A DNA stretch of 64,000 nt from NCBI GenBank assembly GCA_965644315.1, contig CBFFRQ010000038.1, forward strand, positions 62,001 through 126,000, in the 5' to 3' direction. Each line of letters begins with the position of its first letter. The stretch's first letter is position 1. Below, piece after piece: positions 1 to 64,000 of this stretch. This stretch comes from Caecitellus pseudoparvulus. Lineage: Eukaryota; Protista; Bigyra: Bicosoecida. Below the pieces are notes generated by a model. That model saw only the letters and a list, made by a program, of their open reading frames with translations. It had not been told where the DNA came from and did not search any database. A program made the translations under genes and the position numbers.

Positions 1-726
1 GACGTCATCACCGTGGGCGGGCAGAGCGTCACCTCCGAGTTCGCTGAGATCACCGACGTGACCGGCCTGGGCCCTGCCTACTCCCTCGGCAAGTTCGACG
101 GCATCTGCGGCTGCGCGTGGGACACCATCGCCGTGGACGACATCCCCCCCATCTTCAACGACTTCATCGACGCCGGCATGTGGGACAAGCCCCTCTTCTC
201 CGTGTACCTGCCCTCCGACGACTCCCAGCAGGGCGCCCTGACCCTGGGCGACATCGGCACCGACTACACCGGCTCCATCTCCTATGTCCCCCTGTCCAGC
301 GAGACGTACTGGGAGATCCAGTTCGACGGCCTGGACATCAACGGCCAGACCACCTCCAACACCGGCAAGGCTATCATTGACACCGGCACCTCCCTGCTGG
401 CTGTGCCCGTCGCTGACGCCAAGGCCATCGCCAAGGCCCTGGGCGCCACCCCCTTCTTCCTGAACCCCAACGAGTTCACCGTGGACTGCTCCAAGGTGTC
501 TTCCCTGCCCGACATTGACGTGAAGATCGGCGGCACCACCTACTCCATCCCCCCCTCCAAGTACATCATCAACGACGAGGGCGTCGTGTGCCTCCTGGGC
601 GTCACCGGCATTGACATCCCCGCCCCTGCCGGCCCCCTCACCATCCTGGGTGACGTCTTCATCCGCGAGTACTTCACCGTCTTCGACTACGGCAACAAGC
701 AGGTCGGCCTGGCCAAGGCCAAGTAA
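1..726 (+). CDS. Pepsin/cathepsin D-family (A1) aspartic protease, C-terminal part (5' end outside window)
   Basis: Frame is open from base 1. Motifs FDGICG, YWEI, second catalytic IIDTGTS, ILGDVFIREYFTVFD and VGLA. Strong C-ending codon bias. Confidence 0.96.
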   Translation, partial: DVITVGGQSVTSEFAEITDVTGLGPAYSLGKFDGICGCAWDTIAVDDIPPIFNDFIDAGMWDKPLFSVYLPSDDSQQGALTLGDIGTDYTGSISYVPLSSETYWEIQFDGLDINGQTTSNTGKAIIDTGTSLLAVPVADAKAIAKALGATPFFLNPNEFTVDCSKVSSLPDIDVKIGGTTYSIPPSKYIINDEGVVCLLGVTGIDIPAPAGPLTILGDVFIREYFTVFDYGNKQVGLAKAK

Positions 727-930
727 GTGCCGCAACGCGTCAATGCGAGCTCGGCCATGCTCGGGCGCCTCCCGCCATTGGGAGGTGTCCAGGGTGTTGC
801 CCCAGCTCGCGACTCGCCCCGTGGATGCAATGCAAGCCACCAAACACCGCGCGGACACCCGCACAATCAACCCACCACACAAGCCAGACACCGCGCCAAC
901 GGCGCCCAGGAGACCGCCAGCCAAGGCACC

Positions 931-3098
931 ATGGCGAGCTTTTCCAGGCACCATGCTGCCGTGGATGGAGCCCTCGTGCCCCTGCGTGTGGGGCTGCTCA
1001 CCGAGGTGGCGCTGGTGGGCCTGGGCGTGCAGGTGACTTCCTGGGCGTGTCAGGCAGCGCTCACACAGCACGTGCCGGAGCCGTACATGGTGTGTAGACA
1101 GCACTGCTCGCGTGTTGTTGCCATGCGTGCACGTGCAGTGGCGCCTTCTGCAGGATGAGGTGTTCCATGCCCCCCAAGCCCAGCGGTACTGTGCAGGAAA
1201 CATGGGCAAGTGCAGCCTCGGGCAAATCACCCCTCAACTTCCGCAGCACCACACCACTCGCTTCCCGGCGCCCCCTTCCTCAGATGACTGGGACCCAGCC
1301 ATCACCACGCTGCCCGGGACATACTACATTAGTCTGCTGTTCTATCGGGCGTTTTTCTGGCTCCCGGGCATGCCAGCCTCCTGCACCTTGACATTCCTGC
1401 GCTTCACCTCCACCCTCTCCCTCTCCGCGCTGGCTGCCGCTGTGTACTACTGGGCCCGCACCGCCTCGGCGACGACAAAGGGCTGGCTGCAGGGCACAGC
1501 CTGCACCACTTCAGCATGGTCGGGAGGCCCCCTCGTCGTGCCAGACAGTGTGCAAGTGCCCCCCGCCTGCATGGTGGGCTGCCTGCCGCGTCCAGGCGAC
1601 GGCCTGCGCCGCTGCATTCACGGCACGTGGATGGCGTCACCCTGGGTGTGGCCCCTCCTCCTCGCCCTGGTCGTGGTGTCTTTCCCACCCCTCTGGTTCT
1701 CCTCGCAGCTGTACTACACAGACAGCATGGGCGCGGCACTCGTCGCGGCGTGCTACTTCACAGCTCCCCTTCGCAACGTGCCGCCACGAGCGGCACCCTT
1801 CTCAAGCCACGCTTCCAGCTGGGTCAGCGCCACGGTACGTGCTCTGTGCCAGCCACGGGCAACACTGCGGGGATGCCCTGTGCTCCTGCCCATGTGCACC
1901 CTCGCCCCGCTCTCCACAGCTGGGCCTCTTCGCAGTTGCAGTGCGACAGAGCAACATCGTCTGGGTGGCCTTCGTGGCGGCCACAGTCGCGACCACGCAC
2001 GCGTCAACCCACTTGGTGGCAGAGCTTGGAGGGATGCCTGCTGTGCCTCGTGCCGACGAAGCGGCGCCTGCGCCGGCGGCAGCGCCTCTGGGTGTGCCGG
2101 GAGCGGTGGCTGTGCTGACGGTGCGGTGGCTGGGCAGGTTGGACCTTGCAGTCGCTGGCGCAGCTGTATGGCGCGCCCTGACGCTGAACTCCGCGTACCT
2201 TGCTGGTCTGCTGATGCCATACGCCCTCGTAGGCTGTTGCTTCCTCTGTTTCCTTGTTTGGAACCAGTGGAGCCTCGTGCTGGGGCACGCAGCGTTCCAC
2301 ACGCCTGGGCTGCACGCTGCCCAACTCCTGTACTTCTGCTGCATTGCAGGGCTCGTGACAGTCCTCCCCGCTGCTTCCACCGCCACAGGGCGGGTGTGGC
2401 TGTGGGACACCGTGTTGGACTTCGCGACCTTCTTCACCTTCCGCACGCGTGACATGGGCCAGCGAGCATGGGCTGTCCTGGCTGCCAGGTGGGCCGTCCC
2501 CCTTTCCGTCGTTGCCACTGCATGGTGGGCCCGACACGACGCAGTCGTGCATCCCTTCATCCGCTCGGACAATCGCCACTTTACGTTTTATGCCTGCAGT
2601 AAGCTGCTGTGCAAGTACTCGTGGGCTCCCGGAGTGGGCACTGCTGTCGCAGTGCTCGTCGGCACTGTAGCATGGGCGCGTCTCCTGCACGCCGGCCAGG
2701 CAGTCACTCGCCTGCACAAAGCCATCGCCGCCTCTGCACTGCGACAAGCACCCCTGCCACACTCTGCCCTCGTCCCAAGCTGGCTTCGCACGTGCGCACA
2801 CGCGGGCTTCCCTGGCGTGGACAGGTCACCCGCCACGCTGCTGGCAGACCTACACCGGGTCAGCTGGCGCATTGCCTTCGCAGCAGCCTGTGTCTGCTCC
2901 CTGGCCCCGGCGGGGCTGGTGGAGCCCAGGTACTTCATCGTGCCGACGGTGCTGTTCCTCCTTCACGCAAGGTTCAGCAGGACGCAGCTCTTCCTGCTCT
3001 TCGTGGCGTTCTGGGCGATCAACACTGCAACTTTTTCCCTCTTCCTGCACCACCCCTTCACCCAGCCAGATGGCAGCACTGGCCGTTTCATGTGGTAG
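931..3098 (+). CDS. ALG10: Dol-P-Glc alpha-1,2-glucosyltransferase ALG10/DIE2
   Basis: Introns 1090-1153 and 1835-1919 (GT..AG). Splicing restores VPEPYM|DEVFH, WDPAITTLPGTY, YYTD, RQSNIVW, HPFIRSDNRHFTFY, VEPRYFIVP and the terminal RFMW*. Confidence 0.93.
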
Positions 3099-3109
3099 CC
3101 CAGCAGTTG

Positions 3110-6100
3110 CTACTCCCGGCGCCGGAGGCGACCCAGAAACCCGCCGCTGTCAAGCGCACACATCAAATCTGCAAGGTCTTCACTTTGCCCAGCATGCGCA
3201 CCTGCCGAGGCAGGTGCGCCTGAAGTGCTTCCTTGAGCAGCATCGCTCTTCCGCTGAAGGCGGGTCAAGTGCCGGAGAACGGCTTCGTGCAGCGTTGTCA
3301 GGGTGGCACACGCAGTGCGTGCAAGGGGGGAGAAACTGCCGCCGCCCTCGAGCAGCAATGCAGCCAGCAGGCTGTGCCATGTTGCGAACTTGAGCAACGC
3401 ATCCAGCACAGCCTGTAGCTCAGCCGTCACTGTGGGGTCTACGCCGCGTACCAAACAAGCCCGTGCCAGCTCCTCCAAATGGGCCTCATGCAAGAGCAAA
3501 ACAGCCTCGATGCTGCCCGCGCCGGACATGGTGTGTGCAACCACTGGAAACTGCCGCAGCAGCGATGGGGAAGCCACGAGCTGCGACACGGGCATGGGCT
3601 GTGCATCCAAGGCCTGAGCAATGCTTGCGATGTCTTGAATACTGGGCACTTCACTCAGCTCCAGTCCGTCGGCGTCGAAGCCTGTGCTGCGGGCAGAGGT
3701 GCCTGCAATGCGGGAGGCCACGAATCCTCGCAGTGCGAGGGCAATGTGTGCGCATGACTGGGAAGCAATGAACACTCGCCGGAGAGGCGCATGGTGCAGA
3801 CCCTTCTGCTTCCGCAAGGACTGCTGCGCCCGCCCGTTGACCTGCATGCAGAAGTGGAGGGTCAGCAGCGTACGGTGCAGTCTGCGATAGACAGCCTTGG
3901 CTTTGGTCGAGAAGAGGAGGGACAGCGGCCACTCTGGCGTGAACTGAACCTCAATTCCCCTGAACAGCGCGAGGACGTCTTCCACAGCAGTGCTCGGGTG
4001 TGGCGGCTGTGTTTGGGCGCGGTGCTTCTCCAGCAACGCGCGAGGGCGAATGTGAAAGGAAAAAAGGCCTGGCAACACATCGCCTCGGCAGAATGCCTTC
4101 AAGCTCTCCCCACGCAGAGCATGCTCCTCTGCTGCCCAAAGCACGTGCCGGCGAACATCAACTTCACTCACTGTCCACGGTAAGCACCGTCCGAGGCTCG
4201 GCACACTCCATACGGGCGCTGAAGTCTCAGCCACGCCTGAAGCAGAGGGTGTACCCTGTGCCCCAGCGCGGCGCAGAGCGGTCGCGGCAGGAACCGCGAC
4301 CTCGCCTGCTGGAGGCAGCCGACGGGTGTGGCGCCGCTGCGCCAGCACACCAGCCAGAACACTCGCCGCACTTCCCAGAGAGCCTGCACGCCGCCCCACG
4401 TCGGAACCAAGCACTGCGCTGAGCGCAACAGAAGCCGCCCCTGAGGCAGTGGACTGACCCCCCAGAACGGTGCTTCCACTGCTCAGCACTAGGCGGCGCA
4501 GCGCAGCTGCCTTCGTGCGCCGCTGCCCACCCACGTCGCCCACTTCCGGCGCTGGCAACCGCCTGTCGGCCTGCAGAGCGGGTGCATGCGACAACACTGA
4601 CTCAGAGTCGCTCAGCACCTGCTTGGGCACCGGCTGTACTTCGGCTTCCTGGAAAGGAAGCCGTTCGCTGCAAGCCAGAACGTCTTCCATGCGCTCAAGC
4701 ACTGTCGCCATGCGTGCGCTGGCGATGCTGTGAATGTTCGCATTCAACTGATGCCGTGCCGCTCCGCTGCTGCCGAAAGCTGACATGGCGCCAGACACTT
4801 CGTCCACCAACGCCCCAGGCACCCAAGCCCACCGAAGAGGCGAAGTCCCTGCGGCAACGTGCAAGGGCAATGCTTCCACAGAGCGCTTAGCGACAAAATG
4901 CCGTGCAGCTTGCCCAAGAAGCGCCTCAGCGCTGCTCATCAGTCGGCTATGCACACTGTCGTGCAGCTCAGCATCCATCCCCAGCGCGGCAGCACGGAGC
5001 GTCCGGAACATTCGGAAGACATCGGCGTCGAACAAGAGAACAGACACTATGTGATGCTCCACAAAATCCGCCTGCGCCTTCACTGCCGCCCCGAGAGCTG
5101 GGAGGTAGGCTTCCAAGCCAAACTGCGCGCCTGAGCGCTGGCCGAAGTCAGAACCCGCTTCACTTGACACCAGACTCATGCCAAACGTGCTCAAGTCAGC
5201 GAATTGCTCAGGGAAAGGCAAGTCGCTCGCAAGATCCAACGGCTCAGTGACATTCACTTGCGAAGCAGCAGGCGGCTTGCGGGAGGGAGAGAGGCGCAGA
5301 AGAGCCGCCTCATGCAGCCCATGCGAACCTTCAATTTCAAGCTGCAACTGCCGCACAGCTTCCTCTGAACGCTGCTCTGCTGCTCTGTGCCCCTTGAACA
5401 ATTCACGCACCTGCATGCCGCACCTGAGTGCTGCACTTGCCACCTGCTCCAAGCACCCTGGAACGGGGGTGGACAGGCTCCAGCCAGTGGCAATCCAGGA
5501 TGGCCCCGAGCCGGTTCGGCACACGCTAGCATCAGCTTCTGACACAGCAAATCCAACCCATGTCTCTTCGCTGACAGAGGGAAGCATGAGGCCCCTCCGC
5601 ATCCATGTATCCATGGCTGAAATTGTCGGCTGCAACGCTGCCACGACGGCTTGCTCTTCAGTGGAACTGTACACGTGCAGACCATCTAGGCCAGTCCTCG
5701 GGCTTCGATCCCCGTCGCCAGCACTCTCCACAAGCTGCCCCACTTCAAGAAGCGCACCCTGCAAGGACTGCCCACTGCAGCTCTTTCCTTGATATGACGG
5801 CCTGGGACACGCAGCATGAAGCGCATTCACCAAGCGTGTGCACCGAACATGCAGGGGCTCATTCCAGAACCGCTCTGCACACCCAGTGACTGTATGAATG
5901 CTGGCAAGGCTTTCTGCGAGCACGGGCTTTCCGTCAGGGAGCAGGTCCTGCACTTTCCTTTCTTCCAGGGCTGCCAAGCGCCACCAAACAGGTACTGCGC
6001 GTTCCAGGCAAGCAGCTTCTAGACAAGCCACACGCCAATACTTTGAACACCAGACAGATAGGCATGGAACAGATTGGACCGGTATCATTTCAAGTACGTA

Positions 6101-7216
6101 TTGTAACCCAGAAACTGCGCACTGCCTTGTGACTATTGAACTGCCTGTTCCAGAGCGCGCGGTGCGTCGCTTGAGGCTTGATGCCAACCTCGCGGGGCAA
6201 GTGGGTGTCGAGCAGGCTAGCCGCCGAGACAGGTCTTCGGCCTCTACTTGCACCCTGCTCCATCGTGAAACAAGCACTCCGATTGCAAGCTGCTGCGCCT
6301 GGGCAACTAGTGGCTGAGTGTCATAGGGAGCCTGCCCGCTAGGCTGAGATGGTGACACGGCAACTTCACTCCTCAGCCCGCGATACCGATTCAGCAACTC
6401 AACCAGTCGCTGTACATGGACGTAATGCCGTGAGATGCACTCAAGACGCCCCAATAGAGCACTCGCAAATGCAGGTTTTGGTGGAAGAGCTGGCAACATG
6501 CCAGGCGAACCACAACGAGCTGAACTGCCCTGCCCGTCGCCCTCCACGGGCGAAGCTTCAGAGGGAGCCTCGCGAATGCCACTCGTGACACTCTCATCTG
6601 AGCTAAGGCTCTCACTCTCCTCGCTGTCACCTCCAATTTCTTGCAGCCACTCCCGCATCGTGCTGTCAGGGGTTGTTGACCTGACCGCCACTGGCTGCTG
6701 CAGCTCCTCCTCTTCCTCGCTTTCGCCCAGGCTGGCTGGGAGGTCATCCGCAAAGTCGGCAGGACGCTGCGCAAGACTCAGAAGACACGACACACACGCC
6801 CAACCTGTCGTTTTGTCCTGCAAATCAACGCCAGGGCATAGGTGCTAACAAGGGGCAGGATACACGACGGCCACCCTCGAAACCACGCACCGGAACAAGA
6901 CTGATCACCCTGTCCACACTTTCTAGCAGCCTCCTCGCCTTTGAAATTCGGTTGTGAAACACCAGCTTGTCGCTAAGCCTGCAACACCGCAAATCATGGG
7001 ATGAAACGAGGTGCACGGTGCGCGAAACGCTGGGGAAACGCACTTGGACACCTCCCCCTGCACCGTCGCACTGTAGGAGCTGGGATACGAATGATGCAGC
7101 ACAGCATGGTGCATCATGTATCTTGAAGCTAGCGTGTGGTTCTCGCTGCTCTCCGAAAACCCCGTCAGGGCAGAGACCAGGCGCCCGATGAGTGCAGCCT
7201 CTTGACTGGCGTCCAT
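3110..7216 (-). CDS. TUBGCP5: Gamma-tubulin complex component (Spc97/Spc98 family), most like GCP5
   Basis: ATG at 7216; introns 7043-6979 and 6890-6818. N-terminus (LVSALTGF..SEN..HHSY..LSDKLVFHNRISKA..LLSLAQRP) resembles the GCP5 N-terminus. GRIP2-type motif IEVQFTPEWPLSLLF..YRRLHRTLL and LHEAHLEELARACL. Confidence 0.75.
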
Positions 7217-8495
7217 GGCATTTGAAGTCTGGCCGCACACACTAGACCCTGCCAACTTCGAGGCTGATCCGGTCCACGAGGGGCGCATGCAAGAAATTAC
7301 CGCATGAGGACAATTTATGTGGTTGTGCGAACGAATTTGAAATTGCACAGCAACTCTCACCACAAAAATGATCTCAAAAAGGTCAAGCAAACAAAAAGAA
7401 TGCTCGCGCCTAAGCGGAGCACCACGTGAAACAGAGAGGGCGATGAGAATGAATTTACTTTTATGAGTTGACCTGCCTGAATCGTGACCAGCAGCGCGCC
7501 CCGTAAGGGTGTGTCGCTCCGTGGAATCTGCCGTATCAGTTCGAGCAAGTGAAGGTGGCAGCGTGCTGTGACTCCCGAGGTCTCGGTCGGCAGCCAACGC
7601 ACTAGCCTGGGGACTGGGCAGAAAATCACCTGCCTCTTGAATGTAGAGGTTTGCTGAGATATTCGTGTGGGGCTGCCTGGCTTCGCTGAATCCAGCCATG
7701 CTTCGCAGGAATTCGGCAACAGCCCCTAGCGCCGCGCGAGGTGCTCAGAGCACTGGACAGGATCTTGTAACGGAAGCAGCAACATCTGCTTCCCTGGACT
7801 GCGCAATGCAAGCTCCTAGGCGTCATGGAAGCTGCACCATACCGCGGAGCGAACCATTCGGAACTTGCGACGTCAAATTCATGCGATCTGTGGGCAAGAA
7901 CGAGCATACGCTAGCGAAACTACTCCTGAACGTGAGAGCTTCGACCAAGCTGCCCTTCATCGGCCACAGCTGCTTCTAGGCTGCGCCAGGCATGGGAAGA
8001 AGTTCAAGGGCTCGGGCTCGAAAACTGCACCACCTCAACCCCAAAGTACGAGACCAGCCGATCACAACGCAACTTCAGGGCAACGATGTGGACATGGTAC
8101 TGCAGAACTTGGCTTGAGGTGCCGTATACGAAAAGCCAGCAAGTGGCGCATGCTTGCGGGGCTGTGAGGAGCCCCGAAACGCTATCGTCGCCTGCGGGCT
8201 GCCGAGAGGTGAAACGCGCCCCAACGCAATGAACGCAAACGGTGCAAATTTACAATCCCCACATCAGTTCATGCGGAGTGTGCAGCACCATGACACTTCC
8301 AACACACAACCATTGCTATGGCCTGTACCCTAGCGACCACAGTGGCATGCTGGAACCGTGAATCACCTGTATCATTTTTCTTGACGAACGGCACTGCACC
8401 TTGCCGACAATCCCGCTGGTGCTTCGCCCGGTGTATCCAGGGCTTCTGGACGCAAGCCTCCCGGTTATCACGTGACAACCAAAGGGAATAGTCCA

Positions 8496-11400
8496 ATGCT
8501 GATCCTGAAAGTAGCACTAGCCTGGTTCCTGCTTGTGGGCATTGTCCCTGGGGCACTGTCCGCCATTGCCCCTCCAGGTGGAGGTGGACCATGCAACTGT
8601 ACGTCTCGCCTCGACTCCGCGCTGCCCGTGCATTTCATAAGCCTCAGAAGAGACACTTTGCTGCTGATCAAAACGCACATTGAAGCTCCTTCTCCTCCCT
8701 GCAGGTCCCTCGGGCAAGTACGTCTGCAACTGTCCTGGCGGACTGGCCTGCCTCATGCCTGCGAGGCGGGGCCTGTATTCAACGGAGGAATACACAGGCG
8801 AAAGGGATGATGCGCTTCTGCTTTTGTCCGATCGCATCCCTCTATATCCTGGTGCTCGCTCGCCATCCGCTGCAGACGCAGCCCGCAGGCAGCTCACCCA
8901 AACCCTCGCAGCCAGAGCCAAACACCCAACGCGCTCCACTGTCGATGGAAAGGAAACAACTCCGTGGTCTGAAAAGAAAGCAGGTTCGCCGAATGTCAAT
9001 TCGTTCTTGCAGATTGTGCTCGGCTTGCGAGGTGCCGAACAAGCGGAAGATGCCCACAGGTCACAGGGCATTCAATCGGATGATGCTAGTCAGGAGAGGA
9101 AGCTCTCCTCGCACAACTGTGTTGACTGCCATTCGGGAAGGTATAAGGCTGAATTTAATTCCGATCAGTTCTGCTCGCCCTGTCAAGCGGGCCGGTTCAT
9201 GCCCCTTTCGGGAGCAACTGTCTGCTCGCTGTGCTCGGCGGGCACATTTTCAAGCTCAGAAGCCACAACTTGCACTGACTGTGCTCCAGGGAGGTACCAA
9301 GACTCCACTCCGGGCTCTTCTTGCAAGGCGTGTGCAGCTGGGAAGAAGAACCCGTCATCTGGATCCACGAGCAGCGCTGCGTGCACCAACTGCTCCCCTG
9401 GATACTCCTCTGGTAGTGGCCAAGGCACGTGCTCAACATGTGCCGCGGGTCGGTATGCGGGCAGTGGTGCGTCGGCCTGCGCGGCCTGTCCGACCGGCCG
9501 GTACCGCACGGCCACAGGCGGCACATCGGCGGGCTCGTGTGCTGCCTGCGCGGCAGGGAAGGCCAGCGGGTCCACGGGGGCCACGAGCGCGACAGTGTGC
9601 AGTACATGTGCAGCTGGCACATTCGCCGGGGCTGGGTCGGCGTCATGCTCGAGCTGTGCGACGGGTCGGTACGCGGGCAGTGGTGCGTCCTCCTGCGCGG
9701 CCTGCCCGACCGGCCGGTACCGCACGGGCACAGGCGGCACATCTGTGGGCTCGTGTGCTGTCTGCGCGGCGGGGAAGGCCAGTGGGGCCACGGGGGCCAC
9801 GAGCGCGACAGTGTGTGGGGACTGCAGTGCGGGACGGTATGCTGGGTCAGGGGCGTCCGCTTGCATCGACTGTGCGCTGGGCAGGTCGTCCAGTGCTGGG
9901 TCTGGCTCCTGTGGGTCCTGTGTGGCGGGTCGGTATGCGGGGTCTGTCGGGATGTCGTCGTGTGCCCAGTGCGGCAGTGGGACGTATGCGGGATCGTCGG
10001 GGTCAAGCAGCTGTACGAGCTGTGCGGCGGGGCGGTACGCAGGCAGTGGTGCGTCGGCCTGCACCGACTGTGCGCTGGGCAGGTCGTCCAGTGCTGGGTC
10101 TGGCTCCTGTGGGTCCTGTGTGGCGGGTCGGTATGCGGGGTCTGTCGGGATGTCGTCGTGTGCCCAGTGCGGCAGTGGGACGTATGCGGGATCGTCGGGG
10201 TCAAGCAGCTGTACGAGCTGTGCGGCGGGGCGGTACGCAGGCAGTGGTGCGTCGGCCTGCACCGACTGTGCGCTGGGCAGGTCGTCCAGTGCTGGGTCTG
10301 GCTCCTGTGGGTCCTGTGTGGCGGGTCGGTATGCGGGGTCTGTCGGGATGTCGTCGTGTGCCCAGTGCGGCAGTGGGACGTATGCGGGATCGTCGGGGTC
10401 GAGCAGCTGTACGAGCTGTGCGGCGGGGCGGTACGCAGGCAGTGGTGCGTCGGCCTGCACCGACTGTGCGCTGGGCAGGTCGTCCAGTGCTGGGTCTGGC
10501 TCCTGTGGGTCCTGTGTGGCGGGTCGGTATGCGGGGTCTGTCGGGATGTCGTCGTGTGCCCAGTGCGGCAGTGGGACGTATGCGGGATCGTCGGGGTCAA
10601 GCAGCTGTACGAGCTGTGCGGCGGGGCGGTACGCAGGCAGTGGTGCGTCGGCCTGCACCGACTGTGCGCTGGGCAGGTCGTCCAGTGCTGGGTCTGGCTC
10701 CTGTGGGTCCTGTGTGGCGGGTCGGTATGCGGGGTCTGTCGGGATGTCGTCGTGTGCCCAGTGCGGCAGTGGGACGTATGCGGGATCGTCGGGGTCAAGC
10801 AGCTGTACGAGCTGTGCGGCGGGGCGGTACGCAGGCAGTGGTGCGTCGGCCTGCACCGACTGTGCGCTGGGCAGGTCGTCCAGTGCTGGGTCTGGCTCCT
10901 GTGGGTCCTGTGTGGCGGGTCGGTATGCGGGGTCTGTCGGGATGTCGTCGTGTGCCCAGTGCGGCAGTGGGACGTATGCGGGATCGTCGGGGTCGAGCAG
11001 CTGTACGAGCTGTGCGGCGGGGCGGTACGCAGGCAGTGGTGCGTCGGCCTGCACCGACTGTGCGCTGGGCAGGTCGTCCAGTGCTGGGTCTGGCTCCTGT
11101 GGGTCCTGTGTGGCGGGTCGGTATGCGGGGTCTGTCGGGATGTCGTTGTGTGCCCAGTGCGGCAGTGGGACGTATGCGGGATCGTCGGGGTCGAGCAGCT
11201 GTACGAGCTGTGCGGCGGGGCGGTACGCAGGCAGTGGTGCGTCGGCCTGCACCGACTGTGCGCTGGGCAGGTCGTCCAGTGCTGGGTCTGGCTCCTGTGG
11301 GTCCTGTGTGGCGGGTCGGTATGCGGGGTCTGTCGGGATGTCGTCGTGTGCCCAGTGCGGCAGTGGGACGTATGCGGGATCGTCGGGGTCAAGCAGCTGT

Positions 11401-14400
11401 ACGAGCTGTGCGGCGGGGCGGTATGCGCAGTCCACAGGCTCCACCACCTGCACACAGTGTCCCGCCGGCAAAGCCGGTGCTGGCACAGGTGGGGACTCTG
11501 CCAGCTACTGCGGCACGTGTGGCGTGGGGAAGTATGCTGCAGGCCTGGGCAACACGGCGTGCACAGATTGCCCTGCCGGCCAGACAACGCCAGGCACTGG
11601 GTCAACATCATCTGCAGACTGTGTGCCGGCTGCATCGGCGAGTCCCACTGTGACAATGACTCCGACGCCAACGGGGTCGAGCTCGGCGACAGCATCAGGG
11701 ACGGCAGGCAGCTCGGCGTCACCCAGTGGGTCAGGCACGTCAGGCGTGTCGCCGTCGGCCAGTGGCTCAGGCACGCCCAGTGCATCACCATCGGCCAGTG
11801 GCTCCGGCACGTCAGGCGTGTCCCCGTCGGCCAGTGGCTCCGGCACGCCCAGTGCATCGTCATCCGCCAGTGGCTCAGGCACGTCAGGCGTGTCCCCGTC
11901 GGCCAGTGGCTCAGGCACGCCCAGTGCATCACCATCGGCCAGTGGCTCAGGCACGTCAGGCGTGTCGCCATCGGCCAGCAGGTCAGGCACGCCCAGTGCA
12001 TCGCCATCGGCCAGTGGCTCCGGCACGTCAGGCGTGTCGCCATCGGCCAGTGGCTCCGGCACGCCCAGTGCATCGGCCTCGGCCAGTGGCTCAGGCACGC
12101 CCACATCCACACCTTCACCCTCGTCTTCTGCCACTGCCACCCCCACCTTCACCTCTTCCCCCTCGCCCTCCACATCCACGTCGCCGTCACCTTCACACTC
12201 GCCATCCACGTCGCCCGCCCCGCCGTCGCCTTCCGTGTCACCCTCAAGCATCCCTCTCCTGGACGATGTCGTGGACGAGCGTGACACGACGTCGAATGGC
12301 CTGACATACCTCGATGTCGTGCCAGGTGACATTCCTGTCGTGGTGCAGGTCTTGTCTGGGTCGGGTGTGCCACCGCCATCCTCCACAGGCCTGTCCATTC
12401 GATCAGCTGGTCAAGGTGCGACCTGGAGTGTGTCGGTGGAGTACATGGGTCACTCCGCCGCTGCAGGCGCCAGCACCAGCCAAGACACGCAGGTGGTGCG
12501 GGCAGCCTTCCCTGCCTTGGTTGCCCGTGAGTCCGGTGGGGAGCCTGCAGTGCCATCGGCTGGCTCTCCTGCCCTGGCAGCGGACGTGCTGCCTCGTAGC
12601 GGCACCATGCGTCAGGACGCCAGCACGCCAGTATCGGAGGACGCCACCCTGCTCGTGTCAGTGGGGTCTGGGGGCAGTGTGCCCGACCCAGGTGTGTACT
12701 GGTTTGACATGGTCGTGCTGGACAGCGCCACGACGGCGGAGATGTGGCGGCAGCCCTTCTTCGTGTCGGTGCGCGTGCCGCGTGGTGTGGTGTCGCCCCT
12801 GCAAGTGGCCGCCGTCGCAGCTGTGCGGTCGCACGGTCATGATGATGATGGCTCGGCCAGTAGTGTTGTGAGCCGTGAAGTGTCACTGCGCAGTGTGGGC
12901 AGCGGCCCACTGCAGTGGAGTGTGTGGCAGCCGCCCTCTGCGCCGTGCTGGATGCAGGTCAGCGCTGTGGCGGGAGACGGCTCCTGCGCCCCTCCCGCCT
13001 CCGTAGCAGTGCCGGCTGGCTGGACATGTGCAGCCCATGGTGTGGCGGCGGCTGGCTCCATCGCCCGTGTGTCGGTGGAGGTGGACACGGCACTGCTGGA
13101 TGCAGGGGTGTACGACACGGCACTGCTGGTGGTCTCCGACGACCCCCTGATGCCGACACAGCGTGTGGGTGTGCAGGTTGTGGCGTCTCCGCTGCGTGTG
13201 TGTCCTGCGTACGTGCACTTGGGCGATGTGTCTGCCAGCGCCCCCGCCAGTGGCGGTGACCTGACCCTGACCAACACTGGGGATGGGGATGTGGTGGTGC
13301 TGGGTGTCCTGCCCAGCACGGCAGATGTGCCGGCTGTGCAGGCCAGTGCTGACAGCAACTGCACTGGCGCCAGCAGTGGCACACAGGCTGTGCTGGACAT
13401 GGTGGCTGCCGTGAATGACAGCCTTGTCGTGCCGGCTCAGGGTGCTCTGCGGGCAGGTGTCGCTCCACAGGCGGCTTGGCTGTGGCCCAGTGTTGGAGTG
13501 TCCCAGGTGGCATCAACTGCTGCTGCGGCGGCGGCCGCTGTGTCTGGCCTGCCGCCTGCCGTGCAGTCACTTGCTGCCGCCGTGCAAGGTGTGAGCGGTG
13601 ATCGTGCCGCGTGGTGGTCGGGCAGCCAGGACGCCGTGTACAGCTCGGGCCTGCAGGCCACGTGGCACGAGGCGGCATCCGACGCCACCCCTGGCGTGCC
13701 TGTGACCCTGGTGCAGGTGGGTGGCGAGCTGCACCTGCGAGCGACGGCATTGTACACGCCAGACACCATGCCAGCGGCAGACAGCTCTGGTGTGCTGCAC
13801 GTCATCGTGTGGGAGACGGCCCGTGCCAGCCTGTCTGTGCGGTCCATTGCCGTGAGTGCCAGTCGTCGCGTGGGTGCAGTGCACGCTGCGACGTCGCCGG
13901 CGCTGCAGGTGGTGTCATCGGTGGTGGGGGAGGACATGCCAGTCCTGCTGCCGGGCGATGGTGGTGTGCCTGTACAGGCAGCAGGTGTGGCGGGCCGTGT
14001 GACGGCGCTGCCTGTGCACCGAGTCGCCTTGACACATGGAGTGCTGGTGGGCGTGGCTGTGCTGCGGGACAGGTACGGCACGGCACGTCCCGCAGGCGGC
14101 GATGTCGTGACGGTGATGGCCAGTGGCCGTGGGGAGCAGGGTGAGGCTGTGCCCACGTCAGGGCTCGTGTGGGTGGAGCCCCTGCCGCTGCCTGTGGGTC
14201 TCCCTGCTCTGCGCCGCATGTGCAGTGCAGCTGGTGCCAGTGCCGCTGTGCGTGATGCAGTGGGCTTGGCTGTGCCGGGGGGAGGGTGTGATGCGGTGAG
14301 TCAAGCGTGGGAGCAGGTGCAGTCGGGGGCTGGGTGGGGGTCATTGCTGGGTGGCGGGCAGCTGCTTGGCCTGTACGTGCGACCAGGCCGGCCAGGGTCT

Positions 14401-17400
14401 CTGGCACTCACACTACAAGCATCTCCATCAGCATCAGGCGGCGAGCTGGGTGTGGCCCCGGCAGCGGTGGTGCTGGAGCCTGTGCAAGCGGCGGCTGGGG
14501 TGGGCGCCGTCGGTCCTGTGCAGTTGCCTGTCGTGTCAGGCGGTCCTGGCGGCCCAGCCACGCTGCATGTGCATCGCACTGTCTGCACTGCTGACGGCAC
14601 CGTGGCGACAGGAGATGGTCTGGGGTGCGAGTGTCGGGCAGGCATGGTCCGCCCCAGCTCAGCGGCTGTCGTCAGTGACCACACCCTGCACACAGTGCAG
14701 TGGTCGGCATCGGAGTCACGCACTGTGCAGTGGCAGGTGGTGCGCCCAGCAGTGGTGCTGGGTCGGCAGGTGCGGTGTGTGGCGTGTCCACCTGGCACAG
14801 CCAGTGTCCTGCCCACCCTGCAGCGAAGTGGCGATGCTGGCGTGTGCAGTCGGTGTGCCGATGGCTCCTTCGCTGTGCCTGGTGGGACACTGTGCCACCC
14901 TTGTCCCTCTCGATCGGCGACGTGTAGCGACGGCAAGCTCGTCGTGGCACCTGGCTTTGCCCTTGTGCGGCCCTTGGAAGAGCTGCAAGCAGCGCTGCAG
15001 GCCGACGCAGGGAGCGGCAATAGCACCGACTCCATGGCCAGGGCGGTGCTGGACAACATCCAGGCATGCCCCAACGTCTTCGCATGCCAGTCAGGCAGCA
15101 GTGGTAGCCAGGCGGCAGTGCGCAGGCTTGGGCAGGACACAGGCACTGCGTCGTCTCGCGTGACGACGTGCTCAACATCAGGTTTGTGCAGTGGCGGTGG
15201 GGGTGTGTCTGCCAGCTCCAACAGCAGCGATGTCGGGGCGCCTGCCCTGTCGTCGTGGGAGGGCATCCTGGACCTCATTGGCGCTGTGCAGCCGTCCCGC
15301 TGTGCGCCTGGGCACGAATCGCTGCCCGGCACTGCTGCCATGTGCACGGGGTGTGCGCATGGGTGGGTGCACTCGCCTCCAGTGGCAGGTGCCGCGGGCT
15401 CGTGCCGCTCATGCAGCACATGGGAGGGCAGTGTGCTGAGCATGTGTCTGAGCCTGGCAGTGTACGGTGCGGTGCTGCTGGGCACGGTGTACTCGTGGCA
15501 TGTTGTGGCTACAGCGGTGGCGGAGGAAGCAGGGGGCGCCGGCCAGGGTGGAGAGACTGCCAAGTCTGCTGTGGGCGGGAAGCAGGTCGCTGTGCAGGCC
15601 CAGGTCAACCCCATGTACCAGAGCACAGCACGAGGGGCCAAGGGTGACACCAGGACTGTGCTGCCTGACGACAAGGCGGCCCGACCCGGCACGCCACACG
15701 CTGAGGGGGGTGATGTGCAGGGTCCTCTGCTGCGGGCATCCGCTGGCGTGCTGCTGGGCCTGCACATCATGCTGTCAGGGCTGGTGGCAGATGTCCTGGT
15801 GGATGGGCCGGGCGGGGGTGTGGGGCAAGACAGCATCGTGTGGCAGCGGGAGGTGACGGGGGGTGTCGTGCCCATCCCTGTGCACTCTGCTTCGTGGGCC
15901 TGTGCGGCCCAGGCCATGCTGCGTGGCGTGTCAGGGGATACTGTCATGGCCTCCCCCGCCGCTCGGCAGGTGCTGACGTATGGCCTGCTGCCCCTGGTGT
16001 CGGTGGTGTTGGGGGCAGCTCTGGGTGGTGGGCTGGGGTGTGCTCTGTCGACCCAGTGGCGCTGCTGGTCACGCCCTGCAGGCAGGCGCGTGGGTGGAGT
16101 CAGCGGTGGTGTTCCGTTGGCGTGGCATGCGGGCGTGCTGGCAGGGGTGTTGTCCCTGCCTCGCAGCATCACGGGGCTGGTGCGCATCGCCAGTGTGTGG
16201 GATGTGGCCCATGGCGGGTCTCGCCTGGTGTCCGAGTGGGGCATTGAGGCAGGCAGTCCTGAGCACTGGCGCTTGATCGGCGCATCGGTCGTGTTGGTGG
16301 TGGTGTGGTTGGGCCTGGCGGTGGCGGGCCTGGTGGCTCTGGGGCGGCGCCTGGTGCAGGGCGACGCCAGGGTCAGTCCCGGCGGTGCGACATCCCCCAC
16401 GTGTGCATGTACACGTCAAGTGCCGCTTCCAGTGTCACTGCCCATGTCGTGGTCCCTGCTCACGTCACGGCGGTCATCGCCGCTGCTGCCGCCGTGGACA
16501 CCCCCTGCCTTGACGCCCCTGCTGCTGCCGAGTGTGCTGTGGGTGTGGACGATTGTGGCGGGTGTGACGAATGCGCTGGTGCCTGTGGGCGCAGGCGCGA
16601 CGTTCTCCCTTGCCGTGGCCATGATTGGCATGTGGCTGTTCCACGAGGTGCTGCGCACGTTCAGTGTGGCGGAGGACCTCGTGAACGCCAAGCTGCGCCG
16701 TGCCAAGCGCAAGGCCCGCAGCAGCTCACACAGGCCAGGCATGGACAGCATCCGACAGGCCAGTGTGGATGCGGCGGGGCGTCGTGCACACACCTTGCTG
16801 CGTCTGGTGGGGTCGGATGTCGGTCCACCAGCGCAGGGTGGGGCCAGTGTGGGTGGGCCCCAGCAGGCTGGCTTCAAGTCCCTGCGCGCTCTGCAGCGCC
16901 TGGCATGGCAGGGCCGCACACTGCATGTCCTCATGTCGCTGGTGCTGGGGTGTGTCACTGCACAGGCAGGGTGTGCGTACTTGCTCTTCACGTACGACAC
17001 GGCGGCGTTCGTGGAGAACTCCCGGTATGCGCAGAGCATGGAGGCGACCTTTGACGTCGTGCAGGCGTCTCGTGCCACGACGTGGGTGTTGGCGTGTGCA
17101 TTCTGGGCGCCCATCGTGGTGTTGGTGGCGTGCCTGGTGCTGGGGCGGGCGGCCTACTCGTTCAGCGGCCTGGTGGGTGAGGGTGTGGGCAGGGCAAGCG
17201 CAGCGCTGTGGCGTTGCGTGTCCAAGCAGTGCACTGCTGCACCACGCGGCAGGCGGGCGCTGTCTTTGGGTGCAGGTGGGGGCGGCTTGCTGCAGGTGGG
17301 GAGCCAGGCCAACCCCATGTTGGCTGGGAAGGAGCGTGCGGCATCTTTGAGCACTGCCACGCTGCGTGGTGGTCAGGGGCGTGTGCCGGTTGATGGCGTT

Positions 17401-17733
17401 GTGGCCGGCACAAGTCGCGCGGCACCTGACGCTGGCGCAGAGCAGGGCAGGGACAGGGGCCTCAGTACGTCTGTCACGTCGTTTGCAGCTCGCCGGGCCC
17501 GCCCATCGTCCCTTGCAACTCGCCGCATCTTGCACGGAGCTCGTGGTTCGCGCGGCATCGTGGCGCCTGGGGGTCGCAGCGTGGGGTCGCTGTTGATGCT
17601 GGCAGCTTCCAGTCACACACCAGTGCAGGCTGTGCGGCCTCGTCGGCGCACCCAGCGGGGCGATGGGGGTGGGGGGCAGTCTGTGCGTCGCCAGCGCCCA
17701 GTGAGTGCCACTCGGCGTGGGCTGCACCTGTGA
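8496..17733 (+). CDS. Giant (~3040 aa) surface protein: signal peptide, CxxC/GCC2-GCC3-like Cys repeats, Ser/Gly/Pro/Thr stalk, Ig-like beta domains, second Cys-rich region, ~7-9 TM helices
   Basis: ATG 8496 gives hydrophobic signal MLILKVALAWFLLVGIVPGALS; intron 8599-8704 joins it to the 3017-aa ORF. Repeating C-x-x-G-x-Y...C-x-x-C modules; several hydrophobic segments from ~15430 to 17150. Confidence 0.85.
9439..9822 (+). repeat. Diverged in-frame duplication with 216-nt period (~1.8 copies)
   Basis: CA(A/T)GRYAGSGAS.CAACPTGRYRT.TGGTS.GSCA.CAAGKASG.TGATSATVC starts at 9439 and again at 9655. Confidence 0.85.
9823..11427 (+). repeat. Coding tandem array of 8 near-identical 198-nt (66-aa) units plus a partial ninth
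   Basis: Unit starts at 9823, 10021, 10219, 10417, 10615, 10813, 11011, 11209 and 11407. Each unit has three CxxC modules. Confidence 0.97.
11725..12102 (+). repeat. Coding 36-nt repeat (10 copies + partial), alternating SGSGTSGVSPSA / SGSGTPSASPSA; mucin-like stalk
   Basis: Subunit starts every 36 nt from 11725 to 12085. Confidence 0.93.
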
Positions 17734-17834
17734 TCGGTGGCCGTTGCTCTTGAGTTTCCGTGCTGCATCCCCTGCGGACATACCATGATTTGCGGGGGGT
17801 ATTGAATGTATTGCTGTTGCTTTGTGTCCAGTGC

Positions 17835-19038
17835 TCACTGCTGCTTGGCGTGCTCACTCTTGCCGCCGGTGCTGCCCGGCTCAGACTCGGGCACCAGGCG
17901 ACCTCGTGTTGAACAGAACATGGACGATGCGAACCTCCACACCACCCCCGCTGGCGTGAGGTATCGCAAGTACTCCCCACGTCGAGGGGGGCCAGTCAGC
18001 TCCACCTCCATGTCCTCTGCTGACCCCGCAACATACCGCCGGTTCGATGTGACCAGCCCGCGCAAACGAGGCACGAGCCAAGCGGCAACGGTGTCCGGTG
18101 ACTCGGCCAAGATGTTGAACACGCGCCGCGTCTTGCACCCTTGCGGCGAGAAATCCACCCCTCCCATCAGCAGGTCAGTCACCACCATGCCAGGAGACGC
18201 AGTGTGCACTCCGATGCGCTGCAGGGCTGCCTTGCTTGAGTGGGACAGGCTGCCCGCTGCAGCCCGCTGCAGCTCTGCGTTCAACGTGGCAGCCAACTGT
18301 GGCACGCCAGCCTTCGTGTACCCATACGTCGCGAAGTTTGGCGTTGTCATCCCACTGCTCCCCGCCCCGTCAATGTTCACGAGGGCTCCGCCAAGCTCGT
18401 TGTTTTGCAGCACTCGCAACGCCATGCGAGATCCGTACACGATGCTCCCGGCGTTCGTGCTCAAGACGGCGTTGATGTCCTTCACTGGAGTGCGCCACAG
18501 TGGCTCCTTCGCACTTTGGGAGGCCCCAGCGTTGTTTATCCTGCATGGGCGCGGGGCAAACCCCCACTTGTGATGGAGGCTGGGCGAAACGGGAGCGAAA
18601 CGCTGGCACACACCAAAGGTCGACAGAGCCCAGGTCCCGGACCACCTGCAGCCCAAGCTCCTCCACTTCGCTTGGCCGTGTGATGTCGCACTGCAGAGCC
18701 ACGATTTTCTGGTTGCTAAACACGGTGGGGATGCTCAGGGGAGCCCTCCTCCTCGCAGCAACAGCGACGTCATCCCCCAACGCTGCAAACTTTCGAGCCA
18801 TGGCAGCCCCGAGGCCACGAGTCCCACCCGTTATCAGCACCCTCAAGCGCCGCTGCGTGTTCTCATCTCTAGGCACAGCCCTTGCTGCCTGGTACAAGCC
18901 CCAAACCAACCCCACAGCTGCCAGCGCTGCAATGGCAATGGTGCCAGTGCTGGTTTCGCGGAGGGCACGAGTGCTCGCGGCCAGGATGGCCTCCACTCGC
19001 CTCGACCACACGCCCAACATGGACGCCCACTGCGCCAT
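17835..19038 (-). CDS. Short-chain dehydrogenase/reductase, NOL/NYC1 (chlorophyll(ide) b reductase)-like, with N-terminal TM anchor
   Basis: Intron 18613-18541. Motifs LITGGTRGLG, VDLW|INNAG, NIDGAGSSG..TPNFATYGYTK (YxxxK), VHTASPGMVVTDLL, FNILAESPDTVA, YLRYLT. Confidence 0.85.
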
Positions 19039-19255
19039 GATTGCCTTGTGCCGTGCAGTAGTGACATTCAAACTATCCCTGCTTCAAACTCGCTCCGAAT
19101 CAAGAAATGTGAGGCTGTCGTGCCGTCCGTGAGTGCGATTGCCCCCGCCACGAACTGCGTTATCCTCACCGACAGCCACAGCACTGCAGGACGCGCTGCT
19201 CATCCCCCAAGCATTCAGCTGCATTCCACCTAGCTCTGCTGCCGCCCGCCGACGC

Positions 19256-19927
19256 TCACCCCTCCAGGACACGTGAGCGGAGCAGAACCATGTCCCTCCG
19301 AGCCAAGCGCAGGGGTGCCACCTCATGGCCACTCCAAGCCCAAGCCCGAGCTAGATGCGGCCACAAGGCAGCCCGCACAGCAGCAGTAGCCTCTGGCAGC
19401 TCATCTGGGCGCGCCCCGCCGCAAGTCACCGTCGCGCTGGCACCCCCTGCTAGTAAGGCGTCCACACACGCCAGGCTCTTGGACCGCACGGCAAAGTGCA
19501 GTGGACTCCCGCCTTCGCCTTCCTCCAGCTGTGGCTCTGCCCCTGCCGCCAACAGCACCTCCACGGCTGCAGCGTGGCCTTGAGAGGCTGCGATGGCCAG
19601 GGGCGTGATGGCGCTTGTGACTGGTTCTCGGGTCCACCGGATCGCCTGGATCAACCCTGCTGATGCCGCGAAGGCGTTCACGTTCGCGCCACCTTCGATG
19701 AGGGCCGCCAGCGCGCCCACGTGCCCCATCCGCGCGGCCTCCTGCAGAGCGCTCCGAGTGCAGGAATGCTGGCCCTCCGGCACACCATCGATGTCCACGC
19801 CAGGGACGCCCAGAGCCTCACGGATGGCGGCAACATCCCCTGTTGCCGCTGCTTGCTGAAGCTGCACCATGGCGCCGAAGATGTGCTGGCGCTCTGGCGC
19901 AGGCGGCGTGTCTTGGAGGAACGGCAT
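19256..19927 (-). CDS. Ankyrin-repeat protein
   Basis: SALQEAARMGH..LIEGGANVN, TPLAIAASQGH..LLAAGA, SPLHFAV..LLAGGA. Confidence 0.88.
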   Translation of the reverse strand: MPFLQDTPPAPERQHIFGAMVQLQQAAATGDVAAIREALGVPGVDIDGVPEGQHSCTRSALQEAARMGHVGALAALIEGGANVNAFAASAGLIQAIRWTREPVTSAITPLAIAASQGHAAAVEVLLAAGAEPQLEEGEGGSPLHFAVRSKSLACVDALLAGGASATVTCGGARPDELPEATAAVRAALWPHLARAWAWSGHEVAPLRLARRDMVLLRSRVLEG

Positions 19928-20046
19928 GTTGGCGTGTTGAGCTGGGTGGTGCAATCGCCGCACCCCTCACGCCGGCCCCCACAGCGAGACAGGCGGGGCA
20001 GCAGCTCACACAATGCCAAGAGACCACACGGCGAGCGAGTCCACTT

Positions 20047-22602
20047 TCAAGCAGGTGGGTTTTGCCTGCCACTGAGCCCTGCCCGTTCCCAGCTGGCGAC
20101 CACTGCCGGGAAGTCTTCCAGCAACTCTTGCCTGGAGAACCACTCATCCTCACTCACATCTGTGCCAGCCCAGTGGACCTTGTACATGCACGTGGAACCC
20201 TTGACGCGCTCCTCGACGATGTGCTCAATGAAGTCGGTGGCCTCCTCCTCTTGCGGTGGAGACACATGAGCCGGCACCGAGACAGGGCCAGCCGTCGCCC
20301 GCTCCGCGACAGCGTGGGGCTGACTCGTCGCCCCTCCCGCCCTGGGCGCTTCCCAGGGCTGGGCTGCATGCTTGCCCCACTCCGGGCCTGCCGCGTGGCG
20401 CTCTGCCGCCTCGGCGTCAGCTTCAGCGGCAGCATTCAAGGCGCGTGCTTGCGCCCGCAGGGCGGCGTTGGCGTCCACGAGGTACTTCAGCACGTAGCTC
20501 TGGTTGGTGAGCTCCTCCTCTCGCTGGGCCTGGGCAGCTGCTGCCAAGGCGAGGGAGCGCTTGGCGGATGCCCAGGCCTTGCCAGCGCCGCCCAGTGTCG
20601 CGCCCACCGCCTGCACAACACGATGCATGCGTTCTGCGAGTTCTTCGCAGTGAGCAGCTAGAGTGGCAGCATCGGCGGTGTTTGGATCGGGGTGCTGCAC
20701 CTCAAGGCGCTGCAAGGCGAGCGCCACATGTTCGTCGCCAGCAAGCATCCCAGGGTGTGCCGTGTGCACACTGTCCATGGCCGCGCTGGCCTTGTACCCG
20801 CCCAAGTGCGGCCCAAACTCGCTCGCAGTGCGCTCGCCCAGTGGATCTGCAGCGGCCATGCTTGCCTCCGTAATGGCACGTGAGCCATCTGCTCGGTGCT
20901 GCAAGGCAGCGGCTGCAGCCCACTGCTCCGCCAAGGCCGTGTCCTGCTCCAGGGCCCCACGCACGACGCCCAGACAAGCGTCGTACATGTTTGTCAACAT
21001 GCCGAACAGCCGACTGGCCAAGGCACCTGGGGCCGTCCCACTGCTTCTGGGAGCAGATCTCGAGGGGGAGGGTGGCAGGGCTGCCTGGTGTCGCTGGGCC
21101 TGGGCCAAGGCTGCGTCTAAGGCCTGCTTTAGCTCCCGAATGCGCCCTTCGTACCGATCAGCATCCTGTCGTGCCTGGGCCATGAATCGCCTCTCCACGC
21201 TGGCCAGCTGCGCCTGCAGCCGGGCACAGAGGACGGCGTAGTCCACGGCCTGGTGTTGGACTGGGCGTGACGCCACACGCATGCAGCGGCTAGCGAACTG
21301 CAGGGTGCTTAGGGTCTCCCCCGCGGAGCGCACTTCCGGGGACAGGGTGGCGATGAGGTAAGTGCTGGCGTCACCCCCAAGGCAGTCACTGAGCAGGCGG
21401 GTGAGCTTGGAGTCACGAAAGGGGATGTGCCCGCCGCTCTGCCCTGCCAAGGCGGCGATGACGTTGCCCAGGGCTGACAGGGACTGATTGATGCTGCGAG
21501 CCTCCACCAGCCGGGTGCCCTTGCTCGTGGTGCGGCGCACACGCTCGGAGCCTGCGAGGTCCACAAGCATGAGCTTGCCGGTGAGGACCTGGGAGGTCTC
21601 CTGGCCCTGCACGAGGGTGGAGCCTTCCTGGCGCACGTGCACGGTGAGGATGGTGTGGGCACGGGAGGAGGTGGCGTTCATGGCGGTGGGGCCCATGGCC
21701 CGGTTGGCCAGGCCCCAGTTCAGCAGCTCCACTGCCTCGCGGAAGGACAGGACGGGCAGCTCTTGCAGCCCGTCGACGTAAAAGCCACGCCCCGGTGCCT
21801 CGCGCACTGGCAAACCCTCTGCACGGGCGCCAGCCACCACCTGCTCCCTTGCACGGGCGGTTTGCCCTGGGTGGCGGCCGCGTCCCCGTCCGTCAATGTC
21901 GGCGCTGCTGATGCGGGTGCTGGACTGCCAGGACGGGGTGGCAGCACCCTCTGCCGTGGCAGTGCTGCCCATTCCACCACGGGTGGCAGCCATGGGCTGT
22001 GAAAATAGGTCGTGCACAGACTCCAGGTATACTTGCACGAAAGACATGGTAACGCTCCACGTCTGCTCAGGGCTTTGCGCGATGGCACCGAAAATGTGGG
22101 AGAGCGCCCTCGGGATCAGGCCCATGGGCTGTGTTGCCACCTCTTCTAAGATTCCCATCGTGTATGTTTTCCCAGTGCCAGTTTGGCCGTACTGTGCGGG
22201 TGAAGCAAGGTATGCCGTGGCGGAAATTGAGGCCAGGTGAAGCTTCGCCTGCATGATGAAACTCACAGCCAGTATGGACCCATGGTAGCCCTGGAGCACC
22301 TTTGCAACAAGAGGACCACCAACTACATTATATACGTCATCCTGCCGCACGGAAGCACAGAGGCAATGCTGAGAGGTAGCGCACGGCTGCCGAGGCTGGC
22401 GCTGGCAGCTCACCTGCGTGCTACTCGGCCCAAACACGGCATCATAGGCGTAGGCCCTGGCCTTTCCCCCCACATCCAAAGAGACGGATTGCCCACTTCG
22501 ACTGCTGTCCACTGTTACAGCAACTGGATCCCCTGGCACGCCCGGCCGGCATCGCACTGCAACTTTTACGCGTTCCTGACCAGTGGCAGATGCCCTGGCC
22601 AT
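20047..22602 (-). CDS. N-terminal motor kinesin with coiled coil and C-terminal chromodomain
   Basis: RVKVAVRCRP, P-loop AYGQTGTGKTYT, NATSSRAH, LVDLAGSER, HIPFRDSKLTRLL. In-frame stop-free introns 22413-22342 and 22266-22192. C-terminal IEHIVEERV..YKVHWAG..EDEW..LLEDFP. Confidence 0.93.
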   Translation of the reverse strand: MARASATGQERVKVAVRCRPGVPGDPVAVTVDSSRSGQSVSLDVGGKARAYAYDAVFGPSSTQVSCQRQPRQPCATSQHCLCASVRQDDVYNVVGGPLVAKVLQGYHGSILAVSFIMQAKLHLASISATAYLASPAQYGQTGTGKTYTMGILEEVATQPMGLIPRALSHIFGAIAQSPEQTWSVTMSFVQVYLESVHDLFSQPMAATRGGMGSTATAEGAATPSWQSSTRISSADIDGRGRGRHPGQTARAREQVVAGARAEGLPVREAPGRGFYVDGLQELPVLSFREAVELLNWGLANRAMGPTAMNATSSRAHTILTVHVRQEGSTLVQGQETSQVLTGKLMLVDLAGSERVRRTTSKGTRLVEARSINQSLSALGNVIAALAGQSGGHIPFRDSKLTRLLSDCLGGDASTYLIATLSPEVRSAGETLSTLQFASRCMRVASRPVQHQAVDYAVLCARLQAQLASVERRFMAQARQDADRYEGRIRELKQALDAALAQAQRHQAALPPSPSRSAPRSSGTAPGALASRLFGMLTNMYDACLGVVRGALEQDTALAEQWAAAAALQHRADGSRAITEASMAAADPLGERTASEFGPHLGGYKASAAMDSVHTAHPGMLAGDEHVALALQRLEVQHPDPNTADAATLAAHCEELAERMHRVVQAVGATLGGAGKAWASAKRSLALAAAAQAQREEELTNQSYVLKYLVDANAALRAQARALNAAAEADAEAAERHAAGPEWGKHAAQPWEAPRAGGATSQPHAVAERATAGPVSVPAHVSPPQEEEATDFIEHIVEERVKGSTCMYKVHWAGTDVSEDEWFSRQELLEDFPAVVASWERAGLSGRQNPPA

Positions 22603-22693
22603 GATGGCAGTGCCCCCTTCGCACACAGCACACTGACATGGACAGGGTGCAGTCACTGAACGTTTGTGTGCTTGCCTGGCCCTTTGGCGTTCT

Positions 22694-23707
22694 TCACACT
22701 GCACCGGGGAGGACGGCGTCAGGCGGTGTACTCCTAATTCTGGCTGTGGCGCTGGATTGCGCACTCAGCCGCCACGTCACATCCAGACGCTGCCCCAGCG
22801 CAGAGACCAGCTCAGAAGGAAGCTGAAAGTCGCTCTGTGTTTGTTGTGTGGGCGCAGGCGCATGGGCTACAATCACAGCGTTCAAGTGTGGGGGGTAGTG
22901 GCCGGCAGCGCCCTTGTTCAGGCAACAAGCCAGCCCCACACGCCACGCGTCGCCCACAGCTGCCGCTACGGTATGCATGATACTCTCTTGCAGCGCTTGC
23001 AGCTCTGTTCCGTCCTGGTCAGCCTGGCCCAGCGTGTTCAGGAGGAGAACGCCGCCAGGGGAGACGAGGGATGCGGCTGCGCACAGCATGTCTTGGGTGG
23101 CTACGGCTGCATGCGGCGCAAGGAGACTCCCAGAAGCAGGCTTTTCCTCAGGGACGTCGAGAACGACGGCGTCGAACGCCGCGCACCCGAGCTTGGAGGG
23201 CTGCGCCAGCGTCTGCGTCGCATCGCACGTGCGCAGGGACAGTGTGAGGCCGACCTTCCGCGCCACAGCCTCGGCGAGCCCCGTGGCCAGGCCTCCAACG
23301 ACTTCGCTGATCTCTAATCCCACTGCTGTCACGCCCCCCACTCCCGCCCACCCATGGGCGGCCGCGACAGCGAGCTCCCCGAGCCCAAGGCCAGCCAAGA
23401 GCAAAGCTGGCCGCTGGGTGTTGCCAAGGGCAGCGTGAAGACAGGCAAGCATGAGAACGTGGTAAGGGAGGACTGGAAGGCTTGGGTCGGACAGGAATAT
23501 CGCACTGTGCACGGGCCCAGCTTGGACCTCTGTTGTGCTCGGGGCGTCGGTGCTTTGGGAGCTGACCAGGCGCAATTCCCGCACCACGCCGGCTGGGTGG
23601 TGCACGTCCAAGACGCACACCCAGCGAGTGGCGCAGTCGCCGTCCGGGAGACAAGCCACTATTTCACCGCTTGGGGTGATGCCGTGACCACCCTCCCCCG
23701 CTGCCAT
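22694..23707 (-). CDS. Class I SAM-dependent methyltransferase, spermidine-synthase-like fold (METTL13 C-terminal-like)
   Basis: LLAGLGLGEL (motif I), VGLEISEVV, CDA, FDAVVLDV, LVSPGGVLLLN. Confidence 0.7.
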   Translation of the reverse strand: MAAGEGGHGITPSGEIVACLPDGDCATRWVCVLDVHHPAGVVRELRLVSSQSTDAPSTTEVQAGPVHSAIFLSDPSLPVLPYHVLMLACLHAALGNTQRPALLLAGLGLGELAVAAAHGWAGVGGVTAVGLEISEVVGGLATGLAEAVARKVGLTLSLRTCDATQTLAQPSKLGCAAFDAVVLDVPEEKPASGSLLAPHAAVATQDMLCAAASLVSPGGVLLLNTLGQADQDGTELQALQESIMHTVAAAVGDAWRVGLACCLNKGAAGHYPPHLNAVIVAHAPAPTQQTQSDFQLPSELVSALGQRLDVTWRLSAQSSATARIRSTPPDAVLPGAV

Positions 23708-23978
23708 GCTTCATCGGTGTTTCGCTTGGCGGCACGCGGTGTTGGGGGGGGTTGAGCAGCACAAGGTTCCAAATGCGGCCGCGCAGCTCCATGGGCAAGC
23801 AGGGACGATAACTGCTGCCAGGCCGCGGAAGGCGCTGAATTATGGCAGTTCTGCATGGCTGCCGTCAGCTCGCCGCAGCGTGCCCCTGGCTACACTTGCA
23901 CCGTGCGTGCCTTGCGCGAAGCTGCCACTGTCACCGCCGCGATACGTCACGTGTGCGTGCTTGTAGGGCGCAGCGACT

Positions 23979-26900
23979 TCAATCATCGTCTGACTCGTCG
24001 AAGATGGTGCCAGATGGGGCGATGCTGGACACCTGTGAGGCCGGCAGGTCACGGCCCGGTGCAGCAGCCTCCCGTTGCCCCCCCATCCCTGCCTCAACAT
24101 GCTCCCCCTCCTCCCCCTCCTCCTCGTCATCAAAGAGCACTCGAGGTGGGGGTGCACGCGCCTTGGGTGTGCCAAGGTCCTCATCTTCGTCGCTGTCCAG
24201 CACTGCCGCCAGCTTGCCTTGCACCTGCCTGGTTGCTGCTTCGTCCACAGGGCGGGACACTTGGCTCAGCCGAGCAGCCTCCGCTTCGCTGCCACTGTCT
24301 GAGTCTGAGTCTACGACAGCTGCACGGAGCCTGCGCCGGCGTTTGGCAGGGCTGGGGGCGCCGCTTCCGGCACTGCTAGGGGGCTGGGAGCTGCCACTGG
24401 CCGATCCGGCGCCTGAGCCAGCTGAGGGAGGAGCTTCGTGGCTGGAGGGTGAGGCAGCGGCCTTGGTCGGTGTCGCTGGAGATGGCTCCTGCTCTGCCTC
24501 GGCAGCATCCACAGGCCTGGGCAGGCGCAGGAGCAGGGCGTCCAGGCCAGATGCCGCCTGCAGCAATGTGGGCGTGGGCGCGTGGCCAGGGAAGCGCCAC
24601 CAGACCTTGCCTGGGCCGGAGGGGGGGCGGGCACCGACTTCCCTCAGCAGCGCAGTCACGATGGCCTTGCTGCACCACGCGAACTCCGCCGCATGCAGGG
24701 GCACCAGGGCGAAGTCTGCCTCTGCAGACTCCTCCCACACGCCCGCTGCACCCATGTACGTCCCGTCAACCTCACCACAGGCGGGGTCTGCTGCGGGGGT
24801 CGGCGCGGCATCTGGACCGCCTCGCAGATGCCGCGCACACAGCACACGGTGCAGCTGCTGCCGCACCCACAGCACGGCCCTCACGCCGCCGCCGTCCGTC
24901 GCCACTCCCCGCAGTGTGGCTGTATCAGCCGTGATACCGGTGAACCCGCCAGGCATCACGGCAGCAGCCGGCAACGCAGTGACTTCTGCCGGCACGGTGG
25001 AGTCACTGTGCAGGGCAAAGGAGCCGCCAAGTCGCTCGGCGACAGCCGTGGCCTGGGTGTAAGCGGCAGTGGCTGGACCCAGCACGGGACCTGTGGCAGC
25101 TGGCGTCTCCACGTGGAGGCGCAGGTGTTTGACACGCCGAGCGACCTGCGTCGCAGTGCGACCAGCAGCCTCCAGCTCAGGTACTGCTGCGAGGAGTTCG
25201 AAGACTGAATCCATGCCAGCGTAGCGAGGGTAGTGCTGGGCCAGGAGCGCGTCCTGTGCGGCTGTCCAGCGCCCCGCTCGGCCTGAGCCTTGTGTGGGGC
25301 TGTCCTTCTGGCGCCGCTTCGGGGCACCGGACGCCTCCCGTCTGCGTTGGGCTGCCTCTGCCTTCTTGGCTTTGGTGAGTTCTGGATCCTCCAGGGGTGC
25401 CCACACGCGCTCTTCCTGCTCCGCGTCAAACTCGGCCTCATCAGCGTCGTCGTCATCCAACGCCCGTGCAATGGCGATCTCCCGCTCCACTCGGGCATCG
25501 GCAAGCTCGCGCTTGGAGGGGCCCCGCCCGCCCGAGGCGTCCTGGTCCAGAGGCGTGTACCCCCGCGCGATGCGCCCGTTGGCTGCCCGATCACGCTTGA
25601 CCAGGGCTTCCACGAAGATGAGGGGGTCGGCCATGGCAGCGGCGGCGAAGTGGCGCACCAGACGCCGCACTACTCGGACCAAGTCTGCGTTGACAGGGGA
25701 CGCCACCAGCACACGGTCGCCCAGGAGACGGTGGTAGGTGCGCAGGGCGGGCAGGCTCCACCACATGGGCTCGAAGGTGTACATGCGTGGAGCTGGGGGC
25801 TCTGGGCCCACCTTGCCCGCCTTCTCCCAAGCCCGGTGCTCCCGCTCTGAGGGGGACACACCCGCTTTGGGGTTGGGCAGGGTGGACAGGCGGTGCATGA
25901 AGATGGCGATGTGGCGGTTGGTGGTGGGGGTGTTGGCGCGGTAGTGAGCCAGCAGCGTCGTGTACGCCTCCACTGTGTGTGCGTTGGCGAATTTCACCAA
26001 GAAGGCGTCCAGGGACACCTCCCGCTCCTGCACCCGGCGCATGGCAGCCTCTGCTGCAACCTCGTCCTCCTCCTCGTCGTACTGGGCTCCATCCCCCAGC
26101 TCACCCGCAGACCGACCACTTGCGCGCCGCCGACGCCGGCGTTTGCCCCGCACCCGCACGCCTGACCGCGCCAGTGCCCCCACCGCCCGCACGACAGCGT
26201 GCGCCCCAGCCACCAGCGCAGTCAGGAAGCGGGTCGTGAAGCGGCCGGGCTCGTACTTGGCCAGCAGGTGCGGCACGACGTCCAGGGTGTCTGCTTCGGC
26301 GAGGGCCCCCCTGCGCAAGCTCTCTGCGACAAGCTCTGCCTTGGGGTGGGCACTGTCCAGCACCCCTGCTGCCATGGTCATGAACTCCTTCAGCAGGGCC
26401 ACGGCAACATGCAGGGAGTCGTACTGGCGCCCGCCCAGCGCCTCGTCAAGGACCTGCAGCACCAACTTCAACGTGGGGTACTCCAAACTCACGTGGGTGT
26501 TGCCCATGGTGAAGTGGGCCTCAGGCGCAAGCTTCCCGCCAGGCGGCAGCGCTGCCTGCGCCGCCTTCACCTGTGCCGACGCTACACACCGCTGCAGGCA
26601 CAGGGCGAACGTGGCGAGGGCCATGTAGTTGCGCCGATCTCGCTCTGCCGTCACCGTCGTCAGGCTCAGGCGGCGCAGGACAATGCGCACGAGGCGAGGG
26701 TAGGCGGACTCCAGCAGGGCGAGACCCCAGTTGTACAGCACCATGCGTGCCTCGTGGTGGATGCCGGAGGTGTCCAGGGGTGCACGCCCAGACGCAGACA
26801 GGTGCGACGCCACCCGCGTGGTCAGGCTGCTGCTGGCGCCTGCAGCAGGGGGTGTGTCGGTCTGGGAGTATCGCTTGCGGCGCTGGGGTTTGCGGGCGGG

Positions 26901-28043
26901 CTGGCGGGTTGGGGCGGCGCCCCGGCCCAGGTGGCTCACGACCATGCGCCCAGCCCCCTGCACATGCTTGGTGAAGAGACCCGTGAATCGGCTGTGTCGC
27001 CCCGAGGCAGCCTTGCTCCTGGCTGCGCGCTCTGCGCCAAGGGCCAGCGCCAGTGGATCTGCCTCTGGCGCTGCAGATGGGGTGCTGGGGTTCACGGAAA
27101 GTGCAGAGTGCAGCTGCTGCTGCTCGGCAGCTGCTGCCTCCGCCAGGACTTCTGCGTCCACACCGCCCACGAGGGCAGCGAGGGTGTCCAGCAGGAACAT
27201 CGTGTGTTCCGCGTTGTCCCGTTCCTCGCTGAGGGCGGCCATGGTGATGAGTGCCTGTGCCAGCCCCACCTCCTCCAGCGCCAGCAGGAACTGCTCGTTC
27301 AGAGAGGCGGAGGGCGCGGCGTCACCCCGGGAAGACCTGGGGTTGGGCACCAGGAGAAGGTTCTTGAGGACGAGGAGGGTGTACTGGATGAGCGTGTCGT
27401 CCTCTGGGGCACGGTCGCTGCCGTGCCGAGCCAGCGCGTCCACGAAGGCAGTCATGAGCAGGGACAAGAAGGAGTCGTGGCAGGCCGCAGCTTTGATGCT
27501 CTGCAGTTGGCTGTTCAGGATGCCCAAGAACTCTGGCCGCACTGTGTGACTGCCGCCAGCCTCCTCCGTCAGCGGCGCCGTGAGCAGCACCAGTAGGCGC
27601 AGGCCATGCCTCAAAACCACCCTGAGCCAGAGGCGGGAGCAGGAGCGTAAGGCGCACGAGCAGGCGGGCAGCATGACTGGGAGACGCACTCATGCTGTGT
27701 GTTGTGCACCATGAGCGGGATGACGACGTTCTCTGCAAGCTTCACTTCGTTCAGCATGCGGCGAACCTTGCCAGTTGCATCGTCCCTATTCCGCAGCTTG
27801 CTGGGTTGGGGCAAAGAGCAGCGTGTTGGCGCCCATGCACGGACGCGCTCGCACAGGCCTCGCCACGCACGCTGTGAGGTCAATGAAAGCAGACTCTGTG
27901 GCGGATGTTGTGTGCATCTTCCGCAGCACAGCGCCAGTGGCGTCTGCGTCAAGGTCCACCGTGGCGTCCACCTGCGCCAGGTCCTCAATGGACGTCAGGC
28001 ACTTCGCCCGCAAGATCTTGTCGGCGATCTCATCGCGATCCAT
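23979..28043 (-). CDS. TIMELESS: Timeless/Tof1/Swi1 replication fork protection protein
   Basis: Introns 27870-27801 and 27689-27622. RDD..VRRML..VIPL, LLVLLTAP, LVLKNLLLVP, RHSRFTG, LAHYRAN..NRHIAIFMHRL, Myb-like RWTAAQD..RTATQV and PAB-like ALVPL..WWRFP. Confidence 0.85.
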
Positions 28044-28551
28044 GGTCTGTAAGGGCTCTTCCTTTCGCCTGTTGGCGCCAGGTCAGGGCAGAAGCGCTGC
28101 CTGGGCTGCCCTGGCGTTCAAAAGCCTCACGCGGGGAAGTGCAGTGCCGTTATCCCAAGCCCCTCGCAAGGTGGTTCTCGCAAAGCACGGCACAGCAGGT
28201 GCATTGGAGCGGACGCATGACACATGGCAAGTGCGACCGCACGACATTCAACGGTATTTCATTTTGGCCGCGGCATGGGTGCAATATGAAGGGGCCTCAC
28301 AGCGGCTGGCCTGCTGGTGCGGCAAACCAGCATGGCCATGCTTTCCGCAACCCATCGAATGACAATCCAGCCCCTGACACGGACGTGGAAAGACCATCGT
28401 GCTAGCACTGTCCCACAAGTGCATGCCCTCCCCTCCTGCGTGATGGCGGGCTGGCGGGGGTTCACCGTAGCCAGGCCCGGCCCCCGCTGCTCCCCGCAGA
28501 CACCGCTGCCAGCACAGCGCAACCTCAGCTGTCAGGCGGCAAGCCAGCCCC

Positions 28552-28937
28552 TCATGCCTTCCATACGAGCACGTTCACGCCCGCGTACACTGAAAGGTAA
28601 GCGTAGCATTTGATCTTCTGCGTGACAAATGCGCCGAAGCTGCGGCCCACGACGACGTTCCAGCCCTTGCCGGCTTCAAAGAGCTTCTCCACGCGCTCAC
28701 GAATGCGCGTGGCCAGGGCGCTGTACACGAGGGCTGTGGGGGGGGACATCTCGAACTCGTCCCTGCACACCTCCTGCAAAATGGTCATGTGCTCCTTGGA
28801 CAAGTCCTCGGCTGCGCAGGGAAGCGGGGGCGGAAGCACCGTTCCGTGAGAGCCCTCGATTAGGCTACGCAGGACAAAGGCATGCCACACTGTGCTGGCC
28901 ACGCACCATACACGTAGGGCTGCTTCAGCATGGGCAT
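28552..28937 (-). CDS. Dynein light chain, LC8 family
   Basis: ATG 28937 (MPMLKQPYVY|AEDLSKE) with intron 28906-28812. LATRIRERVEK..GWNVVVGRSFGAFVT..VLVWK. Confidence 0.88.
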
Positions 28938-29152
28938 GGCGACGGCGTGGTGTGAGGAGGCGCGATCTGAGAGTGCGCAAGTTCCGCACTGCACAACCCG
29001 CTGCACAGCAGGCAAACGAACAGGCTCAGCAAGGAGGCAGTTATCCAGGCGCTGCAATCACCGCACTGTACCGGCGAAGCCGTGAATTACGTTCAGGTGG
29101 GAAGATGATTTGCTGCTGGGTCGTCAGTGCTGGCGCAGACGCAGCGTCGCGG

Positions 29153-30220
29153 TCACTTCAGCGCCCGGACCATAGCGATGTCGCGGTCCAGCGCAGCTCG
29201 CCGGCGAGACGCCTCCAGCAGGCGTGCCTCGGCCACCAGGGAGTGCTGGCGTGGAGCCCGCGCAGAGGAGGCAGCCGTGCCGGCGCGTGCCTTGGCTGCC
29301 TTCCGGCTGTGGTCAATGTCTGCCATGATGCGTTTGTGCTGCGCCTCCCGGTCAGGCACGGCGGGGGCCAGGCGGGCGCTGTCCACGTTGTCGTCAAACA
29401 CGCGGTTGGGCTCCCGCTGCCGCCCGCCAAACGCGAAGGAGTTCTTCAGCTTTGCGTCCAGGCGGGCGGCGAACGCGTCTCGAGCTGCACCATCACCACT
29501 TTCCACGGCAGCCGAGCCTGCAGAGGCCAGGGGTGATCTGGCGCCGCTGTGGCTGGGCGGACTGCTGGGCGCGCCGTGTGGCGTTTCGCCGTGCGTTGCA
29601 GCAGCCCACGCTGGGTCATACTGTGAGTACTGGAAGTTGTCGGCTGCGCCGTGGGACGGCGTGTCTGCACGGCCCATGCCCAGGACAGAGCTGTACTTTG
29701 TGGCTTGGTGGCCGCCCTGCTTCAGCAGCGTCGTGCGGTGGCCGCCAGATGCCACGGGCGCGTGGAAACGCAAGTCGCCACGCAGCATGTCACGCTTGCC
29801 CTCCCGCTGCAGCACCTGCGTCGTCTGGTGGTCAATGAACTTGCGGCCTCGACGGAGGGCGTCCGCTGCACCACCATCGTCGTGCGCGAGGATGTTGCCG
29901 TTGCGGTCCCGAGCCTGCACGATGCGCTGGCGCCTGGCTTCCGCAGCAGCTTCGGCGCGTGCCGCACGCGCTGCCTGCGCAGCCTCCCGCTCAGCGGCAG
30001 GGTTGATGGCTGCGGCAGGGCGGCGGTGGAAACCCTTTGTAAATCGTGTTGTGCGGGAGCTGGGGGATTCCTGGGGAAGGGCGTCTGGTGCAGGGGCCAT
30101 GCCGTCTTGGCTTAGCACGTTGTAGCCTCGTGCGGTATTTGGATCCGGAAACGTCCGACGTCCGCGGCGGTGGCTGCTCTCCCGCATAAAAAATGCGCCG
30201 CCCATGGGGGTTGGCTCCAT
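29153..30220 (-). CDS. Hypothetical protein (355 aa), Arg/Ala-rich with coiled-coil segments
   Basis: Clean ATG-to-stop ORF with genome-typical codon usage that fills the gap between two genes; no family recognised. Confidence 0.7.
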   Translation of the reverse strand: MEPTPMGGAFFMRESSHRRGRRTFPDPNTARGYNVLSQDGMAPAPDALPQESPSSRTTRFTKGFHRRPAAAINPAAEREAAQAARAARAEAAAEARRQRIVQARDRNGNILAHDDGGAADALRRGRKFIDHQTTQVLQREGKRDMLRGDLRFHAPVASGGHRTTLLKQGGHQATKYSSVLGMGRADTPSHGAADNFQYSQYDPAWAAATHGETPHGAPSSPPSHSGARSPLASAGSAAVESGDGAARDAFAARLDAKLKNSFAFGGRQREPNRVFDDNVDSARLAPAVPDREAQHKRIMADIDHSRKAAKARAGTAASSARAPRQHSLVAEARLLEASRRRAALDRDIAMVRALK

Positions 30221-30447
30221 GCCTGTTTGCTGTTTTTATCCTTTGCGCCGCACAAGCACACCTTGCCAGCTGCCAGAGCTCGTCACGCAGTAGGGTCGCC
30301 GCGACAGTGCAGTTTCCGCAAGCACCGAGACACTCAACACGCATGCAGCGAGGAGACCATGTGTGTAGAAGGTGGCAACTGCGCCCGCTGCCTGCGATGC
30401 ATTTTGCGGCAGGCGGCAGGAATGCGGGGGCGGGACCGTGCCCCCCG

Positions 30448-32973
30448 TCACCCCCTCCCCCCACGCTGCGTGTGGCGCTCGACATGGCGCCGCTGTGGCC
30501 CCGACATGACAATGACACTGCCCCCCACAGCGTGCGAGCCAGCGCCTCGGGCACTGCCCGGGTGACCAGGACTCGCTCCCTCCACTCCAGAGCCAGAGGC
30601 GTACCCCTGCGCTCGGTGGTGATCCCGGTGCAGGGTGCCAGCCGTGCGCCCCCCCCCCACGGCCGGGTCATCCTCGTCGGAGCTCTCAGAGGCAGAGCCC
30701 TGGGCAGCGTGGGAGGGCGCTGCGCCTGCACGGTGCCGCCGCCGGCGCTCCCGCTTGGCCTCCCGCCGAGCCCGCCGAGCTGCTGCCTCGTCCGTGGCAT
30801 ACCCCCCCACGTACAGGTGCATGTCATCCAGGGTCTGGGGACCCCCCCCCTCGCCGTACGCATACCCCCCTGCCACGGGCTCGCTGGCCAGGAAGGCGTA
30901 TGCGTCGTCGTCCATGCCTGGCTGGTCGGCGTAGTACTCTGCTCCGGGGGGGGGTGACGTGACCGGAGCGGGGGGGGGTGGCACGACCGCGGCACGCCCC
31001 CTCCCCTGCTCCTTGCTCTCCGGCACCACCTGCAGCGGCGTGCTGGCGCCCCCGGCTCGTGGCGTGGAGCCCTGGGGCCCCCCCTCCAGCTGCACGGACG
31101 CGCCGCTTTCGTCCAGAGCAGCGAAGCGCTCACCGAGGCCCATGTCGTCGTAATACGCGCGGGTGCCGGAGCCCGAGGCGGCGTGGCGAGGCGTGGGCGT
31201 GGCGCCCGGCAGCAGCGCCGCCCCCGCCTCCTCCCGGAACAGCGCCAAGAACTCCTGGTACGAGATGCGCCCGTCCCCCAGCGTGTCTGCCTCCCGGATC
31301 ATCTCCGCCACCCGCTCGGGGGTGAAGTCATCGCCCAGGATCTCGCGCAGGTTCTCGGGGGTGATGTAGCCGCTGCCGTCCACGTCCAGCTTCTGGAACG
31401 CCGCCCGGATGCGGCCCTCGCGCATGTAGTAGCGCTTGGACAGGGTGGCGGCCAGGAACTCAGAGTAGGAGATGGTGTCCTGCCCGTCCTGGTCCAGCCG
31501 GCTGAAGATGTCCTGCACCTCGGCAGGCTGCATGCCCCCCCGCTCCACCAGCACCTCCTGCATCTCTGCCAGGGAGATGAGCCCCGTGCGGTCCTTGTCC
31601 ATGTCCAGGAACACGGAACGCAGCTTCGCCAGCTTCGGCGCAGCCACCTGGAAGGCGATGGCCTCCAGCGCTGCCCGCTTCAGCGCTGAGAAGTGCGTGA
31701 AGGCGCGCAGGTTGCCGACGATTTCCTCGTCCAGCTGCGTGCTGCCGCTGGGTTCCCGACGGGCACGCTGGGCGGCTGCCCGGGTGATCCACGGGTCATC
31801 CAGCGCCGCTGACGCTGACATGCGGCCGGAGGGGCGGTACACGAGCAGGCGCCGGATGAAGTCCTTGGCGGCGTCGCTGACGTGCTCCCACCGGCGCCCA
31901 GACAAGTTGTACTTGCCGCGCTTGACGGAGTTGAGCACGTCGGCGTCGTGGCGCCCCTTGAAGGGGGGCGTCCCCGACAGCAGCATGTACGTGATGACGC
32001 CGAGACTCCACATGTCACAGGCGGGGGTGTACCCCGCCCGCCCCGCCGTCAGCACCTCTGGCGCGATGTAGTAGGGCGTGCCCACCATGGTGGTCATGCG
32101 CTGTACCCCGCCCGGCGCTGTGTAGCGTGCCGACAGCCCGAAGTCAATCAACTTCAAGTTGCTGTCGTCCGCCCGCGACTCGAAGAGGAAGTTCTCCAAC
32201 TTGAGGTCGCGGTGCGACACGCCCTTGGAGTGGATGTACGCGATGGCCTTGAGCATCATGGTGACGATGCCGGCAGCCTTCGCCTCCGTGTAGTGGGAGT
32301 GGGTCTGCAGGTGAAGGCGGTCAAACAGCTCCCCCCCCTCACACAGCTCCATGACCAGGAACAAGTTGCTGCTCTCCATGATGGTGTCGCCGTCGTAGAA
32401 GTACTCGTGCAACTTGATGACGTTGGGGTGGTCCAGGGACTGCAGCAGCTCGATTTCGTTCACCAGGTCCTGCAACAGCTCCGGGTTCACCTGCACAACA
32501 CCACGCGGCGTTCGTGAGCGTTGTCGGGGCACTTGCGCGCTGCAGGGGCAGCCGGCCTCACCTTGCTGGCATCCATCATCTTCAACGCGTAGCGCTCCCC
32601 CGTGTTCCTGTCCTTGATGCGGTACACCTGCGGAGGGGGGCAAAGGGCGCCCGCGGCGAGCGCAGTGAAACGCTGGCTGAACGCAGGCAGCCAGCGTGCC
32701 TGCACGCCTCACCTTGCCCGTCATACCATGCCCCAGCGTCGTCTCCTTGATGTATGTGTCATACCATGCCCGCTGGGACTTCTTGATCAGCTGGGACCGG
32801 AAGCCTCGTCTCTCAGAGCCAGAGGTGGGCGTGGCGGCGCCAGCGCCTCCCGTCGCAGGCTGGGTTGCGGCTGGCGCTGACGCGGCCCCCGTGCCTCCGC
32901 CGCCAGTGCCGCCACCCAGCTGCAGGGCAGGGGGTGTGTTTCCTCCTGCAGGGGTGGATGCGCCACAGCCCAT
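30448..32973 (-). CDS. Calcium-dependent protein kinase (CDPK), N-myristoylated, four EF hands, long low-complexity tail
   Basis: MGCGAS start; introns 32712-32628 and 32561-32491. LGHGMTGKV, ALK, HRDLKLEN, DFG, GTPYYIAPE; EF loops DKDRTG, DQDGQD, DVDGSG, DTLGDG. Confidence 0.93.
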   Translation of the reverse strand: MGCGASTPAGGNTPPALQLGGGTGGGGTGAASAPAATQPATGGAGAATPTSGSERRGFRSQLIKKSQRAWYDTYIKETTLGHGMTGKVRRAGTLAACVQPAFHCARRGRPLPPSAGVPHQGQEHGGALRVEDDGCQQGEAGCPCSAQVPRQRSRTPRGVVQVNPELLQDLVNEIELLQSLDHPNVIKLHEYFYDGDTIMESSNLFLVMELCEGGELFDRLHLQTHSHYTEAKAAGIVTMMLKAIAYIHSKGVSHRDLKLENFLFESRADDSNLKLIDFGLSARYTAPGGVQRMTTMVGTPYYIAPEVLTAGRAGYTPACDMWSLGVITYMLLSGTPPFKGRHDADVLNSVKRGKYNLSGRRWEHVSDAAKDFIRRLLVYRPSGRMSASAALDDPWITRAAAQRARREPSGSTQLDEEIVGNLRAFTHFSALKRAALEAIAFQVAAPKLAKLRSVFLDMDKDRTGLISLAEMQEVLVERGGMQPAEVQDIFSRLDQDGQDTISYSEFLAATLSKRYYMREGRIRAAFQKLDVDGSGYITPENLREILGDDFTPERVAEMIREADTLGDGRISYQEFLALFREEAGAALLPGATPTPRHAASGSGTRAYYDDMGLGERFAALDESGASVQLEGGPQGSTPRAGGASTPLQVVPESKEQGRGRAAVVPPPPAPVTSPPPGAEYYADQPGMDDDAYAFLASEPVAGGYAYGEGGGPQTLDDMHLYVGGYATDEAAARRARREAKRERRRRHRAGAAPSHAAQGSASESSDEDDPAVGGGRTAGTLHRDHHRAQGYASGSGVEGASPGHPGSARGAGSHAVGGSVIVMSGPQRRHVERHTQRGGRG

Positions 32974-33600
32974 GGTGGTGGCGCGGGCTGGAGGGGGGCT
33001 GACGCGAAGGCGGCGGCCCTGGTGAGTCCTGGCCGCACAGACACGCTGGAGGGGCGTCTCGGCAGGGAAGGCAGAGCAGTCACCCGGAAGATGTGTGGGT
33101 CTGTGGGTGGGGTGAAGTGCATGAGCTGCTGTGCCGTTTGGATGTGCGCGCGCTGTGCATGCGCCGAGGAAAGCGGTGAGGGCTCCGTGAGGGGGGCTCA
33201 AAGCCGTGCGGAGCCCCCCTCAACTGGCGGCCAAACAGCAAACGGCCGCCACAGCCGCCGCCCACGCCAGAGCGTCCGCCGGGGCAAACCACAACCACCC
33301 CGTGTACACACCTCACACATTGACGCGGCCTCTTGCATCCTCTCGTGAACTGCCCTCGACCCGGCCGGGGACGTTCCGTGAAGTGCACTGCAGCAGACTG
33401 TGCTGAGGCAATTGCTCACCGAGAGCTCCTGCAGTCGTGACCCTGCGACGGCGCAGGGAACGCAGCTGAGACGAGGCAGAGAGTGCATCTCGCCTGCTCA
33501 GGGACACAGGGACACCTAGGTGCAGTGACAGTTGAGCTTGCCTGTGCCCAGTCGGCGCAAGCGGACGTTGCAAGGGAACAGGTCGAGAACTTTACCCACC

Positions 33601-35097
33601 ATGGCAGCCGCTTCGGCACCCATGACCCTCATTTCCCCCCTGCCAGACATCTGGTACAACAGCATTCGAAACTCCGAGAAGCGCCTGGACTCGTCGCCTG
33701 TGGAGTTCGTCTTCCAGCTGTCTCCCGAGGCGCTGCGGTCTTTGGTCGCCGAGGTGCGGGCCAACGCCCAAGCCTCCACCACAGCTGACGCAGTGAAGGC
33801 CACCATCATGCGGGCGGTGTCTGTGGACGTCGTGTTCTACGACGGCTCCCCCGTCACTGTCTTCTGCCCCTCCTCCACGACACACGAGACGCTGGTGGCC
33901 AAGCCTGACATCACTTCCGCTGAGCTGGACACTGAGCGAGGCCACGTGACGCTCCGCGTCACACGCAAGCTGCCCCTCTCCTCCAACCACGGCAACCGCT
34001 ACTTCCGCCTGGGCTTCATCCTGTGCCTGGGCGACCTGCAGCATGTCGTCTTCACTCGGGCAGTGCAGGTGCTGGCCAAGCAGGGGCCTTCCGAGCGCAA
34101 GCAGCGGTACTGGGCCGTGGCTAAGGCGGAGCCAGAGCGCCCCGCCTACGTCCTGCAGCGCTTCAGCTCCATTCAGGGCCGCCTGTACGCAGACTTTGAC
34201 GGGTACAGCGCGCCGCTGCCGCTGTCCTCCATCGCCGCCAGCAGCCGCAAGCGCCCACGCAGTGGACCCACTGCCGCCCACACCCTCGGTGAGTCGCCCG
34301 CCCCCCCCGCCCTGGACACCGCCGCTTCCCTTGCCTGTGCCCTGGTCGCGACGCACAATGTGGCGAGGGGCATTGTGCTGCCCCAAGCCAAGCGCAAGTG
34401 TGTGGCGCAGGGCGAGGTGTGTGCTGGGCCTGGCTCGCCCCTTGCTTGTGACGCAGACACTGCCAGCGACGCGCGCTCCCTGCCCTCCCCTATGTCGGAG
34501 AGCCCAGCTGATGTAGATGCGTTCCTGTGCTGGGACGCGGGCCGTGTGACTCCCTGTTGTGCCGTGCGCTCCCCCCCCGCCCTGCCCCCACTGCCCCACC
34601 ACCACACCACAGGGCGAGGCGAGCTGCAAGTGCCCAAGCCCCTGCCACCCCAGGGCACACCCCCCGGCTCGGGCGGTGCGGCAGACGGCACTGTGAGTGG
34701 CTCACCCTCCCCACGCCTGCGCTGCCACCCCCGTCACGTGGCGACCCCCTCATCCCCCCTCCTCCAGGTGCCGGCGCCCCCTTCACTCCCAGCCCCCTCC
34801 AGCACGGGCTTGCCGCCCCTGCAGCAGGCTGACTCCCTGGCAGCGCCGCCAGACATCCACGCCCTTATGGGTGGCGCCATTGGCGGGTCACAGCCCCTGC
34901 CTGGGGATGGCGAGATGAGCCAGGGCTCCGGCATGTTCTTCGGCGGCGACGCAGGCCACGGCGCCTTTGGCAGCAGCGGCTTTGGCGGCGACGCAGAGGG
35001 CTTCCTGGCCCTCGCGCGCTCCATGTCTGCCAACTCTGCCAACTCTGCGCACGGCTTCCACATGCCGTTGGCGCCCAGCGGCATGGGCGGGTCGTGA
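33601..35097 (+). CDS. Putative transcription factor with CudA/STAT-like Ig-fold DNA-binding domain and Pro/Ser-rich tail
   Basis: Globular beta-rich N-terminus ending LSSNHGNRYFRLGF..VFTRAVQVLAK; basic NLS-like RKRPR and KRK; disordered C-terminus. CDS is solid, function tentative. Confidence 0.55.
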   Translation: MAAASAPMTLISPLPDIWYNSIRNSEKRLDSSPVEFVFQLSPEALRSLVAEVRANAQASTTADAVKATIMRAVSVDVVFYDGSPVTVFCPSSTTHETLVAKPDITSAELDTERGHVTLRVTRKLPLSSNHGNRYFRLGFILCLGDLQHVVFTRAVQVLAKQGPSERKQRYWAVAKAEPERPAYVLQRFSSIQGRLYADFDGYSAPLPLSSIAASSRKRPRSGPTAAHTLGESPAPPALDTAASLACALVATHNVARGIVLPQAKRKCVAQGEVCAGPGSPLACDADTASDARSLPSPMSESPADVDAFLCWDAGRVTPCCAVRSPPALPPLPHHHTTGRGELQVPKPLPPQGTPPGSGGAADGTVSGSPSPRLRCHPRHVATPSSPLLQVPAPPSLPAPSSTGLPPLQQADSLAAPPDIHALMGGAIGGSQPLPGDGEMSQGSGMFFGGDAGHGAFGSSGFGGDAEGFLALARSMSANSANSAHGFHMPLAPSGMGGS

Positions 35098-35142
35098 GCG
35101 CGCGACGAAGCAGGCGCCCTGTCGCCTGCCCGTGCGTGCCTC

Positions 35143-35222
35143 CCACAAAACCCCAAACCCAACACAACACACACAAACACACATAAACACAAGACAATGA
35201 CACCCCAAAAACCAACACAAAA
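35143..35222. repeat. CA-rich low-complexity tract between convergent genes
   Basis: cccacaaaaccccaaacccaacacaacacacacaaacacacataaac...; reads GT/T-rich on the minus strand downstream of the stomatin stop. Confidence 0.7.
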
Positions 35223-35382
35223 TTGCTGTGGCGGATCTTTCGGCGTGCAGAGCCCTGTGAGTGGGCAGAGCCAGGACTAGGCCCGGCACTCCCACACGAA
35301 TGCAATGTCAGCGCTACAAGCACACGCATCCACACACATCGACTGCCATGCATTGCGCCTCTGTGGCATACTGCCAGCCCGC

Positions 35383-36589
35383 TCAGAACGGCCTGGGCAC
35401 GAACTCCTGTGCCTGGGGCTTTGCGCTCGGCGCCGCCGCCTCCTCGGCCCCCTGCCCCTCCTCCTCCACCTCCTCCTCCTCCTCTCCTTCGCCCTCCTCG
35501 TACTCCTCCTCCGGTGCCGCAGCGCCTGCTCCCCGCCCAGTCGCAGTGCTGGCCTGCACCTGCCCGTACACCGCCATGGCCTGCGCCACCATGCCGCCAA
35601 TGTCGCCAGCGTTGGAAGGCAGCATGAGCGTGTTGCTCTTCTTGGCCAGCTTGCCGAACTCCATGATGTACTGCTCCGCCAGGCGCAGCGCCACGGCGTC
35701 CGAGCCGCCCTCCGCCCCAATCGCCTTGCGCAGCATGCCAATCCCCTCGGAGTTGGCGCGTGCCCGCAGCACGATGGCCTCCGCCTCGCCCTGCGCCTTG
35801 GTCACGACGGCGCGCCGGGCGCCCTCCGCAGCGTTGGCCACCGCCTCCCGCTCCCCTTCGCTGCGCAGGATCTCAGCGCGCTTCCGCCGCTCGGCCTCCG
35901 CTTGCAGGTCCATTGCAGCGCGCACGGCGGGGGCGGGGGCGATGTCCCGGATCTCGTACCGCAGGCACTGGATGCCCCACGAGGCGGCGGCGTTGTTGAT
36001 GCTCTGCACGATGTTCACGTTCAGCGTCTCCCGCTCCTCAAAGGTCTTGTCCAGGGAGATCTTGCCCAGCTCCGAGCGCATGGTGGTTTGCGCCAGCTGC
36101 ATGAGCGCGTAGCGCACGTTCTCCACGCCGTAGCTGGCCTTGTACGGGTCATCGATCTTCGCGTACAGCACGCCGTCGATGACGATGGACACGTTGTCCT
36201 TCGTGATGGCCTGCTGGCTGGACACGGAGATGGCCTCCTCCTTCAGGCTGTGCACGTACGCAATGCTGTCGGCCAGCGGCACCAGGAAGTGCAGGCCCGG
36301 CTCCAGCACGGCATGGAACTTGCCCAGTCGTTCCACAATGAAGGCTGTCTGCTGTGGCACGATGGCAAAGCCCTGGGAAGGCGCAGGCGGGTGACGAAGG
36401 CATGCAGGCGCAGCTGCGCAACGCGCGTGAAACGCAGACGGCATGTGCGTGCGTGGTGACGGGACGCACGAAGTTCGCTGGCGCTGGGCGCGGTGCCAAC
36501 GTTGACATTGCCGCGCACCACTGCGTCGGGATTGCTCGGTGGGCAGCCAGCGCCGCCCGGGCCGACGTCGCCGCTCGCTGCGCGAGCAT
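35383..36589 (-). CDS. STOML2: Stomatin-like protein 2 (SPFH/band 7), mitochondrial
   Basis: Arg/Ala/Ser presequence from ATG 36589; one intron with acceptor at 36373 (donor ambiguous). [60 protein letters not shown]. Confidence 0.92.
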
Positions 36590-36747
36590 GACTGGCGAGG
36601 AACGCTGGAGCAGACGGCGGCAAGCTGCGCAAGCTGGCGAGGGGCGGGGCAATGCACCACTCAGGCGTTGGTCAGATATCTGGTGTGCAGGTTGCATTGT
36701 GTCATGGGAGAGCTGTGGCGCAGCGGCGTCGCCACAGGGGCTCTCGC

Positions 36748-39700
36748 TCAGGCCTTCGTGCCAGAGGAGGGCCGGCCCTCTGCTGCAGCCTCGCCTCCGC
36801 TGCCCTCCTCACGCTCAGGTGCTGTGCCAGGTGCGTGGGCTGCCGTCACAGCCAGCAGCCACTTCCACAGGCCCTGGCGCCACGCAGTGTCCGTGTGCAC
36901 GCCGCGGAGGCGCAGCGTAATACGCGAGCCCGCCCCCCACGCCCCCTGCAGCAGCTGCCGCGGCACACTCGCCGTGGCGGCGGTCAGCACACTGGCCGTG
37001 CTGGGGAGGGGGCGGAGGGTCATGTGGGGGGCGCCGGCACCCCCCCCCTCCACCCCCTGCGAGGGGGGGTCCACCTGCACCGCGAAGGGGCTGTGGGCCA
37101 GCGCCATGGGCGGCAGGCGGTAGCAGGCACTGAAGGCCTGCCAGAAGGCACTGGGGGGGGGCTCTGCGCCCAGGCCGTGTGCAAAGGCGACGTCTTTCGG
37201 CCAACCCCAAGCCTTTCGCAAGGGGGCGCCGAGCAAGCCGCACCCCCCCCCTGACGCGCCCCCCTGCACCTCCACTTGAAAGTGCGCCGCAGTGGTGCCT
37301 GCCTTGCGCAGGGCGGCTTTGGAGGGGGGTGTGGAGGGGGGTGACGGCGAGCCTGACCCCCCCTCCCCACCCGGCACCGCCCGCACCAGCCACTCCACAC
37401 TGGGGATGAGCCCGACGCACAAGGGCGCAGCAATTGCCTGGCCCTCCAGCCACGTCGGCATGGCGCCTGCCGGGCCCAGGGGCACGTCCGGTCCCAGCGC
37501 CCGTGCGTCACTGCACGAGCGGTGCACTGAGAGGGGCCAGAAGTGGTCGTGGCCACCCCCCCCCGTGCCGCGCCAGCGACCCCCCCCCACGCCCGTGCTG
37601 CGTCACGTGGAAGCCGCCGCGTCGCCCGTCCCACGCGTAGGCTGGCAGAGTGCTCCAGGGCGTGCAGGCAGCGGGAACGGCCCAAGTGTCCCCCTCCGCC
37701 GCCCCCTCCGTCTCCACATCGGAGGAGAGGGGGGTGGCACCATCCCCGCCCCCCCCCTCTACGGCCGCGTCACTGCCCCCCTCGCGCCGCCCCACCTCCG
37801 TCTTGGCGCGTGTCATGCGGGGAGGGGCGCGGCCGGACGCTGCCTGGTGATGCGCCGCTGATGGCGCCGCCTTGCCCACATTTCGTGACGTCAGCGACAG
37901 CAGCAGCGGGTGGCCCACGCTCAGGCCCGCCGCCGCAGCCGGAGTCGGCGGTGGCGTGGACGCCGCCGCCGACGGCACCACGCGCTCCGTCCAGGACGCC
38001 ATGGCATCCACTGCCCCCCCGTCCCCGCCAGCCAAGGAAGCGTGGAAGCCCACCGCCGCCTGCGCCGCTGCCGCGGAGCCGCTGGCTACGTGGGCGGCGT
38101 GCTGGCCCTCCGCCGCCACCCAGTGCCGCAGGCGAGCCGAGACGCCCAGGGTGTGCCAGCCACACTTGCCTGCCAACTGCACGTCCGTGGCCGTGTGGTC
38201 CCCCACGTACAGCACTCGGAGGCGGGAGGGGGTGGGCAGGCCAGCCGCCTCGGCCAGGGTTGCCTGCAGTTGGGGCAGGTTGCCGCCTGAGAACAGCTGC
38301 TGCTTACTCAGGTCCAGGGGGTGCAGGAGGATGGGGGGAGGGGGTGGGCCGACGCTGCGGCCGCTGTCGCTGCGGGGTGGGGCCACCGCCTCCGCTGCCG
38401 CCCCCGCCGCCATGGGCAGCAGCGTCGGCGAGGGGCGGGGGTGTGGGCCCAGGCGGGGCGATGCGCGCAGTGCAGGGGACAGGAGGGGGGACCGATCCAC
38501 GCCGGGCCCGCCCCCCCTCTCACCGCTGATGGTGCGGCGGCGGCGGGGTCCGCCCGAACCCCCCCAACCCCCCCCCTCGTCGCTGTCCAGGTCTGAGGAC
38601 ATGCTGTCACCCCGACTCAGGCGGGTGATGGAGGCGACACGGTGGGCCCGGCTACCCGCCCCTGCGCTGAGATCCCGTGCGGAGCGGCTGAGGGTGGCGA
38701 CGGAGATGGTGCGGGCCCGCCCGCTGGGCCCGCCGCCGCCGCCGCCCCCCCCAGCGGCAGACGTGTCCAGGGCACGGAAGGAGCGCTGATGCGGCGCTGA
38801 TGGCGCCTGCCACGCCCGGACGCCTCCCAGCTCCATGCCCCGCTCAAAGAGGCGCTTCTTGGAGGCCGACACGATGACGAGGTCGAAGGCGCTGCGCCAG
38901 TCGGGCCCCAGGAGGGCGGTCAGCACTGCTGCTGCGTGTGTGTGGTCGGCGTTGGTGAGGAGGAAGGTGCGGAGGGTGGCGCCAGTGGCGGCGCCGTCTG
39001 GGCCCACCACCCGCGTGCCGCGCAGACCTTTCAACCACCCCAGCAGGGCCCGCCCCGCCGCGGACTTCACAGCCTGAGGCACCATGTGGTAGGCAGCAGG
39101 GTCCACGCCAGTGGCGCCCCCCCCTTCGCCCCCCCCACGCAGGCTGGGGATGAAGGACCGCCGCTTGGGCCGAGCAGAGGGGGCCGTCGCTGCCGCGGCA
39201 GGGGGGGGTGCGCCCAGCTGCAGGAACGGCAGCGGGTCAGCCAGGACTGCTGGCATGCCCCGCGACGCAAAGCGAGTGTAAGTGAACTGCACAGCACTGG
39301 CCGCAGCCCCTGCCAGGTGGGAGTAGTCGGGGGGGGGTGCCCAGCCTGCCTTGGCTGCGACGCTGTCGGCAGTTGCGACCAGCAGGCCGAACAGGGGGCC
39401 CATGGGCGCGTCGAAGCCCGTGTGCAGCACGAGGAATCGCGGCCCTCCCGTGGGGTTGGCCGGGTTGAAGGTGGAGGGGGGGGGCAGGGCGGAGGGGGGC
39501 AAGCGCGGAAGGGGACCCCCCCCTCCCTCGGCCCCCCCGTACGCTGCCTGCAACTCAGCGTGGCTGAGCCGGGTGGGGCCATGGTACCCCATCACCACCC
39601 TGCGCGTGGCGTCCACCCACAGGACATGGCCAGCGACGCGATCTAAGATCAGGCCTGTCTCGGCCAGGTGCAGCCACAGTGGCTCCGGCCCGGCGTTCAG

Positions 39701-41087
39701 AGCTCCAGGGGCGGCGCCACCCATTCCCTTGGCCACAAAAGAGGCTCTGCGGTGCCCTGTACCGCGGCCGGCGGCGTCGGAGGGCGCCGCTGATGCGTAG
39801 TACGCAGAATGCAGCGCGGCCACCACCGCCCACGGTCTGCCAGGCAAGGCTGCGTCAGGGGTGTGCGGGGGGGGCTGCACGGGCCCCCCTTCCCCATCCT
39901 CCTCGGCCGCCCCCTCAGCAGCAGCGCTGGCGGAGGGCGGCGTCCACCCCTCCAACATGGCGGCAGTGCCTGCCACCGGGAACTTGCTGCGCAAATGCTC
40001 CAGGGCGGCGTAGAAAATGTGCTGCGTCAACAACCCGTCGTTGTACGGCGCGAGGCTGTGGTCCAGGTCAAACCCCACCCAGTGGTAGCTGTCCAGGCCC
40101 ACAGCCACCTGGTGGGGGCGGAGGCGTGGGTCTGGGGGGAGGGGGGCGCCGGGCGGGATGCCGGCCCCGCCCCGCTCCCCCCACCACCACCACCCGCGGC
40201 GCCACCCACGGCAGCAGGCCTTGCCGACTCAGCACGGCGTTCTTGTGCAGGAGGAAGCGGAAGGTTTGCACGAACTCGGCGTGGCCGATCACTTGCTGGG
40301 CACTTGCTTCGTCCAAGCACGCCCTCACCCCCGCGCCACCCTCCCCTGCCGTGTACTGTACCGGCCCCAGCACCAGCCCAGCAGACGCCTCTGAGGGCAT
40401 GCCGGGGATGGAGGGGCACAAACGCGGCCCTGGTGGGCCCACCCCCGCCGGCACCAGAGCCCCCATGACCGTGGTGATGTTGGAGCACAGGCGCAGGCTG
40501 GACCGATTCCACGCCAGCAGCGCCAGACCAGCCCGGGCCAAGGCGGCGCCAGCCTGCCCACCCAAACATGCACGGGCTAGCTCTGTGCACAGGGCCACTG
40601 GGAGGGCGCCCACGAAGAGCGCCTGTGCCAGGGGCACCAGCACCGCTGAAACGCATGTGTTGGCCGAGCGCAGTGCCGCGGCGACCTCTGGCAGGTGCGC
40701 CGTGCCGCAGTCCTCCACGCTGACGCCCCACAGCGCCACATCGAAGGGTGCCAGGGGAAAGAACCAGTACCCGGCCAGGGCCAGGCGCAGCATGCGGCGC
40801 ACCATGCGCAGCAGGTCCCGCTGGGCCACCTGTGGCGCCAGCACTCCCACCAAGCTTCGCAGCACACGAGCGGCTGGAATGCCAGCGCCAGCGAGCTCAG
40901 CTTCGGCTGCAGACACCACAGACACGGCACTGGCCACCCACCGACGCATGGTGTCGGGCTTGTTGGCGTAACCGACGCCCAGGGACGCCGCCACAACTTC
41001 CACGATGTCTAGCAAGTCCTGGTCTGTGGCGGGGGGGCACAGCACCGGCACGCTGTTGGCCTTGGTCAAATTCCGCGCGCTCGCCAT
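36748..41087 (-). CDS. Degenerate TBC (RabGAP-fold) domain fused to HAD 5'-nucleotidase (NT5DC1-like), with a probable homopolymer frameshift near 37555-37590
   Basis: Proposed intron 40193-40109 joins the two ORFs in frame. HAD motifs GFDLDHSL, LLTNA, SASKK, YVGDH..DV. NT5DC1-like IPSVEWL lies in the overlapping frame 36748-37590. Confidence 0.68.
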
Positions 41088-41196
41088 GGCGCCAGGCAGC
41101 GCTGCTGAGCCGTGCCACCAGAGCGCACACGGGAACAGGCGCGTGCTTCGCGCAAGCGCTCCTCACTGCCTGCTCTGCATTCGCAATTTGCTCACC

Positions 41197-42148
41197 CTAC
41201 CGAGCCGACGCTCGCAGCAGCGTAGCCTCCGCCTGCGCCACGTGCAGAGCCTCCACCAAGGCGCCCTGCACCGTAACGACACCCCCGTGGTCCTGCCCCT
41301 GCCACGCCTCCACCACCGCCTTGGCCCACGCCACCTCCTCGTCGCTGGGTGAAAAGGCGGCGTTGCAGGCCTGCACCGTGCCGGGGTGGATGAGGCACTT
41401 GCCGTCAAAGCCCAGCTGCCGAGCCTGCAGCGCCTCCGCAGCGAAGCCAGCGGCGTTGGAGGTGTCATTGTACACGCCATCCACAACAGACAGCCCGAAG
41501 GCTCGAGCAGCCATGACGACGGTGCTCAGGGCTGTGAGCAGCGGAGCTCGCCCCTGCAACGCAGCACAGCCCAACTCCTTGGTGAGGTCGTTGGTGCCGA
41601 CACCCAGCGCAGTGACGCCGAAGGACTCTGCGCCCACCTCTGCGATGGCCGAGGCGTTCAGCACGCCCCGTGGCGTCTCGATCAGGCACCACATGGGCAG
41701 GCCGTCCACAGCGCCTGCCCTCGTCATGGCTTCGCGGAAACTGCGCACGTCCTCCACGCTGCTGGCCTTGGGCAGCATGATGCCCTGCACGGCTGGTAGA
41801 TCGGCAAGCGCAGCCAAGTCGCGAGGGCCCCACCTGGAGGGGGAAGTCGGCAAGGGCCAGTGCTGAGCGCTGCGGAATTCGATCGCAACACGCCACTCAC
41901 ATTGTGTCCAGTCCATTGACCCGCACGACGACCTCTGCGCCGCCCCAGTCGCCCTCTGTTTCAATAAGTGCTTGCTGCACCGCGCTGCGAGCACTGTCTT
42001 TGTCTTCCGGCCGCACTGCATCCTCCAAATCCAACAATAACACGTCAGCACCAAGTCCCGCTGCTGCCTTGGCCAGCATGCGCTCGCGCCCCGGCACGAA
42101 CAGCACAGACCGACGCAGCGCGCTGGTCGCAGCAGTAGCCATGGCCAT
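41197..42148 (-). CDS. CitE/HpcH-HpaI family CoA-ester lyase (citrate lyase beta / malyl-CoA lyase-like)
   Basis: Intron 41900-41834. RRSVLFVPG, LDLEDAV, VRVNG, IMLPK, LIETPRGVLNA, GTNDL, DGVYND, GFDGKCLIHP. Confidence 0.92.
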
Positions 42149-42836
42149 GTGTCTCAATACTGGGGGCCGTTGCGAGGACGGCGGGACAGGCGCTCTGCCA
42201 CAGCCCTCGGAAGGTGCGCCTTGCTGGCGAGGGTATGGAGGCGGCCACTGGCTTTTCCTGAGCAGGGCCCACCCGCAGCCGGCCAGGGTGCACACCAGCA
42301 GCTGCACAGAGTGGGGGGGCTACCGTGACGATCATGCGGAATTTTAATTGTGGGATCTGGATGCAGACCATTAGAAGAGGTATACACACGCCCCTCTCTC
42401 CAAGGCAGCTGTTAACCTCAGCGCCCCAGGTGACCAAACGCGGCGGCAACGGGATGGAACGCCGTTCTGCTGGGTGAGTTCCAGGCCCGCTAGGCCCCAG
42501 GGTCCGTGATGTGCCCATTTGGAGAGCCACGCAGCGTTCGTGCAGCGGCGAGCACTGCGACAATGGCCAAAACTGAGACTCTGCGCAAGCAGTGGCAGCC
42601 GCGCAGCCAGGCCGTGTGACCCACTTCGACGAGCCCTTAGAGGGCACTCTCACGACGGTGCCCCGCCAAGACCTTCACCAAGGTGCAGCAGAGGACCTGC
42701 GACACCAGCTCCGCGTCAGCCTCTGCCTGTCCACGCGCAGTCCACATAGTCACTGCCCCCGACCTACCTCCACCACGACAGGAGCAAAGTGCTCTTTTCA
42801 TCTCCCTTGTCGCCAGCTCAGCCCACGCTCTCCCTC

Positions 42837-45800
42837 ATGCCGTGGCGCCAGGCGGCAGGCTGGCAGCCAGCGTTGCGTATCTTCGTCGCTGCGACTGCTT
42901 GCCTCGTGGCCGCAGGCCAAGCGGCGGGGCCTCGCAACTCCAGCCAGCAGTGCAACGTGCAGGGCATTCAGCAGCTTCAATGCGACGAAGACAGTGATTT
43001 CGCGCCGTCTTGGTGCCGCTTCTCGAATCCGTGTGTGCCTTGCCGTCCCCGCCGCGAGCGGCTCACGCACACCCCACACGCTTTCACGCCGCCTTGCACA
43101 GCCTCATCCTGCCTCAAGTGCCCACCACCCTCAGCCCCACCACGCCTGGTAGCGAGGCGTACGTTCCCAGCTATGCCTGTGATGGGGACTCGTGGAACGC
43201 CTCCTGTGCCTTCAGCACCCAGTTCAGCGCTCTCGAGCTGCCCATCGGTGAGCACCCAAGTGTACCAACTGCCGGTGCTCCCCCTTCCACGTCCTCCCAC
43301 ACACCCCCCCCACTACAGAGCAGGGAAACAGCAGCATGAAGGTTCTCATGCAAGGGACCCTTCGCCCGCCCTCGGCCACTGGCGGGGAGCAGTCCGACTT
43401 CACCCTGTACGACGACCGCCTCGGTGTCCTGGCCACTGCGCCGTCGCCCTTCCCAGGCCGCATTGAACACCTGGTGACCAGCTCAGCAGGCGAAGAGAAC
43501 GGCACTGTCTGCTATGGAGGCAGCGTCCCTGCACCTGGCACAGGCGGGGGCTCAGCTGTACTTTTGCACGTCGTCACAGTCTCCGCAACAAGTGGAGACA
43601 CTGCTGGCTTTAGCGGCACTGACACGTTTTTCTGGCCAGGCATGGCTCTCGCCAGCTTGCACACCTTGCCCCCATGTTGCGGACAATCTCAGTCATCGCC
43701 AGGCTTCGCTGCACTTGTGCAGGACACTGCGTCCTCCGCTTGGGAAGTTCGCTTCCTCCGTCGTCAAGAGGTGCGCGCCAACGCCTCGACTGGAAACGCA
43801 ACCTCGCCTACCTACCACTGGGCTTTCACCTGGAGCTTAACTGCATCCCCGCAAACCCTTCTGACACGAGCACCTGTCATGAGCATCTCATCTCACTTGT
43901 TCAACTGCAGTTTAGCTCCTGGGCAAGGGCGTTTTGCTGGAGACGTGTACGCTGACAGCTGCACCGGCGCGGTGCCGCTGGTTGTCCTTTCGGATGGAGC
44001 CCACGTCAGCATCCAGGCAGTCACCAACTCCAGTGACGCACTTGCCGACATCGCCGCGCCAGGGGCGTCCTTGTTCTACAGTGCCTGCGCCGAGGGAACG
44101 TCGTGCGGACGGACCGTTCGGCACGTCCAGCTCTTCCGCCAGCGCGTCCCCTTCAACGTCACAGCCCAGGCCCTCCTGCCCAATGCTACTCGCACTCAGA
44201 TCCCGGCCCCCACCATGTGGATGGTTGTGGGTGGGTCTCAAACCGTGGGGGGAGCCTCGTCGCCCATGGCAGACCTCATCAAGCTGCCAGAGTTCGCGCC
44301 GCCCCTGACGGAACGCACGGCATACTCGCCCCCCAGCCGCTTGAACCCGTCGGGGGCGCCCCCCGCCGTGGTAGCATGCCTCCCCCATTCGACCTTCAAT
44401 TGGATGGTGCAGAACTGCTCGGCCAGGGGTGTGACAGACCTGACACAAGCTGCAGGCGGCGACCCTGCTCTGCGCGGCCACTCAGTAACCAGCGTGGCTG
44501 TTCGCTGGCGTGGACTGCTGGCAGAGCAAGCCACTCTGCTTGATAGCTCTGGGTGTGATTTGCTGGACACCGCGTGCTTGCAGGCGGCAGCAGGTGGCAC
44601 TGGGCAGTTGCCAGGCGGCCTGCCGGGTGGTCTGCAGCAGTCGCCCTCCAACAATGCCCGCAGGTTACAATCGACGCAGCCGGGGCTGCCGAGCAACGCC
44701 AGCGACGCCGGCGCGGTGCTAGACCATATCTACGGTTTGCGGCATGCCATCTTCCTGACCGTGGATGACAGCGCCTTGGCAGTCCTGCAGGCACAGCAGT
44801 TTGAGCCCGCCTGCACCCAATCATCAGCGCCGGGCTTGGTTGGGGAAGCTGGCCTGGTTGTCCGGCAGGCTGTGAATGTGCTGTTCATGGGCAAGGCCAT
44901 GAGTATGCACGTAACCCCAAATGGTCAGTACGCACTGGCTTCCGTCACGCGCAGGCGCTTCGAGTTGCGGGCGATGGAGCGACTCGCGCGCACATGTACA
45001 GCACTCTCCGCCAACCGCAGCGACCCCTTCCTGTCGCCTTGGACAGACACGTGTGGTCTTGGCAGCACCAAGCCGCCGCCTGAGCTCATTCCACGCTTCC
45101 CTTCCGTCGTGGACTTTGTGCAGATCGCCACAGCGTGCTTGCCTGGCTTGCACTGCCCGAGTTTTGAGCGGGAGGAAGTGGCCCAGCTGCCCAGTGGCAA
45201 GTTCACGCGCTACTCCTTTGACGTGCAGGACTGCGATGAAGGCCACTTCTGCATCAGTGGCAGTCGTGCCGCCTGTCCCATCGGCTTCACCTGTCCTGGC
45301 ACAGGCACCGTCAGGCCGCAGCGTTGCGACGAGTCTCCGACGGGTGATGCGACCTGCTTCGAACAGGGCCTCACGCAGCCTCAGCCTTGCACGAATGGCA
45401 CCATGTGCACTGTCACATACATGCCGCCTCTGCCTGTGCCGCCTGGCTACGTGCAAGCTGAAGCTGCCGACGGCCGCCGCGTGCTTGAGCCGTGCGAGCC
45501 TGGGCAGTGGTGCAGCTTGGGCAGGGCTGAAGGGGAGGGGCCAGACGCCCTCTCCTGCCCCGCATTCACCCACTGTGAGGACCCTGAAGTGCTGGTCCCC
45601 AGTGTCTGCACTTCGAACGGCACTTGCACCACCACATCCTGCGCGTCTGGTGCCGTTCCTTACTGCCCTGCCGGCTCAGTGCGCGAAGTGCGGTGCCCTG
45701 CCGGCGCCTACTGCAGCCGCCCAGACACGAAGCAGGAGTGCTCGGCGGGGAGCTGGTGCCCAGAAGGATCTGGTGTGTGGAAGGTGTGCCCTGCAGGCTG

Positions 45801-48393
45801 GTTCTGCCCCACCCCAGCGGAGCGCCGGCCCTGTCCGCGCGGCTCGTACTGCCCCCAGGGCTCCATTTCCCCGTCCGTCTGCCAGAACGTCTTCGCATCT
45901 TGCTCATGTGCTGGCCCTGATGGCGCTGGCTGCAGCTCCCCCACTGACTTCTCCGGCCTTGCTGCAGTCGTCGTGCTTGCTGCCACGACCCTGGTCTTGG
46001 TGTCTTTGGCAGGGTTCGTGCAGCGTCGGCGACAAGCGGCTGCCGATGCGCAGCGCGCGTCTGCACGAGCCTTGAACGCGCTGCCCAAAGTGCGCCGCCG
46101 CGCCACAACTGCTGCAGGACCACATGCTGCCGACATTGAGTTGTCCCCTCTGCCTGGCAACCCGGGCCCTCGTGGCCACAGCGTGACGCAGAATCCCCTG
46201 CGGGACAGCACGGCCGCGGGCGTCGGAGACGGCAGCAGCGATGGGACCACTTCTGACAGGAGCAGCCCGTTGGCAGAAAGGCTGAGCAGGTCCGGAACTG
46301 TCTTCTCTCCTGTTCTGGACTGGGCTGGTAGCTTGGCGGGCAGCTCGGCAGTGGGGGGCAGCCCACTCCCGCACTCGGCGCCGATGCGCGGCACACGCTC
46401 CAAGCTCGCCCTGCAACGCCGCGCATCCGGCATCGTCATGGATCCCCGCACTTTTGTCGTGGACATCTCATTCCAGAATCTCGGCCTGAGGCTGGGAGGC
46501 CCCAAAGGAAGGCCGCTCCTGGAAGGCGTCACGGGCAGCGTCCTGCACGGACGAGTGTGCGCGGTGATGGGGCCGTCGGGGGCCGGCAAGAGCACCCTGC
46601 TCACCACGCTGGCTGGTAAGGCACACTATGGCCACGTGACAGGGTCCATCTTCATCAACGGGGCGCCAGGCAGCGTCACCTCCCTGGCCGGGCGCGTCGG
46701 CTTCGTGCCGCAGGAGGACACCATGCTGCGGGACCAGACAGTGGAGGAGACCTTGCGATTCGCTGCTATGGCGCGCCTGCCGGCGGCGTGGACTCACGAA
46801 CGCAAGCTGCTGCAGGTGGACAGGGTGCTGCACCTGCTGGAGCTGCAGGACTGCCGGCACTCCCTCATCGGAGACGAGGCGCAGCGCGGCATTTCGGGAG
46901 GACAGCGCAAGCGCGTGAACATTGGCATGGAAATCGTCGGCGAGCCATGTGTCTTGTTCCTGGACGAGCCCACCTCGGGGCTGGACGCCACGTCGTCACT
47001 GCATGTGTGCTCCGCCCTGCGCCGCATAGCCCGCCTCGGCATCACTGTCGTGCTCGTGGTGCACCAGCCCCGCTATGAGATCCTCGCCCAGTGCCACGAT
47101 TTGATCTTGCTGGGCAAGGGTGGGCGCACTGTGTATGCTGGACCCACTCCCCGGGCCTTGCGGTACTTTGAGAGCCTGGGCCTGCGGCCGCCCGCGCACG
47201 CCAACCCTGCCGACTTCATGTTGGACGTGATTGGAGGCCGCCTCCCCCCAGACTTTGCAGCTGAACACCCCACCTGGACGCCCCAAGAGCTTCTGGACGC
47301 GTGGAGTGCGCACGTCGCTGCCGAGGCAGTTGAGGCAGCTGCCTCGACGCAGGGGTCTCTGGCCGCCCTCGTGACTGTGTCTAGCAGCGCACACACGCCA
47401 GGTGCAGCCGGCAAGACCGAAGATAGGCCCATACCTGGTAGCTCCCCACGGTGCCTGCGAGTGCAGGACATCCCACCTCGCATAGCTGCAGGCTTTCCTG
47501 CGTTGCTGGTCTTGACTTTCCAGCGGGCGGTGTCTCAGATCCCGCGGCATTGGGTGGTGGTCATTTCCGACGTCTTGCTGTGCATTCTCGCAGCGGTGTT
47601 CCTGGCTGCCGTGTACAACACCTTGGACCTGTACGCGGCTCCCGTGCCCATCGAGTACTTTGCCGGGTGCCAGGAAGACATCGCACGGTCGTGCCAGCTG
47701 GTGCTGAACCAGGCCCAAGACCAAGTTCTGAACCGCGGCATCATGGTGCTCACAGCAGTGGCCCAAACTGCAGCTGCCTCCATGGTGCGTGTTTTCGGGG
47801 ATGAACGGCAGCAGTACTTCCGCGAGGCCGCAGCTCTACCGCAGCCGGCACACACTCTCGCCTACTTCTGCGCCAAAGACATGGCCATGCTGCCCTCCAT
47901 GGCCCTGGCCCCATTCATGTACACCGTCGTGTTTGTCAGCAGCACCAATCCCCGCATGAGTTTCTGGGGATACTACGGGGTGCTGTTCTTGGTGTACTAT
48001 TTCGCATCGGGCATGGCGTACCTTGTGTCGGTGCTCCTGCCTGCATCCACTGCCCAACTCGCTGGCGTCATCTTGGTTTTTGGCGCTTCGCAGTTCGCAG
48101 GGTGCTTCCCGACACTGCCTGTCCTGGCCGGCGCAGTGCCGCCCATCTCCTGGCTGTCGCACATTTCCTTTGCGCGGTATGCTCTGGAAGCCCTGTACGT
48201 CGGGGAGATCGCGAAGTACGCGCCTGTGGTGGAGCTGCAAGGTGTCGACTTGCAGGCCCACCTCGCGTCTGCCTTCAACTATTCCCTGGACTCCTACTAC
48301 CCCAACGTGCTGATCTTGCTGGGCATGGGTGTGCTCGTCCGCATCTTTGCGGCCGTTGCCATGTGGCGCAAGGACAGTGCACAAAAGGTGTAG
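42837..48393 (+). CDS. ABCG half-transporter with signal peptide and large Cys-rich extracellular N-terminal domain (ADP1 / plant ABCG24-28-like layout)
   Basis: Introns 43031-43101 and 43248-43318. Walker A GPSGAGKS, GFVPQED, ISGGQRKRVNIG, LDEPTSGLD, HQP, NPADF, followed by ABC2 TM domain; one TM at ~45960-46020 precedes the NBD. Confidence 0.93.
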
Positions 48394-49183
48394 GCGGTCC
48401 AGACGGTCAGCGTGCGGCCGACTGGCTTGTGTCGTTCCACTTGCTTTGTGATGTGTCTGTCAATGTAGCTTGCGTGAGGATTGTGAAAATGGTTCCGTGC
48501 CGCCCCTGGCTCCTTGTACGTGTCGAGCGGCTCTCTGGCATTGTGGACGAAAATGAACCCATGTAGTGAAGGGAGGTCAGCCAAGTCATGTGCGACCTTT
48601 CACAGCCACATTGCCACGCTTGGGTTGACAGGTCAAGCTTGAAGAGACAAGGTGCGAGAACTGCACCCGCCACCTGCTGAGCCTTGGTGGGAGTTGAGGG
48701 TGACCCCACTGCAGCGCAGGAACCGCCTTGGGTCGCGAGAAGCGAGACTGGGGAATCTTCCACCTGCCAACGGGACCCAATGCTGTATCCTGGGCAAGTA
48801 GCGCTGCGACCATGCACCAACGTCCATCACACGTTCTGGAGCTACAGCAGGTATGCGGGGTGACTGTATCCCTTCGCCTTGGTCCTTCGGGAACATACGG
48901 TCATGCATTTCCAAGTCAAAAATGCGCGCCTTGGATTCGCGGAAGCGTCGCCCTAACTCACCGCCGAAGCGTGCTAGCACCTGCTCGAGGCCACACAAGT
49001 GGCAATACATCCAGGCACAAAGCAGGCCACACCAGTACCAAGCCCTGGAGAAAATACTGCTGACCGACAAGCACAACGTAGTCGGGCAGATGCGCTGTGC
49101 CTGATTGAATCTGTAAAAGTCCGGGTGAGACCCGAGGCTCCAAGGCGACAGTGCAGCTGGCGTGAGACACACTCGGGCACAGC

Positions 49184-51161
49184 TCAGCCTGTTCCCTCCC
49201 CGCTTGCCATCAAGTCGATGTCTGCTGCCACAGGGATATGATCGCTGCCGGTGAGCCGGTTGGGACAGCCTTCCAGCCCCTCCACCAGCATGATGTCCTG
49301 CAGTGAAACATGCTTCGCCCCAACCACAGCCTTCATACCCATGACCGCTTGAGCACGGATATTCGGTCCAGCTACGAAGATAAAATCCAGAGTTCCCTCG
49401 AAACCAGGGTGCCAGTTCGTCCAGGGCAGGTCTTGGCCCATGACTGAGGTGTACGTGTTGGTCCAGCGCCAGGGACAGCGAAACGGCTGCTCTGACAGGA
49501 GTTGCGTCAGGCTGGGCAGGGTCCAGGCAAAGCGCATGCGCTTCTCTGCGCTTGCCTTGTTGGGGGCACTGGTGCCCTTCTTGTGTTGTGGCTTGGACGG
49601 AAATGCTGGGAGGCGGTGGGAAGGGTGCCCTGAGTGTGCGCATGGCAGCTGGCACGTGCTGCCGTCTCCGCCAAGCGCAGCAGGTGTCGGCGACAACAGC
49701 ATCAGCGCAGCAGAGCGTTTCCCTATCATATGGCGAGGTACAGTGAGCAAGTCTGACTTCTGTAGGCGAGGCGTGCAGTTGAAGTCTCCAGAAAACACGT
49801 GCTGGCAGAGGGGCGTTTGGGGCAAGTCGCTCTCGCTCGAGGTGGGCGCCCACGGCGCTGAGGGGGGCTTCCCGGATCTGGCAAAGACATCCACCTGTCG
49901 CAGCCAGTGCAGGAGGAGAAGCTTTTGCACTGCTTTGATGTCTTCCCACCGGGGGTCCCAGAATGCGTGGAAGTTGGTCACAACGAGAGGGGTCGGAGAG
50001 CCCGCCCGGCGCAGAACAGTGACCAGCGCCACTTGGCCTAGCATGACCATCTTGCCCAATTGCTTCGGCACGCTGGAGATGAGCTTCACAATGGCTCCCT
50101 GTTCGCTTGTCTTCTGCCCGTGCAGCTTCTCAAGGGCGGCTGCCTCTGGCCCCCAGACGAGATCAGGGAACGCAGCCGGAATGTGCGCCGCCACGCCAGG
50201 CGGCAGCAGCAGGTGAGGGAACGCGGTGCTCAAGGCACCCAGTTGCTCTGTGGCCACAGAGCTTGCAGCGCGTGCATCGACCGCTGCACTTCCCTCCCCA
50301 GCGGCTGTGGCGGCCGCGGCAACTGGCGTGGCTTCACTGGGTGGCTGTTCCATAGCGGCGGCATCTGAAGCGTCCCCAAATGCGCTAGGGAGGATGGCGG
50401 CACCAGAAGAGACTGTAATGCTGCCGCCCTGCGCGCTGTTTACGGTCATGCAGATTTCCTGCGCGGGGTGCTGGTTGAACACCTTCGAGGGAGGAGGGGA
50501 CTGGCCTGGCGCGTAGAGCCCGTGGGCGAACTGCGCTTTCAGGCCCTTGAGCAGGTGCTGCATGCCCACAGGGATGATGCACTGGGCTGTGAAGTGGGCA
50601 GCTTTGAAGAATGTCGCCTGGCCCACGGCAATGCCTCGCAACATCGGGGCAAAATGCCCCTCGTAGCCCGCCGCCACCAGACCAGGCGCCAGGTGCTCCG
50701 TGAACACACTGTGCTGCACCTCCTGCATCGTGACGACATCTGGATCACACTTGGTGACCTCCTTCACGATCAACGCCGCCCGAAAGGCGGGGTCCAAGTG
50801 TCTGCAGACAAGCGGGTCAGTGGTGCGGCACGCAGCCAAGCCAGCGTTCAGCAGTTGGCGTGGTGAGGCGTCGAAACCGTGAACCACAGCCCCCTGCCGC
50901 AGCGCACGCACTCGTCCTTGCAGTATGCAAACTTCTCGTGGACAAAGTCAGGGGCAAGGATGTTGTAGCTCATGCACCGCACCTGGAACGGGAGCGCGGT
51001 GTGCGGGAAGGGATGGCTCAAGCTCTTCTGCGGAGTTTCGGACCACCACCCCTCACCGTGCCTTCGGGCCTCTTTGCCACAGAACTGGGAGACTCCACTG
51101 CATCTGCGTCCTGGAACACCCGATCAAGGGCTTCTCCCGTGGGGAGGAGGCTCTCTGCCAT
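49184..51161 (-). CDS. CCR4/nocturnin/Angel/PDE12-type endonuclease-exonuclease-phosphatase (5' end may extend further upstream)
   Basis: Introns 51056-50983 and 50911-50802. MSYNILA, DVVTMQEV, NFHAFWDP, GDFN, WTN..FEGTLDFIF, GSDHIPV. Confidence 0.87.
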
Positions 51162-52005
51162 CAAGTCAATCTGCGACCCCGTCAGCCGATTTGGCCCAGC
51201 AACAAGCCTGGCGTTGATCTCACCCTACCTGTGCTGTGAATGCAGTAGAGAGAACAATCAAGCCGTGTCGCCGTGCAAGGTGTGGGTGAAGTGTAAGAGT
51301 GAACAGATTTGTCCGCCCACCGCAGATGCTCGGCCTTGGTGGAGCGCGCTGGGGTTCGGGGTCCTTGGGAGGAGGGAACACCGTGCACCAGCTGCAGCAG
51401 TCGACAGCGCGTCGCCCAGTCGTCCAGAGCTTGAGCCACAGAGTCACAGTGTCGGGATGCTTCGAGCATGCCCACAGGCTAAGTGCCCCACGAAGACAGC
51501 GTGCTTTCTCGCTGCAGCACGGCTCCGACGGGAAGCTAAGTCGCGCTGAACTGGACTAAAGTCCAGCGCTCCGCCCCGCAGCATAGTGGTGTGGGGGAGT
51601 CGAAAGTGGCCACACAGCATCGACTCTCCACCTTCCCAGGCAGAACAGAGCAATATTCCAGAGAGGATGCAGCTTTTTTGTACCCTCTTTCTTTATCTTT
51701 CTGTCGTCCTTGCTCACCAGTTTGGCTGGATGCCACCCCAGTCTACGTCACCACGGAGCAACGCTCCTGAAACGCTTCGCTACCACAGCAAAAGGCCCAT
51801 GAGTCTCACAAACCCCCCGGTCAAACCACAATCAAGTTCCCGCTTTCATACTCGAAGTTCAATTTCCATTTCAACCATTGCACTGGGCTCTCGTCTTTGT
51901 GTAGCGGTGAAGCACTGCAGGCTTACCCGTCTCCTGCGCAACACCCCCCCCCTGCGTTGCAACGCAGCCACCCTTGCGCCTAAAACCAGAAGCGCCCTGC
52001 CAACC

Positions 52006-53538
52006 ATGGGGAACTTATGCTGCTTCCAGCAGGACTTTATTCAACGCTGTGCGCGAGAATGCAACGACGCACTTGGCTTTCGGGACAGGAACGACAAGAA
52101 GCTGGTACGCAAAGCTGCGTTTCAAATCACGTCGCGCGATCTCTTACAGGCACTGCCACATGCGTTGCTGCGCTTGCAGGCAGACACTCCGAATGCCCGT
52201 GCACATTGCTGGCAGCAGCTGAATGGCTCTTTCTTGGTTCTTGCCTCTCTGCTAGTTGTGACTGGATGGGCGTGCAAGGCGGTGTCTCTTGTGGTAGCCG
52301 ACACCACCATGAACGTAACTGATTCCGATGATACTCTGGAGGTTTTTGCAGCGCTCGGTGACTTGGTCGCTTGGATACTTCTCATCACCTCCAGCAAGGC
52401 CTTCTCTGCCACAGTATCTGTTTGGAAGCAGGGAAAAATTCGCGGCACCGGACGAAGAGAAAGAGTAGTACCCAGACAAGGAAAACGCGACCACAATGGC
52501 GAACTTATGTTGAATGAAGAATCGACGGGAATGAAGATTTTGTCGCTCGCGGAGCTGCCCCCGGCGTTGGACATCAACGGGATTGCGGGCCAATGCCTCT
52601 GGCGCCCCCGCGTATCCCCATCTGCGAGCCCACGAGATAATGTCGACCCCTGCGCCTATCCACCCCAAAAAGTTGTTGTAGTGTTGCCGGGAACCGATCT
52701 GGAGGAGCATGTCCAGCCAAGTTTACGGCGCCGGCACGCGAATCTTGAACAAAAATGGGAGAGGTGGGCCGAGGACAGCGTAATGTGGTGCTGTGGGGGG
52801 TGCCCTCTGTCCTGTTGCCTGAGACTTGTATGCTGCATGGGGAGTTCAGTGCCCTTTGAATTCCAAGAAAAAGACTTCGCAAGTATGTCACGTGCAGAGA
52901 AGGCATGGTGGCAGAACTTACGAGTGGCAATGCTTGAAGCCCATGAGCGGTTGCTGCGAGCTCAGACTTTGCTATCAGCATTCGTACGCCTCGTACTGGT
53001 CAGTGCTTTGTTGGTCTTTTTTATGGGTGTGTACAGTCTCTATGCCTCACGCTTCGAAGGGGAATACCCAGCTCTGGCATTCGTTGCGAAGGTGCTTCAG
53101 CTGTCTCTGACGTTCCTGAAAGTCCTCGCAAGTAACCCATCACGTCTCGCCAATTGTTGCTACTGGTGCTCCCAGTGCTGTTGTTGTTGCTGCGGCACAA
53201 AATCGTTTGGGTGCAAATGCTGCATTTGCTCCTGCCAGCGATGCGGCACGCGTATCGATACAACTCAGCCTGTTCAGAGGGGCCCAACCGCCGCTACCGG
53301 GCAAGAGCCCGCAAGCTCAGGCCACGCTGGTTCAGACGTCCGCAAAAGACCTGGTGTGCAGGTGAATCCCACGCTCGACGGTGTTTCAGGTGCTGCCAGA
53401 AGCCGCGGGGACCGCAAAGGGAGCCGTGTCCATCCTAGTAAACGCACCCCGGCCCACTCACCACAAGGACAGCCACGAGTGGAAACGCCTGCCAAGCCCA
53501 CGCAATCACGAGAATGGAACCCCTGCCTTGGTCATTGA
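52006..53538 (+). CDS. Hypothetical ~4-TM membrane protein with MGNLCC acylation motif and Cys strings
   Basis: ATG 52006 in caaccATGG context; four hydrophobic segments; CCYWCSQCCCCCCG..CKCCICSC. Confidence 0.7.
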   Translation: MGNLCCFQQDFIQRCARECNDALGFRDRNDKKLVRKAAFQITSRDLLQALPHALLRLQADTPNARAHCWQQLNGSFLVLASLLVVTGWACKAVSLVVADTTMNVTDSDDTLEVFAALGDLVAWILLITSSKAFSATVSVWKQGKIRGTGRRERVVPRQGKRDHNGELMLNEESTGMKILSLAELPPALDINGIAGQCLWRPRVSPSASPRDNVDPCAYPPQKVVVVLPGTDLEEHVQPSLRRRHANLEQKWERWAEDSVMWCCGGCPLSCCLRLVCCMGSSVPFEFQEKDFASMSRAEKAWWQNLRVAMLEAHERLLRAQTLLSAFVRLVLVSALLVFFMGVYSLYASRFEGEYPALAFVAKVLQLSLTFLKVLASNPSRLANCCYWCSQCCCCCCGTKSFGCKCCICSCQRCGTRIDTTQPVQRGPTAATGQEPASSGHAGSDVRKRPGVQVNPTLDGVSGAARSRGDRKGSRVHPSKRTPAHSPQGQPRVETPAKPTQSREWNPCLGH

Positions 53539-54911
53539 ATTTCGCAGCCCCGACCCCCTTGCCCCCTTGCACCGCTCCACGGGCCAGCCAGCATGCTTGC
53601 CTGCTTCTCGCTGACTGGCGCAGGTTCCCAATGCACGTCAACCATGAGGAGCGCACAGTCTGTGCAGATTACCATGAGGCGGGCATACACCTCTTGAAAG
53701 TCGGGGGCACCAGGGGCAAGTGCGTCGTCGCCCTCCATTCTCACTAGTTCGTCCCAGCCCGCGACCACACCTTCAGCAGGTGGCTTGAGATACAGCAGCG
53801 TGGAACGGTTTACGACTTTCTTCAAGTCAAACGGCACGCCTCTCAGCCACTGGATTACCCCAGGCTGGCTCATCACGCGCGTGAACATGCCGTCATGGTC
53901 CAGAGCAGCGCTGTGTGTGAGAGATAAAGGCAGGTGGACAAGCTGGGATGAGCAGGTCAAAAAGTCCCCGCTGCGCTGTTCCCACAGCAGGTGCAGCAGC
54001 ACTCGCGACGGCCGGAGCTCGTACTTGCTCGGCTGGTGCACGACCCACTTCAATGGCAGACGCGGCAGCAGCAAGAATGATCGCAGAGCAAGAACCTCAG
54101 CGAGGTGGTCAACCTTCAGACCCTCGTTCGCCGCGTTCATGAGGATGTCAAAGCACACCATCTCCGACTTGTCCGAGTGCTTCACCACATCATCTGCGAT
54201 GCACTCTACCGCACCTTGCCTCCAAAGTGGCTGGGGCAGTGGCGCAACGCGGGCGAAATCCAAGCCAATCACCCAGTGCAGGATCGCTCCCGCGTGGTCT
54301 TCCGCCAGCTGAACTCCACCCCATGTGCTGTTGGGGCACTCGTCGGACAGGCACTCGCCGGCCCGTGTCATGATTTCGTTCAGTAGGTCCAGCACGACCT
54401 TCTGCAAGTTCTCGAGCGCTGCGCATTCCTCGGCGCTTCCACGCACGCCGTAAGCAGAGACCAAGTCATTGATGCCCTCCGCCAGCTGCAGAAATGAATG
54501 GCAGCAGGCCAAGGCCAGCTGCACGTGCGTCACCGCTGGGTGGCAGTGCGGGACAAGGAGACTCGCTTTGGCACGTCCTGGGGTGTTTACAAGCCTGGCT
54601 TGCAAGGCCGCTGCTGCGCCTTGTTCCGGGAGAACGACAGACGCGCTCCCCGTGCTTGGGGGGAAACGCGGTGCGTCCAGCACACACATTGTTTCAGGAA
54701 GCGCGTGCAGAATGTCGCGGCGCACACGCTCCGGCAGCTCCTTGAATCGGATTTCGCCGAGAATGCTCCCAATCTCATCGCCCCAGCTGCACGGGACGAA
54801 CACGGGCGCCTGAACGCTTTCCAGGACAATGTCTTCCGACGATGTCGAAGAATCCATGTACTCCTGGAGGAGGGAAAGTGATTCCCCCTCATCTGAGGCC
54901 TCGGCGGCCAT
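53532..54911 (-). CDS. Hypothetical helical protein (~460 aa)
   Basis: Long ORF from MAAEASDEGE with globular composition; no family recognised. Confidence 0.65.
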   Translation of the reverse strand: MAAEASDEGESLSLLQEYMDSSTSSEDIVLESVQAPVFVPCSWGDEIGSILGEIRFKELPERVRRDILHALPETMCVLDAPRFPPSTGSASVVLPEQGAAAALQARLVNTPGRAKASLLVPHCHPAVTHVQLALACCHSFLQLAEGINDLVSAYGVRGSAEECAALENLQKVVLDLLNEIMTRAGECLSDECPNSTWGGVQLAEDHAGAILHWVIGLDFARVAPLPQPLWRQGAVECIADDVVKHSDKSEMVCFDILMNAANEGLKVDHLAEVLALRSFLLLPRLPLKWVVHQPSKYELRPSRVLLHLLWEQRSGDFLTCSSQLVHLPLSLTHSAALDHDGMFTRVMSQPGVIQWLRGVPFDLKKVVNRSTLLYLKPPAEGVVAGWDELVRMEGDDALAPGAPDFQEVYARLMVICTDCALLMVDVHWEPAPVSEKQASMLAGPWSGARGQGGRGCEIQ

Positions 54912-55343
54912 TGCAGAGGCTGCGTTGCCAGCCCAAATTCCGCAACAGCTCCCGAAACGCGAGGCTAGCACAGTGCCTGGGCTGGACAGGCCGCCCTGAC
55001 CACTCTGCAGTGCATCGTTTGGCGAGTGTGGTATGAGGCTTATGTTTGGTATTTGAGCAGAAGTGGCTTTTGCGCGCGGCAGCATTGGCCGGAAAACACC
55101 AGGTGGCTGGCAGTGACGCGATGGAAAGACCCACACGCGCCCTAGCAAGCACTGAGCGAGGGCGCTCAGATATACTCAAAGGAGGAGCTGTGGTGCAGTT
55201 TTTCCGTTCCCGTGTGGTGGGAGGGCGGCTGTGGAGAGTCTCGGCCACGCACATGTGCGCAGGTTGACCGCTGTAAGAGTGCAAGAGACATCTCCGCAGC
55301 GGGAGCTGCAGGGACTGAATTCGTGTGCTTTGACCAGTTGGGG

Positions 55344-57007
55344 TCACTCCGCCGTCCCCCACAGCCTGACTTGATCATCCCCTGAAAAGGTCGCCAGCAA
55401 GTTGGTGGTGGGGTGATGCGCGAGGCCCAGTGGCTGCCCTTTGGCCACCGTCACCCTGCCCTCCTCCTCCCCAGTGGCCGAGTCCAGCACCACCACCTGC
55501 TTGGCGTCAGTGAGGGCGTATATGAACTGGCCGCGCGGGGACGCGGCCGCTGCCACCACAACGCCAGCCGTCGCCCCCTCGCCGCCGCCCCGCATCGCTC
55601 TGTACGTCTGCTGCAGGGAGCCGTCCACGCCCATGACATGGACGTCCCGGGACCGGCTGGCGACAAGGAGCCTGTCAGGCGCGCCAGGCATCGGCGCCAC
55701 AGTCAGCACCGGTGCATCTTCTGTGGCGCTCTCCTGGGGCGGTTTGAAGCTGCGCAGCTGGGCGGCCGATTTGGCGTCCCACACACACACACTGCCGTCT
55801 GCGGAGGCGGTGACCACCTGCCGCTCCTCAGCGTGGAAGAAGGCCGCGTTCACGAAGGAGGTGTGCCCTCGGAACTCCCGCAGGGTGGCGCCAGACCTCA
55901 GCCCATGGATGCGGGCGGTGCCGTCCGTACCGCTGGACAGCAGGTGTGAGCAGTCAGCCGAAAAGGCCAGGGAGGTGACGGCCCCCTCCTGGGCGGAGGG
56001 GAAGGTGCGCAGGCAGGTGCCGGTGTCCACTGCCCACACCTTGACCTCGCCGGCGGTGGTGCCACTGGCCATCACCTCCCCATCACGGCTGACCGCCACG
56101 GCCATCACCCCCGCCGTGTGCATGAGCATGGCGGGCGCATCGCCCTCCCCTGCCACCTGGTACGGCAGGCGGGTGTCCAGCTTGCGCGTCAGGGCGTCCC
56201 ACACCTCCACGAAGCCCTCGTTGTTCCCCGTCACCAGGCGGCTGCCGTCTGGCGTGAAGGTAACAGCCAGGGCATGGGCGCCGCCGAGGCGCAGCTTGCC
56301 AGCAGATGCCACAGCAGGCTTGTCCACCAGCTGGCGCAGGCGTGGCGCGACACCTCGAAAGACGTCGAAGCGGCCACCAGGCGGCAGCACCCCCACGTGC
56401 TGCTGCCACTTCAGTGCTTGCCCCACCAGGCTGAGCAGCTGGGAAGGCGGCGCGGTTGACACGTCCAGCGCCAGGGAGTCCGCGATCCGCGATCGTTCAG
56501 CAGCCTGTGTCGTGGAAGCGAACACCTCTGATGGGTCTGCCTCCCCCACACTCAGCAGAGACTCCAGCGCCTGGTACCGCTTGGGCTGCTGCTGCTTCAT
56601 GAGCTTGCCAGCCAGAGTGGAGCGCAGGGTGGCCTTGGCTGCCTCGAACTCCCGAGACACGAGCAACTCCTTCGTGATGTGGGCGTACACGTCGATGAGC
56701 TTACTTGTGGACAGCTTCAACATGCCCAGCTGTGCCGGGTGCGCGATGGCTGGGGCGTGTCAGGCTGTGCAGTATGGGTGTGCGCTCGCAATTTCCGCAC
56801 CTGCTCCAGCACCCGATCCCACCGCCCCGTCTGAATGTCCTGCTTGAACACGTCGACCGAGAGCACAGTGTTGAGTGAAACCCCCGTCTCCTGCTGCAGG
56901 GCCTGCATGGAGCTCTGCAGGTTGCTCTCCTGCAGGAACTGAAGCACCAGGCGCACGACATCAGCGGCGTCCACCTCCACCTTGCTGCCTCCCGCAGCGG
57001 CGGCCAT
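55344..57007 (-). CDS. SMU1: WD40-repeat spliceosomal protein SMU1
   Basis: Intron 56800-56730. LisH/CTLH EVDAADVVRLVLQFLQESNL..ETGVSLNTV..GRWD, PPSQLLSLVGQALKWQQHVG, IHGLRSG..LREFRGHTSFVN, HHPTTNLLATF. Confidence 0.95.
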
Positions 57008-57378
57008 GGCGCAGTGGGCAGGCAGGCCCAATGCACGAGCTTGGGAAAGGGGGTGTGTGTTGTGGAAGCGCATTCCCAGGCTCCACGCCGCCTGGCCTGC
57101 TGTGTCCCTGGGGAGAATTGTACACGGACAGCGTGTGTGTTTCTCGAGCTGCGTGCCGCATGCACGCACGCAGAGCGAGCGCCTGCCCACACTTTTCATT
57201 CCCTGGCGACTCATATGTGCCAGTTTCCTCGCCTGTGCAGCTCCTGCCTGTGTGCCCACACGCAGCGAAGCAGCAAGAGCGCCTGCCGGTCGGCAGCGCC
57301 AGTGACGCCAGAAAGCCTCCCGGCACATCAGCCAGGAGCGCGAGAGCAGCCCCGACACAGGAAGCAGACAGCCACACG

Positions 57379-58119
57379 ATGGAGGACCGGGAGCCATGTC
57401 CCTGGCGCATCATTGATGACTGCGGCAGCGCCTTTATGTTTGGTACGGCGCCCAGGGACGGAGTGTAGCTGTCCGCGTGCCACAAGTCCGCACTTCATAT
57501 TCCGATGCGAACGCAGGCGCGTTGGGCGGCAGCGTGTGGCACTTCTTCAAGGGCGCCAAGAATGCGCCAAAAGGACTCGGATACCGAATGAGTGGCGCCT
57601 TCCAGGGCGTCGTGAACCGTGCCCCTGCCCTCGGCGGTGCGTGGCAGCGTCAGCCTTGTGCTGGTGTATTACGGCGGTGCACGGCCCCCCACCCCGCCAC
57701 GCACAGGTAGTTTCGCCGTGTGGGGTGTGCTGTTCTCCGTCTTTGACTGCTCCCTGGCCGCTGTGCGGCGGGTGGAGGACCCTTGGAACCCCATCCTCGC
57801 TGGCGCCGCCACCGGCGGCATGCTGGCAGCCCGAGCGGGAGTCAAGGCCATCGCTCGCAACGCCATTGCCGGCGGCGTCATCCTGGCCCTCATCGAGGGC
57901 CTGCAGATCGTGCTCATGAAGCAGATGTCCAAGGTGCAGCTGGCCCAGATGAAGGCGCAGGCGGAGGCCATGGGCCAGGAGTTCAAGCTGCCGGACGAGG
58001 ATACGCTGGAGCCCCCCGTGCCCCCCCCCACCTGGACCTCGGCGGGCACGCTGGCGTCGGCGGCGTCCGAAGACACCTTCGACTCCGCCCTGGCGGTCAG
58101 TGACGGAGAGCTGCGCTAG
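57379..58119 (+). CDS. TIM17: Mitochondrial inner membrane translocase subunit Tim17
   Basis: Introns 57443-57516 and 57637-57706. REPCPWRIIDDCGSAFMFG, KGAKNAP, RAPALGGSFAVWG..FDC..VRRVEDPWNPILAGAATGG. Confidence 0.95.
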
Positions 58120-59204
58120 GCCACAGGTGGCCGACTGAGGCGGGCCAGGGTGGCAGCGGGCAGGTCCCACTTGGTCCCTGACGGGGGCGGGCCCAGCCAC
58201 TGCAGCACGATAGTCCATACGAGGGCGGTGGCACACGTAGTGCTACTGCGGGCAGGCCCCGCCAAGGCTGCGCTGAGGGTTTCGATGGGCCTGCGGCACA
58301 CCCGTGCAAGGGGCGCGAGACACAGGCGCCGCCACACGCTGCGGACGGCGCTGAGTCGACCGCAGCCACTTGTGGCGGCAGCTGACTCGGAGTCAAGGTC
58401 GATGCGGAGGAACGTCTCCAGCACCACGCGGCACAAACGGCGCCCCTGGGCCACCCCCCCACCACCCCCCTCCAATGCAAAGTTCACCCATGGAGCTTGC
58501 AAGGCGGACGAACACCACGCCAGCGGAGGGCTGGGCCCACCCCCCGCCACGCCAGGCACGCTGCACTGCGCAACCGCCTCTGCATCCGCCCCAGCCAGCA
58601 GCAGCACCAACACGACACCCGGCCTGCCGTACTGGCAAGCCTTGTGCAGGGGGGTCTGCCCACCCACCCCAGCGGCGTGCGGGTCCCAGTGCCCACGCAG
58701 CAGCTGCCACGCCACCTGCGCTGTACAGGCGACGTGGAGGGGCGTCTGCCCCCCCCAGCTCCTGCTCTGCTCCTGCCCAGCAGCCGCGGCTGCCTGCACC
58801 AGCGGAGCGACGCACTGTGGCGACCGCGCAGCAGCGACGAACAGGGGACTGCGTCGCATGGTGCCCAGCACGTCGCGGCAGGCGACCACAAGGTCGCGTG
58901 CCTGCAGTCCTCGCAGGGCTGCGGGGGGCACACCTGCGTCCAACAGCGCCGTTTCCGCCCGGCGAGGGTGCCGGCCCAGCAGCTGTGCTGCGCTGGGAAA
59001 CGCACTTGCGTCGTTGGCCACGGCTGCGCATTGGGGCTGGGCCAGCAGCAGCTTCAACGTAGCGACGTCCCCTCGCATCACTGCAGCCATGACATCTTCA
59101 GGCGTGGCGCGCTGCACCGCCTCCGCCTGCACGAAGGCATAGTCTGCGGAAACTGGTTCGCTCGGCCCAGCACCTGCGCACGCATCGCCCTTGCACCCGC
59201 TCAT
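58116..59204 (-). CDS. Ankyrin-repeat protein
   Basis: AVMRGDV, SPLFVAA, GQTPLHVAC, GQTPLHKACQYG..LLLAGAD. Confidence 0.8.
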   Translation of the reverse strand: MSGCKGDACAGAGPSEPVSADYAFVQAEAVQRATPEDVMAAVMRGDVATLKLLLAQPQCAAVANDASAFPSAAQLLGRHPRRAETALLDAGVPPAALRGLQARDLVVACRDVLGTMRRSPLFVAAARSPQCVAPLVQAAAAAGQEQSRSWGGQTPLHVACTAQVAWQLLRGHWDPHAAGVGGQTPLHKACQYGRPGVVLVLLLAGADAEAVAQCSVPGVAGGGPSPPLAWCSSALQAPWVNFALEGGGGGVAQGRRLCRVVLETFLRIDLDSESAAATSGCGRLSAVRSVWRRLCLAPLARVCRRPIETLSAALAGPARSSTTCATALVWTIVLQWLGPPPSGTKWDLPAATLARLSRPPVA

Positions 59205-59493
59205 TCCGATGCCCCACGAGCCAAAACGCAGAGGGTGTGTGTGTTTACAATCCAATGATACTAAGGATGGAGGTCTTCCCTTTCCGGCTTCAGCACTGGC
59301 CTCGTTACGGCCCGTGGTGAGGGTCTGTGTCGCGGGCTTGCCGCGCGGAATTTGACGCTTCACTGCCGTTGACACACCAGGCACACTGCACAACCCCACG
59401 CGCACTCAGAAGGCTGAAATCCGGGAATCCTATTCAACATAGCTGGATTTCCGCTCCAGTAGTACCTTTCCGGCTTCCAACCCCCCAATTGAC

Positions 59494-62400
59494 ATGGCAT
59501 TCCTGGCTGCAGGTGCGGAGCAGTCGCCGCGATCCAGGCCCACCGCCCCACGCCGCTCCACGCGCTCCCCTGCACCACACGGCAGACTTGGCTGTTTGCC
59601 GCGGACAGTGGGACCTCGTCGCAGACTTGGTCGCTGAGACTGTCACGTCGAAGCAGTGGACACGTCTGACTCGCCCGAGCAGCTCTCCGGCAGCTGGCCC
59701 GCAGCAACTTGATGCGCGCGGCGTGGCAGCCCACCAGTACGCTGCCCAGGTGGCGGCCACACAAGGCCAGCACCTTGCTGGACGCAGGCTGTGAGTGCGG
59801 CTGCGCAAGCTGTGTTCTCCATGCGCTCCCCACGCCCGCTCCCTCCTGCCCAGGCTGCGACGAGTGCAAGCGGCAGCGAGGTCAGCTGAGTGTGACCCGC
59901 GCACTGTTGCGTTGCCGGCAGTCACACACGCGGCAGCCACACTCGCTCAGCTGGAGTCAAATCGCGAAAAGAAGCTGTCTATCCTCTCTGGCGCCAGTCG
60001 CCGGGTGGACACCTTCCTGCGCACAGCCTTGGCTTCTGCGGAAAAACCCAACGCCGAGCTGTTGCTGCTGAGCTCCTTCGCCGCCTTGCGCCTGGACCTG
60101 GCCTGGGCCTCCGCAGCCTGTGCCCCGGAATCCGGTCCTTCGGGACTGGAAAGCAGCCCTGCCGCTGGTCATGCCTGGGCAACGCGCTTTCTGGAGGCTG
60201 GGCGGCGCCTGGGCAGCGTGCTGTTGCGCAGCGCAGACTGCGACGTGCTCCACGCAGCCTGCGCCCTGCACGCCCCACGCCACGAAGCACCCGCCTCTCC
60301 AAACCATGAGCACCCTGCATTCTTTGCTGCACAGCGTGTCCATGCCGCTCCCTGGATCGCTCTGGGTTCAGGCCAATCTGAGGCGGGGCTCGCGCTACGG
60401 GAAACGACAGGCGCCAACGGGAGCACCCTGCTGTCCCCGCCGCCGCCGCCTGCCCAGTACGCCGTGCAGGGCATGCTTGCCTCCATGCAACTGCCATCTG
60501 CACTGCTGTCTGCCAGCCGTGCCACTCCACACACCGTCGGGTCCACGTTGCGTCACACACACCGCAGCGCGCAGCAGGAGCAAAGCACCACTTCGCTGCA
60601 AGCAGGCAGCGCCACCCCCACCGCCACCAAGCTGGCCTTCGGCACGACCGTTCCACTGGGTGCGCCAGGTAGCTCGCCTGGCCTTCGTAGCACCGCCATG
60701 GCAAGGGACAGGGATGGATGGCTCGTAGAGGTGCCCACGCCGACGCACACGTCACCGCCCGCACTGCGCGCCGCGACAGCGCGCGTGGAGGTGTTTCGGC
60801 AGTGGCTGCTGCGCCATCCCGAGCAGGCAAGGCCAGAGGACTGGGCCCTCTTGCAAGCTGCACAGCAGGGCAGCGTGGCACTCTCGCAGCCTGGCATGAT
60901 GTCCCGGCTGTTGCAGGCAGAGGAGGAAGGTGGCGGTTTTTGCGAGCAGGCAGATGGCACGCTGGACGGCCTGAGCACGGAGCTGGCCTCTCACTCAACA
61001 GGCCCACTCCCTGTCCACAGTGGCACCCTGCAGGGCGCGCCGCATGAGTGGGCTGACCCGGATGCCGTCTCGCTCCCGTCCCAAGCAGCTGGGCGCATTC
61101 GAGAGGGGCCAGGCTTGTCAGCAAGGCAGGTCGCGCGGGCGCTGCGGTATGACCACCACGTGAGCTGCGCGCCCGACGCCCCAGTCGTACAGGTCCATGT
61201 TGAGGGCCTGTGTGATGCTCTGGCGCGCAGCCCGGAGCAGAACCCGGCGGCCTGGCTGCACGCAACAACGCTGTGGTGGCTTGCGACGGCGGACTGCGAC
61301 CTGGACGTCACAGCACTGCGAGGCACACATGTTGAGCTGCAGGACGCTGGTGCAGTGCTGGGTTGCTTGCCATGGAGCCACGTGCACGCCTTGCGCCAGC
61401 ATGACTGTTCGTTCGTCCGTTTCTCCCTGCTTGGCGTTCCGTCACCCCGCACACTTCTGGCGCTGCTTGCCTGTGCCGAGTTCCGCGCCGGGCTGGGCTG
61501 CCGGCCAGTTGGCAAGTCTGTGCCGTGGCACGCGACTTCTGAGCCCTCCGGGCTCCTGGCAGCCGCAGACATGCTGTCCTCTGGCCTCAAGGCGCTGCTG
61601 CCAGCCCTGCTGTGTGTTCCGGTAACACCGGCCGGTAGTGCACATGCTGACGAGACCCTTGTGCAGCTCACCCTCGCGCTGCACATGACAGAGAGGGCAG
61701 CTGCGTGGCTCGCCGCCGCTGGGGTGGGGTGCAACTTGCGCCTGCGCGTGCTGCAAGTGGCCCTTGCCCAGATGCTGCAGCAGGTCCGCCCCGCCCCTCA
61801 CTGGCTCGGCAGCGAGCCGTTCCAGCTGCACCTCCAACTTTCAATGCTCAGGGCCTGTTTGGACTTGGCTGCCGCCTGTGTGGAGGATGGAGGGCAGTGT
61901 GAAGCTAGTTATGAGTCTTGCACGCCAGCCCTGCACCTGCTTCGCGGCGCAGTTGACGCGGGGCTGGCCGCGCAGGACACTCTGCCAGGAACTGCGGCGT
62001 GCAAGCCCTGGCAGCCTGCATTCCTGGAGCTCTTGCTCCAGAATCAACCGGCATTTGGATTGGTCGATGCGCTGGATGTGCAGTGTTTCTTGGCAGCGGC
62101 ATGGTTCCACTCTGCAGCTGAACAGCACGATCCAAAGGCATGGCTTCGCGCAAAGCGTGGTGAACTGAACTCTGCTGCCGTTGAGTTGACGCAACTAGCA
62201 GCCGTGCTTGGCCTGCTTGCGGTGCAACAAGCCGATGATATTCAAGACGAGTGGCCGGACAAGTCCACTTTGCTGCGGAACGCGGCAGCGGCGGCAACTG
62301 CGGCAGCTGAGCGCTTGGCGTTGCGTCAGCAGGGTGCTCAAGGGCTTGCAGGCCAAGACCAAGCAAGTGAGCCCAGTGCAGAGTACGGGGTGCAGTGTGT

Positions 62401-64000
62401 CGCCTCTGCCTTGAAAAAGTTGCAGAGCCATGTCTGGCAGCGTGCGGCGCGTGCAGCGGGAGTTCTGGATCAAGTAGATCAATCCGGTGCAGAACCACGG
62501 GGTTTGATGTCTCCTGACAGCCTGGGACCACGCACGCCAGCTCACCGTGAGGACTCTATGCCTGAACTTGAAGATGATGGGACTTCCCGGCCATTGTGGG
62601 CACTGCGCCGAGCTGCCAGTGCAGTCCTCCAACTGAGCAGCTTGCCCTCCGCTGCTGAACTCGGCCGACTGCCCTGCTCGCCACACTTACTGCGCGCATT
62701 GCGCAGCATGATCCAGTTGCGAGGGCGCGTCGCAGAGCAACAAGGGGCGAACGTGCCTCCACTCATCACGCAGAGCCGTGCGCTGGACGTGGCTTCAGGC
62801 CGCATGGTCCCCACTCCGTACAGCACGAAGCTTGCGTGGCTCAGCGGCGCATTCGTAGAGAGCCGCATGGGGCACCTCCTCGTATCAGGACACGCAGATG
62901 CCGTCATTCTTGAAGGTGTCTATGTTCTGGAGAGCTTGGACGCAGCCTTGCCGGGTCTGCTGGGGTTGCAGGAGCACGCTGAAGCGGCTCTGCGGCGCCT
63001 TCGGCGTGCTTGCCCCTGCCGCCTGCCTGCATCGCGGCAAGAAGCGACGAGGGAGAAACTCCTACTCCTGGGCCAAGCTCCATTCAAATACTGTAACATT
63101 GACCTTGGTCCTTGGCATGCTGCCACTGTGCGCGACCACGTGATGCGCCTCGGGCTGCGCAGTATTCCTGCCGAAAGCGCCCAACTGGGCCGCCAGAGCG
63201 AGACTGGAGCGCTCGCGAGGCAGTCCATTCCGAAGCGCATTGCAGGTCTCTCAGCGGAACGTGTGCTTGGGGCAACCATGGGACAGCTGCAGCGGGCAGC
63301 GTCAATGCGAAGGGCCGAGAGAGTCACATCTGCTGGAGCATCCCGCGTCTCTGCACGTGCGTCAGGCGCCCTCACTGTGCCCACATCGACGAACAGCAGC
63401 GCCGAAGCGCAGCCGTCAGAAGGTGCACACATGGAAGCTAAAGGGCCTTTCCTTTCTTCAAGATCCCTCGAGTTCGAAGCTCCGGAGAAAGAGGATGTGG
63501 GTCGCTCTGACCTTGCCGCCCTACAGGTCGCTGCTGAAGTGGTGCAGCAACTTAACGAAGCATGGGGCCCCGGCCACACCGACATTCGCCCTACTGCCAG
63601 TTCAACACAGGGGGGCGCATGCAGTGCCTGGCAACTGCTCTACGTTCCTCACTTTTGCACTGCGAGTGCTGTAGAGTCTGATGACGCCAGCCACCCTGCC
63701 GTTCGGGCGTGGGCCTGGGCGAAGACGCAGCCAGTCGGCACACCAGAAGCGCAGCGCCTGGCACGTGTTCTCGCAGCAATTGGCACAGCTCTATCGCACG
63801 TAGGGGTCGGACGCGAAGGAGACGCTCTGCGCTCGGAAGCAGTCGCCTGCGCTGCCTTGGTCTGCTTAGGAGCCGCCGTGGTGCTGCTCGGCAAGCGAGC
63901 AGAGACAGATCAATGTCAAACGCAGCAGGAGGCTGGCGTTCAGTTGGAGGTGGCATCCCTGCACCACCAAATCACACGCGTCCTTTTGACTTTCGAGCCG
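59494..64000 (+). CDS. Large (>1400 aa) Ala/Leu-rich protein, 3'-truncated by the window edge; absent from the ORF track
   Basis: ATG 59494; introns 59513-59585 and 59791-59853. Frame +2 showed no stop in the parts I translated (~59855-60560 and 62162-64000), and the track lists no closed ORF in that frame. Confidence 0.75.

Follow-up and report, generated by a model that had tools for sequence, protein, structure and literature searches.

A kinesin of Caecitellus pseudoparvulus with a C-terminal chromodomain, and an apparently undescribed family of such motors in marine protists

The cargo of a kinesin is determined by its tail, and most kinesin tails have no recognisable domain. The chromokinesins, kinesin-4 (KIF4) and kinesin-10 (Kid/NOD), tie chromosomes to microtubules and bind DNA or chromatin through tail elements other than a chromodomain. 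Chromodomains of the HP1, CDY and MPP8 type, with three strands and a helix, are found in chromatin proteins, and the aromatic residues of their three-residue cage (Y24, W45 and Y48 in HP1) are needed for methyl-lysine binding in HP1-type domains. Clamping of a peptide by β-strand addition is a general habit of chromodomains, and it is not confined to the nucleus that such domains act: the chromodomain of cpSRP43 works in plastids, outside chromatin. Kinesin-2 motors (KIF3A/B/C and OSM-3/KIF17) have an N-terminal motor followed by a coiled coil. In Wickstead et al. 2010 (PMC2867816), the armadillo-repeat kinesins (ARK) are equated with Kinesin-19 and are widely distributed among eukaryotes, and the tables list KIF4 as motor-only, in keeping with the statement of an earlier sequence-only reading of the present locus that classical chromokinesins lack a chromodomain.

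The locus lies on the minus strand of the window, by which we mean the whole 64,000-nucleotide stretch of C. pseudoparvulus DNA that was analysed (contig CBFFRQ010000038.1, positions 62,001 to 126,000). The sequence-only reading had placed an intact kinesin motor and a terminal chromodomain (20235-20086) in one frame. Pfam, AlphaFold2, Foldseek and the conservation of the frame all bear out a kinesin joined to a genuine chromodomain fold, at nearly the position claimed. The features are as follows.

20047..22602, minus strand: whole gene from ATG to stop, three exons (list of open reading frames and sequence)
22414..22602, minus strand: exon 1, 63 codons (splice joint in the X1 contig; GT donor at 22413-22412 in the sequence)
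22342..22413, minus strand: intron 1, 72 nt, GT..AG, in frame and stop-free (skipped in a metatranscriptome contig)
22267..22341, minus strand: exon 2, 25 codons (metatranscriptome contig and family alignment)
22192..22266, minus strand: intron 2, 75 nt, GTGAGT..CAG, in frame and stop-free, directly before the P-loop
21268..22575, minus strand: kinesin motor domain (Pfam Kinesin, E 1.5e-80 on the intron-containing ORF)
22188-22165, minus strand: P-loop GQTGTGKT (motif position)
21817..21999, minus strand: low-complexity motor-loop insertion, about 60 residues long, flanked by the conserved DLF and LPVRE
21669-21655, minus strand: switch I, SSRAH (motif position)
21561-21544, minus strand: switch II, DLAGSE (motif position)
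21429-21400, minus strand: HIPFRDSKLT, the microtubule-binding HIPYR-type motif (motif position)
21079..21246, minus strand: neck motif VDYAVLCARLQ and first long helix, a probable dimerising coiled coil (helix 3-56 of the tail model)
20392..21030, minus strand: helical middle tail (helices 73-285, pLDDT 70-90; conserved columns)
20233..20391, minus strand: disordered Pro/Ala-rich linker with a short acidic patch at its end (pLDDT <50, tail residues 290-335)
20068..20229, minus strand: C-terminal chromodomain, three strands and a helix (Pfam, AlphaFold2, Foldseek and PDB profile)

The frame is unbroken between the ATG at 22602 and the stop codon at 20049-20047. The mechanical ORF reaches further upstream, to a GTG at 22764, and the ATG was chosen according to the N-termini of the family members. 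The spliced product has 802 residues, or 851 if the introns are read through; the 49 extra residues occur in no homologue, with the 24 residues of intron 1 missing from 14 of 14 homologues in the family alignment and the 25 residues of intron 2 missing from all of them. A seawater metatranscriptome contig (library X1) lacks precisely 22342-22413 and 22192-22266, both with GT..AG ends. The contig that shows this splicing is a short one, of 199 nt at a depth of about 3, the shorter side of its intron 2 joint is only 23 nt, and X1 is flagged 'probably DNA'. All searches reported here took the unspliced frame, whole or in part, as the query. Further RNA contigs, from run X6, cover the chromodomain (20050-20200) and the tail upstream of it (20271-20421); none among the RNA contigs bridges 20421-21287. 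A single transcript running from motor to chromodomain in C. pseudoparvulus is thus inferred from the open frame, its conservation and the transcript of a relative.

Comparison with a related strain showed that 17 of the 25 listed exonic differences fall at third codon positions (p = 4e-4), which indicates that purifying selection acts on the whole frame, the tail included. The frame is also conserved in a relative and syntenic with its orthologue (gene order TIMELESS, unknown gene, kinesin). At the level of sequence comparison, this conservation and synteny, together with the third-position excess in the related strain, exclude a chance open frame.

Once the introns are removed, all four motor motifs are present and the protein belongs to the kinesin superfamily (PF00225), with ATPase and microtubule-binding motifs that by sequence are intact. 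The earlier description of the motor as intact therefore holds for its motifs, but the ORF from which it was read includes the introns at 22413-22342 and 22266-22192. Among solved structures, the motor scores best against kinesin-2 (OSM-3, 188 bits; KIF3B, 185 bits), with kinesin-1 at 167 bits and KIF4 lower than kinesin-2 at 165 bits. The general layout of an N-terminal motor followed by a coiled coil is likewise that of kinesin-2, but the neck, the tail and the terminal domain all differ and the motor groups apart. Its neck is VDYAVLCARLQ rather than the NEDPKDA type, and it lies outside the kinesin-2 clade, which was separate from the chromodomain kinesins with a support of 99 in both motor trees. 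Canonical kinesin-2 genes of the same genome (loci L015 and L032), whose necks are of the NEDPKDA type, fall into that clade of support 99 together with the named KIF3 and OSM-3 references of the trees. Unlike the ARK proteins, the kinesin in the window has no ARM repeats, as judged by the lack of any Pfam match to them in the ORF.

Within these trees the motors of the chromodomain kinesins are monophyletic (SH-like 94 with FastTree; SH-aLRT 94 with IQ-TREE), and their sister clade, with a support of 84-87, consists of kinesins with PH-domain tails. The PH-domain protist kinesins (P0004, P0005, P0008, P0009, P0019 and P0130) share the plan of a motor, a long helical tail and a small terminal binding domain. 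They differ in that the terminal domain is a PH domain, a binder of lipid or protein, and in lacking both the neck motif in its exact form and the blocks conserved in the tails of the chromodomain family. The sister pair suggests that terminal domains have been swapped on a shared chassis, of which it would be a natural case.

Database searches returned about 20 clusters with the kinesin-chromodomain architecture, including FNF29_04526 of Cafeteria roenbergensis and one transcriptome ORF. Fifteen database matches are annotated with Kinesin plus Chromo, and in the ten that were scanned (10/10) the motor is N-terminal and the Chromo match lies at the extreme C-terminus. Further members fall below the Pfam threshold and still carry the chromodomain motif; because the domain scores right at that threshold, the family is under-annotated. 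By the motor phylogeny, motor and chromodomain were fused a single time, and all complete members of the clade have retained the fusion. The result is a small, conserved and apparently undescribed kinesin family in marine protists, whose sole named member comes from the stramenopile Cafeteria. No description of a kinesin with a chromodomain was found in the literature searched, which included the tables of the kinesin-repertoire papers and excluded most subscription journals; within that literature, this is not the already described family that the sequence-only reading had allowed for.

In order, the tail consists of neck helix, hinge, conserved helical region, disordered linker and terminal chromodomain. 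The neck motif, which the sequence-only reading had likened to the necks of armadillo-repeat kinesins, is common to the family and to a large, wider clade of protist kinesins. The middle of the tail contains two blocks conserved in the family, FGPHLG...H.QH and a second long helix that contains REEELTNQSYVLKYLVD (20523-20458). The last 15 residues of the linker before the chromodomain include at least three acidic residues in 12 of the 15 family members. When the whole tail model was compared to the PDB with Foldseek, the chromodomain alone gave matches, the helical middle having no look-alike at the sensitivity used. A structure atlas search with the same model returned just weak rows containing chromodomains (TM at most 0.25), and the best score in a language-model atlas search with the tail, 0.80, was within the range of chance.

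On the whole intron-containing ORF, Pfam Chromo (PF00385) scored 24.7 bits, just below its cut-off of 25.1. The score rose to 29.3 bits (E 8e-7) for the last 100 residues and to 30.1 bits for the last 80, and the model matched 15 of 15 family members with a best E of 7.8e-13. AlphaFold2, run on the last 80 residues with the 15-sequence family alignment, gave three strands and a C-terminal helix at a pLDDT of 92-95. Foldseek matched this to the chromodomains of MPP8, Rhino, Chp1, CDY1 and HP1 at a probability of 1.00, with a TM by target of about 0.8, and several of the matched PDB entries are Y24 variants, made to study the cage residues. A family profile searched against the PDB found CDYL, CDY1 and HP1 at E-values of 6e-8 to 1e-6 (CDYL, 6.5e-8). 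A word search with the chromodomain region alone, against 5.8 billion sequences, gave nothing within the E-value limit, the domain being too short for such a search to inform.

The core residues and the central cage tryptophan of HP1, CDY and MPP8 are kept, whereas the other two cage positions are not aromatic. In the window the three positions are Asp, Trp and Thr, with the Asp and the Thr each aligned against a Tyr of the CDYL cage. Across the family, the first is Asp in 13 of 15 members, the second is Trp in all 15, and the third, never aromatic, varies between Thr, Ser and Ala. The three-residue aromatic cage of the methyl-lysine readers is therefore absent, with the Trp alone kept, as had been noted from the window's sequence and as now holds for the whole family. 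Beside the cage lies an Asp-Glu pair that never varies in the family, and the residue adjoining it is mostly acidic. Residues D48, E49, W50 and F51 (D-E-W-F, in place of the usual T-W-E-P) are identical in the 15 members. Two extra residues separate strand 3 from the helix, and the domain ends a motor protein, whereas HP1, CDY and MPP8 are chromatin proteins. Because two of the cage aromatics have been lost, the degenerate cage argues against classical trimethyl-lysine reading and lowers its odds.

Two rival explanations concern the fusion itself. Adjacent kinesin and small chromodomain genes might seem fused in the gene model since a GC-rich genome (56-74% GC here) gives long open frames, and the stretch 20421-21287 is the part that the RNA contigs leave unspanned. 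However, 2.5 kb pass without a stop codon, the third-position bias continues through the tail, and the region linking motor to chromodomain shows protein-level conservation across 14 homologues. The fusion recurs in gene calls made independently on many contigs, and in a relative's assembled transcript (P0002) a single complete ORF covers all of the architecture, so that an artefact of this kind is scarcely credible. The chromodomain might instead have been captured recently, in this lineage, from a mobile element of the genome such as a retrotransposon, as the sequence-only reading had suggested. The genome does hold many mobile-element chromodomains, among them repeated AT-rich ORFs of 350-370 residues with a canonical chromodomain at the end. 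The window's domain, however, is 34-52% identical to the chromodomains of its orthologues (38-67 bits), against at most 26 bits and 16-36% identity, in short BLAST alignments, for 12 chromodomains of its own genome, mobile-element ones included. Recent retrotransposon capture is unsupported because the domain is so much nearer to its orthologues, and the fusion is old: it occurs in a monophyletic motor clade, with the signature D-E-W-F...DFP..V..YE in every complete member, including Cafeteria. We regard such a capture as very unlikely. The 'W....L...FP' ending that had been taken as integrase-like is an ordinary junction between strand β3 and the helix of a chromodomain, no hallmark of integrases, and aligns with CDY1. 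A very ancient origin of the domain in a mobile element may be entertained, the domain being too short for deep phylogeny.

What the chromodomain does is a separate matter. As a literal reader of chromatin, it would bind a histone tail, methylated or not, while the motor moved or held chromosomes or heterochromatin on the mitotic spindle. Its nearest solved relatives by both fold and profile are the H3K9/H3K27 readers MPP8, CDY/CDYL, HP1, Rhino and Chp1, the central Trp and the peptide-pairing strand are conserved, and an acidic pocket with an acidic linker would fit a very basic histone tail. Against this, all 15 members lack two of the three cage aromatics, and no obvious nuclear localisation signal was seen in the tail by eye; we hold this role to be a possibility on the unlikely side. 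The domain could, in a different proposal, be a module for regulation or self-association, with two tails pairing in the manner of chromoshadow domains to form a docking platform or with the tail folding back to inhibit the motor. Auto-inhibition by the tail is common in kinesins. The shadow domains of HP1 also lack the outer cage aromatics, their spacing from strand 3 to the helix matches that of the kinesin chromodomain, and chromoshadow domains are among the Foldseek matches of lowest rmsd (0.9-1.2 Å). Pfam Chromo_shadow (PF01393), however, matched weakly and in only two of the 15 members (E 0.0095), far behind the best Chromo match; a homodimer prediction for the chromodomain returned no answer, at a score of 0.00 in a run without controls, and counts neither for nor against. 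We think this proposal improbable. The loss of the cage could also mean that the domain binds no peptide and has a structural or regulatory role instead.

The explanation that we favour, and consider likely, is as follows: the gene is functional and transcribed, and encodes an N-terminal-motor kinesin of a conserved family in which the chromodomain clamps a basic peptide as a cargo module. As N-terminal motors generally do, it would walk towards microtubule plus ends, dimerised through its neck and later helices. The chromodomain would then recognise cargo by clamping an extended, Lys/Arg-rich peptide through β-strand addition, aided by a pocket of Trp plus carboxylates. Such a pocket would suit unmethylated or lowly methylated lysine, or arginine, better than trimethyl-lysine. 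Two kinds of partner, which we rate about equally, come into question: a histone tail, in which case the protein would be a chromokinesin in the literal sense, and an adaptor unconnected with chromatin. The more specific idea of a first kinesin to read chromatin via a real chromodomain, with an Asp/Trp half-cage for un- or lowly methylated histone lysine that links chromatin state to chromosome movement in stramenopile mitosis, we put forward as rather doubtful.

In either case, the motor ends in a peptide-reading module that is well understood and has been retained through the divergence of a whole clade, which offers a concrete route to the cargo. With a histone tail as partner, the chromokinesin idea would have been invented independently, and by a different mechanism, in a major eukaryotic group that has been little studied, and the family would have the same function as KIF4 and Kid/NOD. 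With another partner, it would provide a conserved chromodomain with an Asp/Trp pocket outside chromatin, comparable to cpSRP43.

The motor-loop insertion varies across the family: the orthologue P0001 has it in partly conserved form, and most members carry an insert, which is variable. A third intron within it (about 21990-21815) was considered and rejected, since the insert is conserved in the orthologue and contigs from X2 (21644-22077) and X1 (21496-21902) cross it unspliced.

A search of the frame with Pfam gave a kinesin motor (E 1.5e-80) and, at the extreme end, a Chromo match of 24.7 bits with the whole frame, 29.3 bits with the last 100 residues and 30.1 bits with the last 80, the curated cut-off being 25.1 bits. 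The Chromo match bears out both the coordinates 20235–20086 of the sequence-only reading and its claim that motor and chromodomain share one frame. In an AlphaFold2 model based on the 15-sequence family alignment, residues 21–74 of the last 80 form a strand-strand-strand-helix (pLDDT 92–95), and the model of the whole tail contains the same chromodomain fold. Foldseek against the PDB returned only chromodomains and chromoshadow domains (MPP8, Rhino, Chp1, CDY1, HP1 and CBX; probability 1.00, TM by target ∼0.8), and the family profile matched CDYL, CDY1 and HP1 at E 6.5e-8 to 1e-6. Pfam Chromo was matched by all 15 members and Chromo_shadow, weakly, by two. The chromodomain of the kinesin tail is real but atypical.

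The atypical feature is the pocket. When aligned with CDYL, CDY1 and HP1, the tryptophan is common, whereas their first cage tyrosine faces a conserved aspartate in the kinesin family and their third tyrosine faces threonine. The earlier suggestion that only the central tryptophan is retained thus holds across the family, positions 1 and 3 never being aromatic.

Pocket residues in the chromodomain kinesins (family counts)
Cage position 1 (HP1 Y24): Asp in 13/15, Ala or Pro in 2/15
Cage position 2 (HP1 W45): Trp in 15/15
Cage position 3 (HP1 Y48): Thr, Ser, Ala, Glu or Asp; aromatic in 0/15
Motif after the cage: Asp-Glu-Trp-Phe in 15/15
Residue ahead of Asp-Glu-Trp-Phe: acidic in 13/15

Because the cage replacements are themselves conserved, we read the pocket as changed rather than decayed. 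In methyl-lysine readers, a carboxylate beside the aromatic ring shifts preference from trimethyl-lysine to unmethylated or lowly methylated lysine or arginine. By analogy, the Asp/Trp pocket may have the same preference.

From its N-terminus, the protein has a motor whose catalytic motifs are intact, then a neck helix and a hinge; a conserved helical region follows, and a disordered linker (∼50 residues) leads to the folded terminal chromodomain. From what is known of kinesins and chromodomains in general, the tail helices would dimerise the motor, the N-terminal motor would walk to microtubule plus ends, and the flexible linker would present two chromodomains, each clamping an extended basic peptide. 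That peptide may belong to a non-chromatin adaptor or cargo, the reading that we tentatively favour at somewhat below even odds. A histone tail as partner, which would make the protein a literal chromokinesin, is somewhat less likely, and a regulatory or self-association role for the chromodomain is improbable.

The minus-strand open frame starts at GTG 22764 and ends with the stop at 20047. We place the biological start at ATG 22602: the gene upstream has its end at 22694, and proteins of the family start only a few residues ahead of the conserved RVKVAVRCRP strand. Two stretches of 24 and 25 residues, one after '...STQ' and the other just ahead of the P-loop, were missing from all 14 aligned homologues, and both have GT..AG borders on the coding strand. 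A contig from X1, a seawater library registered as metatranscriptomic (record 6, 0 mismatches), joins 22414 to 22341 and 22267 to 22191. Exactly 72 and 75 nt are skipped, and the gene therefore has three exons and encodes 802 residues.

Gene model of the kinesin
22602–22414, minus strand: exon 1 (X1 splice joint)
22342–22413, minus strand: intron 1 (72 nt; GT..AG, in frame, stop-free)
22341–22267, minus strand: exon 2 (X1 splice joints)
22192–22266, minus strand: intron 2 (75 nt; GT..AG, in frame, stop-free)
22191–20047, minus strand: exon 3 (X1 splice joint)

Because neither intron contains a stop and both lengths are multiples of three, a plain ORF reading runs straight on and makes the protein 49 residues too long. 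The frame had been called intact: it is continuous from kinesin to chromodomain, but the 851-residue reading includes two introns. With the gene model so corrected, a kinesin motor ending in a chromodomain is confirmed by Pfam, AlphaFold2, Foldseek and the family. The query in all searches was the unspliced frame, whole or in sections. A low-complexity insert of ∼60 residues in a motor loop (21999–21817) was rejected as an intron: contigs read through it without splicing, and the closest orthologue shows it in partly conserved form. Similar hidden introns may occur in other 'intact' ORFs of this GC-rich genome.

RNA-seq contigs from metatranscriptome X6 cover 20050–20200 in the chromodomain and 20271–20421 in the tail ahead of it, and a contig from run X2 covers 20001–20236. 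No RNA contig spanned 20421–21287. Continuity of the message has indirect support: no stop interrupts the frame, the protein sequence of the tail in between is conserved in all homologues, and a relative's complete ORF from a transcriptome (P0002) likewise runs from motor to chromodomain. It is further supported by the exonic differences from a closely related strain (run X7), where 17 of the 25 listed fall at third codon positions (binomial p = 4e-4), an excess that runs along the whole frame.

P0001, the closest orthologue at 50% identity, sits on a metagenome contig whose neighbouring genes match, in the order TIMELESS, an uncharacterised gene of about 320–340 residues, kinesin.

22697–23707, minus strand: 337-residue gene with no Pfam match, directly upstream of the kinesin; same position at L001:4254–5210 of the orthologous metagenome contig, between TIMELESS and the kinesin

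On the other side, the next gene has the same orientation and encodes an ankyrin-repeat protein (19259–19927); its ATG lies only ∼120 nt (19927–20047) beyond the kinesin stop. Inspection of this spacer by eye showed no AATGCA hexamer.

The fusion recurs as a conserved family. A word search of the protein database found 15 proteins annotated with Kinesin and Chromo, and in each of the 10 that were scanned the motor comes first and Chromo forms the very C-terminus. Members share the neck VDYAxLCARLQ, the middle tail block FGPHLG...H.QH, a second long tail helix with ...QNQRYVLKYLVD... and the chromodomain signature D.VE.IV.HR...LYKVHW.G...EDEWF.R.DL..DFP..V..YE. By this signature P0007, P0049, P0084 and P0145 are further members, sub-threshold in Pfam or missed by precomputed annotation, and domain-based architecture searches therefore under-count the family. 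These four score 18–25 bits or nothing with the Pfam chromodomain and are unannotated as chromodomain proteins; in P0084 the second tryptophan is replaced by tyrosine (EDEYF). A profile search gave no further members among its best 120 matches, and the family therefore seems to be small, with about 20 clusters (90% identity) among up to 8000 candidates. Only Cafeteria roenbergensis FNF29_04526 carries an organism name; named relatives in the wider clade are stramenopiles (Triparma, Pinguiococcus, Chrysophaeum, Hondaea and Achlya).

Literature searches for a kinesin with a chromodomain, across 8.4 million papers, returned no description or study of this architecture. It is absent from the tables of a survey of 1624 kinesins with 105 architectures in 45 genomes (PMC2867816), and it goes unmentioned in a survey of photosynthetic eukaryotes (PMC1434745). 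The architecture is visible in the automatic annotation of Cafeteria proteins, and hence not hidden. Motor and reader fold are both known; what appears new is the conserved pairing of the two, in which the pocket is altered.

Motor trees were built from the family, other database hits, 28 kinesins of the Caecitellus genome and named KIF3 and OSM-3, the only references from published families. The chromodomain kinesins formed one clade (SH-like 94, FastTree, 171 rows; SH-aLRT 94, IQ-TREE LG+G4, 76 rows), with only the long-branched P0145 outside. Their sister group, with support of 84–87, comprises kinesins ending in a PH domain, long protist proteins of 1279–1496 residues (P0004, P0005, P0008, P0009, P0019 and P0130). 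This suggests that the terminal binding domain was swapped on a common motor-tail chassis. Both groups are nested in a protist clade (99) whose other large branch (98) consists of kinesins with a VDYA-type neck. Kinesin-19, which holds the plant armadillo-repeat kinesins (PMC2867816), is one candidate for a named family to which this clade may correspond. Against solved motors kinesin-2 was nearest (OSM-3 188 bits, kinesin-1 167), a ranking by score and not membership; on the trees kinesin-2 was a separate clade (99) that excluded the chromodomain kinesins and included Caecitellus loci L015 and L032. Canonical kinesin-2 genes are in keeping with a flagellate.

The Caecitellus genome contains 25 Chromo matches. 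Among them are repeated AT- and Lys-rich ORFs of about 344–372 residues that end in a canonical chromodomain with the full aromatic pattern and stand in a genome of about 65% GC.

Chromodomain-ended repeat ORFs: contigs C212, C180, C198, C19, C40, C144, C149 and C208; loci L004, L005, L008–L010 and L013

These ORFs probably represent a multi-copy mobile or viral integrase-type element. The kinesin chromodomain scored 38–67 bits against orthologous kinesin tails and ≤26 bits against twelve chromodomains of its own genome (16–36% identity over short aligned stretches). Because the orthologue scores are higher and the motor tree shows a single origin, the proposed capture of a retrotransposon domain is not supported as a recent event; a 55-residue domain cannot address an ancient one.

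In the same genome (30.6 Mb) we counted 81 kinesin-motor matches, roughly 50 loci by coordinates, which is many for a genome this small. Three near-identical kinesin copies lie on contigs C122, C54 and C45.
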